From the NCBI GenBank assembly GCA_964016885.1, contig OZ024741.1, positions 265,298,001 through 265,362,000 on the forward strand: DNA of 64,000 bases, read 5' to 3'. The translations under genes were made by a program, and so were the position numbers. Within the stretch, counting starts at the first letter, position 1; each line of letters begins with the position of its first letter. This document shows positions 1-64,000 of this stretch, in pieces. This stretch comes from Eledone cirrhosa. Its lineage: Eukaryota. The notes beneath the pieces were generated by a model, which saw nothing but the letters and a program-made list of their open reading frames with translations, did no database searches and had not been told where the DNA came from.

Positions 1-745
1 CTTTACCCGTTCGAGAAAGGCTCTACAGACACGGGCGCCCGGGTAGGGACCCCGCCAAAAAGATCTGTCCCAGATGCGTGTGCGACGAGGAAACCGTTGC
101 ACACGCATTGGTACACTGCTCGGGCGTAGCCGATCTGTGGGGCTATGTCGAACAACTGCTGTCAAGGGTGGGACCGATCCGGTTGACCACCGAGTCTATT
201 GTAATGATCAAGCCGCCTCCCCCCTTCAAAGATGAAGCAGAGGCGGTGTTTCTGTGCGTAATAGCCATGGCGAAAGAGGTTGTATGGTGGACGCGTCTGA
301 AAGGACTGAGGTCAGGCACCTTTCTCTCTGGCCAACAACTGGTCCGTTTCTTCCGATATCATTTCGGAAGAAGGATCAGGATGGAGAGAGAGGTGCTGCA
401 CCCCAGTCGTTTTTATGAAAGGTGGGTGAAAGTGGCGAGAATGGCCCGTGTGAATGGGCCTTCTCTTTACATAAGCCTGTAGGTGGAGAAGAGGAAGGAA
501 CGAGGGAGCACCCCCTCTCTGTGCTCCTGAGGAAAAGGGTTGCACACTTTTTTCGGGGGTGTGTGCGACCCCCCAAGGCGCCTCCTCTCTATTGAGGATT
601 TTGTTAAAAATTTTATTTTTTGTTATATCTTATTTTATTTTTATATTTTGTTATTGCCTCCTCCTTATTGAGGACGCCTTTTTGTGTAAACTCCCCCCTT
701 TGTACTTGTCCCACTTTTGATGCCCTAGTGGCAAATAAAAGAAAC
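1..745 (+). mobile_element. 3' end of Tx1/L1-clade LINE (C-terminal zinc-binding region of ORF2 plus 3' UTR)
   Basis: Frame reads CPRCVCDEETVAHALVHC (CxxC..ET.xH...C zf-RVT-like motif), then LWGYVEQ and AKEVVWWTR, stop at 482; pyrimidine-rich UTR and AATAAA near 735. Confidence 0.8.
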
Positions 746-776
746 TTATCTATCTCTTTATCTGTATGTCTGTTTA

Positions 777-837
<61 letters not shown>

Positions 838-856
838 CAGGTGTGTGTGTGTATGT

Positions 857-887
<31 letters not shown>

Positions 888-1107
888 CCTGTGTGTGCCT
901 GTGTGTGCCTGTCTACATATTAAATGTCGGTGAGGATTGTTTGAGCTATTAAAGAAGCTGCTAGCCATCCCATCTTCTCATCTCTGTTCCATCGTTCTTT
1001 TCATTGTTTCTTCTGATAAAAATAACTTTTAAAACTATTCTTTCTTTTGCGACCAAATGTTGTCATGCAGCAGTTTGGTAAGTAGTAAGTAGTGAGAGGA
1101 CTATATA

Positions 1108-1402
<295 letters not shown>

Positions 1403-1640
1403 TGTGTGTGGGTAGAATTCCTGAGATCCATGGGCGAGTTCTCTCCAGCGGTCTCTGTCCCTCATCATCGCTGATGAATAGTAGATAGAAAACTGTATTC
1501 GTGAAAAGAAGTTCATAGTATTAGTAGAACGTCCTTCTGTAGTCTGTGTTATCACTATCCCTGGTGGTGTAGTCTGTGGCCGAGAACATGAGAGCCTGTA
1601 AGACCAGGAGAGGGAGAGAGAGGAGAGAGAGAGAGAGTGG

Positions 1641-1700
<60 letters not shown>

Positions 1701-1886
1701 GAAGCTGGAAAGCCACGACAATGCAGGTTTGGACAGAGGAAAAATCTAAACGCAAAAAGTAGGTGGGGGGTTCTATTTTTTACCTTAATTTATTCTTATG
1801 TCCTGATATTTCGAGATTAATATCCCTTCATCCAAGGAAAATAAAGGAACTATTCCAGTGTCCGATGCTGGCCAGCGTTTTATAGA

Positions 1887-1949
<63 letters not shown>

Positions 1950-1953
<4 letters not shown>

Positions 1954-3010
1954 TCACCCATTGGATAACAGCGAACAGATCCGATTGTAGTCATGTCTGG
2001 TCTCCCACTTCGTCGAGGATCTTCTGGAGCCTGGAATCATCTGCGAAAATGCTTAATGACGTCTATAATGTCATTAATGTAAATAATTGTTTCTACTTTT
2101 GGCACAAGACCAGCAATTATCCCAGTACATTACTGGTACTTTATTTTATCGACCCCGTAAGGATGAAAGGCAAAGTTAACCTCGGCGGGATTTGAACTCA
2201 GAATGGCAAGGGCTGTAACTCTATGCGTCAAAGCATGGCGTCCGACCCTCTACCGATACTGCCAATCCACCACCCCTTACCAGAAAAGAAGTGGGCTCCC
2301 TACAGTGCCTTGTGGGACTCCACTACTGACTTTGGCTGATTTTAGTCATGATTTTAGCCTCATCATGGAGGATGTTATTTTCATCAGCCAGAGGGTCAAA
2401 AGTGTAACGGTGTTTGCAAATATCTGCCAAGTTGTTTTGATGTTGGTGGAGGTGTGTGTGTGTGTCTGTCTGTCTGTTTGTGTGTGTGTGTGTGTAAGAC
2501 CTGTCAACATGTATGTAAGATATCCCAATTTGTATTATAAAGATTTATGTTATCAAATGGGTGGGCTAGAGAGAGGTTGATATGTTTAACCTTTGGCAAG
2601 TGGATTCTCAGATTACAAACAACCATGTCATGACCTGAGAGAAGGGTTTTTTCCACTGCAGTATTGTAAATGGTGTTTGTGGGATTACTATACACTAGGT
2701 CCAAATGTTGTTTTGACATCTTGCTGGTGTGAGCCAAGTTGGGACAGGAAAAGCTCATCCATGAAGTCGGAGAGTGATTCTACAGCTGCTATGTCAGAGG
2801 TTGAGGTGGAAATACTTGGTTTCAAGCTGTTTGTAGACCAATCAACACACGGTAAATTGAAGTCCTCCGTGATTAGTATGTTATCAGAATGGCACTGCTG
2901 GACAAAGTATTAATACCTTATATTACTGAGACATTCCTTGAAGTATAGTGAAGGTTTTTGTGGTGACCTATAGAACCCAACTACTGTTAAGTCATTGGTT
3001 TTATTGTTCA
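1950..3010 (-). mobile_element. Decayed, internally deleted CR1-like LINE (APE endonuclease and RT fragments) interrupted by a SINE
   Basis: Minus-strand fragments: VVGFYRSP, ITEDFNLPCVDW, LDLVYSN...GHDMV (APE); KVSSGVPQGTVGSPLLF (2283-2335); INDII..FADDSRL...LQSDLFAVIQW (1955-2080). Confidence 0.8.
2084..2275 (-). mobile_element. tRNA-derived SINE, family A (Sauria/Meta-like central domain)
   Basis: Minus: A-box-like TGGCAGTATCGG, B-box GAGTTCAAATCC, core GCCTTTCATCCTTACGGGGTCGATAAAATAAAGTACCAG, tail GCTGGTCTTGTGCCAAAAGTAGAAAC. Further full or partial copies near 3335, 15075, 27655, 28690, 31975, 32100, 35232, 43325, 43520, 51915 and 52070. Confidence 0.85.
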
Positions 3011-3177
3011 CAGTAGTAGTTGGAGAATGTGTCATGTGGGGCTAACGTAAAAGAAAATGGCAGTTCCACCCTTTATTCTACCGACACGACTTGTGCAGAT
3101 GGTTGTGAAATTCCTCAACCTCACTTTAGATTCCAGGCCATACTTCTAAAAAAAATTCAAGGCAGTTCAGAAAGTCA

Positions 3178-3250
3178 AACGGGCCGCATGTTGCTCATGA
3201 CAACGGGCCGCATGTTGCTCATGACAACGGGCCGCATGTTGCTCATGACA
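3178..3250 (+). repeat. 24-bp tandem repeat, 3 copies
   Basis: aacgggccgcatgttgctcatgac repeated three times perfectly. Confidence 0.9.
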
Positions 3251-3559
3251 GCAATAGAAGATGTAATATTTTACGAAGATGAAATAACAGAAATATATTA
3301 CTGAAAGAACCAGGAAGAGGAACAAGAATTATGATTTCTAATTTAGGCACAAGGCCAGCAAATTTCGCAGAAAGGGTAAAGTTGAGTAAATCAACCTCAG
3401 TACTTGACTGAAGAAGATAGATATATTAGTTTTAAGACAGTGTTTTCGTGTGGCACCTGGAAAAGTGTCATTTACCATAGCCTAATGTTGACCCAAGCCT
3501 TGTGATTGAAATTGGGTAGACGGAAACTGTTTAGAAGCCCGTCGGATGGATTGTACTTA

Positions 3560-3740
3560 TAATTCAAAAGGCCAGCCTGGTCACACTTTGTGTCTCACTG
3601 AATCTCTCAGGGAAGTACGTTAAAGAGTACACGTTTGTGGAATGGTCTGACAGTAGCACATTGATTTCAGGTGCAAGATTTTCTATTGATCGAACAATTG
3701 GAACACTCACTCATCGTCGAAATCGATGGCAGTCCATTCC
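3560..3740 (-). repeat. Dispersed repeat (SINE-like); related copies near 13725-13780, 38490-38660 and 44365-44420
   Basis: Reverse complement aligns with ttccagtt..tcaacagaac..gtgcaagtggctgagcattctacagaca..cttaacgta..attcagtg..tgtgacaag..ggccctttgaatta at 38.5 kb. Confidence 0.6.
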
Positions 3741-4182
3741 ATTCCATAAATCTAGTTACACAATGCTGTCGATTAACACAAAGGTTAAACAATAACAATA
3801 CCACAATAAATGTGTCTTTTTACATTTATGCGGGTGTTTCCAGCATTTGCTCTTTAGAAGAAGTTAATAGAAGATATAGATATATATATATATATGTGTG
3901 TTGAGGATGTTAATGTTTGTGTATTGCATTAGTATCGATTGAAGTCACCGAAGCAGTTTAAAGGAATGTTGTGGTTAATAGCATCATACGACTTTATAAT
4001 GTTTTTAATATATAATTTATTTACAAACCGATTACAAAGTTTAGCTGGCACGCCAATAGAAATGAATAAACAAATTAAGAGATTAAGAAGGTACAGTCAA
4101 CTGTCTGGGGCGTTAGCCAGGCCGGTGGTAAAGTTCGGTAGCTACATTTTGGAATGTTTGTTGAGCAAATCCAAGAGGTGTT

Positions 4183-4292
4183 ACCTTAACGGTGTCCAGC
4201 TGCAAAGAGAAAGAGTTTTTCGAAAGAAACGGGAATTTCTCCCTTTGGGCGGAAGTTGAGATACATCTCCCTACGCTGGTAGCGATTGGCTG
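4183..4292 (-). promoter_or_regulatory. Candidate Pol II promoter and short first exon (CCAAT, GC/ETS box, TCT-like start, splice donor)
   Basis: Minus: agCCAATcg (4285-4289), acttccgccc (4247-4256), ctctttct (4208-4215), aag|GTAAC donor at 4185/4184; unique CpG-containing patch. Confidence 0.4.
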
Positions 4293-4529
4293 AACTGAGC
4301 CAAACAACGCACGGAAGAAAGTATTAATGAGCCCTCGGAAAGTAGCTTGCTACAGCTCTCTCTCTCTCTCTAAACACGCATTCGTACATTTTGCCGAAAA
4401 TTCCAGCATTTTCGGAGGATTCCCATATTTACTATATTTTATTGTTTTGTACCACAATTTTTTGTTATTCAGACAGTATTTCGATCTATTTCGCAGTCTG
4501 TAAAAAATAAAAAAAAAGAGGGCTGCTGT

Positions 4530-4690
4530 TATTGTTAGTGGTGGTGGTGGTGGTGGTGGTGGTGGTGGTGCTGCTGCTGCTGCTTCTGCTGCTGCTGCTG
4601 CTTCTGCTGCTGCGGGTGCTGGTGGTGCTGGTGGTAATGGTGGAGTGTTGTTGTTGGTGGTGGTGGTAGAGGTGATGGTGGTGGCGGTTT
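4530..4690 (+). repeat. Compound trinucleotide microsatellite (GGT)n/(GCT)n
   Basis: Directly visible. Confidence 0.9.
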
Positions 4691-4699
4691 AACCTTTAC

Positions 4700-6552
4700 G
4701 CTCTCGTTATTGTATAACCGAACAGGAGACTTCTCAGCAGAGTCGTTCTGTTAGAGAACGGGTTGTAGAAAACGCGTCACAGGTATCGGATCGCGAAATA
4801 CAGGCACTAGATATGATGGTTAGTTGCAATATAAACGGAATCCAACAACGGTAAACTACTAGGGGAGGTGGAGCAATAGGGAACACTGTTATCTCCCAAG
4901 AAAACCCTCACACCCAGTGATGTAGCTACGACGAGACAAGTAAAAGTCGTCTCTAAAAGTGTCTAGTCGTGGCGTGCCTGAAAAAGTTTACCAAATTGGT
5001 GACCGGTGCGATTGAAACCACCAAAACACTGCAATATAGCTAGACACAACAACTGCAGTCATACCACATCGTCCTATACGTTGGATAACAAGGAACGCAT
5101 TCAGGCTTGTTCGAAGACTATATTGTACTGTCCATCCAAAGCTGCAAAAACTGGCGATGGGCCTGCGACCTATCCTGAGACTCCAACAGGATCCGGAAGG
5201 GAGCAAACCATGACAATTAATAACTGGAACGTTACAACCCTAAGGGACATGAACTAGTGGAGGTGGCCAGATGCTATCGGTTAGAGAAGGTATTCCTTGG
5301 CTGACTCGTGTGTGCCGGGTGGCCTGGATTCCTGGAAAGGCATCTAAGCAATGGCAATCGGGAGTGATAATCACAATTTTCAAAAAGGGAGACAAGAGAG
5401 ATTGCTCCAATTATAGAAGGATCTCCTTGTTAAGCCTTTCCGGTAAAGTTTATGCTAAATGTCTGGTAAAGACATGAAGGGATATTGTCAAGTACAAGCT
5501 AGCTAACGAACAGTGTGGTTTTCACCGCGGACGCAGCACAAACCTCAAATATTCTGAGTGCGGAAGGTTTTGGGGAAATTGTGGGAGTATTGCGAAGAGG
5601 TATATGCTTGTTTCGTAGACATTGAAAAGGCATATGACCACGTTCCACGGGACCTGCTGTGAAAGGTTCTGTAGGAGTATGGCATTGATGGATTGATGCC
5701 TGTTGCTCTGATGTCTCTATACGAATGCCCTAGTATTTGTGTTCAGATAAATGGTGCTATGTCGAAACCATTCAATATGGGTGTCGGATTCCGTTAAGGG
5801 TGCGTACTGTCACCTCTCCTGATCTCTATAATCTTCATGGGCAGGGTTGACACATGCAGTCGGGCTGGAAGAGATATCGAGACTGTCGGTTGTAGGATTA
5901 ATCAGCTGCAATTTGTGGTTGACACGGTACTACTTAACTCGTCAGAATGTAATCTCTGACATGCCCTTGATAGATTTGATGCGGAGTGCTGCATGGCTGG
6001 AATAAAAATCAGTGCTGCTAAAACTGAGACGCTCGTCCTCTCAAGGAAACCTGAGCAGTGCATTCTACATGTGAGTGGATTTCCTCTGAAGCAGGTGGAG
6101 AAGTCCAAGTATCTGGGTGACGTGTTCATGAGTGATGGGAGGCAGGATATCGAATTAAGTGCCAGAATTACAGGAGCGGGTGCAGTAATGTGCCAGCTTC
6201 AGCATTCGCTCATCAGAATAAGGGAGGTAGGTGTAAAAGCCAAATTTACTAACTTTAATTCGGTATTCGTGCCAACACTTACCCATGGTCATGAATCTTG
6301 AGTAATGACTAAAAGAATACGATCGCGAATACAAAGGGCCGAAATAGGGTTCCCCGAAGGGTCTCTGGAGTGCCATTACTTAATAGAGTGCGTTGTCCGG
6401 AGGTCTAAGAGTTTCTCCAGGTAGATAGCGCAGCTACTTCTCTAAATTAAGAAACTAACCCGCAAGATACCCAGAGATAGACCCCCAAGCAAAATAGTTG
6501 GATAACGGTTGCTTCAGACAGGACCCTCTGGAAAGCGTACTTGTGGACTCAG
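4700..6552 (+). mobile_element. Decayed RTE-clade LINE (Expander/Rex3-like) with endonuclease mostly deleted
   Basis: APE start TINNWNVTTL (5209-5245) joins almost directly to RT: WQSGVIITIFKKGDKRDCSNYRRISLLSLSGKVYAK, EQCGFHRGRST, ACFVDIEKAYDHVPR, GCVLSPLL, KQVEKSKYLG, FVPTLTHGHES; many stops and frameshifts. 5' boundary approximate. Confidence 0.85.
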
Positions 6553-6598
6553 ACCCCCCCCCCCCCCCCCCATATACACACAAACTCACAGGATAGGT

Positions 6599-6698
6599 GA
6601 AAGAAGAAGAAGAAGGAAAAAAAAGAAGAAGAAAAAGAAGAAGAAGAAGAAGAAGAAAAAGAAGAAGAAGAAGAAGAAGAAAAAGAAGAAGAAGAAGA
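6599..6698 (+). repeat. (GAA)n microsatellite
   Basis: Directly visible; explains the poly-K ORF. Confidence 0.95.
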
Positions 6699-7329
6699 AT
6701 GGATTATATTTGTTCGGACATTCACTTTCTCTCTATTTCTTTAAAATTATAGCTATGGTTTGTTATGGGTGTTGTTAGGATTAAGGTTCTACACTTTATT
6801 TATTGTATTTCACCCATGAAATACAATAAACTTGAAAAAAAAAACGGACTTTATCAAAAGTAAAAACAGAAAAAAAGAGAATTTACCAAAAGTAAAAACG
6901 GAATTAAGGAAACTTTGTCTCCCTACATTTTGTACTAATTCACATATCTCCCTTACTGTCCTATGTGTATTCATTTTGATGAAAAGAAAAAGCAAATAGT
7001 AACCAATCAGCTTTATCACAGGTGGAAATGACGCCCGCTTCATCTCACTTTTAGCCCATGATGCCTTTTTCCTAGGACGCAATGACCAGTTTTGACTCTT
7101 TGAATTTGGGACTCCTGATCTAAGGTATAAACAAAAACTTAGGTACGTTTGACCTTTTATTTAATATTATTTTTTTTTTAACTTTGGCCAAGTAGATAAA
7201 TAGATATTAGTCTCTTTCCTGTGCCACCAATTATGAAGATGTCATCGTTCACCTTTATTTTTGTGGCATGTTTTTTTCTGTTCTTCAGACTTACCTGGAC
7301 AGGAGATGTAGTTCCTGTCATTTTCTCTA

Positions 7330-8210
7330 CTGATAGATTGATAGATGGCTCAAACAATTCATGCATGATAAGATGGACCCACTAACTAACTTTTAGAATG
7401 TTTTTATATGACTAGAGACTACACAAAGTTGTTACAAAGTTCTGTGACATGTCTACGACAACTGGGACCCTATTATGGCAAAGTAGAAATAATATATTAG
7501 AAAATTAAAGTTATTATGAGCAACAGTGAAATGCCCTGGGTCAACTGTTGTTAGCTTGAGAGTTGACAATTGAAGTATAAACATAGGAAGACATAATTTA
7601 GTCAGGTATAGAGTTCACAATATAAACAGAGCTTGTTTTTTTATGGGATACTCTTGTCATTTCGTACATGACATTGCTTCCTTTGTTTCAGTGAAATTTA
7701 GAGATATATCAATAGTTTCTAGCTAGAAGAACTTTGCATTGATTTATTTTTCTGTTTTGATAAGAATACAACACAAAAAGGGGGTAATTAAAGGAGTTTT
7801 GTTGCTTTTACAATACAAAATATAAAGACATTTTGATGAATATGTCAAGAAGGTGATTAAGTCTAGAGATGGCAGTAAATAAAGTTTCTTCTACTTTTTG
7901 GTGCACTACACAATTTTTTTTCTATGTCCTTTGATAATAATAAGTGTTCCAGGTGTGTTTTCAAAAATACATTTACTGTTTTATCAGGCTGTTTTGTTGC
8001 CATCTTTCACCAATTTTAACTTATTTTTACAAACAGAAGACTCTTTGATTCACCTGCTAGTCGGTGAATTACAATCCTTTCTTAAGAAACTGTTTAGACA
8101 TTAGATGTCTTTTTAAATAAAATGTCTTGTTTGAAAGAAAACAATGTAAAAGATGGAAGAAAGTCATCTCAGTTATAAAGATGTCTGTATTGGATTTATA
8201 ACTAAATCTG
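7330..8210 (+). pseudogene. hAT-superfamily transposase relic
   Basis: Fragments across frames: IDGSNNS, MPWVNC..SLRVDN*SINIGRHN, FFMGYSCHFVHDIA (decayed CxxH), EELCIDLFFCFDKNT, MSRR*LSLEMAV (decayed RW motif), LLFYQAVLLPSFTNFNLFLQTEDSLIH. Confidence 0.7.
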
Positions 8211-8336
8211 TAATAATTTATATTTAAGTTAACAATTTTGTTTATTGGTTGTTTAATAGAATATTTCAGTGTTAATGTCTTCTACTATATATGTCTTGTG
8301 AGTGGAATTTGGTAGACAGAAACTACAGAAGGCCTT

Positions 8337-8389
<53 letters not shown>

Positions 8390-8396
<7 letters not shown>

Positions 8397-8712
8397 TAAA
8401 CGGAATAGAAAATGCTGACAAATTGTTCACAGTTGAAAAATAGTTTAATTAGGAATAAAAGAGTATTAGTAATTGTATTGGTTAGTATTCAGTTGTGGTT
8501 TTAAGTTTTTACTGATCTCAGATCAGAGCAAACAATTTGAACGCTCTATCTCAAAATTATTTTTGAAAAGCATTTAGAAATGCGCAACCGGTAAAAACTT
8601 AAAACCACAACTGAATACTAACCAATACAATTACTAATACTCTTTTATTCCTAATTAAACTATTTTTCAACTGTGAACAATTTGTCAGCATTTTCTATTC
8701 CGTTTACCAATA
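8390..8712. repeat. Inverted repeat (about 122-bp arms, 78-bp spacer) between (TA)n tracts; Penelope-like terminal remnant
   Basis: 8390-8512 is the reverse complement of 8591-8712; the spacer holds a decayed hammerhead-like motif. Confidence 0.85.
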
Positions 8713-8743
8713 GATAATAACTTGTGTTACACCTCTATTCTTT

Positions 8744-8801
<58 letters not shown>

Positions 8802-9234
8802 TAACAGAATCGCTGCTTCCGCCCTTAACGGGATCTTCTGAAACTCTTCTGATTTTAGTCTTCACATTTATTATTATTACTATATATATATATATATGCG
8901 TGTGTGTGTGTGTGAGTCAGCGTGTGTGTGTGTGTGTATATATATATTCGCGGGCACATGGAAATACTCGCTTTGGTACCCGAGCGTGGAGTTAGCCCAC
9001 CATGAGTGAGAGACCCCTAGTTCAGCTGGACATCATTCTATGAGAAGTAAAATTTTGATGTAAAACCTGCGACTCAATTGCAGCCAATGATGTTGACCTG
9101 TTCTGCTCTTTGGTTACCTGTCACCGAGAGTGGAATTGGTGCAGTCAAGGCCTTTTTTCATTTACAAAAGCTTCAATCACAGGCATCCCTAGATGTAAAT
9201 GACTTTCACGTGTGTTGCGTGAACGTGGACTTTT

Positions 9235-9372
9235 CGTTTTTATTTCGCTGCAGCATATGTAGAAAGAAATCTAAGTCCTTCGGAGGCCTAAAAAGTCATT
9301 TTCGTGTCACCCATGTGTGAGAAAAAGGTCAAGAGATGACAATTCTCGAAACTGTGATGCAGCCATTATGTT
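9235..9372 (+). mobile_element. 3' end of an RTE/BovB-like LINE (terminal C2H2 finger)
   Basis: CSICRKKSKSFGGLKSHFRVTH then stop, followed by a short tail; single finger with no TGEKP linker. Confidence 0.5.
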
Positions 9373-9384
9373 GTTGTGTGCATA

Positions 9385-12300
9385 CATCTATGACTGACGC
9401 ATCTGGAAACATCATCGGGTGTTTCGGGTCTTTCAACATCATACACCCTTCTCCAGGTGACCCAGCTGGGGCTGATCAGACCCCAGCTTGTGTCCAGATG
9501 GCCAGCTAGCTACCATGACTCCATGGCTCTCCTCTTTTGATCCACAGCCATCTTGAGTCTCTCTCTACCGCATCGGTGGTACTGCGGATGGCCTTCTTCC
9601 TTCTCACTCCCTCGATGCCCAAACTGTTGAAGGCTCTGGTCAGGGAACGGGCTGCGAAACCCCTGCATCCAATCTCCACTGGGAGACACCTCGCTCTCCA
9701 ACCAGCCTGCTGACAGTCACTGACCAGAACCGCGTACTTGGAGAGCTTTCTCTCAAAGGCTTCTTCCAGGCGATCTTCCCATGGGACAGTCAACTCCAGC
9801 AGCACTACTTGCTTGGTGGACTCAGACATGAGAACAATGTCTGGTCGCAGGGTAGTGACCGCAATGTGGCCAGGGAACTTCAGCTGACGCTCAAGATCCA
9901 CCAATAGCTGCCAGTCTCTTGCAGATGTTAGGATGCCCGCCGATGTTTTCCTGGAAGGGGTTGGCTACTCCCCAGCTCTGACAAAGGCGATGGTTTTCTT
10001 GGAGGGTCGGAACCGCTTCGCCCACACAATTCCTGTGCTGATGGCTTCAGCGATGGTCTTAAGGACTTGGTCATGCCTCCAGTGGTACCGTCCTTCTCCA
10101 AATGCCCCTGTGCAGCAGCTGAGGATGTGTTCCAGGGTTCCTCGCTTGGAGCATAACGCACATGCTGGTGTCTCTGCTATGCCCCATGTGTGCAGGTTTG
10201 AGGGCTTGGAAGCACATCGTACACTGCCTGGATGAGGAATTTAATGCGGTGAGGTTCGGCTTTCCACAGCTCAACCCAGGTCACTTTCCTCTCAACCGCA
10301 TTCACCCATCTTGTCCAATCTACCAGTTGCTTCATTTCTACTGCCTTGCAAGTTCTCATTTCCTCCACTGCAACTCTCACCTCCTCCTGAACAAGGCGGC
10401 GCCCTTCCTTCTCGCTGGTGTTCATTTGGGGTGTCGGAAAGGAGCCTAGCCCAGCTCTTGTGTAACCATTCCCACAAGTCTCCTTTGGTGCAGCCTTGCC
10501 TCTGCCTCTTGAATTGCCTCCTCTGCCCTCCACTTCCTGCCAGTCCTCACTTGGATCCCTGCTTTAGCCACCTTCGGATCACAAGAGTCCCTGTACTGGA
10601 CCACTTCTCTGGCTCTTGCCACCTTGAACTCCTCCTCCAATGATTTGAAGGGTAATTGCAGTTTCGTGTTGTTACCGTAGAGTGCGATGCTGCTCAGGCT
10701 CCTTGGCAATCCAAGCCATCTCCGGAGGTGGCTGCTGACCCTCCTCTCTAAGGTCACCACTGTTGAGATGGGGACTGCATAGACAAGGAGGGGCCACAGG
10801 ATCCTGGGAAGAATGTCGTATTGGTAGACCCAGGCTTTGAACTTCCCAGGTAGGCCTGACTTGTCCACGGATTTCAGCTAGTCATCCAACTCAGTGCAGG
10901 CTGACTGGATAGATGTAGTATCTCTCAATGAGCTGTCGAAAACCTTGCCCAAGCTCTTGACTTGCTTCTCTGTGATTGTTCGAATGACTGTTCCTCAGAT
11001 GTTAAACCGGAACTTGTCCTCCACCTTCCCTTTCCTCAGCACCATAGATCTTGATTTGGTTGGTTTGAAACGCATCCGGGCCCACTCCATCACCTTTTAG
11101 AGTCCCTGCAGAATCCACTGGCAGCCTGGGCTGATTCTGTCATTACTGTGAGGTCATCCATGAACGCCCTAATGAGTGGTTGCTTTTGTCCGGATTTCGA
11201 TAGGGGCCCTCTGCACTCTGGCTCAGCAGACTTGGTAATCATGTTCATGGCTAGGGAGAATAGTGTAACAGAGATAGTGCACCCCGTGATGATGCTGTTT
11301 CCATCTTGTGCCAGCGTGATGTTATTGCTTCCGAAGAGACCCTCATCCTGAAATTGGTGTAGTAATCAGCGATGAGGTCTCTACACCTGCTTGGGACATG
11401 ATTTTTTTGTCAACGTGAGCTGTACCAGCTTGTGTGGAATGGAGTCGAATGCATTTGCCAGGTCAAGCCACAGCACAGACAGGTTACCCCTGTTCTCTCT
11501 TGCCTCTCGAATCAGCTGTGTTACCACACCGGTATGCTCCAGACAGCCTGGTATTCCCGAAATGCCACCCTTCTGTACAGATGTATCGATGTAGGTGTTC
11601 TGACCCAGGTAGGCACACAGCCGTTTGGAAACAATGCTGAAGAAGATCTTTTCCTCCACACACAGCAGGGAGATGATGCGGAATTGGTCTATCTGGGTAG
11701 AGTTTTCCTCCTTCGGGACCCACACACCCTCAGCTACTCTTCATTGTTCTGGGAACCTCCTTCTTCTCCAGAAGACTCGCAGGATTTTCCACAGACGCTG
11801 CAGAAGTTTGGGACAGTTCTTAAACACTTTGTATGAAGTTCCACTTGGTCCTGGAGCAGAGCTTGCCCTTGTTCTGCGGACAACCTCCCCGACTTCCTTT
11901 AGCTGCAGCTCTGTCATGTCAAACTGCACCTCTGGTTCAGGGGGGGGGGTCTATGGGGATGTTACACTCTCCCAACTCCTGCTCTCTTGCTGTACGTCTT
12001 CCTCAGATGCCGGATTATGTCTTCCTGCGAGGAGGCAAGTTACCACTGCGCTTCTGCCCCAACAAATCCTTAGTGAACGTGAAGAGGTTGGAGATAAAGG
12101 CAGCACGCTTGCGCGCCCTCTCACGGCGCCGCCTTCGGTGCTCGGTGCCGTTCAACCCGGCGGAGAACCTTGATCTTTTCCCGTAGGCTGCACATTAGCT
12201 GGTCCAGGCCAATGCGTTCCTCATCTCCGGCCTTTTTGTATTGGGACTTCAGTGCCTTCATATCCTGCCTGATGTTAAGGATCCTAACAGCTCTTTGATT

Positions 12301-12797
12301 CTTTGAGTAAGTTGTTCCGGAGCTTTTCTTCTCCTCCTCGCCGAATCGTCCCGCTGGGAAACTCACAATGATTGTTGTCATAGCTTGTAGCCTCCTGTCA
12401 GCCCCCCCCCCCCTTTACCGTTGCCTCCAGAATTTGGTCGACATCATCATCGAACTGCTTCCACAGTGAGGTCAGGCTAGCTGCTGGCCATTTGATCCGC
12501 CTCCTGTCAGATTTGATGTTCAGGGGATTAGTTTCCACCACTTGGACGTTCCGGGCACTATGGGGTGACTCCGGGCCTTGCTCCTCCTGCGTCTCACCAG
12601 CTTGGACACCTGTGCGATGTGATATTTCTGCTCCCAACGGGCACTTCATCCTCGCTCGGTGTATCTTTAGGCCGTGGATGTTCTTGCAGACTTTACCGCA
12701 TGTACACTTCTTACACATAGTCCGTTGTCCATTGCTTGGGTCTGTTAACGATATGTCCGTCCGACTGGGGTGCTCATTCTCCCCCCTCCCCCCGCCT
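9385..12797 (-). mobile_element. HERO-clade non-LTR retrotransposon (RT plus restriction-like endonuclease), nearly full ORF with frameshifts and stops
   Basis: N-terminal finger CTCGKVCKNIHGLKIHRARMKC; RT SAPGPSG, QFRIISLL, QKGGISGIPGCLEH, LWLDLANAFDSIPH, GCTIS, RAFMDDLTV; DKSGLPGKFKAW; LEHILSCC; WRHDQVL; RLE LRPDIV...ELTVPWE...ERKLSKY; stop at 9506. Confidence 0.92.
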
Positions 12798-12873
12798 GGG
12801 TGTCCCAAAAAATGTACACACTTTGATTAGAATGCTGCGGAAGTACGTATACATTTTGGGGGGATACCCTGTA
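12798..12873. mobile_element. Tiny Tc1/mariner-type MITE (about 76 bp)
   Basis: gggtgtcccaaaaaatgtacacactt ... aagtacgtatacattttgggggataccctg-TA: imperfect TIRs with CAGGGT terminus and TA on the right; left end cut by the HERO junction. Confidence 0.65.
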
Positions 12874-13191
12874 AGTGTAACTACGAACAAGTGGTCGATA
12901 AAATAAGTATCAAACTTAAAAACAATAAAAAGTGAGGTCGATATGATGGACTAAATCAAGGTGGTGACCCCGTATGACCGCGGTCTGATGACAGAAATAG
13001 GTAGGTAAAGGGATAAAAGAATAGTTATTCAAAACCACAAAAGCAATCTCGATTCACTAAAGGCTTACATGAATATAATGGACGTATTTCTTTTAATATA
13101 AAGGTGATGATATATAATATATGTAATAAAAGATGTGTTCTTTCATGTGTTTCCACATTCCAGTGTCTGATGGTATGTACGTGTGCATACA

Positions 13192-13233
<42 letters not shown>

Positions 13234-13310
13234 CACACACACATATATGTGTGTGTGTATGTGTGTGTGTATGTGCATATATATATATGTGTTTATGTGT
13301 GTGTGTGTTC

Positions 13311-13349
<39 letters not shown>

Positions 13350-14357
13350 GTATGTAAGTATGTATATATATATTATCCTGTCCTGGTGCTGGGTGGAACA
13401 CGAATTACAATGAAGTAGGTCATCGATGATCCATGTCGACCGGAATCTAGGTCGATTGATTGTTTTTTTACCCTCAGCTCTACAGATTCAGGCAAAATAT
13501 GAGGGTCATAAGTAGCCATCCATGACCACCCCGTCTTTTACTAAGACACAGCCTATTTCGGAGTACACTTGTCTTGGCTTTTTACGACAGTAGAGGATGG
13601 CGAGGGAGTAATTTCAGAAAGATTTTGACTGCTATTTCAAGCAAGTAGAAAAACTTCGTATAGGCCCTGCGTCAGCTGAAGGCTGACATTGTTTAGTTTC
13701 AGTTTAACGCTGATTCAAAGTGCAGTGCCTCCGTCGGTTGCGACGACTAATGTTCCAGTTGTTTGATCAACAGAACAAGACTTGAAGTACTGTGGTCAAT
13801 ATAATAGACTTAAATGCCTTGATCAATAAGTATTTATGAAAAACTACACTTCAAAACAAATGAGAAGTTCCAATTGAACTCTCAACCAATTTGTCGTAAA
13901 AACAGTAGCCTTAAAAGGAAGCCATTAAATAAATAAATACGTTCTCTTACATATTTTAAAATAAGTTTGCCAATTCGTCATGTTTTAAATGACATAGTCT
14001 TCATCATTTTCTAAATCTATTTTCCTTTAGTAATGCTTGACTTATAGTAACTTAAATATATAATGTTCTGGCCATATACATATGGTAGTGAACTAATAAA
14101 TCAAATGTCTTAAATATAAATCTACTGCGGGCATGTTCTGTAATTGGGCAGTAGACTTAATTCTGCACATCTTACTTCACCTAGTAAAGGCGCATGGCAG
14201 AAGTGGACAGAGGTAGGGAAATAAGAAAGCTTTTCAAATGAAGTCTCGTTTCTGTATAACAACGATATGAATATTGTGTGAGATGAAGTTATTTTAGTTC
14301 CAAAAATTGATTTAATTTTAGGAAATTAGTTCAGAACTGCAGTATGTTTTAAGTATT

Positions 14358-14441
<84 letters not shown>

Positions 14442-15036
14442 TGTGCGCGCGCGTGTGTTTTGTTTACGTGGTACATTATAGTTATTTATTTGTTTGTTAT
14501 TTTTGTGCATTATCTGTGGTGTACTACATATGTTAACCTATATTGTTTAAATTCCGTGCATGGCAGACGATATGGAAAGATAATGGCGGCACTTCCGGCT
14601 TTCCATGTTACATTTTTGTAGTTTGCAGGTTGTTTACTTGCATAAAATTTTGATATTTTGAGTTGTCTGTTTCTATCTAACACGCTGTCTGTCTATCTGT
14701 CTTTACTTGCTAGAAATAGCAGCCAAATTTCCCACAAATTACATCTTAACATCGTTACAAATGATAAGAGACAAGAACGATAATGGCGACACTTCTAGCA
14801 TTGCTTGTGGCGTTTGGCGATTTGTGGTTTGTTTATATATGGGTCTATTTATGGAAAGCCTTGATGTTTTGTATCGTTTCTTTCTTTGTTAGATATTCTG
14901 CTTTTCTTAGCCCGTTGGAAATAGTAGCCAAATTTCCCTCAAATCAAACCCTAAAATCCTTTTTTAAAATGATGAAGTGTATTGGATGAGGTAAAGAAAT
15001 TGTTCGTTTCTTCTTTCATTTAAAAAATGTGGATTA

Positions 15037-15443
15037 TTAACCCTTTTGATACAAACTCACATGAAACCGTCCCTATTGGCAGTATCGGTAGAGGGTCGGA
15101 CGCCATGCTTTCCAGCATAGTTACGTCCCTTTACGATCTGAGTTCAAATCCCGCCGAGGTTGACTTTGCCTTTCATCCTTACGGGTCGATAAAATAAAGT
15201 ACCAGTAATGCACTGGGTAATTGCTGGCCTTGTGCCTAAAGTAGAAACAGTTAATTTTAAAAATGGCGTATTAAAGTGTTCATACTTATATTAAAACCTT
15301 CCATCATAATTTAATGTGAGAACATTTTGTCGTCTTCGAAATATCATACCAACAATGAAAGGGTTAATTGTTTTACTAAATTCTTCTTTTATGTGTGTGT
15401 GTGTGGTATATTTCATTAGAAATATGATAACGAAAGGGTTTAA
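15037..15443 (-). mobile_element. piggyBac-like MITE family P1 (TTAA-CCCTTT termini) with a family-A SINE inserted (15075-15250)
   Basis: Left ttaacccttttgatac, right tttcattagaaatatgataacgaaagggtttaa; interior matches the 41.6-42.9 kb repeat units. Confidence 0.65.
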
Positions 15444-15630
15444 GAATGTTACGAGGAAGCAAAGTTGCGGCGTGTGAGGTGAGGGGAATAAACTGTAGTT
15501 ATGCCCGAGGCTCATTATAATGGCGACAAAAATAAAATAGAGTAAATTACAGATAAAACGACCATAACGCTCATGTTCAATATATATATATATATATGAA
15601 TGTATATATATATATATATCAGAGCACCAA

Positions 15631-15681
<51 letters not shown>

Positions 15682-15689
15682 GACGCTCC

Positions 15690-15767
<78 letters not shown>

Positions 15768-16207
15768 GGAGCGTCTATTGAAGTATCATAAGTTGAAGAA
15801 CTTGATAGGAAATGCCAAGCTTCTTACGACTGCCTAAGACACATACCTTCATATATCTATTTGAAAACTTGTAGGAAGTGTTGAAAATCAGTTACGAGCC
15901 TACGAACTGGATTATCCTTTACAAATGGCGCCCCTTCATCATGGGAAGGTATATTTATATGTTTGATTTGAAATACTACAAAGCTGTTAGCATGCTACAA
16001 AACTTGAACTTAAAGAAAGGGAGAAAAGAAAGAGAAAAGCGAATGTTTAAAGTTATTTTAAAGTTTCTTGAAAATATTTCTCTGCCTACGCCAGTAAAGA
16101 AAAAGGGTTAAGAATTAAAACATCTTTTCTAGTGTTTGTTTCTGCGAGGTTAAGTATAGCCGGTAAACACACACATATATATTATACACACACACACATA
16201 CACACAC

Positions 16208-16271
<64 letters not shown>

Positions 16272-16532
16272 TACACACCCACACACACACATATATATAT
16301 ATATGCGTATTTATGTATGTCTATGTGTATATACATGTGTGTGTTAGAGAGAAAAAGAGAGGAGGAGAGAGAGACAGAAACAGACTTTCTTTTCTCTTTG
16401 TCTTCTAAAATTTGGTAACCTATTCACACGGAATAGCTGTCACTGTGGGAGAATATCTAAGACTAGATTCTAGTTCTTAGAATAATGGCAGTAAAAACAA
16501 TTGAAACAAGTCACAAATTGCGGTTAATAATT

Positions 16533-17140
16533 CGTTTAACCCTTTCATTGCCATATTACTAATGAAAGACACTGTCTATGATGTTTAACCCTTTCATTCC
16601 TATATTTCTAATGAAAGACACTGTCTATGTCGTTTAACCTCTTCATTACCATATTTCTAATAAAAGACACTGTCTATGTCGTTTAAACCTTTCATTAACA
16701 TATTTCTGATGAAAGACACTGTCTATGTCGTTTAAACCTTTCATTACCATTTTTCTAATGAAAGACACTGTCTATGTTGTTTAACCCTTTCATTAACATA
16801 TTTCTGATGAAAGACACTGTCTATGTCGTTTAAACCTTTCATTACCATTTTTCTAATGAAAGACACTGTCTATGTTGTTTAACCCTTTCATTAACATATT
16901 TCTGATGAAAGACACTGTCTATGTTGTTTAACCCCTTCATTACCATATTTCTGATGAAAGACACTGTCTATGTTGTTTAACCCCTTTCATTACCATATTT
17001 CTGATGAAAGACACTGTCTATGTCGTTTAAACCTTTCATTACCATTTTTCTAATGAAAGGCACTGTCTATGTTGTTTAACCCCTTCATTACCATATTTCT
17101 AATGAAAAACTGTCTATATTGTTCACCCTTTCATTACCAT
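16533..17140 (+). repeat. 48-49-bp minisatellite, about 12-13 copies, from one terminus of MITE P1
   Basis: Unit tttaaccctttcattaccatatttctaatgaaagacactgtctatgttg matches the reverse complement of 15411-15443. Confidence 0.9.
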
Positions 17141-17396
17141 GAATCTTTGTAGCGCTTTATATGGCCCCCGTAAGGACGCGTTCCCTTCACATAGCTCATC
17201 ATCGACCAGTCTCTTAAGGACACCCTCGTCGGCCATGCGGTCATGTACAGTTCACAAGAGATGGAACCTCCTCAGTAATGCGTGTGTGCTTTCCATCCCA
17301 TATCTCTGAATAATCTCTGTAACGGGGATGTGATTAAATATAAATTGGTTTCGAACCAAGGATACAGTAGCCTGCAAAATTCATAAATAAATTACC

Positions 17397-18503
17397 TACA
17401 GGGCTGCTCAGTTCTTTGGGGACACATCTAATAGCTCTAGCTTTTTTCTAACTTCTTCTGATAATCATTTCTTTTCGGATAAATAGCTACAGATATCAAG
17501 GCAACAATTGCAGCAAATAAAAAGGCATGCTATAATCGTTGCCTTAAAGGCAGAACATAGTGATTAGAGATTGCTCGCTTACTGAAAGTTGCACAGTCGT
17601 TTGTTGTCAAATTTCGCAAAGAGCCGGAAACCGTTGATGTCAAACGCCTGCTAAGGATCCTAGTACCATCAGAACACTCATATGTGGACGACAGGAGTAG
17701 AAAATTATCGATAAGAATGCTATCGAAAGAATTGTGCACAAAGACCTCCGATATAAGTCACATGTGGTGCGAAGGGGCCAATTCATGTCTGCAAAAACAA
17801 AAAATAACCGTTTGATCCATGCAAAGCATTCAGGGAACAAGATGAAACAGCAAGTGCCTGGAATGTTTGGGTTTTCCTCTGATGAGAAAAACCTTGATCA
17901 TGACAAACACGTCAACCGAAGGAATAACAGACGCTAATAATATTCCAACGGTCATGTATACAAAGTTTCCGGTAACTGTGTTGGTTCTGGGAGACGTGAG
18001 CAATGAAGGCGATATAGTGCCTTCTCATTTCCTAGGGGCTTAAGGGTCAATACTGTTGATTATAAGGTGTTGGAGAGGGTTCTGAGCGTGAGCAAAGGAA
18101 GGTCGTACACCTACCAACAAGACTCTACACCGTCTCAAAAGGCCAAGATGACCCAAGAATGGATGATTTACAATCTCCTACCCAAACATATGCTCTCTTA
18201 GCTGTCCAGACGTGAATCCGTTGGACTACTACGTGAATCTGTCCCCATAAAACTATAAAATCTTTGAAGTCCGCCGTAACTAGCACAATATCCAAAATAG
18301 ATAAAAATCATCTGATTCGGGCACGTCAACTTTTAAGACCTCGTACTGAGGCAGTCATTGATGCTAACAGCGGATTAATTGAGGAGATGCGCCAAGAAGT
18401 ATCCCAAAATTATTCATGCCATTTTTTCTCAAATAAAGCTCTTCTTATATCGTCTTTTACTAAATTCAAGCAAATGTCCTAAAAAAAAGTGAGCAACTCT
18501 GCA
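17397..18503 (+). mobile_element. Decayed Tc1/mariner element (DDD, maT/DD37D-like) with TIRs
   Basis: TA-cagggctgctcagttctttggggac and gtcctaaaaaaaagtgagcaactctg-ca TIRs; FSSDEKN, TKFPVTVLVLGDVSNEG, YQQDSTP, PDVNPLDYY catalytic motifs. Confidence 0.85.
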
Positions 18504-18898
18504 AATCACCCAACGACTAGATTTACATTTTATACTCTCAATAACTACAATTAATATACTGAAATCGATGAAGTTGTGTTTAATATTTGAATAATTCTCG
18601 CCTTAATCAAGCTATAACTGTAAGTGAAGACGAGAACAACTTCAAGGGAAGTAACTGTGCTGTAACAATCTTTTTTTGGTTTTATCAAGGGAGCGAACTC
18701 TTCCGGTGAAAATCAGTCCTTACCTATGATCAAGAAGAGCCTTCCAGCAGTGAATGTCCTCCCCTTTTTTTATATATATCAGGGACTACACTGGGATTTC
18801 AAGCTATTCGGGATCCAGAATCCCCAATATGTAAAATAACCGGAAATGCATAAAAATATTTATTACATGGAAACAGACGTCGATATGAAGCTATAATA

Positions 18899-18930
<32 letters not shown>

Positions 18931-18955
18931 GGGGTAACAAATTGTTGTTATAGGT

Positions 18956-19001
18956 AGTCCACTTAGGTGTAGTCCAGTTATGGACTACACCTAAGTGGAC
19001 T
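18956..19001. repeat. Perfect 21-bp hairpin with 4-nt loop
   Basis: agtccacttaggtgtagtcca-gtta-tggactacacctaagtggact. Confidence 0.95.
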
Positions 19002-19450
19002 TTACCTCTGTATTAACTTGCCCATTATATTGCTACTCTGTTAATGTTGTCTTATACATGTATGTTATTGATGATGAGAAAGCTAGACAATCCTTTCATC
19101 TAATATAGACCACACAAATCTCACTACAGTGATAAATCCTTCATCTGTCAGATAATAACCGACTCTTACGGCCACCAGACCTATATTGTTTAAAGCCACC
19201 GGCTTATCTTTACACTAGATATAATACACCCCACGACAGCTTTTACATGTCAATTTTATACATCTGCCTCATGTCAGTTAGTTTTACACGTTAAAATCGT
19301 AGATATACTATACTTCCCACCTAGATTGATGTTGTGATTATTTCAAATAATTTATTGCTACCATTGTTAGTATTGTTGTTATTGTTCTGATTGAATGCCG
19401 TTACTACTATATATAGTAGCCATGCCTGTATATTATTTTCATTCTCGCAA

Positions 19451-19556
19451 GCTCCGATGAATTGACTGGTTATAACTTTGTATTGGTGATTGAGTAACGT
19501 GAAAATAAGTGGGTAGCGATCTCTAGACCTACCAGCTCAGAGAAACAATTGTCAGC
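19451..19556 (+). ncRNA. Type-I hammerhead-like motif, variant core (CCGATGA)
   Basis: gct-CCGATGA-[attgactggt...accagctcaga]-GAA-ACAATTGT-C-agc: stem I gct/agc, palindromic stem III, GUC triplet. Confidence 0.55.
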
Positions 19557-19612
19557 AATGAGATTAAAAACCTTTTTTGTATAGCAAACCGTGTCACTCT
19601 TCTTTCCTGATT

Positions 19613-19697
<85 letters not shown>

Positions 19698-19809
19698 GTA
19701 TGTATGTATGTATACGTACATACATATAGGTATACAGACGTACAGTAGTATGTATATATATACATACATGGACACATATATATATGCACGTATCGGCCTA
19801 CCGAACATT

Positions 19810-20297
19810 CATTACAATGTTCGGTTCGTTTGTTTGTAAACAAACAGCCCGAATTACGCCGTACAGTGTTTAGGCAACCAGTCACCTTTTTGTTCAACAC
19901 TGACACAGGAACGATGTACTAGTTTCAAGCTTATTAGCTATCGTCAGCATCGTATACCTTTCTGCCAGATGGTTGAACGTCTGAAAGTATATACTTTCCT
20001 TATGCATATTAACGGCTGAGCAGCCTAATTTTCATATCGAGTGAGTTCAGTCGGCCGGGCACACCGAAAACGATAAATGGAATAGAATATATTGTGCATA
20101 TATATATGTGTGCATGTATGTATATATATACATACTACTGTACGTCTGTATACATATATGTATGTACGTATACATACATACATACATACATACATACATA
20201 CATACATACATACATACATACATACATACATACATACTTACATTTAAGTAAGTGCCGTACTAAGAGTGAGAAATGAAATTTCGTTTCATTCTATTCC

Positions 20298-20300
<3 letters not shown>
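19810..20300 (+). repeat. Unclassified (TA)n-associated dispersed repeat; second copy 22330-22695
   Basis: tgtttgtaaacaaaca.cccgaatta.gccgtacagtgt...tgtactagtttcaagcttattagctatcgtcagca and gccgtactaagagtgagaaatgaaatttcgtttcatt occur in both. Confidence 0.8.
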
Positions 20301-20339
<39 letters not shown>

Positions 20340-20935
20340 GTGCTTCAGGGTAGGGTGTTCCATCACCTACATAATAAAGGGACTTTTATTTATTCGACAA
20401 ATTTCAATTCGGTTATATAATGTTTGCAATAACAAAAAGAAAAAGAAAGAGGGGAAAAAATTAAATAACAAAAGTAAGGAAAATGTTTAGGGGAAGGGAA
20501 GGGAGAAAGGCAATGTTTAAATAAAAGATGAGAGAAAAAAAAACTGGAAACTTAAGGAATACCAAACAGTACTAAAAAAACAAACAAACAAATCTTCGTT
20601 TAAAACAGTAAAGAAAATGTAATGGAAGGGATGAACAACCGAGCCAACACCAGAGCAAAAGACAGCAGCGAGGGGTACTGGGCGACCTCTCTAATGACAT
20701 TTGAGACAAGCCAGCACACTCGCAGCGTTGCCTCGGGTGATGGCGAGGCTAATGCACTGGAACAACCAAGCGCCCTCGCGAGATTCGCCAGTTACCTCTA
20801 TTAGGCGAGCCAGTGAAAAGAGGAACCTCGCAGTCAGCGGCCCGATTCCCCCAGACATCTCGAAAGCAACAGGCTGAAAAATGTAGCTGGCCGACAGATC
20901 AGAGTATTTGAGGGTCTTACTCCGCTCGGCTGTTT
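20340..20935 (-). mobile_element. 3' fragment of a CRE-clade (RLE) non-LTR retrotransposon
   Basis: Minus: ETAERSKTLKYSDL, PVAFEMSG, ESREGAWLFQCISLAITRGNAASVLACL, then T-rich 3' UTR; shorter relative at about 26500-26752. Confidence 0.75.
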
Positions 20936-21985
20936 CGATTGGTGTAACAATCTATTCTTTAGCCTTCCTTGTCATTTCTCTACTACTGAAAAGTATAACA
21001 CAACTTTTATTATATCGTTTTATTTGATACATGTATACACGCTAGCTCGAAGTAGCTAGTAAGAAATTAATGTAGTGATAATTGCTGTCACGATTTTATT
21101 ACTCGATATTCGATTACCAACAAGTAAATTTTATTATTATAAAATAAACATTGTCAACATCACAATTCTTGCATCATTCTTGTTATAATTTATCCTGCAA
21201 AGAATACATCTATTTGCTACATAATGGTGACCTCATCACTACAATACAATGCTTACAGAACGAAAGCACAAACAAATCTCTATATATAAAACTGAGGATG
21301 TCTGTCTGTGTGTGTGTGTGAGTTTGAATCCCTAAAACTCGAGAACCACCCAACCGACTGTTTTCAAACTTTACACATGTAATACTTATGTAATACCAAC
21401 AAGTAATACCAACAAGTAAATTTCAAACTTTACACATGTAATACTTATGTAATACCAACAAGTAATACCAACAAGTAAATTTTATTATTATAAAATAAAC
21501 ATTGTCAACATCACAATTCTTGCATCATTCTTGTTATAATTTATCCTGCAAAGAATACATCTATTTGCTACATAATGGTGACCTCATCACTACAATACAA
21601 TGCTTACAGAACGAAAGCACAAACAAATCTCTATATATAAAACTGAGGATGTCTGTCTGTGTGTGTGTGAGTTTGAATCCCTAAAACTCGAGAACCACCC
21701 AACCAACTGTTTTCAAACTTTACACATGTAATACTTATGTTTCAGGGAGTGTTCTGAGCTAAGAAAATTTTAAATTTTAAATGCCCTAGGAACCACATTA
21801 GGTGATTTAGCGATCTCTCTCTATAATTCTTAGTCGTTCTCTTTTTAGATAGATACATACATATAACGTCGCGCCCTTATAATATCTGTCTGTATGTCTG
21901 ACTGTCTGCATTACGTCACTTCCCTGAGGATGTCTGTCTCTGTGTGTGTGTGTCTGTGAGTTTGAATACCTAAAACTCGAGAAGT
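20931..21985 (+). repeat. Segment duplicated at 24387-25985, with an internal tandem duplication and two truncated 5' ends of Helitron B
   Basis: ctgtttcgattggtgtaacaatc...aaactcgagaagta is near-identical in both places; about 21118-21390 repeats at about 21468-21740. Confidence 0.9.
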
Positions 21986-22017
21986 ATACGTACATAGATA
22001 TATGTATACATATATAT

Positions 22018-22070
<53 letters not shown>

Positions 22071-22238
22071 TATGTATACGTACATACATATATGTATACA
22101 TATATATACACATATATATATATATATATATGTGTATATATATGTATACATATATGTATGTACGTATACATACTTATATATATATATATATATATATGTG
22201 TATATATATGTATACATATATGTATGTACGTATACATA

Positions 22239-22312
<74 letters not shown>

Positions 22313-22535
22313 TATATATATATGTACATTTATTATAATGCTCGGTGTGTTTGTAAACAAACATCCCGAATTAAGCCGTACAGTGTCTAGCAACCATCGT
22401 TGCTCATTTTTTCAGCACTGACAAAGGAACGCTGTACTAGTTTCAAGCTTATTAGCTATCGTCAGCAACGTATACCTTCACATTATAATAAATGTTTGGT
22501 GAATCCATACGTACATATATATATATGTGTGCATG

Positions 22536-22587
<52 letters not shown>

Positions 22588-22712
22588 CTACTGTACGTCT
22601 GTATACATATATGTATGTACGTATACATACTTATATTTAAGTAACAGCCGTACTAAGAGTGAGAAATGAAATTTCGTTTCATTTTTTCCGTTTATATATA
22701 TATATATATATA

Positions 22713-23592
22713 TAAAATACAATATGTTGAAAAGGTAACGCACTAGAGAGAGATACAGTGCGCTATCAATAAAACAGGGAAAAACCACCAGTGTATGGAA
22801 TCTATAACCTATGAAAGGCAGAGTATAGACACGATAATTAAAAATATAAATTAAAGCGTAAATAAATACCTCTATAACTATATAACACACGTACAAATCC
22901 AAAGTGATCTGTTTCGCCAGTAGGTTGTTGACAGAAATGAAATAACCCAGGTTCATCAGCTTGTGTAAAGCTATACATTTCAGACAACACTAAGAGAATT
23001 TTTAAAGCGACCGTCCATCTACACGTGGGAGAGAGAAGTCACAGCGTGTTTAAGGGCAGTGAACCAGTGGCCTCTGAGGGACGAACTGCGAGAAAGGGCA
23101 GCCTAAAACCACTCAGAGAAGTGTGCTCAACCAAACAGAGAGAGATAGGAAAGACTGTTATAAGGAGCGAAATATCATGATACATTAAAGGAGCCATAAA
23201 CACGCTGTGACTTCTCTCTCCCACGTGTAGATGGACGGTCGCTTTAAAAATTCTCTTAGTGTTGTCTGAAATGTATAGCCTTACACACGCCGATGAACCT
23301 GGGTTATTTCATTTCTATCGAAACAGATCACTTTGGATTTGTACGTGTGTTATATAGTTATAGAGGTATTTATTTACGCTTTAATTTATATTTTTAATTA
23401 TCGTGTCTATACTCTGCCTTTCACAGGTTATAGATTCCATACACTGGTGGTTTTTCCCTGTTTTATTGATAGCGCACTGTATCTCTCTCTAGTGCGTTAC
23501 CTTTTCAACATATTGTATTTTAAAGAGCTCAGGATTTCCTCTCCTTTGAGCACATTATTTACAGGGAACGGCGAGAGTCTATGGCTCCGTTA

Positions 23593-23597
<5 letters not shown>
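22713..23597. repeat. Large inverted repeat (arms 22713-23052 and 23197-23522) between (TA)n tracts; Penelope-like pLTR remnant with hammerhead-like core
   Basis: Arms are near-identical reverse complements (also seen in twin ORFs 22588- and 23333+); minus left arm has CTGATGA...GGCGAAAC. Confidence 0.85.
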
Positions 23598-23646
<49 letters not shown>

Positions 23647-23852
23647 TTATATGTGTGTATATATATGTATGTATGTATATATATATATATGTATGTATAT
23701 GTATATATATATATAGTCTTTGATTTTCCCGCTTTTACTTCGGTCCAGTTTACATACGGGTCAATTTTACGACCTTTCAGACCTTTATTAGCTGGCAGGA
23801 GGTTGTATATTTTGTCGTTCCTGGGACGTTTAGCCCTAGGAAGGGAAAATGC

Positions 23853-23931
23853 TTCTCTGATGAGCTTTGGTTTTCCATCATAAATCCATCGGATTTATGA
23901 GGTTTTACAAAGCGAAACTGATCAGTAAGGG
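23853..23931 (+). ncRNA. Type-I hammerhead ribozyme motif (canonical core)
   Basis: ttct-CTGATGA-GCTTTG...CAAAGC-GAA-ACTGATCAGT-A-aggg; G10.1-C11.1 pair, 10-nt palindromic stem III, GUA triplet, nested 10-bp hairpin in stem II. Confidence 0.8.
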
Positions 23932-24012
23932 CCACTAGAAGAGGTAAATATTTATATTATATTTTTTAATGTATTTTGAAAAATTGATTGAATTTTACTT
24001 GTTCTGCTTATC

Positions 24013-24091
<79 letters not shown>

Positions 24092-24180
24092 AGATCAAAA
24101 GATGGTTAAAAGAGTTCCAAGTATTTTATTATGCGCATTTCAACAGTAACTTGCTCCTTGACTGTTTGAGCGCTAACTCT

Positions 24181-24245
<65 letters not shown>

Positions 24246-24537
24246 GAAAAGGGGGTAAAATTCCATAAAAAGACAAGTTATAGTCAAAAAGTGAAGATGA
24301 AAATGCACAGAAGTATATTCAAAGATTATTTTTTCCCTTAATCCGATAGAATGAATCATTTTATAATTGTTGCATTAAATATAACCTGTTTCGATTGGTG
24401 TAACAATCTATTCTTTAGCCTTCCTTGTCATTTCTCTACTACTGAAAAGTATAACACAACTTTTATTATATCGTTTTATTTGATACATGTATACACGCTA
24501 GCTCGAAGTAGCTAGTAAGAAATTAATGTAGTGATAA

Positions 24538-25431
24538 CTAGCAGTAAAGCCCGGCGTTGCTCGGGGTCGCTCAGTAGCTGTGTTAAAGTTACAATGTTAA
24601 GTTTCTTTCTTGGCTTAAAAACTGTAGTGTCTACTGTGCAGACTTGCATGTGGTGTTTTTGATTAATATTCCCTCAACCAACAATATGCCTTATGAAGTT
24701 AAGAAAACATAACGATAACCCTAATGTTATAACAAAAGAGGATGCTGGGGATAGAAACTGCACTGGTTATTTATTAACAAAGATCGATAATGTAAACACT
24801 GCAACGCAGAGAAAAACATTAGCGGAACCAAATTATCAGTTATGTCTGTCTGCACGCCTATATCACCTCTCTGCACGACTATCTGTCTGCACGCCTATAT
24901 CACCTCTCTGCACGACTATCTGTCTGCACTCGTATATCACCTCTCTGCACGACTGTCTGTCTGCACGACTGTCTGTCTGCACGACTGTCTGTCTGCACGC
25001 CTAACGACGAAATATTTGCTTGTTTTACGTAGTCTTTAAATAGACTTGTTTTCAAGTAAAAATATTGTTTTAAAATGCTTTTAAATGGAAATGAAGCAAA
25101 ACGGAAGCTTAGTGTTCGAACTGATGAATTTTGCAGGTCAATATTTTGCTGGCTCGACAACTGTTAAAGCCAGCGTAATTTTTTACGTAAGACGCTCAAT
25201 GTAAACAGAACAAAGGGAAATAACTGATAACTTACGCTCAAAAATCGATACATTATATTCGATTTCGTCACATAGGGTGGGTCAATTTGAAATTTTTTTT
25301 TTTCCGATGTCTTCGCTAGGGCTCAATGTACAAGTATAGCAATTTCGGTGCAATTCCGTGAGAGATTCTAAGAGGAGATGTGTGCCAAAAATCGATAGAC
25401 AGACAGACAACCACAGTTTTATATATATAGA
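24538..25431 (-). mobile_element. Non-autonomous Helitron A (894 bp)
   Basis: Minus: A|TCTATATATATAAAACTG...(TGTC)n...ccgagcaacgccggg-ctttactg-CTAG|T; no TSD; empty site gtgataa|ttgctg at about 21074-21086; internal tctgcacgac minisatellite 24845-25000. Confidence 0.92.
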
Positions 25432-25626
25432 TTGCTGTCACGATTTTATTACTCGATATTCGATTACCAACAAGTAAATTTTATTATTATAAAATAAACA
25501 TTGTCAACATCACAATTCTTGCATCATTCTTGTTATAATTTATCCTGCAAAGAATACATCTATTTGCTACATAATGGTGACCTCATCACTACAATACAAT
25601 GCTTACAGAACGAAAGCACAAACAAA

Positions 25627-26494
25627 TCTCTATATATAAAACTGAGGATGTCTGTCTGTGTGTGTGTGTGAGTTTGAATCCCTAAAACTCGAGAACCACC
25701 CAACCGACTGTTTTCAAACTTTACACATGTAATACTTATGTTTCAGGGAGTGTTCTGAGCTAAGAAAATTTTAAATTTTAAATGCCCTAGGAACCACATT
25801 AGGTGATTTAGCGATCTCTCTCTATAATTCTTAGTCGTTCTCTTTTTAGATAGATACATACATATAACGTCGCGCCCTTATAATATCTGTCTGTATGTCT
25901 GACTGTCTGCATTACGTCACTTCCCTGAGGATGTCTGTCTCTGTGTGTGTGTGTCTGTGAGTTTGAATACCTAAAACTCGAGAAGTACCCAACTGATTTT
26001 TTTCAAACTTTACATGTGTATTACTTATGTTTCAGCTTTTTCATCCCCTGCGTTTTTTAATGTTTTTATGGGTTTTTTGGGGCGTTACGTCAGACTGATT
26101 TCCTTGAAATTGTAACTATGTATTAGTCAGTCTCTTCTTCATACCGTGAGCAAAGAAAATCCAACTTTTTTATGGCCTATGGCCCGCATTAGGTGAAAAA
26201 CTTCATTTTTTTTCAGCTTTTTAGGGCTCTTTTGAGGCGTTACGTCTAGCCGATTTTCCCGAAATTTCAAGGCATATTATGCACATAAAAAAAATTCATT
26301 TTCTTGATCCCCTAGGGCTCGTATTAGGTGAAAACCTGCATTTTTCCTGCTCATCGAGGAAAATCTTAAAGATTATCCAGCCATCAGAGTATTCGGTTTA
26401 TTTTCTTTACATATTGTCGAGGCATGCAGTGGGTCTGTTGGCGGCCCGCGTTCCATAATACCTTATCCCGTGCAACGCCGGGTAGCACTGCTAG
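25627..26494 (+). mobile_element. Non-autonomous Helitron B
   Basis: A|TCTCTATATATAAAACTGAGG...cccgtgcaacgccggg hairpin-tagcactg-CTAG|T. Confidence 0.88.
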
Positions 26495-26752
26495 TATAAT
26501 ATAAAGGAAAGGGAAAGGGAAAACAGAAAAAAAAAGAAAGGAAAAGAAAGAGAAAAGGAAAAAAGAGAAAACAAAAACAAAAAAAAACACAAGTGGTTAG
26601 CACACATCTGGGACCACATACAACAAAAGGCAGGCGAAAGGGGTGGACAATCGAGCCGCTACCAGAATAAAAGATAACAGTATCGCGAGGAGCACTGGGA
26701 AACCTATCTAATGATCTTTTAGGCAAGCCAGCACGCTCGCAGCGTTATTCGC

Positions 26753-26849
26753 CTTATAAAATAGAGTGAAGACCCTTAAAAGTCGGAAAAGGAAGTTGCT
26801 ATCGAACTTCCTTTTCCATCTTTTAAAGGTCTTCACTCTAATTTATAAG
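26753..26849. repeat. Fold-back hairpin (about 45-bp arms); single-arm relative at about 35560-35600
   Basis: cttataaaatagagtgaagacccttaaaag..ggaaaaggaagtt / aacttccttttcc..cttttaaaggtcttcactctaatttataag. Confidence 0.85.
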
Positions 26850-27051
26850 CCATCTTTATAGCCTTTCTGCGCTTGAGCACTGTCTTTGTACTTATATATA
26901 TATACATATATTATACTTATATATATATATATATAAATACATAATACTTATATATATATACTTATATATATATATACGTATATTCTCGGCGTTTCAAAAG
27001 CCGGAAATTCAGCTTCCTACATTGTTTATTCGATGTTAAATATTGAATTAC

Positions 27052-27350
27052 AGGTGGCAATTTGGCAGAGTCGTTAGAACGTCGGATAGAATGCTTTATG
27101 GTAGTCGTTTCGGTTCTCTGCTGCCCGAGTTCAAATCCCGCCAAGGTAAACTTTGCTTTTCATCCTTTCGAGGTTGATAAAAGAAAAGCATTAGTCTAGT
27201 AGGAGAGTCAATTCTTCTTCTCTCTCTCTCTGGAAGAAATCTGCTGTACTCAGTCCTGGGGGAGGAATGGGCTCCGCCAGGCTTAAAATGGCCAAGAAAC
27301 ACCGTATGTTAATACGGCGCCCTTACGACTCTGTCATGAGTTACAGGACC
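27052..27350 (+). mobile_element. Family-A SINE variant with alternative 3' tail; second copy at about 29870-30200 (-)
   Basis: tRNA-like head and core, then a CT-rich tract and ctctggaagaaatctg...gggctccgcca...ccgtatgt.aat.cggcg..c.tacgact...gagttac in both copies. Confidence 0.7.
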
Positions 27351-27924
27351 ATATTGAATATGTTTTTTTTCATGTTCTGTGAGCAATTCGTATATATGTG
27401 AGTTTTCTGTCAAAATTCCTTCGTATATGTTCTTTATGAAGGCGTAGTGGTGATGGTGGAGGTGGGGTTAAAAATAGAAATGGGAAAAAAATATAAAATT
27501 TTATTTACAATAATTGTTTCTACTTTAGGCACAAGGCCAGCAGTTACCCAGTACATTACTGGTACTTTGGGTAATTGCTGGCCTTGTGCCTAAAGTAGAA
27601 ACAATTATTGTAAATAAAATGTTATATTTTTTTCTCATTTCTATTTTTATTTACAATAATAATTGTTTCTACTTTAGGCACAAGGCCAGCAAAATTGTCC
27701 CAGTGCATTTTGTCGACCCCGTAAGGATGAAAGGCAAAGTTAACCTCAGCGGGATTTGAACTCAGAATGGCAAGGGCCGTAACTCTATTCGTCAAAGCAT
27801 TGTCTGACCCTCTACCGATACTGCCAATCCAATGACAACTATAATGACGGCAATAATAAAAAAGAAAAAGAAACAAAAGGAAAAAAGAATTGGGAAATAT
27901 AGAGAAAATAAAGAAAAAAAGAAC

Positions 27925-28245
27925 GGGATGGCCAGTGACACTCGCTGCAACAGCCGCCCAACCTCGCGGGGCTCTTTCCTCAGATGAGCCGCTAATGTTA
28001 CGATCTTGAGGAGGAGCTCGGCAGTACGGGGTCCAAGTACGCCTGAGGTCTCGACAGCGGCGGGTGCGAAGAGGAAGCGGTCGGACAAGCCCCAGTATTT
28101 GTTTATTTTACGTTCTTCTGCGAGGCGGGCCGCGATGCCGGGGTTTGTGGCCGAAGCTACTAAGTTGGAGAACGTGTCGCAGTAGGTGGAGTCCCAAATG
28201 AGGGATCTACCTCCTTCGAATGGGAAGAGGGTAATTCCGTCGGGA
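27925..28245 (-). mobile_element. CRE-clade RLE endonuclease fragment
   Basis: PDGITLFPFEGGRSLIWDSTYCDTF...AEERKINKY..LSDRFLFAPAAVETSGVLGP...LLQRVSLAI. Confidence 0.8.
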
Positions 28246-28379
28246 AATGGAAAATGTTCTTACAATTCAAACTAATGGCCAGCAGACGTTTTTAATGTAT
28301 GGGAGTGGGGGTTTATGAGGGGTTCAATTGTGTTGAAGGGTCAGTTTAGGTGTGGATAGAGAATTAATCTTTTGTTTTG

Positions 28380-28424
<45 letters not shown>

Positions 28425-28817
28425 GTGTTGTGTGAGTGTGTGTGTGCGTGTGTGTGTATGTGTGTGTGAGTGTATATGTGTGTGTGTTTACCCCTTGTAT
28501 CAAGAGAACAAAATTGTTTTTTAGGGGTTGTTGAAAAAAAGTAAGGATAAAAATAAAGAAAAATATAGATATAAACATGATTGAAAGGGGTCCCGTGGAG
28601 GGCGAGGGTCAGCGACTGGGTTCCTGGGGGATTTGCAGATGAAAAGGAAGAGAAAAGAAAAGAGAGAGAGAGATAGAGAGAAAATAATAATAATTGTTTC
28701 TACTTTAGGTTCAAGACCAACAATTTGAAGGGGAAAGGAAAGTCAATTAAATCGACCCCAGTGCATTACTGTTACATTATTTCATCGACTCCTGGGTTTT
28801 CCTTTTATCTTGTGATG

Positions 28818-28879
<62 letters not shown>

Positions 28880-28956
28880 GTTGCATATAGGTGTGTGTGA
28901 ATAGGTTATTCCTATCCATGGGGAATAATTACATATTTAATTGTGGTTTGTATTTG

Positions 28957-29250
28957 CATGGCTCATGTGTTAGAGCGTCGGGCTTACAATCGTGAAGTAG
29001 TGAGTTCGATTACCGGACCGGGCTTTGCGTTGTGTTCTTGAACAAGACACTTTATTTTATGTCGCTCCAGTTTATTCAGCTGTAGAAATGAGTTGCGACA
29101 TCACTTGTGCCAAGCTGTATCAGCCATTGCCTTTCCCTTGGGCAACATTGGTGGCATGGAGAGGGGAAACTGGTATAAAACAACCTTGCCTGAACTTGTG
29201 GCTCGGAGGGGAAGTTTCTAGGTGTAAATCCCATGGTCATTCGTGACCCT
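28957..29250 (+). mobile_element. tRNA-derived CORE-like SINE, family B; copies at about 29650-29850 (-), 47110-47310, 50678-51060 (+) and 53965-54270 (-)
   Basis: TGGCTCATGTGTTAG A-box-like, GAGTTCGATTACC B-box, CORE-like tgtgttcttgaacaagacacttta..gctccagttta.tcagctgtagaaatgag. Confidence 0.8.
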
Positions 29251-30766
29251 TTATTTGTTAATGAATTGTTTTTCTTTATTTATTCTCTGTTGTTGAGTGA
29301 AAGAGTCTGAGCATTTGTAGAGTGGGAAAATGTTGAAGTTGGGTATGTCTAACCCTGCACCTGTTGCAATGTGGCTGCTTAAGGGGGTTTGTCTCGTGTT
29401 TTCGTCGCCGCTTTGTTGGCAGTGTATGGTCATTCAATATTTAACATCTAATATTTTATAGAAATTGGAATACCAATCGAAACCAGTTATATTTAATGCA
29501 ACAATTAATCATTCTGTCGTATTAAGAAAAAACATTCTTCAAATATGTATAAACCATTTTTTAATTGTCGCAGGGTAAACTGGCCAACGCGAAATTCGTT
29601 GTTCTCCTGCTCTAATAGTCTAAAAATCTAAAGTCTGTCCTAAGAGTACAAGACTCCCCTCTTCCCCTGGATAGAATGCCAGTCCATCGCAACGTTAAGC
29701 TCCCAGCTACTGCTGGTACTCGTTTTCAGCTGAGTATACTGAAGCAAGGTGAAATGAAGTATTTTGCTAAAGAACACAACACACCACCTGGCCCAGGAAT
29801 CGAACACACGACATTATTATCGTGAGTCCAACATCTTAACTACAAGTCCCCAGTTTTGTCTTCCTCTTTTATCCCGTAACTCTTGGGGAAGTCGTAGGGA
29901 CGCCGAATTGACATACGGCGTTTCTAGGGTATTTTTAAACTTGGCGGAGCCCTTGTCCTCTCCAGGTTTGAATACAACAGATTTCTTCCAGAGCAGGATA
30001 GAGAATGAGAGAGAATGGAAGTGAGAAGGAGATATAGAGAAAGAATCGACCCCAGTACTAGACTGGTACTTTGGGTTTTTTTTTATCAACCTCAATTGGA
30101 TGAAAGGCAAAGTTGACCTCGGTGGAATTTGAACTCAGAGAAGAGATAACCGAAACGAATACCGCGAAGCATTCTGTCCAACTCTGTCATTTCGCCGCCT
30201 CACGAGGCCCCAGTGTTATACGCAAAAATCTGTGGTGCTGTGAAACTCGAAATATTTCGGTAAAGGTCTTTTTTCTGTGTCACACACAAACTCCCATTTT
30301 CTCTCTCGCTCTTCCCCATCTCTCTCATTGTTTTTCTTTTCCTCTCCCCACTCCCATGCTCTCTTTCTCCCACTATCTCATTCTCTCACTCTTTCTCCAT
30401 CTTCCCCCTCTCTCTTTCCCATTCTCTCTCATTCACAATCTAATGTGTTATTTCCAGAGAAATTAAAATCGTAAAACCAACCAGTCACATTTAAAAAAAA
30501 TACAATTTTCATTTTTATATAATTATTATTTTTTAAGTATACTAGCTGCTGTAGTATTGTTTTGTTTTGTTTTTTTTTTGTTAACCATCTAAAGCCATGG
30601 GAAGAGCTCAGCCGGTGGGCAGTAATTCTTCCTCTCCTTTCTCCATATATATATATATAATGAGTTTTCTGGTGATTTCATACGAATGAAACAGTTTTTG
30701 TCCTGTAGAAGTCGTTTCTATATAAAATAAATAAATATATATATACATATATGTCTGTGTGTACCA

Positions 30767-30806
<40 letters not shown>

Positions 30807-30958
30807 CTTGTTGTTCTGTATGTATATATGTGTGTGACTGCTGTATGTATATATGTGTGTATGTGACGTATGTATGTATGTATGTATGTATGTATGTATG
30901 TGACTGCTGTGTTCCGTTCAGTAAATGTTGTCAGTACCCGGATGTTAACAATTTCATT

Positions 30959-30973
30959 ATGGCTGCCTCTGAG
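30959..30973 (+). other. Candidate short start exon (MAASE) with strong splice donor
   Basis: attATGGCTGCCTCTGAG|GTAAGT; good Kozak context; possible acceptors at 30921 and 30934. No downstream coding exon identified. Confidence 0.3.
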
Positions 30974-32795
30974 GTAAGTCTTACTTCTAAACAGTAAACA
31001 TTACTAAACTACTTTCACTCTATTTACTTATATTTATCCCTTTATTTCATTTTTTCTGTCTATACAATTAAGACGCTTTCTTCCTTTATCTGAGTATTTT
31101 GATAGCTTTCTTTCTCTATATATATCTTCGTCATTTTTATATACGTCCTCCGTCTAACATGGTCTTCAATAATATATATATATAAATATATCGATACACC
31201 TTCGTCTATATTTATTAGAAATATTCTAAATATAATGATTTCTTTAAACTAAATCTATACAAATATATATTTTAGGAATCTCAGTGAATCATTTTATATA
31301 TACTTTTGAATATATGTTATGTATATATATTGATATATTTATGTATTTTTCATGCGAGGTGTGGTTTTAAAAATATTAAATAGAATATAATCGTCTTTAC
31401 TCTCACATCTCTGGAACTATTCATAGATATATAATACAGTATACATGTGTGTGTATATATGATATATAGAGAGGTGTAGAATATACATATATTGCTTATA
31501 TATATATATATATTGATGATAATACTGGTTTCATATGAATGAAAGTTCTAGTTCTGTAGAAGTCATTTCTATATAAAATAAATATGCTTCCTCTTTTCTA
31601 ACGTATTGAGTACCTTATTTAACCGTAGTTTCTCTCCGGTCCTCTTCGGAAAACCATCCATAATTATATATATATAATGTTAATGGGTTGTAGGTATAAA
31701 AACAACAAACATACACTCCTAGGGTGGCTCCATATATATAGTAGAGTTGTATTATTATGACATATGTATATTGGTTCTTGCTTGACTAGTAGCTATATAT
31801 ATATATTATATATGTATATATTGGGGGTGGGTATATCATGCTGTTTATATATGTATCAATCTACAATTTATTTTGTTTTTTTTCTGATCCTCTACAATTT
31901 ATCAGTCTTATAGTCATTAATGCACAGACCCATACTCGATGTCATCACCACCGACTGAGAAGTAAATAATAATAATAATTGTTTCTACTTTAGGGCACAA
32001 GGCCAACAATTTGGAGGGAGGGGAAAGTCGATTAAATCGATCCTAGTTCATTACTGGTACTTTATTTATCGATCCCGTAAGGATGACAGAATAATAACAA
32101 TAATTTTCTGATTTAGGCACAAGGCCAATAATTTGAGGAGAAGAGAAAGTCGATTAAATCAGCCCCAGAGCGTTACTAGTACTTTATTTTATCGACCCTG
32201 AATGGATGAAAAGCAATAATAATAATAGTAATAGTAATGACATGATCGAAAGTGAATGAAGATCAGCTGCTACAAACTCAGTTTACACATCAAATTCCAG
32301 CCATAAAACTACAACAAAACCGAAAGAAAATAAACCTAAATCGGTGCTCCAGCATGGCCACAGTCCGATGACAAATCACCGAAAAAGAAAAAAAATATCA
32401 CAACCTGATTTAATTCAATTCTTTTATTTTAAAATAAAATAAAACGAACGAAAACGAATCTTGGTGTCTATAGCAGATACTATGTTAAGATATATTACGA
32501 TTTGTTAACACTGGCACGGCCAAATATTTCGGGACTTCGTAGAAGGGAGCAATCAATTGTATCGATTATATCGATCTTTAATTGTCTAATTTAACCACCA
32601 GAGTAAAGAAAAGGGTTATCATTGTTGCTTTATTCTTTTCATGGTAGAAACCTCCATAAAAGTATCGATGTTTCATTTAATTTTACATTGAAGTAATATA
32701 TATATAATGTATGTATCTATCTATACATATATGTGTGTGTAACACCACATATACATACATCATATATATAGATATTATACACACATATATCGATG

Positions 32796-32860
<65 letters not shown>

Positions 32861-33050
32861 ATACAGATGCACACACACATCCATGCATAGGAGTTGACAT
32901 ACTCACGCGCTCTATTTACAGACAGATAGATATGTAGATATATTGGTAAGGTGTTATTAGCTAAATGACTATCTAAGATCACTATTCAACTCGCTACTTT
33001 AATGAAAGTACTATAAATATTCATTACAGGTAAACCCGACGGTCAAGCCT

Positions 33051-33113
<63 letters not shown>

Positions 33114-35790
33114 TAACACTTGAAATAATAGGAAAATAGTCTACGCTTCGACCAACATATATCACATCTAAATTCATTCTTCCACACGAATGTATGTATG
33201 TAGAAAATTGTATATGCATGCTTATACACACACACACACATCCGCATGTAGTTGACCTCTGGCGAAACCCCAGAGTAACAAGACTCACTATTTAGCTTTA
33301 ATAAAATTTATATATATATATATGGGTCGAAACCGTACGTCCATTCGGACAACCGATGATCGCAGAGTGTTTGTACCTGTTGCCAATTTTGCTTATATAT
33401 TAGTTCGAGAATTTAAAAAAATTACATGGTCTTATTAGCTTCATGCTTGTATATATGCCATTCTCTTTCTCTAGACTTTCACAACATCACACACACATAC
33501 ACTTAAGTATAATACGAACGAACGAACGAACGAATGAATGAATAAAAATAAGAGTACAGGAAATTGTTAAGAATATCCTTTACTCTACTCCCAATCCAAA
33601 TTGATTTCATACACACACTCTAGCTTATATTTCTGTCTACACACAAATTATATATACACTTCTTGTGTGAGTATATACTGACATGTATGAATATATATGT
33701 GTGCATATACATATATAAATTACTCGTTCCGAGCTCACAATTCACTTCCTCGCTGTGTGTATCTGTATGTGCGTGTCTTCTTTCTGGCAACTATAAAACT
33801 CGGAATAGCGACGAAGCGAAAAAACAACTCTTCCAATGAGTAAGCTCTACTATATATTTTGAGTATTGTTCTCGTGTGTGTATGTATGTGGGTGTGTATA
33901 TATATATATATATATATCTCACTGAGGTTATACATAGTGTTCCTTCTACGCACATATCTGGTGTTTTTATTATATATACGTGTTGCGTTGTCCCATCATA
34001 TGTATGTGTGTGTGTGTTTGGATGATAGACAAATAGAGATCGATAAAATAAGTACCAGACTTTGAAAAAAAAGTACTGGCTGGTTATTGGGGGGGGTCAA
34101 TATGATCGACTAAGCCCTTGATGTTAGTGTCCAAGCATGGCCACAGTCTAATGATTGAAACCAGTTTAAAGAACATCTACTCATTCATTCCTTTAGCCAA
34201 CAAGAGAGCTTCTATGTGGTCGTTGTATTGGTCAGATTTTCTTTGGACCACACCCTGTTGTCCTAATTAAAGAAGATATTGAATAATGTAGTCTTGGATA
34301 CACAGAAAATGACGGGATAGTTATGATTGATATACACGCCGTCCCCTTCGATTTTTTGTTTGCGGCTCAATCAAGACTGACGTAGGGTTTAACAACAATA
34401 ATAATAACTACCAACGTTTCTTAATGTAGATACACTGTTTTCACATTTATTAGTACTGTTTATCTGTGTCCGCGTGTGTGTGTCTGTGTCTGTGTGTGTG
34501 TCTGTGTTTAAACAGCGAGAAAGAGAGAGAGAGAGAGAGCGATCATCACCAAACGTCTGCTTTCCATGGTGGCATGGGTTGGACAGGTCGTCACGGCTTT
34601 AGGCATGACGGATAGGATAGTTTGCACGTTCCATATTTGTGTATGTATATATGTGTCTGTCTATGTATATACATACGCACGAACACACACTCTCATTTGA
34701 CTGCATTGGTGATTCATAACCCTGTATGTATCGATATCTACACCGCCACTCATCACCTCACATAACATTTCCTTTCACATTAAAACAGCCAAGCACATTG
34801 CGGATTTATTCACACACACACATGTACATCTTTACCCCCCACCTAGCAAGCTAAATATCAACTGCCAAGACTTCGTCACCTTCTGTGAGGGACTGGCAAA
34901 GGTCACGGGTCGTGTCTCCGCCCTTCCTTCTCCGACTTGATATATGTGTGTGTGCGCGTGCGCTTCCGTTTTTACATATATGTATCTCCATGTACACACG
35001 ACACATTGAAACAGTCACACACACACACACACAGACACACACACATCGTTGACAATAGATGTCAAATGAAGAAAATAAAAATAGACTCGTCCGATTCACC
35101 AGATTCTTTGCGTATCCACACGTTAGGGTTCCCTCGTTAGTTCATGTATGTGTGCGTGTGTGTATATATATACACACACACATACAATCATTCTTCAATT
35201 TTTCAATTCATATTCATATTGACATTCCCATTAATTGTTTCTACTTTTGACACAAGGCCAGCAATTACCCCAGTGTATTACTGGTACTTTATTTTATCGA
35301 CTCCGTAAGGATGAAAGGCAAAGTTAACCTCGGTGGCATTTGAACTCAGGCCATACAGATATATAGATAATCAGAGAGAGAGAGAGAGAGACATTTCTCT
35401 GTCGTTATTTTAACTTGAGTGTCACCAAAGTCAAATTCTTGTCATGTTTATCCTAATATTCTCAACAGTGGAATTAACCAACAGCAGACCTTTGAAAGTT
35501 TAACTTTATATATATATAGTGAGAGAGAGAGGCGCGTGTTCTCATGTGGAGATGCTATCAAATAGAGTGAAGACCCTTAAAGACGAAAAAAGAAGTTGTC
35601 ATCAGCCAGTACAAGGAATCAAACCTCACATCTCCCAGATACCAGCTAGGTGCTTTGACCCTATATAAACTGGAGTTTTCTGGTTAACTGTCGAAATGTA
35701 GAAGAAACATTAGTTACAAATGGAAGATGTCAACTCTCTCCAACGATCAGATCTGAGCTACTAATATGTGTGTGTGTGTATATATATATT

Positions 35791-36832
35791 CCTCCAAGCC
35801 ATAACAGGAGTTTAAGACTGGATGCCCATGGGAACTTCTCTATGCTGATGATCTGGTTCTTATAGCAGAATCAGTAGAGGAGCTAGAGAATAAATTCTGT
35901 CTATGGAAACAGCAGTTGGAATCAAGAGGACTGAGAGTGAACGTAGCTAAGACAAAGGTGTTGATAAGTAGAAAAGAGGCCAAAACTCTGATTCCATCAG
36001 GGAAATGGCCATGTTCGATATGTAGGAAAGGAACTGACATAAATTCCATAAAATGTACGCAATGCAGATCTTGGGTACACGAGATGTAGTGGGATAGCAG
36101 ACAAACTAACAGGTAGGGAAAACTACGTATGCAGTAGATGTACAGGGAAAGTTGACAGTAGTAATCGCAGTGATACACATTTTTCCAATGCAGGTGGGTT
36201 CTATAGAAGTAGTTGATAGCTTCCGGTTCCTAGGAGATCAGATTAGCATGGGAGGGGGGGTGTTCTGAGGCCATAGTATCTAGAATAAGGACGGGTTGGA
36301 AGAAGTTTAGTGAGCTGCTTCCTTTGTTGACAAAAAAGGGTTTCTCCCTGCATACGAAAGGACGGTTATATGATGCCTGTGTGAGATGCGCGATGCTGCA
36401 TGGTAGTAAGACATGGGTGGCAACTACAGAGGATATGCGACGGCTGGAGAGAAATGAAGCAAGTATGCTCCGTTGAATGTGCAATGTCAATGTGCGTGAA
36501 TGACCAAACATGGATGTGTTGAGAAAGAAACTGGGTATAAGAGGGATAAGTTGTGATGTGCAGGAGAGAAGGCTGAGATGGTATGGGCATGTGATGCACA
36601 TGGAGGATGACCGCTGGGTAAAGAAGTGCCAAGAAATCCCAGTAGAAGGAAGTCGTAGAAGAGGTAGACCACGTAAAGCATGGGCAGAGGTGGTGAGAGC
36701 AGACCTCAGATTGCTGAAACTCACCGAGAGATGACGAAGGACCATGACAAGTGGAGAGATGCTGTGCTGAATAGGACCCATCCAACCATTGCAAGCAGGG
36801 AAAAGTGGACGTAAAATAATGATAATGATGAT
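35791..36832 (+). mobile_element. 5'-truncated RTE LINE with a Cys/His (PHD-like) finger after the RT core
   Basis: GCPWELLYADDLVL, LRVNVAKTKV, WPCSICRKG...CTQCRSWVH..C...YVCSRC, RLRWYGHV, RRRGRPRKAW; 3' tail ccaaccattgcaagcagggaaaagtggacgtaaaa(tga)n. Short 3' fragments at about 37830, 47925 and 51610-51810 (-). Confidence 0.88.
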
Positions 36833-36959
36833 ATACGCAGTATTACAGAAGACCAGACGGGCACTGGCCGAGACTGAAGCATATAAATAGTATGCACCAC
36901 CCCACCCACTCCCATACACCTCCTATGAGGACAAGCTGAAGCATTCATCTAGTGAAGCC

Positions 36960-37635
36960 TCCAGCCCACACTGTAAAGTGGTCGTGACAGCGACACGGTA
37001 AAAAAGCGCCCAGCCCACACTATAAAGTGGCCATGTAAGTGTCACAGCAAAAAGTACCCAGTCCATACTATAAAGTGGTCATGTAAGTGTCACAGCAAAA
37101 AGTACCCAGCCCACACTATAAAGTGGTCATGTGTCACAGCAAAAAGTACCCAGTCCATACTATAAAGTGGTCATGTAAGTGTCACAGCAAAAAGTACCCA
37201 GCCCACACTATAAAGTGGTCATGTGTCACAGCAAAAAGTACCCAGTCCATACTATAAAGTGGTCATGTAAGTGTCACAGCAAAAAGTACCCAGTCCATAC
37301 TCTAAAGTGGTCATGTAAGTGTCACAGCAAAAAGTACCCAGTCCATACTCTAAAGTGGTCATGTAAGTGTCACAGCAAAAAGTACCCAGTCCATACTATA
37401 AAGTGGTCATGTAAGTGTCACAGCAAAAAGTACCCAGTCCATACTCTAAAGTGGTCATGTAAGTGTCACAGCAAAAAGTACCCAGTCCATACTCTAAAGT
37501 GGTCATGTAAGTGTCACAGCAAAAAGTACCCAGTCCATACTCTAAAGTGGTCATGTAGGTGTCATGGCAAAAAGCACCCAGTCCACACTGTAAAATGGTC
37601 ATGTCGGTGCCATGGCAAAAAGCACCCAGCGCTCA
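36960..37635 (+). repeat. 48-bp minisatellite (about 14 units, some 44 bp) inside an RTE-tailed SINE that ends near 37790
   Basis: Unit aaaaagtacccagtccatactataaagtggtcatgtaagtgtcacagc, followed by gttggcactaggaagggtatccagctgtagaaac...ggacgttaaa..(gat)n. Confidence 0.9.
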
Positions 37636-39266
37636 CTGTAAATAAAGTTGGCACTAGGAAGGGTATCCAGCTGTAGAAACCAAGCCAAAATCGATTCTGT
37701 ATGAGCATGACCTGGCATTGCTCACAGCAGGATAACTCATCTAATCCGTGCCAGCATGGAAAAATGGACGTTAAACAAAGATGATGATGAAGATATATAA
37801 ATACACACACACACACATGTATATGTGTGTATGATGGAAGTTATAGAGTAGGTAAACCCAGAAAAACCTGGGACGACATGATAAAATCTGACCTCGCATA
37901 CTTATACTTCTCTAAGACAATGTCACTGGATCGAGACCTTAGGTGCTACACAGTAATACAGAAGACCCGCCTTCCCTTACGTACAAATTTAAACTTAGTC
38001 AGTAGGCACCTCTTAACGAAGTAGACACCCCATCCCACTACCACTACTCCATCCTCCCAATCCACCAACACCACCCTTTGTAAAGTTATGTTGGAACCAC
38101 AACATCCAGTCCAAACTAAAGAGGTCATGTAGGTGTCACGACAAAAAGCACCCAGTCCATGCTGTAAAGTGGTCGTGTAGGAGACACAGTAAAGAGGCTC
38201 CCTGTCCACACTGTAAATGTGGTTGGTGTTAGGAAGGGCATCCAATTAATCTTGCCTCAAGTGGAACAATTCCCATCTAACCCATGCTAGCGTGGAAGAT
38301 AGACGTTAAACAATGATGACGATATATATATGAGAGAGAGATGTTATTAGTTAAGATCAGTAAAGCATTATACAACTTAATATGTTATACTTATGAGTGT
38401 AGAAACAATATAAGCTTAACTGTAGGACAAAGAATTCCTAAAATATATATGTGGCTATGTATCTGTGTATGTCAGACCTCTGTTGGTCCCAACAAGGAAT
38501 GTTCCAGTTATTTTAGCAACAGAACGGTCTGCTCATAAAATTTACGTGCAAGTGGCTGAGCATTCTACAGACATACACTCCTAACGTAAGTCTCATGGAA
38601 ATTCAGTGTAACAGTGTGTGACAAGTAAGTCAGGCCCTTTGAATTACAGGTGCAACTCATTTTTCCACAGCTGTGTGAAGTGCCTTGCTCAAGGGCACAA
38701 TGGGCCACCTGGAGTTGAAATCTTGACCTTACTAAGACATGTGCTTTCATTTATATATATATTCTACCTTGAAACCTTATTATGACTATCAATAATACAT
38801 TTAACCTTTTCATAAATGCTTCCTTCTGTAAATCCTTTAACTAAATCTCCCAACTTTAAACCTAAATCTTACTTTTCTAATCTTATCTTAAATTATATCT
38901 TTTAATTCTAAACATAAATTTTACATTTCTAATCTTTAATCGTAATTTCTGACTCTACATTAAAAAAAAACTACTGTACACCCACTATATATATTTAAAA
39001 AAAAATATATTTCTTAGCACTTTTGACTAACTTCTATGTAACCTGATCTCACCGCTAGCATCTGTCCATGACGGGGTAGTGGTATGTACTATAAGCTTAC
39101 GGCCCCTTACCAGAACGACAAGACAAGACTAAGTAGAATCCTCACTTGAAGGCGGCCTCCCGGACTAGCAACTGCTAATTTTTGGCCGCCTTCTCGTCTT
39201 GGGCATCTCTCTCTGCTTTTCAGCCCCTTGGATTGTGTCTATTATATTTCTTTGTTAAATTTCGGA

Positions 39267-39324
39267 ATACCTGATGATGTCACTGGATTCATACTGACCC
39301 CAGTCATTGAAATGTTCATAGTAT
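39267..39324 (+). ncRNA. Type-I hammerhead-like motif in a (TA)n-flanked island
   Basis: atac-CTGATGA-tgtcactgg...ccagtcatt-GAA-ATGttCAT-A-gtat; stem I atac/gtat, AUA triplet; U/U at the base of stem II is non-canonical. Confidence 0.6.
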
Positions 39325-41654
39325 AATAAACCTTTAAGGAATTACACCAGTCCAGCCTCCTGTTATTTTATAATAATTAACTCCGTACTTACACCACCAA
39401 CAACACATACGAAGACGGGTGAGTTGCATTACGTTGAGTGCTCTCCCTAATATTATATCAAGGTCGACTATATGGAATGACCAGTTCTATCCAGTGGTGA
39501 ACCAACAAACCTAAATGAATATATATATATATAAATGAAATGATTGGAGTGATGAGTATGTAAAAATTTTGTAAACTTGTAGGGAACTCAAACACAAAAA
39601 TAGCTGTAAAACAGAATTGGCCATGCTGTACCTTGCTCCAATGAGACTGTAAATTTAACTGGTTTATTTTACAGCTGGATTCTCTTCCTAACACCAACCA
39701 CACATATATATATATAGATATCTAAAATTAATAATGAGAAAGTTATACTGAAGACCCACCTTCCCATGCATACAAACCTAAACCTACAGTCAGTAGGCAC
39801 CTCTTAATCCAATATACACCCCACCCCACACACCCTACTCCATCCTCTCATTTCCGTCCACTGTAATGTAGTCGTGTAGGTGACACGACAAAAAGCACCC
39901 AGTCTACACTGTAAAGTAGTCGTGTAGGAGACACAGTAAAAAGGCTCCCAGTCCACACTGTAAATGTGGTTGGTGTTAGGAAGGGCATCCAGCTGTAGAA
40001 AACCTGCCAGAAACTGTTCTGTATGAGTGAGACACAATCTCCCAACCAATCTTGCCTCAAGTGGGACCAAACCGTCCAACCCATGCTAGCGTGGAAGATG
40101 GATGTTAAACGATGATGATGATATATATATATATAGCCAATGGCAACTTTTTCAATCTTTAAGGGTCCTCTCCATATTTTATAGCATCTTTGTGCATGAG
40201 CACACCATTCTTTATATATATAGAGAGAGACAGAGGGTGAAATTGGAAATAGCGGAAAATATATTTAAGGATCTGTTTTTCTTTTCTTTTTTTTTTCCTT
40301 TCTTTGATTTGTCAAAGTGAGAGGGACAATTCTTTTAAAAAAAGAGTTTTATAATGTATATTACCGGTTTCAATGTATTAGTAAAATCCATCTTATCAAA
40401 TGTTGAGTATTACAATTAAAAAGAATTAATAAGAATTAAAAATTGAAGATTTGAAATTAAGTGTTGGGGCAAGTTTTTTTCATCTTCCTTGTTGAGAAGG
40501 ATATGTGTGTGAGTGTGTGTATATTATCAACTATAATAAGACACTGTTTGTATATTTATTACTATATATCTCTGTAACTCATTAAATTTACATATGCATA
40601 TTTCTTATGTCATTTCACTACAATAAGTTCACTTTCTAATGTCATTTCACTACAATAAGTTCACTTTCTAATCATAAAGTCCTGGTTTCTAACCTTACAT
40701 TTGTCCCTATAAATAGTTATTTCTCCAAAGTTACTCATTCATTTAATCCTGTTTCGCATTTGTACATATATGCTGAACATTTATGTAATTATATCCTGGA
40801 AATGAATTATTCTATTAAAATATTATTTTTATCTTTAATCACTTCTACATATTAGTAATCAGCATAAACTATAGGGTTTCTCTCATGCAAACACATTAAT
40901 TTATAAAAATTCAAATTCCCCACTTTGTATGATTGTTCATATATCCAGTAACCCTGGTATATGACATACTAATCATGGACTCCAAAAATTAAATATATTC
41001 AATACTGTATGATTGTCACTGTCGTTTTAATGTCCACTTTCCCTGCTATCAAGGGTTGGACGGGTATACATTGACCAAGTCAGTTCTGAAGCTGAACCAC
41101 TGATCTCCCAGACAGGTCAGGGATCTGTCTCTCACTCATGTACAGTCTCATGTTTCACCGCATGCACAGGAGAAGTTGTCATGCTTTTGACACAACTGAG
41201 GGTCCTCCCAACCCTTTGTTTGGCAAGATTTCTACAGCTGGATGCCCTTCCAATCACCAACCACTTTACAGTGTGTACTGGGTGTGTTTATCCTGTCAAT
41301 CACCAGCACTATGGAGGTTGTCATGTCCTTCACATGACTGAGGGTCCTCCCAATCCTTTGTTTGGCAAGATTTCTACAGCTGGATACCCTTCCTTTATCC
41401 AACCAATTTACAGTGTGTAGTGGGTGTGTTTATCGTATAGATCACCAAACACTAGGGAAGCTGTCATGTCCTTGACACAACTGAAGGGTCCTCATGGACC
41501 CAAGCACCAACTAAATAATGAGAAAGTCATATTAGTAAATCCCTCCAAATTGTTGATTATTTTCAAGATCATTTGAAAGCCATAGACAGTCTCTTTCATT
41601 AGAAATATTATAATGGGTTAATCTGGTGTTCTCTTTACACTGCTGAAATGATTT

Positions 41655-42886
41655 CGTTTTTACCGTTTCATTACCATATTTCATGATTTTTCAAATAATT
41701 TTGAAAATAGTGAAGTATTTGGAGGGACATAGTAATATAACTAACTTTCTCATTATTAAGTTGGTGTTTGGAACATAACTTAAAGGTTTTTATATAAAAT
41801 TATGATTGCAGGTTTTTAGATAAATAAAAAACACTTTAACCATTTTATTACCATATTTCTAATGAAAAATACAGCCTATAATTTTTAGATAAATATAAAC
41901 ACTTTAACCATTTCCATATGTCTAATATAGGACACTGCTGGGGGATTTAATAATGTAACTAACTGTGTTATTAAGCCAGTGTTTGAAACATATCTTAAAG
42001 GTTTTTACATAAAACTATGATGGAAAGTATTTAGATAAATATAAACGCCTTAACCATTACCATCTTTCTAACGAAAGATACAGCCTATGATTTTCAATTA
42101 ATTAAGAAAATAATCGAGAATTTGACTGGATTTAGTAATAGAATAACTTTTTCATTGTTAAGTTGGTATTTGGGACATATATTTTTTTTTTTTTACATAA
42201 AATGATGATAGGTGTTTTTTAGATAAGCATACTCACTTTAACCATTTCATTACCATATTTCTAATGAAAGATAGCCTATGATTTTCAAATAATCAAGAAT
42301 TTAAAGAGATTTAGTAATGTAACTAACTTTCTCATTATTAAGCTGGTATTTGGGACATATCTTAAAGGTTTTTTACATAAAACTGATGGAAAGTTTTTAG
42401 ATAAATATAAACACCTTAACCATTTCATTACCATATTTCTATTATAAAACACTGCCTTAAATAATTTTGAAAATAATCAAGAATTTGGAGAGATTTAGTA
42501 ATAATATAACTAACATTATTATTAAGCTGGTGTTTGGAACATATCTTAACCCTTTAGCATTTACATTACTCTATACTTACTATTATATTTTCACAGTAAA
42601 GACTTTACCTCACTTAAATATCTCACATAATATCGAATCTGAGATTTTGAAATTATTTATTTTGAGAACAATACCTTAACATAAGTATGAATAGTCTGTT
42701 ATGGCTGGTTTGAACAGAAAGAGGTGAGAGAACTCTGGCCAGATATGGCCGGTTTAAATGCTAAAGGGTTAAAGGTTTTTACATAAAATTATGATGGTAG
42801 TTTTTAAATAAATATAAACACTTTGAAATAAACAGCTTAGTATCACCGAACAAGGTGCTGTTTCAGGTTAGTAGCAAGAGGGTTAA
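41655..42886 (+). repeat. Diverged tandem array (about 180-bp unit) of MITE P1 body, ending in a piggyBac-like terminus
   Basis: Repeats of aaccatttcattaccatatttctaatgaaa...cattattaagctggt.tttgg.acatatcttaaaggtttttacataaaa; ends gcaagagggTTAA. Confidence 0.75.
42546..42772 (+). mobile_element. piggyBac-like MITE family P2 (TTAA TSD); copies 43909-44131 (-) and 52899-53114 (+)
   Basis: TTAA-ccctttagcattta...taaatgctaaaggg-TTAA; neighbouring repeat units show the empty site catatcTTAAaggtt. Confidence 0.9.
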
Positions 42887-43049
42887 AGTCTTTTGTAGTA
42901 TTTGAATCAACAATTTGCTCAATTTTATTTTGTTTGCATCATGTCACTTTATCAGATTAGTTTAACTAATCTAATTAAGAAAGCAATTAGCAAAATTTTC
43001 GTTTGTGTAATTATTTACTTATTGAATGAAGGGCTGTATTTGTGTTTAA

Positions 43050-43189
43050 TCTACAGCAGCAGTGTGTTCAGATCCAACACTAATTCTGTGTAGAGATTGT
43101 AAACCTTCTTTGATGGATCCTCCATTGAGTTTTGACGATGAGCGGCCAGTTTTTCAGTCAACTCAACATTGAAATTAACTCTTAACGTC
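43050..43189 (-). other. Candidate terminal coding exon of an unidentified gene
   Basis: Minus ttttatgtggtacag| then open frame TLRVNFNVELTEKLAAHRQNSMEDPSKKVYNLYTELVLDLNTLLL*; unique non-repetitive sequence; no homology recognised. Confidence 0.25.
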
Positions 43190-43736
43190 CTGTACCACAT
43201 AAAACAGCATGAGCAAAACATTCTTGAAAAGCATTATGACTGCATCACAAGGATGAATAATTTTTTCTATTATTCTGTGCAATGATTTTTTTAGATTCCT
43301 ATTTATGCTTATTATTATTTTTATTGCGGTGGATTGACAGTATTAGTAGAGTGTTGAACAACATGCTTTTTGACATTGAGTTACGTCCCCTTATGTTCTG
43401 CATTCAAATATCGTTGTGGTTAACTTTGCCTTTCATCCTTACGGGGTCGATAAAATAAAGTACCAGTAATGTACTGGGTAATTGCTGGCCTTGTGCCAAA
43501 AGTAGAAACAATTATTATTTTTATTGCAGTGGATTGACAGTATTAGTAGAGTGTTGAACAACATTCTTTGTGACATTGAGTTACGTCCCTTTATGTTCTG
43601 CGTTCAAATCTCGCTGTGGTTAGCTTTGTCTTTAATCCGTACGGGGTCGATAGCACCAGCAACACACTGGAGTCGATTTAATCGACTTTCCCTTCCCCTA
43701 AAATTGCTGGCTTTGTGCCTAAATCAGAAACCATTG

Positions 43737-45540
43737 TGACTGCATCACATTAAATATCTTTGCTCTAATACAGCCAACTTTCACAACACTCTCCCCACTA
43801 GTAAAGATACTATAAATATTTGAATTAACAAACTACATGAAACAGCATTAGCAAGACACTCTTGAAAAGTATTAAACAGCAATATGACTACATCACATTA
43901 AATAGTAGCCCTTTATCATTTAAACCGGTTGTATCCGGCCAGAATTCCTCTATCTCTTTCTGTTCAACTTGGTTGCAACTGGCCGCTCATACTAATGTTA
44001 AGGTATTGTTCTCAAAATAATAATATCAAAATCTCATAGATTTGATATTATGTGAGATAATTATGTGAGGTAAAGTCTTACTGTGAAAATATAATAGTAA
44101 ATATAGAGTAATATAAATGCTAAAGGGTTAAAGCCTTTGCTCTAATACAGCCAAATTTCACGATGCTTTGTCCACTAGTAAACATTTAAATTAACAAACC
44201 ACATAAAACAGCAATATGACTGCATATGACTAAATATTAAAATCTACCACTACAAAATATTGTAACTTTTTATAATAATCTGACCACTAACTAGTAAAGA
44301 TATAATTATTTGAATTAACAAATCCATTTTTAACTAAACTATTGCAGACTGTTTAGTGTTAACATATAAGTGGCTAAGTATTCTGCAGCACATGTACCCT
44401 AAATATAATTCTCAGACAGGATCAATATGGCACATTACAGATACAGCCCATCCAATGGGCTTCCACACAGTTTCCGCTGGCATTTACCCTATTTCACTCA
44501 CAAGACTTAGGTTGACCTGAATCTATGGTAAAGACATTTGTCCAAGATGCTATGTAGTGGAATTGAATCCAGAACTATGCCTATGACCACCTATCTACTT
44601 ATTTACTATACTTGTGTATAAGTTACACTACAATTTACAATGGTGCTGTGTGTATCCTGTTTAGCATAGGCACACTGTATCCCTATGTGTCATATGAGGT
44701 GACTAAAAAGGCCGGTACCAAGAAAGGCATTTGGCTATAAAGCATTACCTCTAAAAGGACCCTATAATGTGTTTAAAGCCGTTCATGGAATCCTACAAGA
44801 AACCCCCTGTTTTAGCAGAGAAAATAACCTTAACTTCTAATGTCTTCCTCATGAAACCACATGAGCAACATATTCTTGAAAAGTACAAAACAGCACTATG
44901 AGTGCATCACATTAAATATAAATTCTTTACTCTAATACTGTAAATTTTCTCAGTGATATGTCCATTAGTAAAGATACTATAAACATTTGAATTAACAAAC
45001 CCATTTTTACATATTTTTTGCTAAATTATTACAGGGTGTTAAGAGTTAACAGCCATACACATGCAACATTATTTTTAGTCCAATTGAATGCATCATATGA
45101 AATATTGAAGTCTTTCCTCTAATACTGCAAATTTTCACAACAATCTGTCCACTAGTAAAGCTACTATAATCATCTGAATTAACAAACCCATTGTTAGATA
45201 TTTTCTGCTGAATCATTACAGGATGTTAAGAATTGAAACAGTTGTATTCTTGGGTCAATACTTGATTTGGATGTAAGGTTTTGTAGATCCACGAGATAAA
45301 TCACATGTTGGTTTTTACTTCGATTTGTGAAGAGGGGAAGGTGTGACTTATCCATGGGTTATATTTAGTGAATTATCATTTTGGTGGGGAAGGGTTAGGT
45401 ATGATTTATCCAGAGTATATTTGGTGAGATATCATTTTGGTGGGGAAGAGGTAAGTCTGACTTATTTATTGATATATTTGATGGTATATCATTTTTGGGT
45501 GTAAGGGGTAGATGTGACTTACACATGGGTAGATTTGGTG
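43737..45540 (+). repeat. Old diverged local repeats (a roughly 150-bp unit in at least 4 copies, and a roughly 55-bp unit x4 at 45330-45545)
   Basis: tgcatcacattaaatat..ctctaatac..ccactagtaaagatactataaa..tttgaattaacaaac recurs; tgacttat...atatttggtg..atatcattttggtggggaag recurs. Confidence 0.65.
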
Positions 45541-46169
45541 GGATATCAAGTGGAGCTACTGACCTCTCAGATTGGGAGCCTACATCTTGCTTACAAATGT
45601 TCCTACACTCTACTGAATGCATTTTATTGTGGCACTAACATTAGAAAGGTTGTCATGCCTTTGACATAGCTGTTGAGTCCTCCCAACCCTTTCTTTAGCA
45701 AGTTTTCTACAGCCAGATGCCCTTCATATCACCAGCCACTTTATAGAGTGTACTGAATGCATTTATAATGTAGATCACCAACACTAACACAATTGTTATA
45801 TCTTTGACACAGCAACTTCCTGCTGTGTCAAAAGTGGTCGATAAAATTCATTCAATCAATGATTTTTCCATTCTGACTGATAAAGAAGTCGACCTCAATT
45901 GAGTTTCTTTGGATACTGAGTACATAGGGTGTGGTGTCACAATGGAACACACTCAGTACCTGTGCTCCTTCCTCTCAGTAATGTGGTGAGGGAAGAGACT
46001 GAGGCAACATAAAGAAGAGAGAATACTCTGGCTTTATCTAGTTGTTGGCAGTTCTCTCTTGCAACAAGAGAATGTACCCACCACACTCTTTAAAGTGGTT
46101 GGTGTTTGAATAGTCTAGAGCAGAAAGAACTCTCCTGATTCACTGTGAATATGACAACTTCTCTAGTAC

Positions 46170-46480
46170 TGGTGCCATAATAAAATACATCTAGTACACT
46201 TTGTAAAGTGGTACTGCTGGTGATACAATACAATATAGCTAGCACAGTGTTGGTGTCACAATAAAATACACATAGTACACTCTGTAAAGTGGCAGTGTTG
46301 GTGCCACAATAAAATAGACTTAGTATACTCTGTAAAGTGGCAATGTTGGTGCCACAACAAAATACACATAGTACACTCTGTAAAGTGGTACTGCTGATGC
46401 CACAATAAAATGCACCTAGTATACTCTGTAAAGTGGCAGTGTTAGTGTCCCAATAAAATGCACCCAGTACACTCAGTAAG
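46170..46480 (+). repeat. Diverged 48-bp tandem repeat from the same SINE segment as 36960-37635
   Basis: gtgccacaataaaatacacatagtacactctgtaaagtggcagtgttg units followed by ggttggtgttaggaagg. Confidence 0.8.
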
Positions 46481-47758
46481 TGGTTGGTGTTAGGAAGGAC
46501 ACCCAACCATAGAAACCATACCAAATATGGAGCGTATGAGCAATATTAGGCCTCTCTGACATGTCTAATCATAGAACATGACAACCTGTCCTGCCCATAC
46601 CAGTTAATGGTGAGATGCAACTGTAAAATGTTGTTCTTGGAGATAGTATTCTTGTAGAAAATTTAACCCTTTTTTATGACCATATTTCTGATGAAAGCCA
46701 CTTGACCATTTAACAACACCTCTCCCATGCTGGCATTGATTGAACAACTTAATTAGTTACTGTTCCTCTTCCTTAGATAGTTCCCAGTTTTGGTGTGGTT
46801 TCTCCAGCTGGATACCCTTCCTATCACCAACTGTTTTACAATATATGTGTGTGTGTGTGTGTGTGTTTATGTATGTGTGTGTGTGTCTGTATATATATTA
46901 TCATCATCATCATCATACGTCCGCTTTTCCCTGCTTGCAAGGGTGGGACGGCAACTGATTCTGGCTTGATTTCTACAGCTGGATGCCCTTCCTAACACCA
47001 ACCGCATTTACAGTGAGTGCTGGGTGCTTTTTTTCCATGGCACCTACACATCCACTTTACAGTGTGGGCTGGGTGCTTTTTTGCCGTGGCACCTCCACAA
47101 CCACTTTGCAGTGGAATGATAGGGACTCCAGTCCCTATCATCTCATTTCTACAGCTGAGTAAACTGGAGCAATGTGAAATAAAGTGTCTTGCTCAAGGAA
47201 ATAACACGGTCTGATGTGTTGTTTCCTTCAGCAAGACACTTTATTTCACATTGCTCCAGTTTACTCAGCTGTAGAAATGAGATGATAGGACTGGGGTCTC
47301 TATCATTCCACACGTTTGTATTCATAAATACATACACATAGATGTATGTGTGTATATACATATATGTGATGTGTGTGTCCCACTTTTTAGAATAGGTACA
47401 CCATAACATTGCATGTTATAAAAAGCAACTAAAACAAATTAGACATAAGAATGATGATGAACGATATATATATATATCATAAATCATGTCCTTAGAATTA
47501 TTAGATAAAATATATACCATTTCCTCTCCCAATTAGCATAATTAACCATATAAAAAATCAATTAGACCAGGCTATAAGAATAATGGTTCCTATGAAGAAA
47601 TTTCCGACAAATAACGAAAGCAGCCTCTTCGCGGTGTCCCAATAGAATATTTATCCAACATTTCAACAGCATGTAGAAACTGACTAAATATACCGTCAAC
47701 CATACACAATTAGGTGTAAATTCAAACTTAGAAGAAATGCGTACATACAGTAATTATA

Positions 47759-47833
47759 TCTCTACCATGGTTTCGTCCGTATTTTTAGACATCCAATTAT
47801 CAGGATATCCGAAGTAAGAGACTCATCAGGAGA
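47759..47833 (-). ncRNA. Type-I hammerhead ribozyme motif (canonical core)
   Basis: Minus: tctc-CTGATGA-GTC...GAC-GAA-ACCATGGT-A-gaga; palindromic stem III, GUA triplet, nested ggatatcc/ggatgtct hairpin in stem II. Confidence 0.8.
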
Positions 47834-48024
47834 AAAACTCAAAATTAGACATTTAATTTTCCAAAGTGATCCCGCCAAAATGAATATATATATGTTCGTC
47901 ATCTCCTCAGATCACTGACACTCATGGAGGAGATGACGAAGGACCATGACAAGTGGAGAGATGGTGTCCTGAATGGGACCCATCCAACCCTTACAAGCAT
48001 GGAAAAGCGGACGTAAAATGATGA

Positions 48025-48070
<46 letters not shown>

Positions 48071-48734
48071 ATAGAGAAGACCCGCCTTACCTAAATACAA
48101 AGTAAAACCTACTACAGTCAGTAGGCACCTCTAACAAAATACACCCCCCGTCCCACTACCCCCACCCCATCCACACCACCCCTTTCAATGTAAAGTTATG
48201 TTGGTGCCACAACATCCAGGCCGAAACAAATGAGGTCGTGTCGGTGTCATGACAAAAAAACACACAGTCCACGCTGTAATGTGGCTGTGTAGGTAACACA
48301 GTAAAAACCTCCCAGTCCACACTGTAAATGTGGTTGGTGTTAGGAAGGGCATCCAGCCATAGAAAACCCGCCAGACAGTCCTATACGAGCAAGACAACCA
48401 CTCTTGCCTCAAGTGGGAAAACTCCCGTCCAAACCCATGCAAACGTGGAATATGGATGTTAAATGATGATGATGATGACAAATACATACATATATGGAAG
48501 AGAGAGAGAGATTGTTACAGATATATAATTAATACTGTTTTTATTCATTTTTCCCCTTCAATTCTACCCCATGCTATTTATTGAATCACTTCCCTCTTCT
48601 CTATCCCTGAGATCAATATTATTTATCTTAAAAAATCACTAATCAAAATAATGAGGCAGATTGCCAACATATTTAATGGGCAACTAACCTGTTCCATGTC
48701 ACCCTCAGACCTTCTGCTCGTCAGCTGGTCTATC

Positions 48735-49455
48735 CATCATCATCATCATCATTGTCATCACCATTACTGCCATCATCATCATCATCATCATCATTGCCAT
48801 CCTCACCTCTACCATCATCCTCACTATCAACTGTCATCATCATCGTCACCACAATCATCATCATCATCATCATCACCATCACCACCGTCATCACCACCAC
48901 CACCACTACTATCCCCCCACAATCATCATCACCACCACCACCATCGTCATCACCACCACCACCACCATCACCACCACCACAATCATCATCACCACCATCA
49001 CCACCACCACCATAACCACCGCCACCACCACCACCACCACTGTTTTTCTATACTGGAATGTGTTGGTCAGGTCATCACAGTCCAAGTTACTACTTAATAT
49101 ATATTGTGTATGACAAATCTAATCTCGCAATATTTTTGCATCCCTATAGCAATAGCAGACACACACACATACACACATATATATACTCACACACACATAT
49201 ATATATACACACACATACACACATATATATACTCACACACACATATATATATATATATACACACATATATACTCACACACACACACACATATATATATAT
49301 ACACACATATACTCACACACACACACACATATATATATATACACACATACACACATATATATACTCTCACACACACATATATATACAAACACACATACAC
49401 ACATATATATACTCACACACATATATATACACACACATACACACATATATATACT

Positions 49456-49491
<36 letters not shown>

Positions 49492-49683
49492 CACACACAC
49501 ACACGCATATATATATATACAAACACACATACACACATATATACTCACACACACACACACATACATATATATATACACACATATATACTCACACACACAC
49601 ATGTATATATACACACACATATATATACTCACACACACACATATATACATATATACAAACACACATACACACATATATATACT

Positions 49684-49729
<46 letters not shown>

Positions 49730-50125
49730 CGCACACACATATATACTCACACACACATATATATATATATACAAACACACATACACACATATATATACTC
49801 ACACACACATATATATATATATATATACACACACATACACATATATATATTCACACACACACATATATATATATATACAAACACACATACATACACACGG
49901 ATATATACACACACACACATGCATATTCACACTTTTACACATGCATAGACATGTAATATACATCATTGATTTTTTTTTCCTTTTTTTTTTTATTATCCAT
50001 CAACCAAACAGCCAACCAACCAACCAACCAACCATCCAACCAACCAACCAACCAACCATCCATCCAACCAACCAACCAACCAACCAACCAACCAACCATC
50101 CATCCATCCAACCAACCATCCATCC
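48735..50125 (+). repeat. Compound simple repeats: (CAT/CAC)n, (CA/TA) mosaic, (CCAA/CCAT)n
   Basis: Directly visible; explains the poly-His and HTHIY ORFs. Confidence 0.95.
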
Positions 50126-52438
50126 AGTTTATCCTTCCTCACACAATTACATCATCTGCAGTGTGTGTTTCTCTCTCTCTCTCTCTCTCACTCTCTCTCT
50201 CATCATCATCATCGTTTAACATCTATCTTCCACGCTAGCATGGGTTAGACGGGGCATGTCCCACTTGAGGCAAGATTGGTCGGGTGACCGTGTCTCGCTC
50301 GTATAGGACTATCTGGCAGGAATATATATATTTATATATATTATATATATTTTCCCTTCCCCCTTTCTTCCTCTCTACTCACCCCCCCCCCCTCCCCCTG
50401 TTCTTCCTCCTTTTCTCTCTCCCTTTTTCTCCCCTTCTTTTCTCTCTTTCTCTCTCCTTTTCCACCTGGCCTTTTGATTAATAAAAGGCCTCGAGCATAC
50501 CCGTACTACACTGATGTCCTGTAATTCAGCACCGAAACATTGGATTGGGAAACATTTACAGCTGACGATGGAAACTCCTTTCTTCCTTTCTCCCCCTGTT
50601 CCGTCCTAACCACCATCCTAAACCTTGTTTTTAGTAACCACACAGGTCCTTTCGTTTCATATCTTTATATATATATATGGCTTAGTGGTTAGAGTATTGG
50701 CCTTGCAATCGAAAGGTTGTGAGTTCAATTCTCAGACTGGGTGATGTGTTGTTTCCTTGAGCAAGACACTGTATTTCACATTGCTCCAGTTTACTGTAGA
50801 AATGAGATGATAGGACTGGGGCCCCTATCATTCCACTGCAAAGTGGTCGTGGTCCCTACCATTCCACGGCAAAAAAGCACCCAGCCCACACTGTAAAGTG
50901 GACGTGTAGGCGCCATGGAAAAAGCACCCAACACTCACTGTAAATGAGGTTGGTGTTAGGAAGAGCATCCAGCTGTAGAAATCAAGCCAGAATCAGTTCC
51001 CGTCCCACCCTTGCAAGCAGGGAAAAGCGGACGTAAAATGAGGATGATGATGATGATGATATATATACACATACATACATACACACTGGTAAAATTCTGT
51101 TATAATAAATTTTTCAGTATAACAGTTTTTTTTCAGTCCCTGGCCACATGCTCGATGTGTTAGGTTGATCTCGTAATAAAGAATCTTTCGTTACAATGAA
51201 TTTTTTTTTATAGCCCATGAATTTGATTATAACGTAATTTGACTGTGTGTGTGTGTGTGTATATATATATAGTATTGAAAAGATTGGAGGCCATAATTAA
51301 TTGATTCAGGTTTATTTAAAATCCGCTATATATATTTTGCTGTGGACTATCAATTATGATAGCCTGAGACAGTAAAACTTATAAAAACTTGAAACTTCCT
51401 CAAAAAAGAAAGTTTAACTTGAAAATAATTTTTCTTTCCTTAATACAGAGGACGGCCGAATGTGTGGATGTTGTTTCTTCAGTGGCTGGCCCCTGTAACA
51501 GCATCCACAAATGGTGTGATCAGATGTTGGTGGGGTGTTAGGGTGTCGGAGGTGTATGGAAGAGGGAGGGGAGGATAGTGGTTAAGAGGTGCAGACGAGA
51601 TGTATGGCTTCAGTCCATGCGTATTAGAAGGTGGGTTTTCTGTATTGCTGCATAACGCCAAAGATCTTGATCTTGATCTTTGAAAGGTGCAATTGTGCAA
51701 GGTCAGTTTTTATCACCTCATTCCAGGTCTTCCTGGGTCTTCCTACTCCATGGCTTCCATCATCTTTGATTGCCCTGCACCTTTTTATGCAGCTGTCCTC
51801 CTTAAGAAACATGGCTCACAGAATACTACATTCTGATTGGCTAAAATGTCATGTGACAAGACAGTGAAATTAAAGTCATCTGCATAAAGTCACTACCATC
51901 CCATTACTGCTAAAATAGAGTTACGGCCCTTTATGATCTGAGTTCAAATCCTGCCGAGGTGAACTTTGCCATTCATCCTAACAGGGTCGATAAAATAAAG
52001 TACCAGTAATACACTGGGATAATTGCTGGCCTTGTGCCAAAGGTAGAAACAATTATTAAGAAAAGTCAGTGGAGCGTCGAACAACATGCTTGCGGCATAA
52101 TTACAGTACTTTATGTTCAAATCCCACTGAGGTTAGCTTTGCCTTTCATCTTTATGGGGTCGATAAAATAAAGCACCAGTAATACACTGGGATCAATTTG
52201 ATCGACTTTCCCTCCCCCTAAAAAATTGTTGGTCATGTGCCTAAAACAGAAACCATGATTAAGTCTTTTTCTTTTTTTGTTCTTTCTTTGTAATAGACTC
52301 AAGAATTTCTGCTAATAAAATTAATAGAGAGATTTAATCTATTTAAGTGGTCTACCAGATCTTTTTAAGAAATAGTTTTAACAATTATTGAAAAAGTCTT
52401 GCGTATTCTTCATGATTTTTTTATCTAATTCTCACTCT

Positions 52439-52482
<44 letters not shown>

Positions 52483-54438
52483 TGTTGTAGTTTGCTTGAA
52501 GCATTATTGAATCGGAATCGGAATTTATATATGTGTGTGTATATATATAGACATGCAGTTATGCATATATGTGTATACATACACACATTCACAGATACAC
52601 ATACACACAATTCCTCCCACCCACCACTACACACTCAAAGGGATGCTGTTGTTGTGGTGGTGGTGGTTAGATGAGTAAAATAGTGAACCAATTTGTAAGA
52701 ATCTCTGTTTATTATGAGATTGACACCTTGTTTCAATGTCTGAATTGATGGTAATGGATAGGATGAGTCACGTGTGTAGTGGTAGTGGGAGGAGTCGAGT
52801 GTGTGTACATGCATGAAGTTGTGGGTGATGGGAGGTGCATGTGTGCATATAGAGGGTCCCACAAGGCTAACCTTTGCTTTAGAAGGGAAAAAATCTCCTT
52901 AACCCTTTAGCATTTACAATGCTCTGTATATACTATTATATTTTCACGGTAAAGGCTTTACCTCACATAATATCAAATCTATGAGATTTTGATATTATTT
53001 ATTTTGAGAACAATTCCTTAACATCAGTATTAGTGACCAGTTATGGCCGGTTTGAACAGAAAGAGGTGAGAGAATTCTGGCCGGATATGGCTGGTTTAAA
53101 TACTAAAGGGTTAAAACACTTTTACATAAACTGTGTGTATTCAGTTCATAAGAGGTGACTAAAAGAGTTGGCATCAAAATGAACTGCCATGAAGAGTATG
53201 AAGCCTCTCGCGAGGTTCTGGAAGATCGATCCATGCGTTAGCAGGGAAAATAGCCTTAAAATACACTTGGTAGAGCAAAGGACTGTATGTAAACAAGGTG
53301 CAAACTCCCAGCCTGTTTGGGAGGGGGGAGGGGGTCAGTAGTCCCACTTGAGTACTGACTCGGTCTGTGAAAGCCCATCCAACTCTTACTTGTTGCATAT
53401 TTACTGTATTCATGAGAAAAATATATTATTATGGCCTGTTATATATTTGTCTTTGTTTTAATATACTTACAGGTTATGGACTGTCATTAACTCTACCAGA
53501 TAAAACGCCCTGATATCTAAATATTGAGACTTTCACTGCTCATCACCTCACTGTCTTGCTGCTTTTCTCAAGTGTAAGTTCCTCTTCATTCTTTCATCTT
53601 CTGGCAAAGAGTGATATGTGGTTAAGGTGTTAAACTCAAGATCATGGTGATAGGAATGGCATCCTGCCAGACAATCCTATACGAGCGAGACGACCAATCT
53701 TGCCTCAAGTGGGATAATTCCCGTCTAAACCCTTGCTAGCATGGAAGATAGACGTTAAACAATGATGATGATGAGATTTGTACCCTTGAGTGAACAACTG
53801 AACAACCCAAACCACTTCATTTCACATTGTTTCAGATCATTCAACTGAAAGTAGTTAATCCAGGCAATGAACGTATGTCTAGTCCAGGGCAGGGGTGTGG
53901 GGGTAGGGGTCTTTTCAAGCACTGTAATTAATTGATTGAGTGATGGGGGTTTTCTTATAGTTTTATCATCATCATCATCATTTTTACGTCCGCTTTTCCC
54001 TGCTTGCAAGGGTGGGACGGGAATTGATTCTGGCTTGATTTCTACAGCTGGATGCCCTTCCTAACACCAACCTCATTTACAGTGAGTGCTGGGTGCTTCA
54101 CAGTGGAATGATATGGACCCAGTCCCTATCATCTCATTTCTACAGCTGAGTAAACTGGAGCAATGTGAAATAAAGTGTCTTGCTCAAGGAAACAACACAT
54201 CACCCGGTCTGAGAATTGAACTCACAACCTTTCAATTGCAAGGCCAATGGCTCTAACCACTAAGCTATGTAGTAACAAATTTGACAGTCGTTATAATGTT
54301 TGATTAAATGTTTTGTGGTATTTGTTCCAACCCTCTGCACCATCAGTTCAAATCCTTCTGAGCTTAGGTTTTGAACTCAGTAAGATAAAGTACCAATATG
54401 GTCTGGGATGTGAGTGGCTGTTCTCTGGAGGTTGTTTA

Positions 54439-55497
54439 TGATGTCAGTGGGTGTGGTCTTTCACTGGATGGTGACTGGGATATCAGTGGGTGTGGTCTTT
54501 CACTGGATGGTGACTGGGATGTCAGTGGGTGTGGTCTTTCACTGGATGGTGACTGGGATGTCAGTGGGTGTGGTCTTTCACTGGATGGTGACTGGGATGT
54601 CAGTGGGTGTGGTCTTTCACTGGATGGTGACTGGGATGTCTGGGTGTGGTCTTTCACTGGATGGTGACTGGGATGTCAGTGGGTGTGGTCTTTCACTGGA
54701 TGGTGACTGGGATGTCAGTGGGTGTGGTCTTTCACTGGATGGTGACTGGGATGTCAGTGGGTGTGGTCTTTCACTGGATGGTGACTGGGATGTCAGTGAG
54801 TGTAGCTTTTCACTGGATGGTGACTGGGATGTCAGTGGGTGTGGTCTTTCACTGGATGGTGACTGGGATGTCTGGGTGTGGTCTTTCACTGGATGGTGAC
54901 TGGGATGTCAGTGGGTGTGGTCTTTCACTGGATGGTGACTGGGATGTCAGTGGGTGTGGTCTTTCACTGGATGGTGACTGGGATGTCAGTGGGTGTGGTC
55001 TTTCACTGGATGGTGACTGGGATGTCTGGGTGTGGTCTTTCACTGGATGGTGACTGGGATGTCAGTGGGTGTGGTCTTTCACTGGATGGTGACTGGGATA
55101 TCAGTGGGTGTGGTAATTCACTGGATGGTGACTGGGATGTCAGTGGGTGTGGTCTTTCACTGGATGGTGACTGGGATGTCAGTGGGTGTGGTCTTTCACT
55201 GGATGGTGACTGGGATGTCAGTGGGTGTGGTCTTGCACTGGATGGTGACTGGGATGTCTGGGTGTGGTCTTTCACTGGATGGTGACTGGGATGTCAGTGG
55301 GTGTGGTCTTTCACTGGATGGTGACTGGGATGTCAGTGGGTGTGGTCTTTCACTGGATGGTGACTGGGATGTCAGTGGGTGTGGTCTTTCACTGGATGGT
55401 GACTGGGATGTCAGTGAGTGTAGCTTTTCACTGGATGGTGACTGGGATGTCAGTGGGTGTGGTCTTTCACTGGATGGTGACTGGGATGTCAGTGGTT
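54439..55497 (+). repeat. 39-bp minisatellite (about 27 units) with 37-bp variants
   Basis: Unit gatgtcagtgggtgtggtctttcactggatggtgactgg. Confidence 0.95.
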
Positions 55498-55574
55498 TTT
55501 CACTTTGTATGATTTAGGTTTTCAGTAGGAGTGGCTTTTCTCTGAATGTGATCTAGGATGTTAGTATGGCGTCA

Positions 55575-58500
55575 TTAACTCTTTTGATACAAAACCACTT
55601 GACACTGTCAGCAAACCACTTGACACTGCCACCAAACCACTTGACACTGCCACCAAACCACCTGACACTGCCACCAAACAACCTGACACTGCCACCAAAC
55701 CACCTGACACTGCCACCAAACCACTTGACACTGCCACCAAACCACCTGACACTGCCACCAAACCACGTGACACTGCGCCAAACCACCTGACACTGCCACC
55801 AAACCACCTGACACTGCGACCAAACCACCTGACACTGCCACCAAACCACTTGACACTGCCACCAAAGTGCCTGACACTGCCACCAAACCACTTGACACTG
55901 CCACCAAACCACTTGACACTGCCACCAAACCACTTGACACTGCCACCAAAGTGCCTGACACTGCCACCAAACCACTTGACACTGCCACCAAACCACTTGA
56001 CACTGCCACAAAACCACCTGACACTGCCACGAAACCACTTGACACTGCCACCAAACCACCTGACACTGCCAACAAACCACCTGACACTGCCACCAAACCA
56101 CTTGACACTGCCACCAAACCACCTGACATTGCCACCAAACCATCTGACACTGCCACCAAACCACTTGACACTGCCACCAAACCACCTGACACTGCACCAA
56201 ACCACTTGACACTGCCGCCAAACCACCTGACACTGCCGCCAAACCACCTGACACTGCCGCCAAACCTCCTGACACTGTGCCAAACCACCTAGCACTGCCA
56301 CCAAACCACCTGACACTGGGACCATACTACTTGAAACTGCCACCAGACCACCTGACACTGCCACCAAACCACCTGACACTGCCACAAAACCACCTGACAC
56401 TGCCACAAAACTACTTGACACTGCCTCCAAACCACCTGACCCTGCCACCAAACCACCTGACACTGCCACCAAACCGCCTGACACTGCCACCAAACCACTT
56501 GACACTGCCACCAAACCACCTGACACTGCCACCAAACCACCTGACACCGCCACCAAACCACCTGACACTGCTACCAAACCACCTGACACTGCCACCAAAC
56601 CACCTGACACTGCCACCAAACTGCCACCAAACCACCTGGCACTGCCACCAAACCACCTGACACTGCTGCCAAACCACCTGACTCTGCCACCAAACCAGAT
56701 GACACTGCCACCAAACCACCTGACACTGCCACCAAACCACTTGACACTCCCTCCAAACCACCTGACACTGCCACCAAACCACCTGACACTGCCACCAAAC
56801 TGCCTGACACTGCCACCAAACCACTTGACACTGACACTGCCACCAAACCACCTGACACTATCACCAAACCACTTGACACTGCCACCAAACCACCTGACAC
56901 TACCACCAAACCACATGACACTGCCACCAAACCACCTGACACTGCCACCAAACCACTTGACACTGCCTCCAAACCACCTGCCACTGCCACTAAACCACTT
57001 GACACTGCCACCAAACCACTTGACACTGGCACCAAACCACCTGACACTATCACCAAACCACTTGACACTGCCACCAAACCACCTGACACTGCCACCAAAC
57101 CACCTGACACTGCCACAAAACCACCTGACACTGCCACAAAACTACTTGACACTGCCTCCAAACCACCTGACCCTGCCACCAAACCACCTGACACTGCCAC
57201 CAAACCACCTGACACCGCCACCAAACCACCTGACACTGCTACCAAACCACCTGACACTGCCACCAAACCACCTGACACTGCCACCAAACTGCCACCAAAC
57301 CACCTGACACTGCTGCCAAACCACCTGACTCTGCCACCAAACCAGATGACACTGCCACCAAACCACCTGACACTGCCACAAAACCACTTGACACTCCCTC
57401 CAAACCACCTGACACTGCCACCAAACCACCTGACACTGCCACCAAACCACCTGACACTGCCACCAAACTGCCTGACACTGCCACCAAACCACTTGACACT
57501 GACACTGCCACCAAACCACCTGACACTATCACCAAACCACTTGACACTGCCACCAAACCACCTGACACTACCACCAAACCACATGACACTGCCACCAAAC
57601 CACCTGACACTGCCACCAAACCACCTGACACCGCCACCAAACCACCTGACACTGCTACCAAACCACCTGACACTGCCACCAAACCACCTGACACTGCCAC
57701 CAAACCACCTGACACTGCTGCCAAACCACCTGACTCTGCCACCAAACCAGATGACACTGCCACCAAACCACCTGACACTGCCACAAAACCACTTGACACT
57801 CCCTCCAAACCACCTGACACTGCCACCAAACCACCTGACACTGCCACCAAACCACCTGACACTGCCACCAAACTGCCTGACACTGCCACCAAACCACTTG
57901 ACACTGACACTGCCACCAAACCACCTGACACTATCACCAAACCACTTGACACTGCCACCAAACCACCTGACACTACCACCAAACCACATGACACTGCCAC
58001 CAAACCACCTGACACTGCCACCAAACCACTTGACACTGCCTCCAAACCACCTGCCACTGCCACTAAACCACTTGACACTGCCACCAAACCACTTGACACT
58101 GGCACCAAACCACCTGACACTATCACCAAACCACTTGACACTGCCACCAAACCACCTGACACTGCCACCAAACCACCTGACACTGCCACCAAACCACTTG
58201 ACACTGCGCCAAACCACTTGACACTGCCACCAAACCACCTGACACTGCCACCAAACCACCTGACCCTGCCACAAAACCACCTGACACTGCCACAAAACTA
58301 CTTGACACTGCCTCCAAACCACCTGACCCTGCCACCAAACCACCTGACACTGCCACCAAACCGCCTGACACTGCCACCAAACCACTTGACACTGCCACCA
58401 AACCACCTGACACTGCCACCAAACCACCTGACACCGCCACCAAACCACCTGACACTGCTACCAAACCACCTGACACTGCCACCAAACCACCTGACACTGC

Positions 58501-61500
58501 CACCAAACTGCCACCAAACCACCTGACACTGCTGCCAAACCACCTGACTCTGCCACCAAACCAGATGACACTGCCACCAAACCACCTGACACTGCCACAA
58601 AACCACTTGACACTCCCTCCAAACCACCTGACACTGCCACCAAACCACCTGACACTGCCACCAAACCACCTGACACTGCCACCAAACCACTTGACCCTGC
58701 CACCAAACCACCTGACACTGCCACAAAATTACTTGACACTGCCACCAAACCACCTGACACTGCCACCAAACCACCTGACACTGCCACCAAACCACCTGAC
58801 ACTGCCACCAAACTGCCTGACACTGCCACCAAACCACCTGACACTGCCACAAAACTACTTGACACTGCCACCAAACCACTTGACACTGCCTCCAAACCAC
58901 CTGACACTGCCACCAAACCACCTGACACTGCCACCAAACCACTTGACACTGCCACCAAAACACCTGACACTACCACCAAACCACATGACACTGCCACCAA
59001 ACCACCTGACACTGCCACCAAACCACTTGACACTGCCTCCAAACCACCTGCCACTGCCACTAAACCACTTGACACTGCCACCAAACCACTTGACACTGAC
59101 ACTGCCACCAAACCACCTGACACTATCACCAAACCACTTGACACTGCCACCAAACCACCTGACACTGCCACCAAACCACTTGACACTGACACTACCACCA
59201 AACCACCTGACACTGCCACCAAACCACTTGACACTGCGCCAAACCACTTGACACTGCCACCAAACCACCTGACACTGCCACCAAACCACCTGACACTGCC
59301 GCCAAACCACCTGACACTGCCACCAAACCACCTGACACTGCCGCCAAACCACATGACACTGCCGCCAAACCTCCTGACACTGCCGCCAAACCACTTGACA
59401 CTGCCACCAAACCACCTGACACTGCCACCAAACCACCTGACACTGCGCCAAACCACCTGACACTGCCACCAAACCAACTGACACTACCACCAAACCACCT
59501 GACACTGCCACCAAACCACCTGACACTGCCACCAAACCACCTGACACTGCCACCAAACCACTTGACACTGCCACCAAACCACTTGACACTGCCACCAAAC
59601 GTCCTGACACTGCCACCAAACCACTTGACACTGCCACCAAACCACCTGACACTGCCACCAAACCTCCTGACACTGCCACCAAACCACCTGACACTGCCAC
59701 CAAACCACATGACACTGCCACCAAACCACTTGACACTGCCACCAAACCACCTGACACTGCCACCAAACCACTTCACACTGCCATCAAACCACTTGACACT
59801 GCCACCAAACTGCCTGACACTGCCACCAAACCACTTGACACTGCCACCAAACCACTTGACACTGCCACCAAACCACCTGACACTGCCACCAAACCACCTG
59901 ACACTGCCACCAAACCACCTGACACTGCCACCAAACTGCCTGACACTGCCACCAAACCACCTGACACTGCCACAAAACTACTTGACACTGCCACCAAACC
60001 ACTTGACACTGCCTCCAAACCACCTGACACTGCCACCAAACCACCTGACACTGCCACTAAACCACTTGACACTGCCACCAAAACACCTGACACTACCACC
60101 AAACCACATGACACTGCCACCAAACCACCTGACACTGCCACCAAACCACTTGACACTGCCTCCAAACCACCTGCCACTGCCACTAAACCACTTGACACTG
60201 CCACCAAACCACTTGACACTGACACTGCCACCAAACCACCTGACACTATCACCAAACCACTTGACACTGCCACCAAACCACCTGACACTGCCACCAAACC
60301 ACTTGACACTGACACTACCACCAAACCACCTGACACTGCCACCAAACCACTTGACACTGCGCCAAACCACTTGACACTGCCACCAAACCACCTGACACTG
60401 CCACCAAACCACCTGACACTGCCGCCAAACCACCTGACACTGCCGCCAAACCACCTGACACTGCCGCCAAACCACATGACACTGCCGCCAAACCTCCTGA
60501 CACTGCCGCCAAACCACTTGACACTGCCACCAAACCAGCTGACACTGCCACCAAACCACCTGACACTGCGCCAAACCACCTGACACTGCCACCAAACCAA
60601 CTGACACTACCACCAAACCACCTGACACTGCCACCAAACCACCTGACACTGCCACCAAACCACTTGACACTGCCACCAAACCACTTGACACTGCCACCAA
60701 ACCTCCTGACACTGCCACCAAACCACTTGACACTGCCACCAAACCACCTGACACTGCCACCAAACCTCCTGACACTGCCACCAAACCACCTGACACTGCC
60801 ACCAAACCACTTGACACTGCCACCAAACCACCTGACACTACCACCAAACCACTTGACACTGCCACCAAACCACCTGACACTGCCACCAAACCACCTGACA
60901 CTGGGACCAAACTACTTGAAATTGCCACCAGACCACCTGACACTGCCACCAAACCACCTGACACTGCCACCAAACCACCTGACACTGCCACAAAATTACT
61001 TGACACTGCCACCAAACCACCTGACACTGCCACCAAACCACCTGACACTGCCACCAAACCACCTGACACTGCCACCAAACCACCTGACACTGCCACCAAA
61101 CCGCCTGACACTGCCACCAAACCACCTGACACTGCCACAAAACTACTTGACACTGCCGCCAAACCACCTGACACTGCTACCAAACCACATGACACTGCCA
61201 CCAAACCACCTGACACTACCACCAAACCACCTGACACTGCGCCAAACCACCTGACACTGCCACCAAACCAACTGACACTACCACTAAACCACATGACACG
61301 GCCACCAAACCACCTGACACTGCCACTAAACCACTTGACACTGCCACCAAACCACCTGACACTATCACCAAACCACTTGACACTGCCTCCAAACCACCTG
61401 ACACTGCCACCAAACCACCTGACACTGCGCCAAACCACCTGACACTGCCACCAAACCAACTGACACTACCACTAAACCACCTGATACTGCCACCAAACCA

Positions 61501-64000
61501 ACTGACACTACCACTAAACCACATGACACGGCCACCAAACCACCTGACACTGCCACTAAACCACTTGACACTGCCACCAAACCACTTGACACTGCCACCA
61601 AACCACTTGACACTGCCACCAAACCTCCTGACACTGCCACCAAACCACTTGACACTGCCACCAAACCACCTGACACTGCCACCAAACCTCCTGACACTGC
61701 CACCAAACCACCTGACACTGCCACCAAACCATCTGACACTGCCACCAAACCACTTGACACTGCCACCAAACCACCTGACACTGCCACCAAACCACCTGAC
61801 ACTGCCACCAAACCACCTAACACTGGGACCAAACTACTTGAAACTGCCACCAAACCACCTGACACTGCCACCAAACCACCTGACACTGCCACCAAACCAC
61901 CTGACACTGCCACCAAACCACATGACACTGCCACCAAACCACCTGACACTGCAACCAAACCACTTGACACTGCCTCCAAACCACCTGACACTGCCACCAA
62001 ACCACCTGACACTGCCACCTGACACTGCCACCAAACCACTTGACCCTGCCACCAAACCACCTGACACTGCCACAAAATTACTTGACACTGCCACCAAACC
62101 ACTTGACACCGCCACCAAACCTCCTGACACTGCCACCAAACCACCTGACACTGCCACCAAACCACCTGACACTGCCACCAAACCGCCTGACACTGCCACC
62201 AAACCGCCTGACACTGCCACCAAACTGCCTGACACTGCCACCAAACCACTTGACACTGCCACCAAACCACCTGACACTGCCACCAAACCACCTGGCACTG
62301 CCACCAAACCACTTGACCCTGCCACCAAACCACCTGACACTGCCACAAAATTACTTGACACTGCCACCAAACCACTTGACACCGCCACCAAACCACCTGA
62401 CACTGCCACCAAACCACCTGACACTGCCACCAAACCACCTGACACTGCCACCAAACTGCCTGACACTGCCACCAAACCACCTGACACTGCCACAAAACTA
62501 CTTGACACTGCCACCAAACCACCTGACACTGCCGCCAAACCACCTGACACTGCCACCAAACCACTTGACACTGGCACCAAACCACCTGACACTATCACCA
62601 AACCACTTGACACTGCCACCAAACCACCTGACACTGCCACCAAACCACCTGACACTGCCACCAAACCACTTGACACTGCGCCAAACCACTTGACACTGCC
62701 ACCAAACCACCTGACACTGCCGCCAAACCACCTGACACTGCCGCCAAATCACCTGACACTGCCGCCAAACCACCTGACACTGCCGCCAAACCCCCTGACA
62801 CTGCCACCAAACCACCTGACACTGCGCCAAACCACCTGACACTGCCACCAAACCAACTGACACTACCACTAAACCACATGACACGGCCACCAAACCACCT
62901 GACACTGCCACTAAACCACTTGACACTGCCACCAAACTGCCTGACACTGCCACCAAACCACCTGACACTATCACCAAACCACTTGACACTGCTACCAAAC
63001 CATCTGACACTACCACCAAACCACTTGACACTGCCACCAAACCACCTGACACTACCACCAAACCACCTGACACTGCCACCAAACCACCTGACACTGCCAC
63101 CAAACCACTTGACACTGCCACCAAACCTCCTGACACTGCCAACAAACCACCTGACACTGCCACCAAACCACTTGACACTGCTACCAAACCACCTGACACT
63201 ACCACCAAACCACTTGACACTGCCACCAAACCACCTGACACTGCCACCAAACCACCTGACACTTCCACCAAACCACCTGACACTGGGACCAAACTACTTG
63301 AAACTGCCACCAGACCACCTGACACTGCCACCAAACCACCTGACACTGCCACCAAACCACCTGACACTGCCACCAAACCACTTGACCCTGCCACCAAACC
63401 ACCTGACACTGCCACAAAATTACTTGACACTGCCACCAAACCACCTGACACTGCCACCAAACCACCTGACACTGCCACCAAACCACCTGACACTGCCACC
63501 AAACTGCCTGACACTGCCACCAAACCACCTGACACTGCCACAAAACTACTTGACACTGCCACCAAACCACTTGACACTGCCTCCAAACCACCTGACACTG
63601 CCACCAAACCACCTGACACTGCCACCAAACCACTTGACACTGCCACCAAAACACCTGACACTACCACCAAACCACATGACACTGCCACCAAACCACCTGA
63701 CACTGCCACCAAACCACTTGACACTGCCTCCAAACCACCTGCCACTGCCACTAAACCACTTGACACTGCCACCAAACCACTTGACACTGACACTGCCACC
63801 AAACCACCTGACACTATCACCAAACCACTTGACACTGCCACCAAACCACCTGACACTGCCACCAAACCACTTGACACTGACACTACCACCAAACCACCTG
63901 ACACTGCCACCAAACCACTTGACACTGCGCCAAACCACTTGACACTGCCACCAAACCACCTGACACTGCCACCAAACCACCTGACACTGCCGCCAAACCA
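55575..64000 (+). repeat. 21-bp minisatellite array (about 400 units, runs off the window end), starting at a MITE P1 terminus
   Basis: Unit ccacctgacactgccaccaaa with recurrent variants; begins ttaactcttttgatacaaaaccacttgacactgtc. Confidence 0.97.

What the first reader, a model, noticed from the sequence alone, without database searches (positions are those of the whole stretch)
23853..23931. Best hammerhead candidate: intact core, 10-nt palindromic stem III, branched-out stem II
Seen: CTGATGA 23857-23863; GCTTTG/CAAAGC (23864-23869/23908-23913); inner perfect hairpin tcataaatcc/ggatttatga (23878-23887/23891-23900); GAAA 23914-23917; ACTGATCAGT palindrome; predicted cleavage after A23927; weak stem I ttct/aggg with two G-U pairs. 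It lies in a 300-bp island, a retrozyme-like monomer size. Activity is inferred, not shown.
Basis: partly seen in the sequence, partly recalled or inferred. Interest (0 to 1): 0.75.

Follow-up and report, generated by a model that had tools for sequence, protein, structure and literature searches.

The report
Locked hammerhead retrozyme with Penelope footprint
This is one shortened copy of a 485-base non-coding repeat that sits at hundreds of places in this animal genome; it carries a conserved motif predicted to cut its own RNA, and its insertion ends match the footprint of Penelope-type jumping genes, which likely copied it from a small, probably circular RNA in which the cutting site is predicted to be held shut by a second conserved strand.

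Summary
The hammerhead motif is real and at the stated coordinates. The "300-bp island" is not a monomer. It is the 3'-most 302 nt of a 485-nt unit with 629 exact ribozyme-core matches and 470 exact 3' junctions into (AT)n genome-wide. Arrays end at one of two fixed sites, 90 and ~195 nt past the predicted cut. They have ragged 5' ends, and inverted insertions mostly pair one end of each type: the Penelope-like (PLE) tail, (TA)n-target and inversion footprint. In copies picked without the ribozyme, the core is 97.7% conserved against 76% elsewhere. A 9-nt strand ~197 nt upstream pairs across the cut site and is kept by compensatory changes in a 50%-identical sister family. It is predicted to switch the ribozyme off, as in viroids and plant retrozymes. 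Best reading: a non-LTR retrozyme copied by PLE target-primed reverse transcription, probably round a circle. Cleavage, expression and circles are unshown, and no autonomous parent was found. The scan already reported this two-armed architecture for other families in this genome; a sequence look-up did not find this family.

The parts
23716..24017 (+). 5'-truncated copy (unit positions 184-485) of a 485-nt non-coding tandem retroelement
   Evidence: 0 mismatches to the unit taken from L013; the 40 best-scored of 1961 candidates are full-length at 99.7-100%
23731..23739 (+). Anti-ribozyme 'lock' strand, predicted to pair across the cut site (23924-23932) in competition with stems I and III
   Evidence: Pair probability 0.98-0.99 in this copy; pair-preserving variation over 58 units; compensatory version at the same place in the sister family
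23851..23856 (+). Hammerhead stem I, 5' strand (bulged U)
23857..23863 (+). Catalytic core C3-A9
23864..23913 (+). Oversized stem II: 6 bp, U-rich 5x5 internal loop, 10-12 bp covarying hairpin
23914..23927 (+). G12-A15.1, palindromic stem III, and H17; predicted cut after 23927
23928..23932 (+). Hammerhead stem I, 3' strand
24005..24019 (+). Fixed 3' end A (inferred reverse-transcription start), 90 nt after the cut, with 2-4 nt microhomology to the (AT)n target
24018..24091 (.). (AT)n tract, 3' flank (inferred primer side of the target)
23596..23715 (.). Interrupted (TA)n tract, 5' flank

Best explanation
The motif is the conserved type I hammerhead of a young 485-nt non-coding tandem repeat (a non-LTR retrozyme) whose copies end at two fixed sites in (AT)n and were likely inserted by a Penelope-like reverse transcriptase/endonuclease, probably copying round a circular RNA whose cut site is predicted to be held shut. 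Steps: (1) inferred: tandem arrays are transcribed; (2) predicted: two ribozymes cut, most easily as a dimer through the 10-nt palindrome, releasing 485-nt units; (3) inferred from literature: host ligase closes the units; (4) predicted: in the circle a 9-nt strand pairs across the junction and blocks re-cutting; (5) shown as a footprint, inferred as a mechanism: a PLE enzyme nicks (TA)n and starts cDNA inside the RNA at site A, just 5' of a conserved tail hairpin, and often also from the other target strand at site B ~105 nt further on. This gives fixed 3' ends, ragged 5' ends, multi-unit arms and head-to-head inversions. The window holds a one-armed product that stopped after 302 nt.
For: 485-nt period and dispersed near-identical copies. 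629 and 904 ribozyme matches, 470 A-junctions, 980 tail-hairpin matches, reversed-pattern controls 0. In 58 loci picked only on the ribozyme, 73 of 76 arms end at A (54) or B (19), 71 of those 73 within 26 nt of (AT)n; 12 of 16 two-strand loci pair A with B. 37 of 92 A-arms exceed one unit, and 1 of 92 starts within 5 nt of the cut, so the template was not a cut linear monomer. 11 insertion-private alleles are shared by all units of one insertion, 6 of them across opposite arms. Core 97.7% against 76.1% in unbiased copies. Lock kept with compensatory changes in a 50%-identical sister family. In the anole PLE, two internal RT starts define the tail, the first about 85-92 nt after the ribozyme cut (PMC11167929, my arithmetic).
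Against: No cleavage, transcript or circle was observed. The catalytic fold is 7 kcal/mol above the MFE of the same 101 nt. Only 3 of 30 pairs show double changes, no more than the shuffle control (496 of 500 shuffles reach it), and G10.1-C11.1 is broken in 18 of 77 rows. The lock has P>=0.7 in only 6 of 12 representative circles. 117 private alleles occur in only some units of an insertion, one allele alternates between units in L059, and L150 has a 4-unit higher-order pattern. No autonomous PLE with matching sequence was found. The tail is ~105 nt, not 30-40. Only 1 of 9 Xenopus retrozyme dimers cleaved in vitro (10.64898/2026.07.22.740005).
Confidence: 0.65

Rival explanations
1. Same PLE-driven insertion, but the template is an uncleaved linear multimer transcribed from a homogeneous tandem array; circles are not the intermediate.
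For: In vitro the anole PLE used unprocessed RNA and did not need the ribozyme (PMC11167929). The alternating allele in L059 fits a template with two unit types. The lock would also keep multimers uncut.
Against: Units within an insertion, both arms included, share one haplotype and private alleles. The summed arms overlap in unit coordinates. Selection on the core needs a role for cutting. A dimeric circle also explains L059.
Confidence: 0.22
2. The ribozyme was functional in the family's ancestors but is dispensable or dead in this youngest subfamily, which spreads only through its PLE start signal.
For: Weak stem I with G-U pairs, a strong competing fold, and stem I/III probability near 0.
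Against: The core is intact in the young subfamily, which has the canonical G10.1-C11.1 pair that many older copies lack and a double change in stem III. Equilibrium folds ignore dimer and protein-assisted folding (PMC4209133, PMC11167929).
Confidence: 0.08
3. A satellite spread by DNA-level processes (recombination, conversion, eccDNA) with no RNA step.
For: The large array L150 shows 4-unit higher-order repeats; three C1 loci are segmental duplicates; conversion could homogenise inverted arms.
Against: Strand-polar fixed 3' ends with ragged 5' ends, A+B pairing, (AT)n targeting, and selection on RNA pairing.
Confidence: 0.05

Closest known systems
Metazoan non-LTR retrozymes (PMC7229834, passages and Discussion read; bioRxiv 10.64898/2026.07.22.740005, parts 1-3 of 5 read)
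   Same: Type I hammerhead in each unit of low-GC (35.7%) non-coding tandem repeats, dimers to large multimers, dispersed monomers; PLE mobilisation and tandem cDNA from circles are proposed there.
   Different: 485 nt, above the 150-450 range of PMC7229834 but inside the 51-972 range of the preprint. Stem II is 50 nt. A conserved strand blocks the ribozyme, whereas PMC7229834 predicts free ribozymes in most metazoan circles (some mussel circles excepted). The parts I read do not describe fixed internal 3' ends or two-armed insertions.
Penelope-like elements, e.g. Poseidon from Anolis (PMC11167929, parts 1-2 of 4 read; PMC8557442, passages read)
   Same: Two internal RT start sites with a tail between them, first start ~90 nt after the ribozyme cut, AT-rich/(TA)n targets, 5' truncation, inverted 5' copy.
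   Different: No ORF; tail ~105 nt rather than 30-40 nt; no autonomous parent identified.
PLE hammerheads with palindromic helix III acting as dimers (PMC4209133, passages read)
   Same: Palindromic helix III, short helix I, large helix II, no obvious loop 1-loop 2 contact.
   Different: Helix II is far longer (6 bp, internal loop, then a 10-12 bp hairpin); no extra base between A9 and G10.1 in the young subfamily.
Plant LTR retrozymes and hammerhead viroids (as described in the Discussion of PMC7229834)
   Same: Ribozyme blocked by a complementary strand in the predicted circle.
   Different: Those use type III ribozymes, and plant retrozymes use LTR/Gypsy machinery; here the block is a short 9-nt mimic of stem I.

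Membership tests
Type I hammerhead ribozyme | Conserved core CUGANGA / GAAA / UH | tested here: met
   (258/264 core positions; 19 of 24 old copies intact)
Type I hammerhead ribozyme | Three helices with helix I open | tested here: met
   91.9% of cells paired; double change in stem III; stem I and II variants across subfamilies. Few independent double changes.
Type I hammerhead ribozyme | Loop 1-loop 2 tertiary contact | not tested
   No canonical loop 2; the U-rich internal loop is a possible substitute (inference)
Type I hammerhead ribozyme | Self-cleavage after H17 | not testable with these tools
   Folding predicts the active fold is a minor state as a monomer
Non-LTR retrozyme | Tandem repeats with a type I ribozyme in every unit | tested here: met
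   485-nt period; arrays of 2 to at least 14 units
Non-LTR retrozyme | Non-coding, low GC, a few hundred nt | tested here: met
   GC 35.7%; longest Met-started frame 15 aa sense, 34 aa antisense on a tetramer
Non-LTR retrozyme | Expressed as linear and circular RNA | not testable with these tools
   Only contig runs of unknown kind were available
Non-LTR retrozyme | Long target-site duplications when present | tested here: inconclusive
   26 of 42 one-arm loci have (AT)n on both sides, which hides duplications
Non-autonomous PLE derivative | Tail: two alternative fixed 3' ends | tested here: met
   73 of 76 arms end at A or B; tail longer than published
Non-autonomous PLE derivative | (TA)n target, 5' truncation, inverted 5' copy | tested here: met
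Non-autonomous PLE derivative | Homology to the pseudo-LTR of an autonomous PLE | tested here: inconclusive
   None in 79 loci scanned for adjoining ORFs or in one young PLE family; other PLE families not surveyed in full

The most novel reading that the evidence does not exclude
An old, repeatedly re-amplified lineage of animal viroid-like circular RNAs with a two-state switch, in which a stem-I mimic locks the hammerhead in the circle. A PLE dimer recognises a conserved tail hairpin and runs two reverse transcriptases round one circle from both ends of a (TA)n break, so the genome keeps a record of a circRNA lineage diverged to 50% identity.
Probability: 0.35. Interest if true: 0.75.

Novelty: new variant of a known kind. 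Interest (0 to 1): 0.52.

Why it matters
How animal retrozymes get back into DNA, and why their circles do not cut themselves open, are both left open in the papers read (PMC7229834 Discussion; 2026 preprint). This family offers base-precise predicted start sites, a conserved candidate recognition hairpin, and a candidate RNA-only off switch supported by compensatory change. All are testable with 0.5-1 kb transcripts and the published PLE in vitro assay. Hammerheads of this shape are also missed by Rfam models.

Tried and rejected
Expression: no RNA holder listed. The five runs are contigs of unrecorded kind; laying them showed the family and its subfamilies, nothing on transcription. Cut linear monomer as template: rejected, 1 of 92 5' ends within 5 nt of the cut. 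A-to-I editing scars: none, A>G 26 against T>C 30, p=0.50. Lock as a ligation splint on the cut monomer: not supported, pair probabilities 0.02-0.18. L038 (two ribozymes 2.8 kb apart) as an autonomous element: it is a local duplication. Autonomous parent: none adjoining in 39+20+20 loci. A young PLE family with 758-aa open frames (150 scored of 21162 candidates) shares no DNA similarity with the unit. Rfam: no hammerhead hit. Literature searches for cephalopod hammerheads and for PLE twin priming listed no description of this element.

Full report
Observation. A type I descriptor finds this motif and one other (minus strand, 47829) in window 1-55500, against a mean of 0.01 hits in 100 simulated sequences. 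Rfam finds nothing, probably because 50 nt lie between the two halves of the core (inference).

The island is a fragment. The 300-nt query has 1961 candidates in the 3.0-Gb genome; all 40 scored are full-length at 99.7-100% on several contigs, many in tandem. The period is 485 nt, and window 23716-24017 equals unit positions 184-485 exactly. Exact counts, each with a reversed-pattern control of 0: ribozyme 20-mer 629; young-subfamily 21-mer 374; relaxed ribozyme pattern 904; 3' junction into (AT)n 470; tail hairpin 980. The unit is 35.7% GC with no Met-started frame over 34 aa.

Insertion anatomy. I grouped the first 100 listed of the 629 matches into 62 clusters and fetched 60; two were already held and are not in this tally. 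Two segmental duplicates were dropped, leaving 58. Of 76 arms, 54 end at site A (unit 485, 90 nt after the cut), 19 at site B (unit 97-114 of the next unit) and 3 elsewhere; 52 of 54 and 19 of 19 run into (AT)n. Of 16 two-strand loci, 12 are head-to-head with one A and one B end. L031 is probably a thirteenth by eye, and three do not fit. One-arm loci number 37 A and 5 B. A further 39 loci picked on the 3' junction show the same plan. Over both sets the 5' ends of 92 A-arms are scattered: 1 lies within 5 nt of the cut, 82 cross it (partly by selection) and 37 exceed one unit. The same two ends hold in subfamilies at 70-85% identity and in a sister family at 50% (235/467 aligned positions). There A lies 80-84 nt after the cut but still just 5' of the same hairpin base, so the start appears tied to the hairpin, not to the ribozyme (inference).

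This is the published PLE footprint. PMC8557442 (passages) describes 5' truncation, partial tandems, an inverted 5' copy, a 30-40 bp tail and (TA)n targets. PMC11167929 (parts 1-2 of 4) shows internal initiation at two sites that define the tail, extension of both target strands, a ribozyme that needs protein, and unprocessed RNA as the main substrate.

One template per insertion. Young arrays are homogeneous and carry their own haplotype. In 110 loci, with L038, L112, L150 and L008 left out of the tally, 11 alleles seen in one locus only are shared by all its units covering the site; 6 of these span opposite arms in 5 loci. Another 117 occur in only some units, 96 of them in old copies. This fits a single circle, but also a homogeneous source array or conversion between arms. 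L059 has one allele in units 2 and 4 of 4, and the large array L150 has a 4-unit higher-order pattern, so large arrays also grow at DNA level. There is no A>G excess.

Ribozyme. In 24 old units from 59 loci chosen without reference to the ribozyme, 11 core positions are 258/264 identical against 4821/6336 elsewhere (copies are related, so the p-value overstates). On 77 distinct rows (one row with an insertion dropped), 91.9% of cells pair, with U-A/C-G exchange in stem III (53/20) and G-C/U-A exchange in the hairpin (40/26). The number of doubly changed pairs (3 of 30) does not beat the shuffle, and G10.1-C11.1 is broken in 18 rows, mostly older ones. Stem I fits best with a bulged U. The palindrome gives -13.6 kcal/mol as a duplex and +1.5 as a hairpin, which favours the dimer form described in PMC4209133 (passages).

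Lock. The 485-nt circle folds far better than shuffles (-140.7 kcal/mol, z -6.1, 0 of 40), with stems I and III unformed. Instead, unit 199-207 (window 23731-39) pairs across the cut site. Over 58 units, 8 of the 9 pairs hold in 56-58 rows each, the pair opposite H17 varies freely, and one pair runs U-A 27 / U-G 11 / C-G 19; slid registers give 25-60%. A lock is found 188-203 nt before the cut in 44 of 71 distinct ribozyme contexts; misses include truncated and inverted copies and one-mismatch cases. In the sister family both stem I and the lock, at -200, are rewritten together. A match of that quality arises anywhere in a shuffled unit with P=0.12, so its position is what counts. Against: the lock is predicted at P>=0.7 in only 6 of 12 representative circles and is weak on the cut linear monomer. 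PMC7229834 (Discussion) predicts free ribozymes in most animal retrozyme circles and blocked ones in plant retrozymes and viroids, so this family looks like the latter.

Partner. PLE-type ORFs lie near many loci (weak Pfam GIY-YIG hits in 4 of 8 proteins), and one family has many intact 758-aa frames. None shares sequence with the unit or adjoins it. The mobiliser is inferred from the footprint only.

Comparison and novelty. The element meets the testable marks of a non-LTR retrozyme and works like a non-autonomous PLE. The 2026 preprint (parts 1-3 of 5) links retrozymes to PLEs by phylogeny, says the mechanism is unresolved, and saw cleavage in 1 of 9 dimers. Five searches listed no paper on this family; in the parts I read, none maps retrozyme insertion ends. 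After I had reached this reading, the scan's index showed the same two-armed plan reported for 310-, 422-, 467- and 518-601-nt families in this genome. It had nothing by sequence or nearby for this one, and no note held all my lock search words. Those notes call the host a cephalopod; I did not test that. Verdict: real, young, likely PLE-mobilised retrozyme; new variant by its oversized stem II, long tail and conserved lock; activity and circles unshown.

Noticed in passing
window 22713-23593: A different two-armed, head-to-head element with degenerate hammerheads (minus 22959, plus ~23291). Its right arm runs ~70 nt beyond the left arm's end before (TA)n; the copy studied here sits in its flank.
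   Followed up: partly
window 47829-47757, minus strand: Second intact type I hammerhead with palindromic stem III and long stem II; unrelated sequence.
   Followed up: no
window 22465 and 19947, minus strand: Two copies of a minimal PLE-type hammerhead with a 6-nt palindrome.
   Followed up: no
window 1168, minus strand: Hammerhead-like motif resembling the one upstream of the young 758-aa PLE ORF.
   Followed up: no
L128:1376-1924, L161:73-1118, L163, L204: Sister retrozyme family, 483-490-nt unit, 50% identical, with the same architecture and fold plan.
   Followed up: partly
L172-L195: Very young autonomous PLE family: 150 scored matches at 93-100% protein identity, many with intact 758-aa frames and a small hammerhead upstream.
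   Followed up: partly
L119:413-422, L111:1034: Some inversion junctions fold back exactly at short palindromes, including stem III.
   Followed up: no
window 55592-64000 and 54440-55495: Large 21-bp satellite (398 copies) next to a 39-bp array.
   Followed up: no
window 9500-12830, minus strand: Broken non-LTR retrotransposon ORF with RT-like and C-terminal endonuclease-like segments (label from recall, not searched).
   Followed up: no
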